This document shows, one piece after another, positions 1-64,000 of a stretch of 64,000 bases of DNA. Each line of letters starts with the position of its first letter. Within the stretch, counting starts at the first letter, position 1. The stretch comes from the human T2T-CHM13v2.0 reference genome, Homo sapiens, in assembly GCA_009914755.4 (NCBI GenBank), contig CP068257.2, positions 44,704,001 through 44,768,000 of the forward strand. Direction: 5' to 3'. Both the position numbers and the translations under genes were made by a program. The notes beneath the pieces are model-generated. The model did no database searches. It had not been told where the DNA came from and was given only the letters and a program-made list of their open reading frames with translations.

Positions 1-834
1 GTGAGGAGACTGCCTACCAAGGAGTTCAGGAAATTGCAGGCAGCAGAAGGGGTAGGACAGAGGAGGGGTTGTGACCTGCAGAGGGGCTGGGCTTTAGCAG
101 GACCAGAGGGGGTGCCCAGGGGATATGTCCCACCTTGGGGCTGGGGGCACTGGGCAGGGAGTCAAGTTTGCAGGAAGCTTCGCAGAGGGTGACGCAAAAC
201 AGGAGCGTGGTCTGCACTTGGTTGGGCATTAAACTCCACGTTGATGAGTTAGTCAATCCCACTAGCAGGCAGACTGACATGTGGGGGATGTCAGCAGCAG
301 GGGCCCAGACCTGTGGACCCGAGGGGCAGAGGTCAGCACCCTCCTCGGTGCAGCTAACCCAGGAACTTGCCTCAGTGGCCAAAATTGCTCTCTTGCCCTC
401 AGTTCTGTAAATGGCCCATGTCCATCAGTATCTATGGTTGTGTGCCTGTCCTGTCTTCCAACCCACATCCATGTAGGGACCCTGAAGCTGGACCAGTGAG
501 TGATTGGGTGAAGGCTGGCTAGCCCGTAGGAGGTCAGGCTCACAGAGGCAGCTCATGGAGATCCTTGGAGGGGCGCACCTCACTCCTGCTGGCCCTGGAG
601 GGGCTGGATTACTCCTGACGTAGAGTTCAACTCACCTTACCCTGGAGGCCATCCAACCAGAAATGAAGTCAGCATGAAACCAGGCCTTACCCTCCCTCCA
701 GATCTGTGGAGGGTGTGGGCTAGGGTCACATGACCTGCCTGGTGCCACACATTCCCAGATGGCAGTCAGGGGTCCTCGCTGGTGCTGCTGGACATGAGCA
801 GACTCTGGCCCCATGTTTAAGATCCCAGTGCCAT

Positions 835-1750
<916 letters not shown>

Positions 1751-1771
1751 CCTGATGCCTTTTAAATTATA

Positions 1772-1885
1772 AGATAGGGCCAGGCAGGCGGAAGTTGCAG
1801 TGAGCCAAGGTGGCACCACTACTGCACTCCATCCTGGGCAACAAGAGTGTAACTCCACCTCAAAAAAAAAAAAAAAAAAAAAAAG
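1772..1885 (+). mobile_element. Alu fragment (right arm + poly-A)
   Basis: gttgcagtgagccaaggtggcaccactactgcactccatcctgggcaacaagag...aaaaaaaa. Confidence 0.8.
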
Positions 1886-2429
1886 GGTATCAGGCCAACA
1901 GGGACCAGATGTTTCCTCATCAGTAGATACTGCACCCACCCAGATAAAGACATAAACAAGACACTCTTACTATCAGTCCTTACCAGAGTACTCTATGGCC
2001 ATGAAAAGAGCAGAACACCACCAGGTCAAAGTGGCCGTTTTACAGACAGTCTTGCTGTCACTTGTGAGAAGCCCTCCACATCTGCTGCTGCAGGCTCTGC
2101 CCACATCAGAGATGCTTCCTTGCCAGATTCTCCTTTTCGTTGAACTGGTTAACTTTTTTTCCTCTCCTCTTTCTCTTGATGTGGAATGTTTATAACATTT
2201 ATGCAGTGGTCAAGTATACTATTATGTATGGTTTGTAATACTGACTGACTTAAGGAGAGACTTGAGCCTGTGTGCCCACAGCTGTGACTGCCAAGTGAAT
2301 GGGAAGCACTAAGAATTGCCTCCTCGGGATCTCTAGTAGTATACATAACATGCTCCAGAGGGCATGGATTTGTCAGACTTTTTTTTTAAATAGGGTTTTT
2401 AAGAACAGTTTTAGATTTAGAGTAATTGA

Positions 2430-2695
<266 letters not shown>

Positions 2696-3249
2696 GCCAG
2701 TGCACCTGGCCCATTTGTTATGATTAATGAACCAATATTGAGACACAAGTAACTGAAGTCCACACTTTGACAGTTTCCTTAGGTTTGCCTCATGTCCCTA
2801 ATGTGGTATCCATCAGAACACCCCATTACATTGAGTTATGTGTCTTTAGGCTCCTTCTCAGACTTTCCTCGTTTTTGATGACCTTGACAGTTTCGAAGAG
2901 TACTGGGCAGATATTTTGAAGAATGTCCCTCAATTAAAATGTGTCTATTATCTCCTGGTTAGACTGGGACTGCAGGTTACAGAAAGGAAGCATCTAGGGG
3001 TGAAGTGCCACTGTCACCCCATCACATCAGGGACACACACTGTCACCTCGACTATAACTGTGAGGCTGACCTGCGTCACTTGGCTGAGGTGGAGTCTGCC
3101 AGTTTTCTCCACAATAAAGTGGCTCTTTCCCTCCTTTTCTTTATTGCACTCTTTGGGAGGAAGTGGCTATGTGTGGTCTACACTTAAGGAGAGGGGAGTT
3201 ACGTTTCCCTCCTTGAGGGTGAGTATCTACAAAATTTATCTGGGCAGCT

Positions 3250-3650
3250 TTTTTTTTTTTTTTTTTGAGTTAGGGTCTCAGTCTGTCACCCAGGTTGGAG
3301 TGCAGTGGTTGCCTGGCCTTGACAGCTTTTTAATAGTTTAAAATGAATTGAGGCTGGGCGAGGTTGCTCATGCCTGTAACTCCAGCACTTTGAGAGGCCA
3401 AGGCAGGTGGATCACTTGAGCCCAGGAGTTCAAGACCAGCCTGGGCAACACAGTGAGACCCTGTGTCTACTAAAAATACAAAAATTAGCTGGGCATGGTG
3501 GTGTGCCTGTAATTCCAGCTGCTCAGGAGGCTGACATGGAGAATCACCTGAGCCCGGGGAAGTTGAGGCTGCAATGAGCGGTGGTCTCACCACTGCACTC
3601 TAGCCTGTGTGACAGACTGAGACCCTGCCTATAAAAAAGAAAAGAAAAAA
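3250..3650. mobile_element. Alu fragment (-, 3250-3332) followed by full-length Alu (+, 3351-3650)
   Basis: tttttttttttttgagttagggtctcagtctgtcacccaggttggagtgcag; gaggctgggcgaggttgctcatgcctgtaactccagcac...aaaagaaaagaaaaaa. Confidence 0.9.
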
Positions 3651-3930
3651 GAACTGAAATAAGACCCAAGTCCAACATTAGCAGAACCTCTCTAGGATGT
3701 CCACAGAAACGACTCTGGGGTTCTGAGGAACACAGTCTAGGCAAACCTGGGCACATCCCCTCAGTCCCACAGTTGTAAATGTATTGTAACACGTAACAGT
3801 TGTGAGATTCAGGCGCGGTCTGGGTCTCTGTTCCTGGAAAGTGTGATCCTGTGGGTGCAGCCCCTGCTCGCTTGGCTGTGTTGCCTGCCTGGCCCCTGCT
3901 CTAATGAGCCCACTGCCCAGAGTTTGCTCA

Positions 3931-4212
<282 letters not shown>

Positions 4213-5213
4213 TCAGCGAGGAGCCACTCCAGCACGCTCGGGAAGGGCATCGTTACTGCTGCAAACAAGCACACGGCCCTCCACGACGAACCTTTTGCAA
4301 GTGAAGGCGCACGAACAGGCCCGGAGGGACTACAAAGAAACCCAGAAACCAGACTTGGACACATGAAATAAAGGGGTTAGCTGAAGGAATACTCCACAGT
4401 TAAGGACGGCCTGCGCGAGGTCACCGGCCCTGTCTTGGTTTTTTGCCACTTCGCTCCAGTTAGTTTCCCAAGTTCCACCTACGCGCGCGCCAGCTGAGAA
4501 AACGCCCACCCCGGCGGTCCCGCCACAGGTCACAGGCGGTGCGGACCCCGGGACTGTGTCCGGGCTTCGGTGTCCAGAGAGCTCCAAGACACCCAAACCT
4601 TCCGTGGTTTCCACCTCTGCAAGCTTATGTTCCGCTGAGCTCAAGCTGAGGGACGACGACCTCATGCGACGTCAGTTTCCCCCTGGGACCACGAACCCAC
4701 GGCCCCATTTCTCTTCTGTCTACTAAAAACCTTTTCTTTTCTTTTTTTTTTGAGACCTAAGACATCAGTGAGACACACGAGCAGACACGGGCTCGGTCGG
4801 GAAAGGCGGGAGCTCCAAGCGGCGGGGCCTGCAGGTCCAGGCGGTTCGCGGGCTTTCTGACCGCATTCGGCCGAGTTCTTCTCTGAAGACCCAGGACCCC
4901 CGGCCGAGGGGGCGCATTCGGCGGGCTGGTGGCGTAGGATTTTGTTTCGGGTTCCCAGGGTCCCGGCAAGGGTGAGGGAGCCCTTGCGGATCCCCTGAGA
5001 TCCACCTCAGCAGCCTCCTCCGTGGTAGGCCTCAACTTCCCGCGGCGGCCCACAGCCAACGACTAATGCCTGAGCGGGAGAAAACGGCCTGGCCCTGTCC
5101 GGGTGGTTGCTGAGCACCGTTCGGCGCCGCCCGCGCCTGCAGGGAGCCCGGCCCGCTGTCCTGGTGGACACAAAGCCCAGGGGCCGCCCGCGCGGGACCA
5201 GCAGCGCGAACTT

Positions 5214-5221
5214 TTTGCCGC
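5214..5221 (+). promoter_or_regulatory. E2F-like motif TTTGCCGC (fits TTTSSCGC)
   Basis: aactttTTGCCGCtcggcc. Confidence 0.3.
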
Positions 5222-5242
5222 TCGGCCAGCCTGGCAGGGGAT

Positions 5243-5248
5243 TTTAAA
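5243..5248 (+). promoter_or_regulatory. CHR-like TTTAAA element 6 bp upstream of the CCAAT box
   Basis: gggatTTTAAAatcggccaat. Confidence 0.2.
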
Positions 5249-5253
5249 ATCGG

Positions 5254-5258
5254 CCAAT
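5254..5258 (+). promoter_or_regulatory. CCAAT box (NF-Y type) ~320 bp upstream of ATG
   Basis: cggCCAATcacagc inside the CpG island. Confidence 0.5.
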
Positions 5259-5351
5259 CACAGCGGGCGCCAGGCCTCCGCTTTCCGCTTACTGGTCCTG
5301 CCGTAGGAGGCGGGTACGTGAGCGCACCAATCTGTGGCCGGCGAGCGTAAA

Positions 5352-5360
5352 GGGCGGGGC
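5352..5360 (+). promoter_or_regulatory. GC box (Sp1-type GGGCGGGGC)
   Basis: aaGGGCGGGGCtccgccc. Confidence 0.5.
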
Positions 5361-5419
5361 TCCGCCCAGGCTGCACCGCCCAGAGCGCGCGTGCGCGAGA
5401 CCGGAAACGCAGCCCCCTG

Positions 5420-5424
5420 ATTGG
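5420..5424 (-). promoter_or_regulatory. Inverted CCAAT box (ATTGG) ~150 bp upstream of ATG
   Basis: ccctgATTGGcggcgcg. Confidence 0.5.
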
Positions 5425-5435
5425 CGGCGCGTGTC

Positions 5436-5447
5436 GGGGGCGGGGCC
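5436..5447 (+). promoter_or_regulatory. GC box (GGGGGCGGGGCC)
   Basis: tcGGGGGCGGGGCCgcgg. Confidence 0.5.
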
Positions 5448-5504
5448 GCGGCTGCGTGACAGTTGTCGCGGGGGAGGGCGAGCCCAAGCGCGGGGGAGGG
5501 AGTG

Positions 5505-5510
5505 TAAATA
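5505..5510 (+). promoter_or_regulatory. PCNT: TATA-like TAAATA ~65 bp upstream of ATG; TSS inferred ~25-35 bp downstream
   Basis: gagtgTAAATAgagcgaagg in an otherwise GC-rich context. Confidence 0.35.
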
Positions 5511-5573
5511 GAGCGAAGGCTGCTCTGTGTCAGCCCCGTCACCGCCGGGCGGCCCGCGCGGAGTCTGAGGGAG

Positions 5574-5627
5574 ATGGAAGTTGAGCAAGAGCAGCGGCGC
5601 AGAAAGGTGGAGGCCGGGAGGACGAAG
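5574..5627 (+). CDS. PCNT: Pericentrin exon 1, coding part (MEVEQEQRRRKVEAGRTK)
   Basis: ATG at 5574 in the CpG island; 18 codons; donor GTAAAC at 5628; continues in frame into exon 2. Confidence 0.9.
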
Positions 5628-5845
5628 GTAAACATTAGGGGCTTCTTCTCTAGCTGCTCTGGCGTGAAGTCCTAAGGGCGGCTCCGGTGCCCGCCACCGC
5701 CCCCTGCCAGGAGAGGACGCGGTCCGGCGGAAGCCGCCGCGGAGGTCTCGCTTTTTCCCGCCGGCTCCGCTGGAAGCCGCCTCCTGGCCGCCGCCATCTT
5801 GAATCCGCCGCTCTCCGCCAGGTCCCGCCCCCGCCGCGGCCACAG

Positions 5846-5850
5846 CCAAT
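5846..5850 (+). promoter_or_regulatory. CCAAT box inside intron 1, GC-rich context
   Basis: cacagCCAATcagcggcc, followed by GGGCGG motifs. Confidence 0.3.
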
Positions 5851-5880
5851 CAGCGGCCGGGACGCGCGGCGCCTCTCGGG

Positions 5881-6025
5881 CGGGCCGGGGCGGGGCTGCG
5901 CCGCGCCTGCGTCGGGGGGTGGGTGGGGCGCGGGCTGGGCGCGGTGCACGCCGGGGCGGGGTGTGGCTGCAGGGCGGGGCTACAGGGGCGTGGCGTGGCT
6001 GCACGGAGGGGGTGGGGCGCGGCAG
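5881..6025 (+). repeat. G-rich imperfect tandem (~30-36 bp units) / G-quadruplex-prone cluster at the start of intron 1
   Basis: Repeated ggggcggggt-gtggctgca / gggcggggctacaggggcgtggcgtggctgca blocks; many GGG(G) runs on the + strand. Confidence 0.6.
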
Positions 6026-7729
6026 GCGCTGGACCCCAGGCTGGATCTTCCAGTGGCTCCCGCGTCCTCCGGGACCGGGTGGCCTGGGGCGGGCGGCCGG
6101 TATTCGGGTGGCTGCTTGGTCTAGGGCCAGTTTCCTGCGCGGCCGGGGCCGGGGGCGTGGCGCGGGTGGCCTGCAGCGCCTCCCCAGGGTGCGCCTTCGC
6201 CTCGTCCGTCGGAGATGCTTTCCCCGCGCGTTTCTCGCGGCGTTGCAGTCCTTACTGTGTGAAAGGCCCCCGCGGCGCTCCCGGCCGCCGTCTTCTTCCC
6301 GCGCCCTTGGGCTCGCGTCCTGCCCGTCCGGGCCTGGCGTAGCGCTGCCGGGAACGCACGCGGCGCTGGCGCCGGGCGCCTTCAAGGGACGCGCTCCCGT
6401 CTTTCTCCCGCCCCGGGTTTCTCCGTGAAAAAGCGCTCGGTTTGATGGCCACTGTCCTAGGTTTCGTGGGAATAAAGCGCGCAGAGCCCATGACTCGGGG
6501 GCAGGAGAAAGGGAGTCCCGAAAGCGCGAGGCGGAACCGCGGGAGCAGGCCGGCCTCTGCGAGGTGCGCGCGGCTCCCCCCCAGGATGTTCTGGCTGGGG
6601 TGCTGGGGAAGAGCGGGGCTCCCGGGCACGGCGGACAGGGGACGCGGGGCTAGGCCGGGGAAGGGCTGAGGCGGGCAGGAGGGGAAGGGGAGCCCGGAGC
6701 CTGCAGGGAGCTGCGAACAGGAGCAGAGCTCCCAGGAGGGTGGAGGGGGGAGGGAGGGACAAGACGCCGCCTGTAGGGCGACGCAGGCCGCAGACCAGGT
6801 CTGTGCTATATCCCAACATGGATAGGTGTGGTGGAGGAGGACATGAAAATAAACGACATGAGGTTGACTTTGAAGGAAATATTTCCTTGAGAGACCATTT
6901 TCTTGTGTAAATGGCCTTGTGTAATTTTTCTGGGTCCATGAGCTTGTGTACTTGTGTTATCATTTACACAAATGTGTGTTCCATGCGTTTGTTTTTGTGG
7001 CCACAGTTGTCTTTTGAGGGAACAGATGTCTCCCCGTGAAAGGCTGATGTGGGATCGATCGCATACCTCTTGAGTAAGACGTTAGCGGGAGATGAGGCTC
7101 GCACATAGTCTCAAACTCTCGGATTTGAGGACTGAGCAGAGCTAGGCTGTGCCTTCTGATGGGCGATGCTCTGTGGATGTCCCTGGTGCTTTGGTGAGCT
7201 GTGTCATGAAAAATAGAACATCTGATTCCATAAAGGAAGATGTGAGATTGACCTGGCTTAATTAATTTTTTGCTATTTCTGTATCTTGTCTCAGAATCTA
7301 TGGCTAGGAAGTTTTGGCTGGGCTATATATTTCTTCAGTTGGGGGAAAATTGGGGCAAGAAGGGAGAGATTTAGCTTTTATATCATTTTAAAACTTAAAT
7401 ATGCCTTGATTAAGCTATCAATCTTTTATACAAATTTTTTTTAAAGTTTTATTTTTCTGTAAACTGCCAAGGGCTAGGAAAGCTATTCTGCCAATCAGCC
7501 GTATGGTTTTCTTTACCAGGCATAATTAGCAGTCCTCATTGTTAGACCCCTTGGATATAGATATTGATGAAGGCAGTGTTTGTGGAGAGCCATCTGTTGG
7601 CCAGGTGTGGCAGAGTAGACTGGGTCAGCCCTCGGGCCTCATGGTCCCCACCAGTCTGTTGACTTTGTGGTTCTGTTATTTTTTTCTCACTTACCTTTGC
7701 CTTTACTACTTATCTACATTTTTGCGCAG

Positions 7730-7942
7730 CTTGCTCACTTCCGACAGAGAAAAACAAAAGGTGACAGTTCGCATTCGGAGAAAAAGACGGCGAAGAGGAA
7801 GGGCTCGGCTGTCGATGCGTCTGTCCAGGAGGAGAGTCCGGTAACCAAGGAGGACAGCGCACTCTGTGGAGGAGGGGACATTTGCAAAAGCACATCATGT
7901 GACGACACCCCTGATGGGGCAGGAGGGGCCTTTGCAGCTCAG
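7730..7942 (+). CDS. PCNT: Pericentrin exon 2 (LAHFRQRKTKGDSSHSEKKTAKRKGSAVDASVQEESPVTKEDSALCGGGDICKSTSCDDTPDGAGGAFAAQ)
   Basis: Acceptor tttgcgcAG|c at 7728-29; donor cag|GTAGAT at 7943; 213 nt, phase 0-0. Confidence 0.9.
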
Positions 7943-8068
7943 GTAGATTTGCTCAATGTTGTATTTGAACATTTCGCTTATCTTCTAGTGATTTCTAGTG
8001 TGATTTACTAAAGATGGTCTTTGGTCTGTTTTTGCCTTTCAAAAGTGAGGAAAGAGGGTGTTATTTTA

Positions 8069-8917
<849 letters not shown>

Positions 8918-9607
8918 CCTGTTTTATCTTTATTATGTAATTTTGAGAAGTTTTGGATTAACTACTTGAAGACAAGTGTCAGTTGTTTGCTTTGTAATGG
9001 AAGACTGGGAGTTCTTCGTGTGTGGTCGTGTCAGCCCCTTTGATGGGTGTTTCTTGGGACATTTAAAACATAATATTCCTTCACATAGTTGTAAATGCAC
9101 CTGCTTGTCACATTTGTCTTTTACCTTTTTACTAAACGTGAGATGAAGAGGGAAGGGGTGAAGGTGTTGCAGACATGGTGTGTTGCTGGAGGAGACTGGG
9201 TCTGCTGCTTGAGGCCTTGTGAGCTGCAGGGGCACCCCCATGGGCAGGTGTGGCAGGTGAGTGCACACTGAGTCCTGAAGGGGCTGGCCTTCCGGGCTCC
9301 TTGGGGGCCTACAAACCTGCCTGGAGGCGGGCTGTCCTTGGGCCTTTTGTATGAATTATGAACGAGGGCCTTAGGTGTTGAGTGTCCCTGCTGCTGCAGC
9401 AGAATGGGTGCAGGCTTTGATGTTTGCTAGGATTTGCTGGAAAACTGGTGGCCAAAGGCAGAATCTGGCTCAAGGTCATAATGTATGTATCCTGCTTTAC
9501 TTAAAAAATTGAGTTGTTGGCAACAGTTAAAATTTGTGTTATTCTACCTACAAATCCTGAATTTTGCTTTTTATCTCTTGAGTGTTTTTGGTTGTTGGGT
9601 TGGTGTG

Positions 9608-10428
<821 letters not shown>

Positions 10429-11477
10429 TGCATAGACGTTTTAAAAGTAGTAAGCTGATAAATATATGTGGGAATCTCAGGATCCTATCAGAAAACCATT
10501 CCAAACTTAGCACATTTTGTGGTAAATTGTATTTGGAGACTGATGGGTCGTTAACATTAGAAGGCATGGTATAGACTCCTGATTAAACACTCATACTTTG
10601 CTGTTTCATCAGGTAGAGACTCTCTTAGTTTCTAACTCTGCTATTTGATGCATGCCTTCATTCAGGAAGATGATCTGATGAAAAGCATTTTGATTTTTGT
10701 TTTCAAAACCAGAAGGGCATATACCAGAAAATTAACAGTGGTGGTCAGAAAGGAATAGAGTTGTTGGTTTTTTCGTTGTTATGGTTTTTGGTATTTCCTA
10801 CAATAAACACATTAGGTTACTTATATAACATTTTTTTTCATTTTAGAATTAACTATACCACTAATAAAACATGTATTTTGGACATCTTAAAGCAATCTAT
10901 AAATAACAGGCCCATTACTGGTCCCCTTGACTTAGAGATGCACACGCACACTCACTGCACTTGCTGCATTTTGTGTCACCTCCTCGTGACCACAGTGGAC
11001 AGGACACTTCACCCTCAAGCGTGGGGTGGTGTGGCAGATGTGAGGAGAGGTCTGCTTTCACAAAACTTGGTGAAACAATGGCAAGATGGCCAAGGTAAAG
11101 CATTCTGTTACTTATAACTGTTGCTGTGAGTAGTAACTTAACTGTTTAAAGCAGTATTTTAAAAACCAAAAGCTGGTAAAATGTAAGGATACTTTCTCTA
11201 GGAAAAGTATGTGCTCCTGCAGCCAGGATTCTTCATGGAATGAAGGCATGGCAGGGCCTGACTGATTTTCATCTCACATCGTCATCCTGAACTCCTCTGC
11301 ACAGTTACAGCTTGACATCAGCAGAGACATACCTCCTCTTCCTGTCCATTGGCTCTAAAATGGTGGGCAAAGGTCAGGTACCAGTCAGCTTTTTCCACAG
11401 AATTCCTGACATTTTAATAAGCTAAACATGCAGTCATCAGGTATTAACCCCTATTGGATCTTGGACATCAGCTTTTT

Positions 11478-11775
<298 letters not shown>

Positions 11776-12364
11776 AATTTATTTTCTTTATACATGTATA
11801 GGTAAACTAAGTAGTATGTGTAGAATAGAGCCATTGTCTTTCTGCTGTACACTAAGTTAGGAATCAAATTTCTTAAGCCATTTTGTCAATTATGTATATA
11901 AAAACCATTGGTGCTTTAGAAGCAGATATTTCATTAACTTTTTTCTGATTATATCATTGTACATCATCAGTTCAGTCTAAAAAGGAGTTTTTTTCATATG
12001 TATTATAAAATATTTCATGATATTTGAGTTTAGTATGCCTTTAATCCAGTTGTAGATGTTAAAATAGGAGTAATTTTGTGTTCAAAATAATGATCTTCTG
12101 AAAAGTGAAATTCTAGGAAAGAGTCCACTGTTTAAAGCTAGCAGCTGGTGGCCGTGTGGCCGAATAATGTCCCAGGCCAGGGCACTCCCCTCTCAGATGG
12201 TTGGTCATGCTGCGTCGGAGATCAGGAATCCTCAAGGAACCTTTATGTTATAGTTGTACCAGTGCTTTAAACATAATGAAAGGTGCATTTGTTTTATTTT
12301 ACCCATCTATAAATTGTGAGAGGTTTGGCTATGGAGAGTCTAGTGAGCTTATTGAACAGCATAA

Positions 12365-12425
12365 GAAGATAAGTGTGTGTGTTTGTGTGTGTGTGAGAGT
12401 GTGTGTATGTGTGTGTGAGGGGGAG
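12365..12425. repeat. GT-rich microsatellite, (GT)n with interruptions
   Basis: gtgtgtgtgtttgtgtgtgtgtgagagtgtgtgtatgtgtgtgtgaggggg. Confidence 0.8.
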
Positions 12426-12524
12426 GGAGAAGTTATTGTGCTTTCCAACATATAATAAATTGCTTACTTTGATCACTAACTGTTAGGTAAATACTGATGA
12501 TTTCTAGCATAAGTCTTTTTTCTT

Positions 12525-12680
12525 TTTTTTGGAGACAGGTCCTCCCTCTGGCGCCCAGGCTGGAGTGCAGTGGCCCAATCAGCTTACTTCAGCCTTGACC
12601 TCCCTGACTCAGGTGATCCTCCCACCTCGGCCTCCCAAAGTGCTGGGATTACAGGCATAAGCCGCTGTGCCCAGCTGATA
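12525..12680 (-). mobile_element. Alu fragment
   Basis: ttttttttggagacaggtcctccctctggcgcccaggctggagtgcagtggcccaatcag...acaggcataagccgctgtgcccagc. Confidence 0.85.
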
Positions 12681-12887
12681 TAAGACATATTTTTAACCAA
12701 CTTTAAGATCTTAGTTTTTTTTCAGGATGGTTATAAGCGAAGGTAGAATTGCAGAAAGACTTTGTGGTAAATATTCAGGATTCGGCTCTGTTGCCTTACA
12801 ATTTGTTAAGTGCATGATGGAAAAATAGTTGAAACAATGCAACAGCTGTCTCAGTTCTGAAAGTTAACTCAGAAATGGCAGAAAGCA

Positions 12888-13600
<713 letters not shown>

Positions 13601-14184
13601 CTAGTGCTATAGAAGGCTTAAGAAGTGTGGTTCTAGCACTTTTCCAACTCATATTTGTATCAAATACCAGGAAAAATAGTTATCACCATTTATCATCTAG
13701 ATTTCTGGGCCGTTTTACTGTTTTGTCATTTTAAGTTGTTTTACACGTAATTTACAGAAGTAAGAATAAAGCAATAATTTAAAACAACTTTATAAGAAAT
13801 TTGATCCAACCTCTTTGTATCAAGTAAGTTTTGACACACAAACATTAGAAGTGTCCTCTTAAGGAAGTGGATGGTCCAGGTTCCTTTGAAGTGTGATCAT
13901 TCATGTGAGCGGGCAGCTGATTGAGACTACTGTGTCCCCTTTTCGTCCCTCACTTCCTCTTGATTCTGAGAAGATTGATCTAGGGTATTGTCAAATGAAG
14001 ACTTGTCTGAGATTTTATTTTCACGTCAGTTTTGCCATCATCATTGGCCATGGGTGCTCTCTCTCTGCATTCATCTTGTGACTCATCTAATGATCCCGAA
14101 AAGTCGACACTGTCATGTTTCTTTGCTATTTTGGGAAGAAATTGAAATGTTCTTAGTGAATCATCTTGTTAAAGCAAGCTAATC

Positions 14185-15655
<1,471 letters not shown>

Positions 15656-15751
15656 TCAGCACAGGCCTGCAGATAGAGGAGCTGGGAAGGGCCTGAGGCT
15701 GCAGCCCTAGACCTTGCTTTAAATGCTTCTTTCTGGTCCTCCCCTTCTTAG

Positions 15752-16162
15752 CCGGAGGACTGTGATGGAGAGAAGAGAGAGGACTTGGAACAGCTGCAGC
15801 AGAAGCAAGTCAATGACCATCCTCCAGAGCAGTGTGGGATGTTCACAGTCAGTGACCACCCACCAGAACAGCATGGGATGTTCACAGTCGGTGACCACCC
15901 ACCAGAACAGCGTGGGATGTTCACAGTCAGTGACCACCCACCAGAACAGCATGGGATGTTCACAGTCAGTGACCACCCACCAGAACAGCATGGGATGTTC
16001 ACAGTCAGTGACCACCCACCAGAACAGCGTGGGATGTTCACAATCAGTGACCACCAACCGGAACAGCGTGGGATGTTCACAGTCAGTGACCACACACCAG
16101 AACAGCGTGGGATCTTCACAATCAGTGACCACCCAGCAGAACAGCGTGGGATGTTCACAAAG
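15752..16162 (+). CDS. PCNT: Pericentrin exon 3 (PEDCDGEKREDLEQLQQKQVND + 9 copies of a 13-aa DHPPEQxGMFTVS repeat ... FTK)
   Basis: Acceptor ccccttcttAG at 15750-51; donor aag|GTATTC at 16163; 411 nt, phase 0-0. Confidence 0.9.
15818..16160 (+). repeat. PCNT: Coding 39-bp tandem repeat, ~9 copies, inside PCNT exon 3
   Basis: Unit caccaccagaacagcatgggatgttcacagtcagtgacc with point variants, giving HPPEQ[C/H/R]GMFTVSD x 9. Confidence 0.9.
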
Positions 16163-16805
16163 GTATTCTTTAAGTTCTCTGTTAAGGTGTATTCTTTGTC
16201 AAAAGATTTCTTTATGTTGTAGAAATCCAAACCAGTGAGAGGACCTTCCATCTCTGCAGGGCCTCTCTTTAGAAGTGGAAACTGGAAGCATAGAGAGCTG
16301 GAGGCAGAGGCTCACCCTGTAGGCCCCACGTGCTGCCGCCTGCACGTTCTTAGTGTTGCCTGTGAATGGGAAGCCTCTCTTCATACCCTTCTCCCTGAGC
16401 TCAAATCTGCCTCCCTTGTGATCTTCCTTTTTTGTTTTTCCCATGGGACATTGAAGAGAAGCCACCCTTCATAAGTTTGAGGAATGTCATGAATTCCCTT
16501 TATTCTAGTTGCCCTTGTCGATTGACTCACCTGTCTGTTCAGCCTGTTTCTTAGGCCTGGTACCTCGTTTCTCACATCATCAGTTTGTGACTGGAAGTCC
16601 TGTGCCAGTTGAGAGCCTGGCAGGGCAGGGAGGCTGTGGTCAGTCTGCATGTCCCTGGTTTCTGCCACGTTCCTGGTGGGATGAATTCCATACGTGTTGA
16701 GTTGATTACCTTTATTTTATTGACATGTTTTTTGTTAGCATGTGGAGGAAAACATTAAGTTTGGAATTGACTACTTTTGAAGTGTTATGTTAAAAGCATA
16801 TATTT

Positions 16806-35454: not shown

Positions 35455-36837
35455 GTAATTGGCCGCGCGCTGAGAAGTGGGGGAGTCCTGTGCTCTTGAC
35501 CTTCCAGCCCTGCGTCTTCCACATTATAGAGCCTGTGTTTCCGTCCTTCCCACCTTGTCCAGGGGAGGAAGGCTGCTTGCGGATGCTGCCCCGACCTCAC
35601 TGCTGCTCCGCGGTGGGCCTCACCATGCACTGTTTGATCAGGAAAGGGGGTGGCCGGGGGAGCCGGAGCCCCTCCCTCAGCCCTGGGATGCCCTGGCTGT
35701 GGGCAAGGCCTCCACCCTGCAGTGGGCTGCATTCGTCAGACTTGACAGTGGCAGTTCAAAGGGTGTGAAATTGTGTCTTTGCTTTGAGTCCACACGGAGC
35801 GTCTGCTGGCTTTTGTGTTTCTTCCTTGAGTTGCTTCCGTGCTGCGACTTCTGTCACCTTTAACTTCTGTGGGGCAAACTGTCCAAACGGAGCTTCTGGG
35901 ATGTAGACTGTTCTGGGTCTGTGCTGCCAGTGTGGTGCCCAGCAGTATGTGTGGCTGTGGAGCACTTGATGTGCAGCATGAGCAAGCCCGGTGTCGGGCT
36001 CCGGGGGACACACGGGAGGGCAGGGAGGAGACGCAGGGGCAGCACCGCGTGGCTTGTTGCACGGTGGAACCAGTGGAGGGGAACTCGGGGCATCTGGGCT
36101 CAGCGGCCAGGAGCCCTCACTCTGGAGCAGGGTCCCTGGGCCTGCTGGAGGCCACAGGGTGTCCAGGCAGGGTGGCAGCGGGCTGTGTGCCAGTTTGAGT
36201 TCCCTGCAAAGCGGACCCCAACACAGAATTTGCTGCACAAGAGGCTATGGGGGAAATGCCAGAGAAGGGCAAGGGCCCGGCTGGAACAGGCAGCCAGGAC
36301 CTTCCCACGAGCAGGCCTTGCACCAGAGAGAACCCAGGAAGGGCTGGGGTGGGTAGCCCCACCAGGCATTCGTGTATCACCTGAGAGCCAACCCCTGCCT
36401 CTGCGCGTGGGTGTGACGAGGACCCAGCTGTTAGTGGGCAGTGGTCACAGGAGGCTGGCCTTGAGAGCCCAGCCCTGAGATGTGAGGCCACCAGGGGAGA
36501 CGCGAGGGGCACGTGCCCTACCGACCTTGCTGCTGAGAGAATTGAGGAGAGGTCTGCCCGGTCCAGGGCCCTGCCGCCCTGAGGAGCACCAGTCCCTGTC
36601 AGTGCCACCAATTCTTGTATGTCTTCCGGAGGCCTGACTGAGAGACGGGTGTGGGCGGGAGAGCATGTGAGCACGCCAGTGGGCTGGCGGGGTTCACCAG
36701 GGCGCAGCGTGTGGTCTCATGAACCTAGTGAGGTTTGAGTTTTCTTTGTGCATAGCAGGAAACACCTTTGAGGGTTATAGCTGCGAGCGAGGTAGCTTGG
36801 CTCACTAACGTGCTTGTCCCACGTGGTTTCTCTGTAG

Positions 36838-37012
36838 GAGAGCCTGCCACGCTTCCAGGCGGAGTTAGAAGAAAGCCACAGGCACCAGCTGGAAGCGCTG
36901 GAGTCTCCCCTCTGCATCCAGCACGAGGGGCATGTCTCAGACAGATGCTGCGTAGAGACTTCAGCATTGGGACACGAGTGGCGTCTGGAACCCTCTGAAG
37001 GGCACAGCCAAG
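36838..37012 (+). CDS. PCNT: Pericentrin exon 12 (ESLPRFQAELEESHRHQLEALESPLCIQHEGHVSDRCCVETSALGHEWRLEPSEGHSQ)
   Basis: Acceptor ggtttctctgtAG at 36836-37; donor g|GTGGGC at 37013; 175 nt. Confidence 0.9.
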
Positions 37013-38359
37013 GTGGGCCCCTCCCGCCTCGCCATGGTGTCGGCAGGTCCCGGGTCTGGGGGACGTTCTCGGGGAGCCTGGGTGCCTGGGTTCGATCCAA
37101 GTCCTCCGTGAAGCAGCTGAGTGCTCCGACCTCTTCTTCTGGGGCTGACACCTCAACAGAGTGTGTCCTGATGAGGGTTTGGCGTTAGAGGCGGGGTCAC
37201 TGGCTGGGCAGGAGTGCGTGTCCTGGGCCAGCGCCCCAGCAGGGCAGGTCTGACCTGGGCAGCCACCCTGGGGGTCATGGGGATTGCTGGATGGACATGG
37301 TGACCATTCACCTCTGGAGGGAGAATGTGTGTCCACTGGGCCCAGGGGAGGCTTTTCCAGGATCCTGCTCTGCTCCCAGCAGGCCCAGGTACCCCAGCTC
37401 GCCTAGTCAGACTAAGGTTGTGGGATGTCCAGGCAGGGCACGGGGCACAGGGCTGTGGGGTCAGAAGGTGACGGAGAGGAAACTGCAGTCATCCCAGAGT
37501 CGCGGTCCCATGGCGCCGGACAGTGGCCACTGACGGGTTCCAGGAGGGGCAGGCGGCCCTGGCCACTGGCGTGGACTGTGCTGATGGTGGGGCTGCCGTC
37601 CATGGTGGGGGTGAGGGGCTGAGGCCGCGGGTCCTGCTGGGAGGTGTGTGGTCTGACTCCATTCTGGGCTGTGGCCAAGTTGAGAGAAGCCTGGGCCTGC
37701 CTGGGCCTCCTTCAAGCTGGGGGTGGTGCAGCGGCGCCTGCATCTGGTCCTCACTCCTGCCTGCCCTGCACCACAATTGTCCCCACAGCCACCCCTTGAT
37801 GCCCATGGTCGTTGGCACCACTGGTGCCTGGCCAGCACCTAGTCCCTTCTGCTTTTTTCCTCTTCTGCAGAAGAAGAGATGGGCCAGTGGGGGTAGCGTG
37901 CCTGGGCACAGAACAGCAGGGGGAGGTGCTGGGACAGGAACCCTGGCAGGCCCCTGAGCTCAGGCCCTGTCCTTGTGGCTGCCTCATAGACCCTGGGTGA
38001 CACATGTGTGCCCACATCTGGTCACAGGCATGAGGCTCACTCAGGAACTCATGGAGGGTCACATGTCACACCTGACCTGAAGGAGTAGCCTGGGCGGGTC
38101 GTGTGGCTGTCGTGTGGGCCCAGGACATCCCTGTGACTCGGGACGGCACTGTGCTGGGGCAGCATGGAGGTGTCCCAAAAGGGAGGGGAGACTTGAGAGA
38201 GCCATGCCTGCTTTCATCACTGAGTCAGCACAGAGCTTGAAAATCCACAGTGTCTGCTGTCAGAAGCATTTATAGGTTGCCGTTCTGCCTGTGCGGACTG
38301 TGGGCTCCATCGAGGGCCGGCACCGGCCTGACTGTCTTCCCTGCTCCTTTTCCACACAG

Positions 38360-38577
38360 AGCTTCCCTGGGTGCATCTCCAGGGTGTGCAGGACGGGGAC
38401 TTGGAGGCCGACACAGAGCGGGCAGCCAGAGTCTTGGGTCTGGAAACTGAGCACAAGGTGCAACTTTCGCTTCTTCAGACTGAGCTCAAAGAAGAAATTG
38501 AACTCCTAAAAATAGAAAATAGAAATTTGTATGAGAAGTTGCAGCATGAAACTCGTCTGAAGGACGATTTGGAGAAG
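38360..38577 (+). CDS. PCNT: Pericentrin exon 13 ((E)LPWVHLQGVQDGDLEADTERAARVLGLETEHKVQLSLLQTELKEEIELLKIENRNLYEKLQHETRLKDDLEK)
   Basis: Acceptor cttttccacacAG at 38358-59; donor aag|GTGAGT at 38578; 218 nt. Confidence 0.9.
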
Positions 38578-38827
38578 GTGAGTCGTGACTCCACAGCCCA
38601 GCGCCTCCCGCCCGAGTCCTTGCTCTCTTCCACCTGGAAGGCTTGTGTCCTTGTGTATGGAGGGGCATCCTGGGGACAGCCCAGTGCTGTACGTGGCACA
38701 TTTGTAAGGGCGACAGTCCCGTAAATTCTTGAAACTATTCCTGGCAATGCCAGTAGTGGGTGGCGGTTGGATAGAATCTTGTCAGGGTCAGCACCGGGGC
38801 GAAAGTGAAGTTCTGAGTGAAGATTTC

Positions 38828-39118
38828 TTTTTGTTTTGTTTTGTTTTGAGACAGTCTCATTCTGTTGCCCAGGCTGGAGTGCAGTGGCATGGTCTCAGCT
38901 CACTGCAACCTCTGCTTCCTGATTTCAAGTGGTCCCCTGATAGCTGGGATTACAAACGTATGCCACCATGCCTGGCTAATTTTTGTATTTTTTTTGTAGA
39001 GACAGGGTTTCACCTTGTTGGCCAGGCAGGTGTCAAACGCCTGACCTCAAGTGATCTGCCTGCCTTGGCCTCCTACAGTGCTGGGATTACAGGTGTGAGC
39101 CACCACGCCCGGCCCTCT
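38828..39118 (-). mobile_element. Alu SINE ~250 bp downstream of exon 13
   Basis: ttttgttttgttttgagacagtctcattctgttgcccaggctggagtgcagtggcatggtctcagctcactgcaacc...caggtgtgagccaccacgcccggcc. Confidence 0.9.
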
Positions 39119-39401
39119 GAGTCAAGATTTCTTAGGGAAACTGTCCAGGTGTCCTAAGAGGGCTCTGGGAGGAGGCACAAGCCCGGGTGCCAAGCACGTG
39201 GCTGGCCTCTGATGCTCACCCCAAGTCTTAAATTGCGTCCGCGTTCCCCAGGCTCTTCCTGTGCTGTTTTGCACCTGTGGAAGAGGCACCCTCTGACTCC
39301 CTCGCCCTTTGCGAGTGTGAGGACACTGCCATGCTGTCATAAATGATGACAAAGCAACACGACAGCAGCCTCCACATGGCCCGATGGGCTTGGTTACAGC
39401 C

Positions 39402-39612
39402 AGGGCAGCTCAGGGTCCATCCCATGCTGGAGCAGTGGATTTCAAGTGAGCCGACAGGGCAGCTCAGGGTCCGTCCCATGCCGGAGCAGTGGAGTTAAAG
39501 TGAACCAACAGGGCAGCTCAGGCTCCGTCCCATGCGGGAGCAGTGGAGTTCAAGTGAACCGACGGGGCAGCTCAGGGTCCATCCCGTGCCAGAGCAGTGG
39601 AGTTAAAGTGAC
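39402..39612. repeat. 54-bp tandem repeat x ~3.9 in intron 13
   Basis: Unit agggcagctcagggtccatcccatgctggagcagtggatttcaagtgagccgac repeated at 39402, 39456, 39510, 39564. Confidence 0.85.
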
Positions 39613-39963
39613 TGAAATTGTCATGTCTTGTCATGTGTGTTCTGACTCAACCTCATGCTTGTGACAGTGTTTTCATTTCTATTTGTGTCCTGCTTCTCCC
39701 ACCCCTTTGCTCCTCCCTGTGAATGTCTCCCTGAGAATGATTTTCATTCTCCATCAAGAGACAGCTTCATAGGAAGCTATGATGACCTGCAAGTCTGATC
39801 CCATGCTGTTTGTTAAATGCAGGTGTTGGTAAGGACTTCCAGCAAAATAGAGGTAAGGGTGGAGCCCTGTGGGGAGCCGGACAGGCGGTAGGTGGGCCGA
39901 TGGTCATGTGCCAATGGCACCTGCAGCCACCAGTGTGTGGCCTTCTCTGGCACTGTTGGCTGA

Positions 39964-41680
<1,717 letters not shown>

Positions 41681-41961
41681 ATTTTTAATCCATTCTGATA
41701 ATCTCTGCCTTTCAGTTGCAGTGCTGAGTCTATAAATGTTTAAGGTAATTACTGGTGTGGTTGATTTAGGTCTTCCGTTTCACTGTTCATTTTCTGTGAG
41801 ATGCGTCTGGTGGTCATGGTTCTGCTTTTTCTTTTTTCTTGTGTTTTTGGATTATTTGAATATTTTCTAGAACTGATTTTAATGTATCTGTTGACTATTA
41901 AGTTATTCCTCTTTGCATTATGTTTTTAATAGTTGCTCCAGGGATTAAAATACACATTCTT

Positions 41962-42262
41962 GGCCCGGCACGGTGGCTCAGGCCAGTAATCCCAGCACTT
42001 TGGGAGGCGGGTGGATCACCCAAGGTCAGGAGTTTGAGACCAGCCTGGCCAACATGGGGAAACCCTGTCTTTACTAAAAAATAAAATAAAAAAATTAGGC
42101 GAGTATGGTGGTGCATGCCTATAATCCCAGCTACTCGGGGGCCTGAGGCAGGAGAATCGCTTGAAACCAGGAAGCAGAGGTTGCAGTGAGCCACAATCAC
42201 GCCACTGCATTCCAGCCTGAGCGGCAGAGCGAGACTCCGTCTCAAAGAAAAGAGAAAAAAAA
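41962..42262 (+). mobile_element. Alu SINE
   Basis: ggcccggcacggtggctcaggccagtaatcccagcactttgggaggcgggtggatcacccaaggtcaggagtttgagaccagcc... Confidence 0.9.
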
Positions 42263-43515
42263 GAATACACATTCTTAACCTTGTCTTTTATCAGTACAGT
42301 CTACTAAGAGTCACCATGATGCTGCGTTGTGTAAACTGTGACCTCTAACTGCACAGGTGCTTTTGTCACCTCCCCTTCGTCTTCTGTGCTGCAGTTTTCA
42401 TAGACTAGACATCACATCCGCCTCCTGCAGTGTCAGGAGATTTGCTTTGGAAAACATGTGTTTGAAAGAAATTAAGAGGAAAAATGGCCTTATACTTGCC
42501 ATTTCTGGTGCTCTTCATTTCTTCTTGAAGATCTGAGTGTTTGGCGTCATTCCCTTCAGCGTGAAGGATCTCCTTCAGCATCTCTTGCTGTGCTGCACAC
42601 ATTTTCTCCGTTTTTTGAAGTCTTTATTTTACCTTGATTCTTGAGGAGTATTTTTGTGGCATTAAAAAGTCTAAGGTGACAGGTTTCTTGTTCAGGATTT
42701 AAAGATGTTTAAAATCCTTCTCTGCAGATTTTATGATCTGTTTTGTCTTGGTGTTGGTTTCCATTGATTGTGTTTTCTCTTCAGCAGGGGTCACGTTTTC
42801 CTGCTTATTTATGGGTCAGCTGGGTTCAGGTTGCATCCTGGACACTGTGAGTGATAGATTTGGAGACTTTGGGTTCTGTCCTGCTCCTCTGGAGAGTGTT
42901 GGTTTTCTGTTGCAGCAGGCAGTTCACTCGGGTGACTTCAGACTGCATGCTCCCCTGCGTCTGTGCTGGGCTGCGGCATGGTGTTAATTCAGTTCTTGTA
43001 GCTTTAGCCGGCTTGCTTGCTTTTGGAGTCTGCCCCTCGTATGTACAGATCGGGGTCAGCCTGAGACGTGGGCGGGTTCCTTCCCAGGCGTTGCAGCTCT
43101 CTTTCCTCCCTCACTCTCCAGTTCCTCTGGCTCAGTGAGGGATTTGGGATTTCTGTGTGTGGGGCATGGACAGATACTACTCTTAGTGAAAAGCTGGAAA
43201 AAGAGAATGGCTCAGTGCTGTTTCTTCCTTCTGAATGTCCAGCCCTCTGCAGGGTCTGTCTGCTTGTGGATCTCTCCACAGCCTTCAGGTTTTTTTGTAC
43301 GTTCTGTTCAGTTCATAGTGGTTGTCTCTGGAGGGCTGGTCTGGCGAGGTGCACAGGCATCACCAGAAGTAGCACCCTAAACTTTAATAACTTAATTTTT
43401 AAATAAGGAGTTGAGGTCAATCTTACGTGCCTTTTTTTGGGTTTTTTGTTTGTTTCTTTTTGATGAGTTCAGTAGTTTATTGACCTACTTTTTTCTCTTT
43501 GAAAGTCAGGAAGTC

Positions 43516-43735
43516 AGGCATGGTGGCTCACACCTGTAACAATCCCAGCACTTTGGGAGGCTGAGGCTGGCGGATTGCTTGAGCTCAGGAGTTCAAGATC
43601 AGCCTGGGCAACATGCAGAACCCTGTCTCTATAAAGGATTGCTTGAGCCCAGGAGTTCGAGGCTGCAGTGAGCTGTGATTGTGCCCCTGCACTCCAGCCT
43701 GGGCGACAGACCCTGTCTCAAAAAAAAAAAAAAGA
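43516..43735 (+). mobile_element. Alu SINE (internally rearranged)
   Basis: gtcaggcatggtggctcacacctgtaacaatcccagcactttgggaggctgaggctggcggattgcttgagc...ctgtctcaaaaaaaaaaaaa. Confidence 0.85.
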
Positions 43736-44332
43736 TTAGGATATTTGCCCTCTGCATTCTCCTTCATCCCCCTCTGCACAGGATCCCTTTACAGTGTGCC
43801 TTGCAGTTCATCCACCCCTTGCTCAAGGTCTTTCATTGTCCTGGCGTTGACCTTGTACAGATCGGGAGCATCGCACCATTGGCTGCTCTTGCCTCCTGGG
43901 CATCCGATCATGCTTGCTGCAGTGGCCCAGCGCTATCTGTGGGGCTGGCGTTCCCCTAACAGAGGCCTGTGGCCGATCTGAGTCCTGCCACTGGTCTTGG
44001 TCTGAACAAAGAAGCCTCCGGCTGCTGCCTTTGCTCGGCTGATGTGTGCTGCCTTCGGTTGTTGGTTGCTGTCAAGGCCACGGGCTCCAGAGATAAAGAA
44101 CAGTCGGTTCTCGGTGCCAGGACGTAGGAGGCATTTTATTTAGTTTTAGACTTGTCCACTTTAGGTTTCTTCCATTGTCATCAACATGAGAATCATTCCT
44201 GTTGCTGTGTGCAGCGTAATGGGTGTGTGTGTGGTGAAAATTCCCTGTCTTCAGAGGTGGGTTTGGGTTGTCTCTTCTAATAATCTCTTCCATTAGCGTC
44301 TTTCCTCCTAAATGAAATTATGTTGTCTGTAG

Positions 44333-44787
44333 GTAAAACACAATCTAATTGAAGACCACCAGAAGGAACTAAATAATGCTAAGCAAAAGACTGAGCTGAT
44401 GAAACAGGAATTCCAAAGAAAAGAAACGGACTGGAAAGTTATGAAGGAGGAGCTACAGCGGGAAGCTGAGGAGAAGTTAACATTGATGCTACTTGAACTG
44501 AGAGAAAAGGCTGAATCCGAGAAACAGACCATCATAAACAAGTTTGAGCTTCGAGAAGCTGAAATGAGGCAGCTTCAGGACCAACAGGCAGCCCAGATCC
44601 TGGATCTGGAGAGGTCCTTGACGGAGCAGCAGGGCCGCCTGCAGCAGCTGGAACAGGACCTCACTTCAGACGACGCCCTGCATTGCAGCCAGTGTGGGCG
44701 GGAGCCGCCCACAGCCCAGGACGGGGAGCTTGCCGCGCTCCACGTGAAGGAAGACTGCGCCCTGCAGCTGATGCTGGCCCGGAGCAG
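44333..44787 (+). CDS. PCNT: Pericentrin exon 14 (VKHNLIEDHQKELNNAKQKTELMKQEFQRKETDWKVMKEELQREAEEKLTLMLLELREKAESEKQTIINKFELREAEMRQLQDQQAAQILDLERSLTEQQGRLQQLEQDLTSDDALHCSQCGREPPTAQDGELAALHVKEDCALQLMLARS)
   Basis: Acceptor ttatgttgtctgtAG at 44331-32; donor ag|GTGGGT at 44788; 455 nt. Confidence 0.9.
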
Positions 44788-44948
44788 GTGGGTTTGCAGT
44801 GACGCCATCTGCAGTCCCTGTGAGGCCAGACACCTTGGAGGGTAGAAGGTGGGCAGGCTCCTGGGAGGAGGCGCTGTGGGCTCCACTGGGCGAAAAGGTC
44901 TGGAGGGAGCTGGAACAAGGTGTGGCGCTCTAGGTTTTCAGCCTAATT

Positions 44949-45270
44949 GCAGTGGGACAGCTTTGTGCTCGGACGGGCAGGCTGGCAGTTGCCATCCCGA
45001 AGCCCCCTGGCCGCAGTGGGACAGCTTTGTGCTCGGACAGGCAGGCTAGCAGTCGCCGTCCCGGAGCCCCCTGGCCGCAGTGGGACAGCTTTGTGCTCGG
45101 ACGGGCAGGCTGGCAGTTGCTGTCCCGAAGCCCCCAGGCTGCAATGGGGACAGCTTTGTGCTTGGATGGGCAGGCTGGCAGCCGCCACCCCGAAGCCCCC
45201 CGGCCACAGTGGGACAGCTTTGTGTTTGGACGGGCAGGCTGGCAGCTGCCGCCCCAAAGCCCCCCAAGTC
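44949..45270. repeat. ~64-bp tandem repeat x 5 in intron 14
   Basis: Unit cagtgggacagctttgtgctcggacgggcaggctggcagttgccatcccgaagccccctggccg. Confidence 0.85.
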
Positions 45271-45945
45271 TGCACTCCCTGGGTGGGTGTCGGGCGGGGA
45301 TCAGTCATTGTCTCTGTTGTTCTTCGTGTGTTTTAAGATTTGAACAGCAGAAGCTAAACCTCTTTTATAGGTGTCATAAGGACATGGAGTTTATCCACTA
45401 AGCGTTTTTGTGTTTTTTTTAACTTAAACAGGTGATTTTTAAAAATAAGCATGTTTTTCTGAAACATACACACTCTTCTTTGAAGTTTTCAAGAGGTTTA
45501 GAAAGTGATTGGGTTCTTTGCCTGTTGGTGCTGACCCTTTTTGCGAGCCTCAGTCCCAGGGCTGTGCCGTTCTTTCTCATCTGTCTGCCCCACCCAGCCC
45601 TTCCCCAGCAACCAGGGCCGCACAGGGCCCCGCTCAGGGATTGGAGAAACTCACGTTCAGGTCGCTGGGGCTGCATGAACACGAGCAGGACGCTCTTCTC
45701 ACCAGGCTACGACATGCAGTTCGTGGTAGAGCTGAACCAAGGAGGCCCTCAAGAGAGGCTTCCAGGCGCAGAGGTGCCCGTGCCTCTTGCCATCCGTCCT
45801 GTGTCGCCAGTGCCCATTGGAGGCCTTGGCATTTTGCAGGACCCTCCAGCTCCAGGCTCTTTGGCCTCCTGATGGGAGCAGGTCCTTCTGTGAGGACTCT
45901 CCCTGCCTCTGTCTTTGGCCCTGAGTGCCGCCTGCACCTCCTTAA

Positions 45946-46987
45946 TTCACTGCCACGGGGTTCTATTCACTTCCATGGGGTTCTATTCATTCACTGCCAT
46001 GGGGGTTCTATTCATTCACTGCCATGGGGTTCTCCTCACTGCCGTGGGGTTCTATTCACTGCTGTGGGGTTCTGTTCACTGCCGTGGGGTTCTATTCATT
46101 CACTCCCATGGAGTTCTGTTCACTCCCATAGGGTTCTATTCACTGCCATGGGGTTCTATTCACTGCCATGGGGTTCTATTCACTGCCGTGGGGTTCTATT
46201 CACTGCCGTGGGGTTCTGATCACTGCCGTGGGGTTCTATTCACTGCCGTGGGGTTCTGATCACTGCCGTGGGGTTCTATTCACTGCCGTGGGGTTCTATT
46301 CACTGCCGTGGGGTTCTGTTCACTGCCGTGGGGTTCTGATCACTGCCGTGGGGTTCTGATCACTGCCATGGGGTTCTATTCACTGCCGTGGGGTTCTGAT
46401 CACTGCCGTGGGGTTCTGTTCACTCCCATGGGGTTCTGATCACTGCCATGGCCTTCTATTCACTGCCGTGGGGTTCTGATCACTGCCATGGGGTTCTATT
46501 CACTGCCATGGGGGTTCTATTCATTCACTGCCATGGGGTTCTCCTCACTGCCGTGGGGTTCTGTTCACTGCTGTGGGGTTCTATTCACTGCCGTGGGGTT
46601 CTATTCATTCACTCCCATGGAGTTCTGTTCACTCCCATAGGGTTCTATTCACTGCCATGGGGTTCTATTCACTGCCGTGGGGTTCCGTTCACTGCCACAG
46701 GGTTCTGTTCACTGCCGTGGGGTTCTATTCACTCACTGTCGTGGGGTTCTGTTCACTGCCATGGGGTTCTATTCATTCACTGCTGTGGGGTTCTATTCAC
46801 TGCCGTGGGGTTCTGTTCACTGCCATGGGGTTCTAGTCACTGCCGTGGGGTTCTGTTCACTGCCGTGGGGTTCTATTCATTCACTGCCTTGGGGTTCTAT
46901 TCACTCACTGCCTTGGGGTTCTATTCACTGCCATGAGGTTCTATTCATTCACTGCCATGGGGTTCAATTCACTGCCATGGGGTTCTC
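45946..46987. repeat. 21-bp minisatellite, ~50 copies (~1.04 kb), in intron 14
   Basis: Unit ttcactgcc(a/g)tggggttct(a/g)t repeated without interruption; one GGGG run per unit on the + strand. Confidence 0.95.
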
Positions 46988-47434
46988 AGGCCTCGCCCTC
47001 CCCATGGGCCCCCATGGGCAGTGTCCCTTCCCTGTTGAGGAGCAGAGATTACCTTGGGATTCTTGGTTGGATGCTGGCTCGGACGCTGTGGTGTGAGTAG
47101 GAGGTTGGTTGTGCCTGCCGTGCGTGGCTCTGGCGGGGATGTGTGTGTGCCATCTCTTGCTGAGGGCGCTGGTTCCTACCTGTGGTCTGTGACCTGGCGA
47201 CTCCCATGGCTTTGGCCTTTGGCCTCTGGGCTTCTCTGGCTTCATGGGGCCTCTTCACTCTCCCACTTACTATTTCTGGTGGTCGAGGGAAAAGTAGTAA
47301 GAGCAGTTAAAATCCCGAAACGATGACCTGAACAGTTGAAGTGGCATTTCCTGTGGGAAACTGACTTGGCTTTTGCAAGGGTCAATGCTTCCTGATGCAT
47401 GTTTAACTGTCCTGTGTTCACTTTGTTGCTGCAG

Positions 47435-47990
47435 GTTTTTAGAGGAACGTAAAGAGATCACCGAGAAATTCAGTGCGGAACAAGATGCCTTCCTGCAGGA
47501 GGCCCAGGAGCAGCATGCCCGTGAGCTGCAGCTCCTCCAGGAGAGACACCAGCAGCAGCTCCTGTCAGTGACGGCGGAGCTCGAGGCCAGACACCAGGCC
47601 GCGTTGGGCGAGCTGACAGCCTCCTTAGAGAGCAAGCAGGGGGCTCTGCTGGCTGCACGTGTGGCCGAACTGCAGACAAAACACGCTGCCGACCTCGGCG
47701 CTCTGGAGACCAGACATCTGTCCAGCCTTGATTCTTTGGAATCCTGTTACCTGTCTGAATTTCAGACCATCCGTGAGGAGCACAGGCAGGCCCTAGAGCT
47801 CTTACGAGCAGACTTTGAGGAACAACTGTGGAAAAAGGACTCTCTTCACCAAACGATTTTGACTCAAGAGTTGGAGAAACTGAAGCGGAAACACGAAGGG
47901 GAGCTACAGTCTGTGCGGGACCACCTGCGAACCGAAGCGAGCACAGAGCTCGCCGGAACCGTGGCTCACGAGCTGCAGGGAGTGCACCAG
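47435..47990 (+). CDS. PCNT: Pericentrin exon 15 ((R)FLEERKEITEKFSAEQDAFLQEAQEQHARELQLLQERHQQQLLSVTAELEARHQAALGELTASLESKQGALLAARVAELQTKHAADLGALETRHLSSLDSLESCYLSEFQTIREEHRQALELLRADFEEQLWKKDSLHQTILTQELEKLKRKHEGELQSVRDHLRTEASTELAGTVAHELQGVHQ)
   Basis: Acceptor cactttgttgctgcAG at 47433-34; donor cag|GTAAGG at 47991; 556 nt, ends phase 0. Confidence 0.9.
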
Positions 47991-47994
47991 GTAA

Positions 47995-48462
<468 letters not shown>

Positions 48463-48744
48463 TGGGCTTTAAAACACTGAGTTGAAGGGTTATTTTGATC
48501 GCAGGCACCTTGTTAAAGGCTTTGCTCTCGTACGTATGTGGGAGGGCCTAGACCTTGGTGGGGGATTTTGTGGGCTTTGGAGTATTCCTCAAGGCTGACC
48601 AGCACCTCTGCAGAAGACTTGGTTTCCAGGCTGCTGTGGGAAGATCTGATGGTCATGTTGTGTATTCAGAGCCTTGGTCCCCTCCTTTATTGATGTTTCC
48701 TGAAATAAAACCCTTTTGCTACATTTCAAGAGCAGTGATGGGCC

Positions 48745-49320
<576 letters not shown>

Positions 49321-50099
49321 TCATTTGACAGGCACTTCCAAGTTTTTATCATGAAGAAGAATTTCTGGCGAAGTCCCTCTTGCCCTGGGCTGGCGCCTGA
49401 CTGCAGAAGCTGCAGTGCCTGTGACTCAGGAAAGGACACGTGTTGTCGTATCACACACACCTTGTGCTTTCTCTGCCCTCAGTGAGGTCTCTGAGGTTTT
49501 CTCACCTTGAAATAGATGAGTCTGCTCTGTTGAGCATGTGGAGCCACTGGGGCTGGCCTATCTCCCTGCAGGAAGGGGATGCATAGGCCTGGCTGCACGG
49601 TGGATGGGGCATGGGCTAGAGCTGATGAGGCAGTTAGAAATGGTTGTTCTGGCAGATCAATACCTTGTCAGACGTTTAAGAAGTACACGTTCCAAACTAT
49701 AAACGAGGGAATTGCCAGCTTGGATAAGGTGGATACGTTGATTTCCTGATACCAGCATGCCACGGGAGGGCTTCCTCCTTCCTGACTGTGGGGAACAGTT
49801 GTGAGGCTCCAAAGCGTTGGCTTATTGTTTGCTTTCCTTCAGCTCTGTGTAAGAACAGGAGAAAAGTGGAACCTTCTTTAATCGCTGTGAGGGTTTCATG
49901 TTATGTTTCAGGCTGTCTGTTTTGTGTGGTCTGAGCATGTGATCTTGGGGGAATTCCTAGAAAGCAGAATATGTTCAGGCTCCCTCTGCTCTCCTGAGTA
50001 AGGTGCAGTCAGTTGCCTGTCTCAGGCCTCTGTGTCCTGTCCTTGTCTTCACCACATGTCAGGGAGTCCTGGGGATGTGTTTTGTTTGTTTCTTTTTTG

Positions 50100-50228
50100 T
50101 TTTTTAAAAGACAGGGTCTCCCTGTGTTGCCCAGGCTAGTCTCGAACTCTTGGGCTCAAGAGATCCTCTTGCCTTGGCCTCCCAGGTAGTTGGAATTACA
50201 GGCATGAGCCACTGCTCCCAGCTTGGGA
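50100..50228 (-). mobile_element. Alu fragment
   Basis: ttttttaaaagacagggtctccctgtgttgcccaggctagtctcgaactcttgggctcaagagatcctcttgccttggcctcccaggtagttggaattacaggcatgagccactgctcccagc. Confidence 0.8.
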
Positions 50229-51471
50229 GGTGCCTCTTGAGAGAAGCTGGAGCCATGTTGTCTTTCTGGACAAAATTAGACAGGGGTCTGATGCTGCTGG
50301 GAGCTGCCCTCCAGGCCAGTCCTCAGATGCCAGCTTCAGTTTCCTTTCGTTCCCAGTTTTGATCATAGGCAAACAGATGCTTTGGAGAATAGCACTTGTT
50401 CCCAAGCTGTGGATTTAAAATTAGGTTTTCTTGGTTTGTTTGGTTTAAAGAAAATGAAGTTCGGAAAGAATATTCAGAAAGGAGGAACTTGCATATCACA
50501 CATGAAGTGTGTGTTTCAAACCACGGCCTGATTTAGTCAGAGGAAGCATGTGGAGCGTGTGCACCTTCTGTGCCCTGTGTGGGGATGTGGCACATCTGGA
50601 TGTTTCCTGGACGGAAGGAGCTGGTCGCAGCCCTGTGCAATCAGATATGCCTGCTGGAGGCAGAGAGGACCAAAGCCCTGGACAGGGTGGGTGCCAAGGT
50701 CCTGCTCCTGGAGCATCAGCACCAAGCGGCCCTGCAGGAACTCAGAGATGTACGCTGCCAAGATGCAGGAGCATCAAGCAGGGCAGGCGGAGCTGGAGGA
50801 GCCGGGGGAGCCGGAGGTTCTGGGGGTGCTGGGGGAGCTACAGGTGCTGCGGGAGGGGCTGTGCAGGTGAGCAGCTCCACGTGTGTGGTTCCCACAGGGG
50901 TGCCTCCCCGGCTTCTCTGCCCTGAGTCTTCATCAGAGCGTTCAGGCACTTACGGATACACTTGGAGCCGCTGGATTGTGCGTGCAGTGGGGTCTGTGCT
51001 CAAAGAGTGCAGCTTCGTGGGGGCAGATGTGTCAGTGCACCTGGCCAGCGAGGCAGCTGCAGGGGTGGGCATCCGGGGGGGGGTGTCTTTGGTTGGCCTC
51101 CCCTCCTGTTGGGGCCTCCGGAGGGCAGGGTTCTGGTCTGGTCTGCAGGCAGTGAGTGGTCTGTGGCGCGACCAGATCTGTCCTACAGGCTACTTGGCAG
51201 CTGGACGAAACACAAAGTGGAGGCGATTCAGAGCCTGGGAGGTGCGGGGGTCGGGGAGGCTGGGGCTCATCCTGGGTGTCGCGCTAGGCAGCTGGGGGGA
51301 TAGTGAGGGGTGCCTGCCAGCTGATGATGGCATAGGGAGGGGCATGGAGAGCCTGGGGGCTGACAGGGGAGGCCACGCTTAGCTGGAGGGGTCATCCCAG
51401 GTTGGACTGGTGCAGGGGATGTGGCTTGTGTAGACACAGAAGCACATTTAGTTGCTCTTATAAATCTGCAC

Positions 51472-52048
<577 letters not shown>

Positions 52049-52064
52049 TTATTTTCTTTCTTTC

Positions 52065-52340
52065 TTTCTTTTTTTTTTTTTTTTAAAGACGGAGTCTCAA
52101 AAAAAGTCTAGAGTGCAGTGTCACGATCCTGGCTCACTGCAACCTCTGCCTCCCAGGCTCAAGCAGTCCTCCCACCTCAGCCTCCCAAGTAGCTGGGATA
52201 CAGGCACGGGCCACCACGCCTCGCTAATTTTTATTGTTTTGTCTCCCAGGCTGGTCTTGAACTCATGGGCTCAAGTGATCCTCCCGCCTTGGCCTCCCCA
52301 AAGCACTGGGATTACAGGTGTGAGCCTCTGCACCTGGCCA
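52065..52340 (-). mobile_element. Alu SINE just upstream of the CA-rich array
   Basis: ttttttttttttttaaagacggagtctcaaaaaaagtctagagtgcagtgtcacgatcctggctcactgcaacctctgcc...caggtgtgagcctctgcacctggcc. Confidence 0.9.
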
Positions 52341-52626
52341 GTGTAGTTACTTACTTTTTCAGTTTTTTAAAATCTTGTGTGTCAGAATATGCGTAAGCAC
52401 TGGTACCAAATTGTGTCAGAAGAAGCCAGACTGAGTAGTCGGAATCCCCCTTGGATTCCCAAGGTGGCCGTGAAGGGGCCTGGCTGAGGTCCCCTGCCAC
52501 CTGCTGTGGTCTTGATTCTCTGCACCTATGCAGGACTGCATTTAAGCAGCAAGGTCTCCCCACTTGTGGACCCGTGCACCTGCCCCATCCAGGCGCCACC
52601 ACCCCGCCTGCTGGTCTGCATGATGA

Positions 52627-53278
52627 GCACACGCACACACAGCACATGTGCACACACAGCACATGCACACACACATGCAGACACAGCACATACAGCACAT
52701 GTGCACACAGCATGTGTGCACACACACAGCACATGCACACACAGCACATACACAGCACATGTGCGCACACAGCACATGCGCATGCTCACACAGCATGTGC
52801 GCACAAACAGCACATACATAGCACATACACACATGCAGCACATGCGCACACACACAGCACATGCACACACACAGCACATACATGCAGCACTCACAGCATA
52901 TGTGCCCATACAAGGCACATGCACACAGCACATGCGCACACATAGCACATGTGCATACACAGCACATGCACACATGCAGCACACTCACAGCACATGTGCC
53001 CATACAAGGCACACGCACACACACAGCACATGCACACACAGCACACACACAGAGAGCACATGCACACAGCACATGTGCACACACAGCACATGCACATACA
53101 CAGCACATGTGCACGTGTAGCACATGCATGCACACAGCACATACACATAGCAGATGTGCACACAGCACGCACACACAACACGTGCACACACATGCACACG
53201 TGCTTACACAGCACATGTTCATACAGCACATGCTCATACACGCAGCACATGCACACATACACAGCACATGCACACATG
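52627..53278. repeat. ~650-bp CA-rich complex tandem array (CACAGCACATG / GCACACA units) in intron 15
   Basis: Continuous variants of acacagcacatgtgcacacacagcacatgcacac; purine-pyrimidine alternation with embedded ACATGT/CATG palindromes. Confidence 0.9.
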
Positions 53279-53889
53279 TCATTCTGCATGTTGTCCTGCA
53301 GGATGAATGCCTGGGGCCCTCCTGCTTCTGTGTTCTGGGTCTGTACGATTTTCTGGCCTTTCTGTGGGGGGAGGGTTAGAGTCTGGAGCACTTCAGAAAT
53401 AATTGATAATTTATTTGAAGCATTATGTGCAAATTTTAGGTGATTATGGTACATATGGTTTCAAGGGGGTTTTAAACAAGGACATGCTAAGATCTCATTT
53501 CTAGCCATAAAGTAAGGTTTTGAACCTGAAAGGTTTGCTTGGTGAAGAGGGACTGCTCCTGAGAATGGGTGATGCAGCGCCGGATTCTGAGGTTAGAAAT
53601 GACTTGTTTCTTCACGTGGACAGCTCTGGGTGCTGCCCAGTGTGGACACTGGCCCCTCAGTCCTGAGGCACAGCCCTGAGACCTGCACCCTGCTGGGTAT
53701 CGTGTGGGTCTGTCTTCTCTGGAAAAGTCAGATTCTGTCTCGCTTTTCCAGGGACTCATGCTAAAGAAATTCTGTCCGTTTTATCTGTGCATAGCACAAG
53801 GAGGTGTTCGTTTTCTGAAATCGTGTGTCACCTGTGTCCTTTAACCTGTACTTTTGTTCTTCTAGGGTGACTGTTGTTGTTGTTGTTTT

Positions 53890-54976
<1,087 letters not shown>

Positions 54977-55397
54977 TTATGTTTTTTGGGGCAGAGGGCA
55001 GCATTTGCAGGAATAGAATAACTCAGCAAGCCCCCGGTCCCGCTGGTTAGTGGGGTGCACGTTCAATACATCAGTCCCCCTCTCCTCCTGATTGTTTAGA
55101 AGCAAATCCAAGACACCATGTGTCTGCGAGTGAGGTGTTTTCCCCCAATACAGCATAACCATGATCCATTCTCACCTAAAACATCCACAGCGATCCCTGC
55201 ATTTCATCACAAGCCCAGCCCACGTGCCAGTCTCTTCTGGCTGGCTCACATCAGGATCTATTTGTTCCTGTGATGCTGGTCACTGTTCCCTCGTTCCTGC
55301 AAGCGTGTTGGTAGATCCACAGGCCTGTGATTGGTGAGAATGCTTCTTGTATGGTGGCCACTCCTCTCCTGGTCTCCTGGTCTTTCCTCAGGCTTTA

Positions 55398-55766
<369 letters not shown>

Positions 55767-58444
55767 TCATTGTCCCAGAATAGCTGGGATGTCCTGTTCT
55801 TCCCCGCGGCGATGCTTTATCTGAGCCTCAAATATCTTTGCACCTGTTGGAACAGCAGTCACTTGTCAGCAGTGTGACTTGACCTACACTTGTGGGGTGA
55901 TTGGATTACTTTCCGGGATACCGCCCTTGAGAGTTTGGTTGTGAGGAAAGTCCTCTGAAAACGTAAGCTTGATTTCTTTTTGATAGAAGTATGTATCCCA
56001 TAAGATTCCCCTGCCCTGCCCTGCCCCGCCTGTGCTGGTAACACGACGCAGAGCTGAGTGCAGAAGTGAATCGCATGCGGCCGGTGTGGGATGCTCAAGG
56101 CGGTGTCATCTTTTCTCGGATTGAAAACCCAAATCTATTCATAGGTTAATTATTTTAATATTAAGATAATATTAACGTTGGTTTAGATAGCATTTGAATG
56201 TCCTAAATGCGTTCTCAATTGAATGTCTTTGCCTTCTGACATTGGTATTCTCTGTGCATGCCACTTACTTATGATTAAAACATATGTGATATTTTTCTAT
56301 AATTGTGTGGATTTTAGAAAAACCTGAAAATAACTTTTTTTGAAACGTCTTTTTTGATACTGACCTCACAGCTTAGAAGAACATGGTCAATTTAAAGAGT
56401 TTTATTCCAGGCTAGAGCCTCTGCCAGGGGGTTGCAGGAAGAAAATCTCCTTTGAGCCGGCCGGTCAGATTGAGGGGGTGGCTGAGGACGCACGCTTCTG
56501 CTCGACATTGTGGCCGAGCCGAGGCCCTGGGCCTGAGGGATCACATGTGGGGCACTGGCCGTCTCACTGCTGGGCCTGCATGCCTGTGACCTGCCCAGCC
56601 CTGCCCGACGTCTCCTGGGGGCTGTCCCCCCGCGGGGAGCCGCCTCATTTGGCCTCCACCACCTCCTACGTCCTCTGCAGGTCTGCCGAAGGCCTGAGAG
56701 TGTGCAGGCAGGACAGGGCCAAGCGTGGACAGTTAGGGTGGCTCCCCTGGGTGCGAGGCGGTACCTGCGGGTGGTGCTGTGCCTTGAAACAAAGCGAAGG
56801 TCAAGACTGCACACATGGAGCTTCCAGCTGCCAGTGGGTGGAGGGAGCGCCACCTCTGTCTGCCATGCCCGGGCGTCCTGGTGGGCTGCGTGCAGTGTTG
56901 GCACTCCCTGGCTGGGGTTCTCTGTGGAGCCTGCCCTCTACCCTCTCCGTCTGCAGTGTGTGACTCTGGGATCCCGGAGGCCGCGGGGCTAGAGCGTGGC
57001 ACCAGCTGTGCTCCTGAGTGGGGCGTAGTTTGGGACGCCTGGAGCTTAGGCCAGGCTCCGCAGGCTCTGGGGGTGTCCAATGTTCTTGGGCTCCCGTGTT
57101 GGCCTCAAACAGAAGTTTGATTTTCTCATTGTTACACGGTAGGCCTCTATGAGAGATTTTTGTCCAAAGAGAGTAAGTAGTCTGTGGCTCAGAAAGATGT
57201 TCAAAGGACCACTGATTTCAGCCTTGGACTCTTGCCACATCCTTTGCTGGGCACCGGGAGCGCAGAGGTTTGCCCTCGGGCCCCACAGGCTGACGCTGTG
57301 GATGCCAGGAGGGAAGCGCCTGATCTGTGCCTGGCTGGGCCTGAGGAGCCCGTCCACTGTGTCTGAGCATGAGCTGTTGTGGGCACCATGGTGGCGCCTG
57401 GTCTTGAGGATTAATTTTCCTGTTTTCCCAGTCCCTTGGCCTCTGTCCTGCCGGGTGCATTGGCATTTGGGGTTTTGTTCTTGAATTCACCAGCGTTTTG
57501 TGGTTGGTGTACACTGAACCAGCATCCCTGTTTGGACCTCTTACTCCTGGCCCGCTGCCCCCTCCCTGGCTGTTGGTCCGGATCAATGCGTCTGTCCCCC
57601 AGGAGACGCACTGCTGATGGTTGGGGTATCAGCAAGGTAATTAAAGTTCTTTGGAAACTTTGTAGTGTGCACAGCTCAGAAGTTAATCTTAAGTCCTTCC
57701 TTTCAAACAGATGGAACTAAATCAAATCCAGGAGAGAAAGTTGATTAAAGTGAACTGTACTCACATTCCAAATGGCCTTGAGACCTTGCGAGTGACTTCA
57801 GTGTTGTGCCGTGCGAACCCGTTTCTGGTCCCTGTGACTAAGATGCAGATGCACAGCCCACCTGGCACCTCAGCAAGTTCCAGGCCGGCGCGGGGGGCAC
57901 CCGATCCTTTATCCTTTTCCTCCCCATGGCTTATCACACAAAAAAGGTAGAGAATAAAGGTCATTTCTGGTGTCAGGGCTTCCATGTGTTTATTGAAACT
58001 GTTGCCCCAGTTACTTCAGAAAAGGCACTCACTCATTGTTGACGTCTTCCTCCTCCTGAAGCTGGTGGAGCCCCAGCCCTCAGCCCTCCTGGCCGTGCTG
58101 GGCAGGGAGCGGGAGCCGGCAATCCACCCCAGATGTTCTGGAGCAGCAGGTCCCGGAGCAGCAGGTCCCACTGCTGAGGACATGGGCTTCGTGCTGTCCT
58201 TTCCTGCCTGCTAAGTAGATACAAAAAACTTACTTTATCAGTTACCTTTTCACATGCCAAGTCAAAACACAAAATAATTTCATTGTCTTAAAACTGAGCT
58301 TTTTCTAGGCAACTTTTGTCAGGCCTTTTTATATTTAAATCTGCTGTGTAACACACCTTTTCTACCAAGAATCTGTCATCACTTATCTTAGAGCTGAGAA
58401 AAGTTTATTCTAAAATATTTCATCACCTCAAAAAGAAACCCCCA

Positions 58445-58700
58445 GTGGCTCGTGCCTATAGTCCCAGCACCTTGGGAGGCTGAGGCAGGAGGATTGCTGG
58501 AGCCCAGGAGTTCAAGACCAAAAATAAAAAAATACTAAAAATAAAAAAATTAGCCTGGCATATTGGCGTGCCCATATAGTTCCAGCTACTCAGAGGCTGA
58601 GGTGGGAGGACCACTGGAGCCCAGAAGGTTGAAGCTGTAGCAAGCTGACATCGCACCACTGCACTCCAGGCTGCATGACAGCAAAACGTTGTCTCAAAAG
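58445..58700 (+). mobile_element. Alu SINE (diverged)
   Basis: cagtggctcgtgcctatagtcccagcaccttgggaggctgaggcaggaggattgctggagcccaggagttcaagacc...cactgcactccaggctgcatgacagcaaaacgttgtctcaaaag. Confidence 0.85.
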
Positions 58701-60994
58701 ATAATCAATGAAAATTAAGGAAGAAAACAAGAAACTCCCCATTCTCCCTTCTCCCCCATGCCTGGTGATGTGCCGTCTGCTTGCCGTACCTGTGGGCGTC
58801 CTACGTACATAGACTCAGCGTGTGCCCTCGGTGTCCGCGGCTTTCACTTTGTGTGTTTCCCAGGTTGGCGCACGTTGTAGCATGTGTCAATACTTGCTTG
58901 GTATGTGTTTTCTGCATATCTTATGCCCTTTTTGTTCTGTATTCCTCCATTACTGCCTTTTTTCACTTTAATTTCCTTGATGTTTCCTTTACCATACGGT
59001 GGTCGCCCCTTACCCACAGGGGATGCATTCCAAGACCCCCAGTGGGTGCCTGAAATCGTGAATGGTTCTGAACCCCTTATATGCTGTTTTTGTCTATACA
59101 TACCTGTCATCAACTTTTACCTTAAAGGAATCACCCTGTGGTGTCTCTGGCATATCTGAATTGCTCCGTCATCAACTTTTAACTGAAAGGCATCACTCTA
59201 TGGTGTCTCTGGCACGTCTGAATTGCAGCATTGCAATTGAACGGCCTCTCTTGCGCTTTGGGGCCGTTATTAAATGAAGTAAAGGTGACTTGAACACAGG
59301 CACTGTGATGCTGTGACAGTTGGTCTGATCACCGAGATGCCTGCGTGTGGGCAGGTAGTGCTTGCCACGTGGATAACGCCGGACAGAAGGATGACCCCCG
59401 GCCTGGCCTGCGAGATTTCCTCACACCGTTCAGCTTGGGGGCAGGCAGTTTAACACTCATAAGAGTTGTTTACTTCTGGAATTTTTCATACGATATTTTC
59501 AAAATGACGTTGAACACAAGTAACTGAAACCGCAGACAAAGGGGACTGATATATATTGAGTTATTTTCTTAGCGCTTGCCCTGAGCGTTACAGCAAGCAC
59601 CTTCTAACAATCTGGTTTGGATTAATACCAACTTAATTTTAAAAGTTTACAAAACCATTTGCTAATGTAGCATCATTCCCTCGTCTGCCCTTTGTGCTCA
59701 TATTGTCGTACCAACCACATCTTTCTATCTTTTTGTGCTCGTTACTTTATGCACGTGTCTTTTAAACCAGGAGGAAGAAGAATTGTAAACAAAAGCCATG
59801 TTGTTTTGTCTCCTGTTTTCTCTGTGTCGTTACCTGCACTACTGCTGCTCGTTTCTTCCTGGAAATTCAGGTCTGGTGCCTTATGTTTCAGCCCGAAGGA
59901 CTTCCTCTGGGATTTCTTGAAGGACAGGTCTGCTAGTGATGAATCCTCTTAGCTTTTGTTTTTGTGGGAATGTCTTAATTTCTCCTTCATCCTTGAGAGA
60001 TCATTTCCTGGATGTGGACTTCAAGATCCAGGCTTTTCCTTCAGTGCTGCGTGGGCTCTCCGCTGCCTCCCCTGTCATCCGGGGCTGCGTGTCGTGAGCT
60101 GCGCCCGTCTTCCTGGGCTGCGTGTCGTGAGCCGCGCCCGTCTTCCCGGGCCGCGTGTCGTGAGCCGCACCCATCTTCCTGGGGCTACGTGTCTTGAGCG
60201 GCACCCATATACCTGCTGTGCACTGGCTGGCCTCAAGCTTTGTCCTGAACCCTGCTGAGGTTTGGCTGTGATGGGTGAAGTGTGGGTCTCTGTCAGTTTG
60301 TCCTACTTGGAGTTCATTGAGCTTGTATGTGGGGATTATTATTTTTATTATTATTGTTATTTTCATCAAATTTGGGAGGTTTTTGGCCGTCGTGTCTTCA
60401 AGGGTTCCTCTGCCCTTTTCTCTCCCTCTGTCTGGCTTGAGGGTGCCCCGCAGGCCTTGGAGACTGCTGAGTTTTCTTCATGTTTCTTTCTGTTCCCTGA
60501 CTGGATCGTCTTAATTGACCTATCTTCCAGCGTGTGAATTCTGTCTTCTGCCTGCTCGAGTCTGCTGCCGAACCCCTCTCTAGTGAATTTTTTTTTCTGT
60601 GATTGTATTTTTCAGCTCCAGATGTCAAGGGAGCTCTATTTCAGTCTTTCTCTCTGCTGAGGGCCCTGCGTGCATTGTGCCCTCAGGGCTCTGGCGGGCG
60701 GTGGACAGCCTGGCCCTGGCCTTCACCCCTGCTGTGCCAAGCCACATGGTCACTGCAGCCGGCCCAGGACCTCTTGGGCCTTTCCAGCGTGGGCACAGCC
60801 CTGCACGTGTTCACACCTTGTAGAGTCCCAGAAGATGTCAGAGCTTTCCAGAGGCCCCTGTGGACATCGCATTCTCAAGTGTTTTCTTTTGTTTTTCTGG
60901 CAGTCCCTTATTAGTCCCAACTGGTTTCTCTACTGTGGGCAGTGCGGCTATTAAACACTTGACACTGACTGTTTCCAACCGGTGCCCTGGGGTA

Positions 60995-61298
60995 GATTTT
61001 TTTTTTTTTTTTTTTTTTTTTTGAGACAGAGTCTCTGTCGCCCAGGCTAGAGTGCAGTGGCGCAATCTAGGCTCACTGCAAGCTCTGCCTCCCAGGTTCA
61101 CACCATTCTCCTGCCTCAGACTCCCGAGTAGGTGGGACTACAGGTGCCCACCACCACACCCAGCTAATTTTTGTATTTTTAGTAGAGATGGGGTTTCACC
61201 ATGTTAGCCAGGATGGTCTCGATCTCCTGACCTTGTGATCTGCCCGCCTTGACTTCCCAAAGTGCTGGGATTACAGGCGTGAGCCACCGCGCCCGGCC
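60995..61298 (-). mobile_element. Alu SINE
   Basis: tttttttttttttttttttttttttgagacagagtctctgtcgcccaggctagagtgcagtggcgcaatctaggctcactgcaagctctgcc...ggcgtgagccaccgcgcccggcc. Confidence 0.9.
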
Positions 61299-61721
61299 AA
61301 CCCTGGGTAGAATTTTTGACACCGAGAGCTCTGACCCAGTCACGGCAGCAAGGTGCCCGGCAGGTGGGCTCGGGCAGTTGTGCATGGAAATTTTGGGGTG
61401 CTCCAAATCCATTCTGTCCCCCACCCCACCCCAGCAGCTACTGGTTTTCAGGGCTGTTAGATTGGAGAGGAGATATGGAGTCAGGGCAAAGTTAAGCACC
61501 TGAAGTTTGTTCTTATGGACACTCAGCCTGTGTTTTCCATAAACACTCTTCGGATGATTGCAAACCTGACCAGATTTCCACAGCTCTGAAAACACTGGTT
61601 TTGATGGTTTTTACCACTTTTTCTTTTATAGAGGAACAGATTTTGGAGGTCCTTACTTTGCCATTCTAGAAGTGCTACCTCTGGAAGTTTAAAAAAATAA
61701 GCTTATTTCATTAATTTAATT

Positions 61722-62084
<363 letters not shown>

Positions 62085-62521
62085 CTATTGAACCTTATTT
62101 AAAAGGTTTTGTTATTTAGAAAGAAGGTTTAATCTTTTAAAAGGGAAGGAACCTAGGTTTCCAAATATCTTGGGTTTTCATGGCTGTAATTCCTTGATGG
62201 TGAACTTCTTAGTGTGACTCTTAAAGATGTTACAGGAGCCATTTGGGAATGGTAGTGAGCAGTTGCTTATGACACGCAGCTGTCACCAGTGCGAACTTGT
62301 GTCTCCTTAAGTGTTTTATCCCCGAAACCAGGACTTTGTGTTCCCAGTGAAGTCCTTGAACCCATGTTTTCTTTGATGGGGGCTGTGGTCTGGCTCATCC
62401 CGGCTCTTGGTGCAGAGTGGGGGCTCCATGCATATCTGCTGAATGTGCTGAATTCCGGCTAACAGCAAAGAAAGTATTTTTCTAGCTTACTGGTATTTTT
62501 TATTGTTATTGATGTGTACAG

Positions 62522-62668
62522 GGTGAATTTGGAAGTGAAAAGAAAACTGCTTTGCATGAAAAAGAGGAGACACTTCGGCTTCAGAGTGCACAGGCACAGC
62601 CTTTTCACCAAGAGGAGAAAGAGTCTTTGTCTCTGCAGCTTCAAAAGAAGAATCACCAAGTCCAGCAG
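62522..62668 (+). CDS. PCNT: Pericentrin exon 16 (GEFGSEKKTALHEKEETLRLQSAQAQPFHQEEKESLSLQLQKKNHQVQQ)
   Basis: Acceptor ttttttattgttattgatgtgtacAG at 62520-21; donor cag|GTGTGT at 62669; 147 nt, phase 0-0, compatible with exon 15; charged coiled-coil-like translation. Confidence 0.7.
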
Positions 62669-62737
62669 GTGTGTGGAATACGCTGTTCCCTTGTGATAAG
62701 ACGTGTATAGCATAAAAATCATTTTCACTTTATTTCA

Positions 62738-64000
62738 GTGCACAGTTCAGTGGCAGGAGTGCACTCATGGTGTTGTGCATTTATAGTGTTGTACATTCAG
62801 TGGCGGAAGCGCATTCACAGTGTTGTAGATTCAGTGGCGGAAGCGCATTCACGGTGTTGTGCATTCAATGGCGGAAGCGCATTCACCATGTTGTATATTC
62901 AGTGGCGGAAGCGCATTCATAGTGTTCTGCATTCAGTGGCAGAAGCACATTCACGGTGTTGTGCATTCAGTGGCGGAAGCGCATTCATAGTGTAGATTCA
63001 GTGGCGGAAGCGCATTCATAGTGTAGATTCAGTGGCGGAAGCGCATTCATAGTGTTCTGCATTCAGTGGCGGAAGCCCATTCACGGTGTTGTGCATTCAG
63101 TGGTGGAAGCGCATTCATGGTGTTGTGCATTCAGTGGTGGAAGCGCATTCACAGTGTTGTATATTCAGTGGCGGAAGCGCAATCACAGTGTTGTATATTC
63201 AGTGACGGAAGCGCATTCACAGTGCTGTGCATTCAGCAGCAGAAGCGCATTCACGGTGTTGTATATTCAGTGGCGGAAGCGCATTCACCATGTTGTATAT
63301 TCAGTGACGGAAGCGCATTCACGGTGTTGTGCATTCAGTGGCAGAAGCTCATTCACAGTGTTGTGCATAGTTCAGTGGCGGAAGCACATTCACGGTGTTG
63401 TATATTCAGTGGCGGAAGCGCATTCACGGTGTTGTGCATTCAGTGGTGGAAGCGCATTCACGGTGTTGTGCGTTCAGTGGCGGAAGCGCATTCACGGTGT
63501 GCGTTCAGTGGCGGAAGCGCATTCACAGTGTTGTATATTCAGTGGCGGCAGCGCATTCACAGTGCTGTGCATTCAGTGGCGGAAGCGCATTCACCGTGTT
63601 GTATATTCAGTGACGGAAGCGCATTCACGGTGTGCATTCAGTGGCGGAAGCGCATTCACGGTGTTGTGCGTTCAGTGGCGGAAGCCCATTCATGGTGTTG
63701 TGCATTCAGTGGCGGAAGCGCATTCACGGTGTTGTGCATTCAGTGGCGGAAGTGCATTCACAGTGTTGTATATTCAGTGACGGAAGCGCATTCACAGTGC
63801 TGTGCATTCAGTGGCGGAAGCCCATTCACGGTGTTGTGCATTCAGTGGCGGAAGCCCATTCACAGTGCTGCGCATTCAGCAGCGGAAGCGCATTCACAGT
63901 GTTGTATATTCAGTGGCGGAAGCGCATTCACAGTGCTGTGCATTCAGTGGTGGAAGCCCATTCACGGTGTTGTGCATTCAGTGGCGGAAGCGCATTCACA
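62738..64000. repeat. 34-bp minisatellite, at least 37 copies, running past the window end, in intron 16
   Basis: Unit gcattcagtggcggaagcgcattcacggtgttgt with variants (tgtatattca / tgtagattca), continuous from ~62738 to the last base. Confidence 0.95.

What the first reader, a model, noticed from the sequence alone, without database searches (positions are those of the whole stretch)
50618..50866. Candidate frame-preserving cassette exon in intron 15 (69-nt and 249-nt versions)
In the exon 15/16 reading phase (0-0) there is a stop-free segment beginning after aAG|gag at 50616-17. It reads ELVAALCNQICLLEAERTKALDR to a GTGGGT donor at 50687 (69 nt), or continues through VGAKVLLLEHQHQAALQELRDVRCQDAGASSRAGGAGGAGGAGGSGGAGGATGAAGGAVQ to a GTGAGC donor at 50867 (249 nt). 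The first part has a heptad-like hydrophobic pattern resembling pericentrin coiled coils. The 3' part is a (GGNGCN)n Gly/Ala repeat. Both versions are multiples of 3. Against it: the polypyrimidine tract before the acceptor is weak, and GC-rich DNA gives long ORFs by chance.
Basis: inference. Interest (0 to 1): 0.5.

Follow-up and report, generated by a model that had tools for sequence, protein, structure and literature searches.

The report
Relic of an ancestral pericentrin exon
The open reading frame in human PCNT intron 15 is the leftover of a real coding exon that rodents, the colugo and another mammal still splice into pericentrin, but in human and tamarin it carries splice-site and frame damage and evolves neutrally, so it is most likely a skipped, decaying exon rather than a working cassette exon.

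Summary
Positions 50618-50866 are stop-free and 249 nt long. They are flanked by aAG| and |GTGAGC and sit in the phase-0 intron between PCNT exons 15 and 16.

What makes it special is homology. Region 50444-50866 is the collinear orthologue of a 201-219-nt coding exon, here called "16a". In mouse, rat, jerboa, colugo (RefSeq XP_008592355.1) and another non-primate mammal, 16a lies between the equivalents of exons 15 and 17.

- The 50867 donor is the ancestral donor.
- The ancestral acceptor CAG is CGG in human.
- A 2-nt deletion shifts the frame, so the "Gly/Ala repeat" is an out-of-frame reading. A 35-nt G-rich insertion restores the frame.
- The tamarin copy is 272 nt, not a multiple of 3.
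- dN/dS is 0.13 between colugo and the other mammal, but 1.19 between human and tamarin.

Human exon 16 is a different, non-homologous exon ("16b").

Verdict: an exon relic. Residual low-level splicing in human is not excluded.

The parts
47435..47990 (+). PCNT exon 15 (ends in phase 0, donor CAG|gtaagg)
   Evidence: Exon map and spliced translation.
50444..50528 (+). Intronic block upstream of the relic. It aligns with the sequence just upstream of rodent Pcnt exon 16a and serves as a synteny anchor.
   Evidence: blastn of L002, L003 and L004 against the window: 66-68% identity, E from 5e-6 to 1e-3, collinear with the exon-body hits; alignment A1.
50600..50614 (+). Eroded polypyrimidine tract and the mutated ancestral acceptor. 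Human has CGG at 50612-50614 where colugo, the L012 mammal and tamarin have CAG|. C50612-G50613 is a CpG.
   Evidence: Alignments; sequences; PWM.
50615..50749 (+). 5' part of the exon-16a relic: 45 codons (KELVAALCNQICLLEAERTKALDRVGAKVLLLEHQHQAALQELRD) in the ancestral reading frame.
   Evidence: 29/45 residues identical to colugo 16a; SW 129 against 28+/-5 for shuffles. Against the mouse exon p=0.0025. omega is 0.20-0.29 against colugo/L012 but 1.19 against tamarin.
50687..50692 (+). It lies in the Val codon of the conserved DRV motif and is not a splice site in any species that uses the exon.
50751..50752 (+). Site of a 2-nt deletion relative to colugo, L012 and rodents (GATGT--AC). Tamarin has a 17-nt deletion here.
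   Evidence: Alignments.
50752..50817 (+). About 66 nt of ancestral exon sequence now read out of frame. The ancestral ..HTAEMQ.Q.AE.. reads as RCQDAGASSRAGGAGGAGGAGG in the cassette frame; the +1 frame still reads KMQEHQAGQAELEEPGEPE.
   Evidence: SW permutation against the colugo 3' part: +1 frame p=0.015, cassette frame p=0.97. Against mouse: 0.043 and 0.40.
50818..50852 (+). About 35 nt of primate-specific G-rich insertion (part of the period-9/27 tandem repeat). It brings the total length back to 3n in human. Tamarin has about 70 nt here.
   Evidence: End-anchored alignment; TRF. The exact borders depend on the alignment.
50853..50872 (+). Last 14 nt of the relic, back in the ancestral frame (..GAVQ against colugo ..EAAQ), followed by the conserved ancestral donor CAG|GTGAGC (GT at 50867).
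   Evidence: Human GGGGCTGTGCAGGTGAGCAGCTCC against colugo GAGGCTGCACAGGTGAGCAGTTCC and L012 GGGCTATGCAGGTGAGCTGCTCC. PWM 6.9, the same as the colugo and L012 donors.
62522..62668 (+). Human PCNT exon 16 ('16b', GEFGSEKK..HQVQQ). It fills this slot in the human mRNA and is not homologous to 16a.
   Evidence: No similarity to mouse or colugo 16a (p=0.50 and 0.83). An intact-looking orthologue lies in colugo at L011 21279-21422.

Best explanation
Window 50615-50866 is the human orthologue of an ancestral placental PCNT coding exon, here called 16a. In mouse, rat, jerboa, colugo and at least one further non-primate mammal, 16a is an intact 201-219-nt phase-0/0 exon between the equivalents of exons 15 and 17. 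It encodes a coiled-coil-type segment (EELAAAL..RRLLEEER.VALDRV.AEVLLLE.QHQAAL..). A mouse-type transcript contig shows it spliced in, and the rat, jerboa and colugo protein models include it. In anthropoid primates this exon has dropped out of the main transcript, which joins exon 15 to a different, non-homologous exon (16b, human exon 16). The relic has since drifted. On the human lineage the acceptor AG became GG, and a weak AG arose 3 nt downstream. A 2-nt deletion shifted the frame of the middle third, which now reads as Gly/Ala. A G-rich tandem expansion of about 35 nt happened to restore a 3n length. The ancestral donor survives. The long open frame results from this ancestry together with a G-rich, T-poor strand. 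Shown: orthology, the shared frame, the lesions, and relaxed constraint between human and tamarin. Inferred: that the relic is not spliced to a meaningful extent in human today.
For: Transcript and model evidence:
- A rodent transcript (P0007/L001) runs exon 15, then QQDPAMALHNEG..DQVAQ, then the exon-17-like VRDKVFLL...
- The mouse genomic ORF P0016 shows this is a single 210-nt exon.

Orthology:
- Rodent genomic contigs hit the window only at 50444-50528 and 50614-50804, collinearly, and never at exon 16.
- A profile search found colugo XP_008592355.1 with ..KLQGAHQ|EELAAALHDQRRLLEEERIVALDRVDAEVLLLEHQHQAALPVLGD..EEAAQ|LKEQVLSLSHEIE... It also found jerboa and rat pericentrin and genomic ORFs of other mammals.
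- In the colugo locus the order is exon 15, 16a, a 16b-like segment, exon 17.
- Human 5' part against colugo: 29/45 residues identical, z about 19.

Splice sites:
- Colugo, L012 and tamarin have CAG| where human has CGG.
- The donor CAG|GTGAGC is conserved in human, tamarin, colugo and L012.

Indels:
- Human has -2 and +35 nt, giving 252 nt.
- Tamarin has -17 and +70 nt, giving 272 nt.

Selection on the 5' part:
- omega is 0.13 for colugo-L012 and 1.19 for human-tamarin (14 nonsynonymous, 4 synonymous).
- The binomial P is 6e-4 against omega 0.2 and 0.51 against omega 1.
- Exons 13-15 between human and tamarin give omega 0.25-0.35.

Primate transcript: fragment P0001 joins ..HELQGVHQ directly to GEFGSEKK...
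Against: - No human RNA data could be examined, so skipping in human rests on three things: the reference-type mRNA structure (my knowledge, consistent), one primate transcript contig, and sequence decay.
- The human copy is still open and 3n, keeps a strong ancestral donor, and has an AG in frame 3 nt from the old acceptor. These would allow some inclusion.
- The omega contrast rests on 18 substitutions. In rodents, which do use the exon, omega is already 0.5-0.8, so high omega alone does not prove disuse.
- The tamarin length could be affected by assembly error in a G-rich repeat.
- The colugo and jerboa proteins are computational models.
Confidence: 0.8

Rival explanations
1. The segment is still a functional, low-inclusion or tissue-specific alternative exon of human PCNT. 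It would be the 249-nt form, from the new AAG| acceptor to the ancestral donor. It would add the ancestral coiled-coil half plus a new Gly/Ala-rich linker produced by a compensated frameshift.
For: Open frame, 3n length, in-frame AG at 50616-17, and a conserved strong donor with PWM 6.9. The net indel change of +33 nt preserves the frame.
Against: The acceptor scores -5.6, with A at -3 and purines from -4 to -9. That is at the median of decoy AGs and below all 15 real acceptors. omega is about 1.2 between human and tamarin. Tamarin is not 3n and differs by non-3n indels. A 3n length has a 1 in 3 prior, and a G-rich, T-poor strand rarely makes stops. Neither protein search with the cassette returned any protein containing it, though that index proved incomplete.
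Confidence: 0.12
2. Exon 16a is a lineage-specific gain (exonisation) in rodents and colugo, and the human state is the ancestral non-exon.
For: None specific. Only the fact that no outgroup beyond placental mammals was obtained.
Against: The exon has intact splice sites and an open frame in three separate groups: Glires (mouse, rat, jerboa and other rodent contigs), Dermoptera, and a further non-primate mammal without Alus. There is strong purifying selection between colugo and L012, with omega 0.13. The human lesions are derived states relative to all of these and partly relative to tamarin.
Confidence: 0.04
3. It is a chance open frame in GC-rich intronic DNA with no exon ancestry.
For: Long stop-free frames are common in this window. 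The strand is G-rich.
Against: There is significant, collinear DNA and protein homology to a spliced exon of other mammals in the same frame, with the same donor.
Confidence: 0.01

Closest known systems
Rodent and colugo pericentrin exon between the exon-15 and exon-17 equivalents ('16a'; mouse QQDPAMALHNEG..DQVAQ, colugo EELAAALHDQRR..EEAAQ in XP_008592355.1)
   Same: The genomic position is orthologous. The reading frame is the same for the first 45 codons and the last 14 nt. The donor is the same. DNA identity over the 135-nt 5' part is 74-75% to colugo and L012; the exon-body blastn hits to rodents are 58-62% identical.
   Different: The human copy has lost the acceptor AG. It carries a 2-nt deletion and a 35-nt repeat insertion. 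It is absent from the reference-type transcript. It evolves neutrally between human and tamarin.
Lineage-specific exon loss leaving a pseudoexon or exon relic in an intron (a known general phenomenon; from my knowledge of the comparative-genomics literature, no specific paper consulted)
   Same: It is homologous to a functional exon in other species, skipped here, with splice-site and frame lesions and relaxed constraint.
   Different: It has no in-frame stop yet. The frameshift is compensated in length, and the donor is fully intact. It is therefore a 'soft' relic that is only one substitution away from the ancestral acceptor.
Disease-type cryptic pseudoexons activated by deep-intronic variants (for example the GHR 6-psi pseudoexon cited in PMC8530715)
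   Same: An intronic unit with a strong donor and a near-miss acceptor. The ancestral acceptor would be recreated by a CpG transition at 50613 (CGG to CAG), with PWM context 1.5, above the weakest real PCNT acceptor.
   Different: No such PCNT variant or activation is documented in the papers searched. Inclusion would be in frame (84 codons) rather than truncating. This is inference only.
Human PCNT exon 16 ('16b', 62522-62668)
   Same: It occupies the same slot in the mRNA, with the same phase 0/0 and a coiled-coil-like composition. Both 16a and 16b look intact in colugo.
   Different: There is no detectable homology to 16a (permutation p 0.09-0.83), so tandem exon duplication is not supported. 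No 16b is detectable in the rat intron.

Membership tests
Functional cassette (alternative) exon of human PCNT | Usable 3' splice site (AG with a polypyrimidine tract) | tested here: not met
   AAG| at 50615-17 scores -5.6. That is about the median of 3555 decoy AGs and below all 15 real acceptors, whose minimum is 0.27. The ancestral AG is mutated to GG. The PWM is approximate and recalled from memory.
Functional cassette (alternative) exon of human PCNT | Usable 5' splice site | tested here: met
   CAG|GTGAGC at 50867 scores 6.9 (top 0.1% of decoy GTs) and is the conserved ancestral donor.
Functional cassette (alternative) exon of human PCNT | Frame-preserving and stop-free between the phase-0 flanking exons | tested here: met
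   249 nt (252 nt from the ancestral start) with no stop. This is not conserved in tamarin, where the unit is 272 nt.
Functional cassette (alternative) exon of human PCNT | Transcript evidence (junction reads or cDNA) | not testable with these tools
   No RNA-seq is available. The only primate transcript contig (P0001) skips it. No protein containing the cassette turned up in the word-index searches, but that index is incomplete.
Functional cassette (alternative) exon of human PCNT | Purifying selection on the encoded peptide within primates | tested here: not met
   Human-tamarin omega is 1.13-1.19, against 0.25-0.35 for exons 13-15. There are non-3n indels in the 3' part.
Orthologue of mammalian PCNT exon 16a | Collinear position between exon 15 and exon 17 equivalents | tested here: met
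   In colugo L011: exon 15 ends at 13609, 16a is 13732-13950, the 16b-like segment is 21279-21422, and exon 17 starts at 22041. In rat L017 the tblastn match to 16a spans 27476-27673, between exon 15 (ends 25866) and exon 17 (starts 36646). In human the order is 47990, 50615-50866, 62522.
Orthologue of mammalian PCNT exon 16a | Significant sequence similarity at the DNA and protein level | tested here: met
   blastn E from 4e-6 to 8e-4 for five rodent contigs, and 7e-28 for colugo. SW permutation p<2e-4 against colugo and 0.0025 against mouse.
Orthologue of mammalian PCNT exon 16a | Same reading frame and splice sites | tested here: inconclusive
   The frame is shared for codons 1-45 and for the last 14 nt. 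The middle part is shifted by a 2-nt deletion. The donor is conserved, but the acceptor AG is lost in human and kept in tamarin.
Exon relic / pseudoexon from lineage-specific exon loss | Disabling or derived lesions relative to species that use the exon, plus relaxed constraint | tested here: met
   The lesions are CAG to CGG at the acceptor, a 2-nt deletion, and a 35-nt (tamarin 70-nt) repeat insertion. omega is 0.13 in users and 1.19 in human-tamarin.
Mutually exclusive exon pair arisen by tandem exon duplication (16a/16b) | Detectable homology between the two exons | tested here: not met
   SW permutation p=0.09 for colugo 16b against 16a, and 0.24-0.83 for other pairs. There is no DNA hit.

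The most novel reading that the evidence does not exclude
The relic is not dead. In the human lineage it would have been remodelled into a new alternative exon: a new AAG acceptor 3 nt from the lost one, the ancestral donor, and a frameshift compensated by a repeat expansion that replaces the old Q/E-rich tail with a Gly/Ala linker. It would be included at low level or in specific tissues together with exon 16b. A related, likelier variant: 16a and 16b coexisted in the primate-colugo ancestor, since both look intact in colugo. Lineages then fixed different ones, so that 'exon 16' of human and mouse pericentrin are non-homologous.
Probability: 0.1. Interest if true: 0.6.

Novelty: new member of a known kind. 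Interest (0 to 1): 0.4.

Why it matters
- **Cross-species mapping.** The 49 residues of human exon 16 and the 70 residues of mouse 'exon 16' are not homologous. Residue-by-residue mapping between human PCNT and mouse Pcnt therefore breaks down here. PCNT is the gene mutated in MOPD II and Seckel-type primordial dwarfism.
- **Annotation.** The result explains why gene predictors stumble at this site. The tamarin GenBank annotation carries a 52-residue 'hypothetical protein' that is only this relic.
- **Clinical interpretation (inference).** The relic keeps a strong donor, and its ancestral acceptor is a single CpG transition away (50613, CGG to CAG). It is therefore a concrete place to look for pseudoexon activation when interpreting deep-intronic PCNT variants.
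- **Evolution.** It is a clean, datable example of exon turnover inside a coiled-coil scaffold protein.

Tried and rejected
- **Internal duplication of another PCNT exon.** tblastn and blastn of the segment against the window and against a recalled full-length PCNT gave nothing significant.
- **Known RNA family in intron 15.** There were no Rfam hits in 47000-64000.
- **Word-index protein searches with the cassette.** The first was swamped by Gly/Ala low-complexity candidates. The second found no protein containing the cassette. This negative is weak, because the same collection does hold the tamarin and colugo sequences, which surfaced only in the HMMER profile search.
- **BLASTP of the cassette against the rodent transcript protein.** Not significant. 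The homology became clear only from genomic DNA alignment and from closer outgroups.
- **A resemblance I saw by eye between human exon 16 and mouse exon 16.** Rejected by permutation, p=0.50.
- **A shared LLEEERI heptamer between colugo 16a and 16b, suggesting exon duplication.** Rejected, p=0.09-0.44.
- **My interim conclusion that the ancestral donor is lost in primates.** This was an alignment artefact caused by the primate repeat insertion (A1, A2, A7). An end-anchored alignment corrected it.
- **Metagenome scan for host-contaminant orthologues.** One query alignment was unusable and the other found nothing.
- **Literature searches** (PCNT with pseudoexon, with intron 15, and pericentrin isoforms). 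Nothing turned up on this exon.
- **Search for a 16b relic in the rat intron.** Nothing detectable, so the age of 16b beyond primates and colugo is open.

Full report
**1. The observation**

The window carries PCNT exons 1-16 on the + strand. I located the exons by tblastn with a recalled pericentrin sequence, used only as a probe, at 87.5-100% identity. I then fixed their borders at GT/AG. The 16 exons splice into an open 1117-codon CDS. Exon 15 is 47435-47990 and exon 16 is 62522-62668, and the junction is phase 0.

They are preceded by aAG. In-frame GTs lie at 50687 (GTGGGT) and 50867 (GTGAGC). The segment lies in an 843-nt stop-free frame, the third longest in the window. It is unique DNA between Alus, on a G-rich strand with GC 0.61-0.64.

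I scored splice sites with an approximate PWM recalled from memory and calibrated it on this window.

| Site | PWM score | Comparison |
|---|---|---|
| Candidate acceptor (50618) | -5.6 | 54% of 3555 intronic decoy AGs score as well or better; the 15 real acceptors range from 0.27 to 12 |
| Donor 50687 | 3.5 | top 1.7% of decoy GTs |
| Donor 50867 | 6.9 | top 0.1% of decoy GTs |

Intron 15 alone holds 11 stop-free, 3n AG..GT units at least as good on both sites; that count includes the candidate's own versions. It also holds 12 units whose two sites both reach the weakest real PCNT site, a threshold the candidate fails.

The segment has no paralogue among PCNT exons. There is no Rfam match in the intron.

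**3. What it really is**

*Rodent evidence.* A protein search with the flanking exons returned a rodent transcript fragment, P0007. In it, the exon-15 equivalent (..DLQGAHQ) is followed by QQDPAMALHNEG..QASQDQVAQ and then by the exon-17-like VRDKVFLLNRELEECR. It contains nothing resembling human exon 16. Genomic ORFs from mouse and other rodents show that this is one 210-nt exon with the borders ..tctcag|CAG.. and ..CAG|gtaag.

*Orthology to the window.* I aligned these rodent genomic contigs to the window. Their upstream flank hit 50444-50528 and the exon body hit 50614-50804. The hits were collinear across five contigs, with E between 4e-6 and 1e-3. None hit human exon 16.

*Outgroups.* A profile of the rodent exon plus the human translation was searched with HMMER against 1.84 billion proteins. 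The informative hits were:
- colugo pericentrin (Galeopterus variegatus XP_008592355.1);
- jerboa pericentrin (Jaculus jaculus);
- a transcript-derived fragment (P0024) whose cluster includes rat pericentrin;
- genomic ORFs from further mammals.

The colugo protein reads ..KLQGAHQ|EELAAALHDQRRLLEEERIVALDRVDAEVLLLEHQHQAALPVLGDVHTAEMQKQQAEHAKLRELEAPLEEAAQ|LKEQVLSLSHEIE... The human translation KELVAALCNQICLLEAERTKALDRVGAKVLLLEHQHQAALQELRD matches it at 29 of 45 residues. The Smith-Waterman score is 129, against 28+/-5 for shuffles.

In the colugo locus, exon 15 ends at 13609. This exon is 13732-13950, with borders ctctctgcag|GAGGAG and GCACAG|gtgagc. Exon 17 starts at 22041. A further mammal, contig L012, has the same exon with ..cttggcag|GAGGAG and ATGCAG|gtgagc. 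That contig covers exons 13-15, and none of its matches to the window is an Alu.

I call this exon 16a.

**4. Anatomy of the human copy**

These points come from alignments A2 and A7 and an end-anchored exon alignment.

- **Acceptor.** Colugo, L012 and tamarin have CAG|GAG GAG CTG. Human has CGG AAG GAG CTG. The ancestral AG (50613-14) is now GG. The pyrimidine tract (ctctctctg in colugo) is ttcctggac in both primates.
- **Codons 1-45 (50615-50749)** are in the ancestral frame.
- **Frameshift.** A 2-nt deletion lies at 50751/50752. About 66 nt of ancestral sequence is then read out of frame. The +1 frame still reads KMQEHQAGQAELEEPGEPE, against colugo EMQKQQAEHAKLRELEAP (p=0.015).
- **Insertion.** About 35 nt of G-rich tandem repeat is inserted (TRF period 9/27).
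- **3' end.** The last 14 nt return to the ancestral frame. The donor CAG|GTGAGC at 50867 is the ancestral donor: human GGGGCTGTGCAGGTGAGCAGCTCC, colugo GAGGCTGCACAGGTGAGCAGTTCC.

My earlier alignments had misplaced this donor because of the insertion, and I corrected that.

The net length change in human is +33 nt, giving 252 nt, which is 3n. Tamarin has -17 and +70 nt, giving 272 nt, which is not 3n.

The 69-nt donor at 50687 is the GTG (Val) codon of the conserved ..LDRV.. motif. Other species read through it as coding sequence.

**5. Selection**

| Comparison | Region | omega |
|---|---|---|
| Colugo vs L012 | 16a, 5' part | 0.13 |
| Human vs colugo / L012 | 16a, 5' part | 0.20 / 0.29 |
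| Human vs tamarin | 16a, 5' part | 1.19 (14 nonsynonymous, 4 synonymous) |
| Human vs tamarin | exons 13-15 | 0.25-0.35 in frame, mostly about 0.9-1.2 out of frame |
| Among rodents | whole exon | 0.5-0.8, one pair 1.5 |

The 16a values are, the exon 13-15 values and the rodent values. For the human-tamarin comparison, the binomial probability of 14 or more of 18 substitutions being nonsynonymous is 6e-4 under omega 0.2. It is 0.008 under 0.3 and 0.51 under neutrality.

In rodents the exon is used but weakly constrained, so omega alone would not be decisive. It agrees with the structural lesions.

**6. The exon that replaced it**

Human exon 16 (16b) shows no similarity to 16a of mouse or colugo (p=0.50 and 0.83). 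It has no paralogue in the window.

Colugo has an intact-looking orthologue at L011 21279-21422. It is 144 nt long and open, with borders ttttgtgcag|GGT and CAGCAG|gtctgt. It is 51% identical at the protein level, with omega 0.47. It is not in the colugo RefSeq model.

The rat intron between 16a and exon 17 has no detectable 16b.

So 16a is old, being shared by Glires, Dermoptera and another mammal. 16b is at least as old as the primate-colugo ancestor. Anthropoid primates kept 16b and let 16a decay. A primate transcript contig (P0001, 97% identical to human) joins exon 15 directly to 16b.

**7. Mechanism and likelihoods**

The most likely reading (about 0.8) is an exon relic that the spliceosome skips. 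It lacks a usable acceptor, and its open frame reflects ancestry, a T-poor strand, and a one-in-three chance of 3n length.

Orthology, frame, lesions and relaxed constraint are shown. Non-use in human is inferred.

A still-used, remodelled alternative exon cannot be excluded without RNA data (about 0.12). Exon gain in the other lineages (about 0.04) and pure chance (about 0.01) are effectively excluded.

By inference, C50612-G50613 is a CpG. A G-to-A transition there would recreate the ancestral CAG acceptor. Its context scores 1.5, above the weakest real PCNT acceptor. The relic is therefore a plausible site for pseudoexon activation.

**8. Comparison with what is known, and novelty**

Lineage-specific exon loss that leaves an intronic relic is a known kind of event. 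I found no paper that mentions this one. I therefore rate it a new member of a known kind, of moderate interest.

It corrects the assumption that human and mouse 'exon 16' correspond. It explains a spurious gene model in tamarin. It also gives a testable site for interpreting deep-intronic PCNT variants.

Noticed in passing
window 62777-64000 (runs off the window end): A 34-nt minisatellite (GCATTCACAGTGTTGTGCATTCAGTGGCGGAAGC) with more than 36 copies and 86% matches. It starts about 110 nt after the exon 16 donor. It produces the 972-nt stop-free frame at 63027-63998.
   Followed up: partly
L011 21279-21422 (colugo, Galeopterus variegatus): An orthologue of human PCNT exon 16 that looks like an intact exon. 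It is 144 nt long and open, with good acceptor and donor and omega 0.47 against human. It is absent from the colugo RefSeq model XP_008592355.1, which uses only exon 16a. Colugo may use both exons.
   Followed up: partly
L010 14745-14901 (tamarin, Saguinus oedipus GCA_031835075.1): GenBank annotates a 52-residue 'hypothetical protein P7K49_032345' (KAK2089679.1). It consists only of the 16a relic, from the retained CAG acceptor to a tamarin-specific GT. The unit is 157 nt, not 3n.
   Followed up: yes
window 48100-50440 compared with L011 13610-13731: The intron between exon 15 and 16a is 122 nt in colugo, 1.6 kb in rat, and 2.6 kb in human. The extra human sequence includes Alu insertions.
   Followed up: partly
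window 48181-48435, 52089-52319, 50111-50185 and others in intron 15: Twelve further stop-free, 3n AG..GT units have both PWM scores at or above the weakest real PCNT site. Several overlap Alu-like repeats. None was examined for homology.
   Followed up: no
window 56400-57100 and 5200-7000: A GC-rich patch in intron 15 (GC 0.65) has CpG observed/expected of only 0.45, so it is not a CpG island. The region around exon 1 (GC 0.69, observed/expected 0.93) is one. It also holds the longest stop-free frames of the window, on both strands.
   Followed up: partly
window 52500-53400: A stretch with strongly negative GC skew (-0.32 to -0.36) and positive AT skew (up to +0.50). It carries long stop-free frames on both strands (831 nt on the minus strand, 630 nt on the plus strand). 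It was not identified.
   Followed up: no
PCNT coding exons (not located in this window): The PhyloCSF survey PMC6886504 lists PCNT among genes with a coding signal in an alternative reading frame overlapping annotated exons. I did not look for it here.
   Followed up: no
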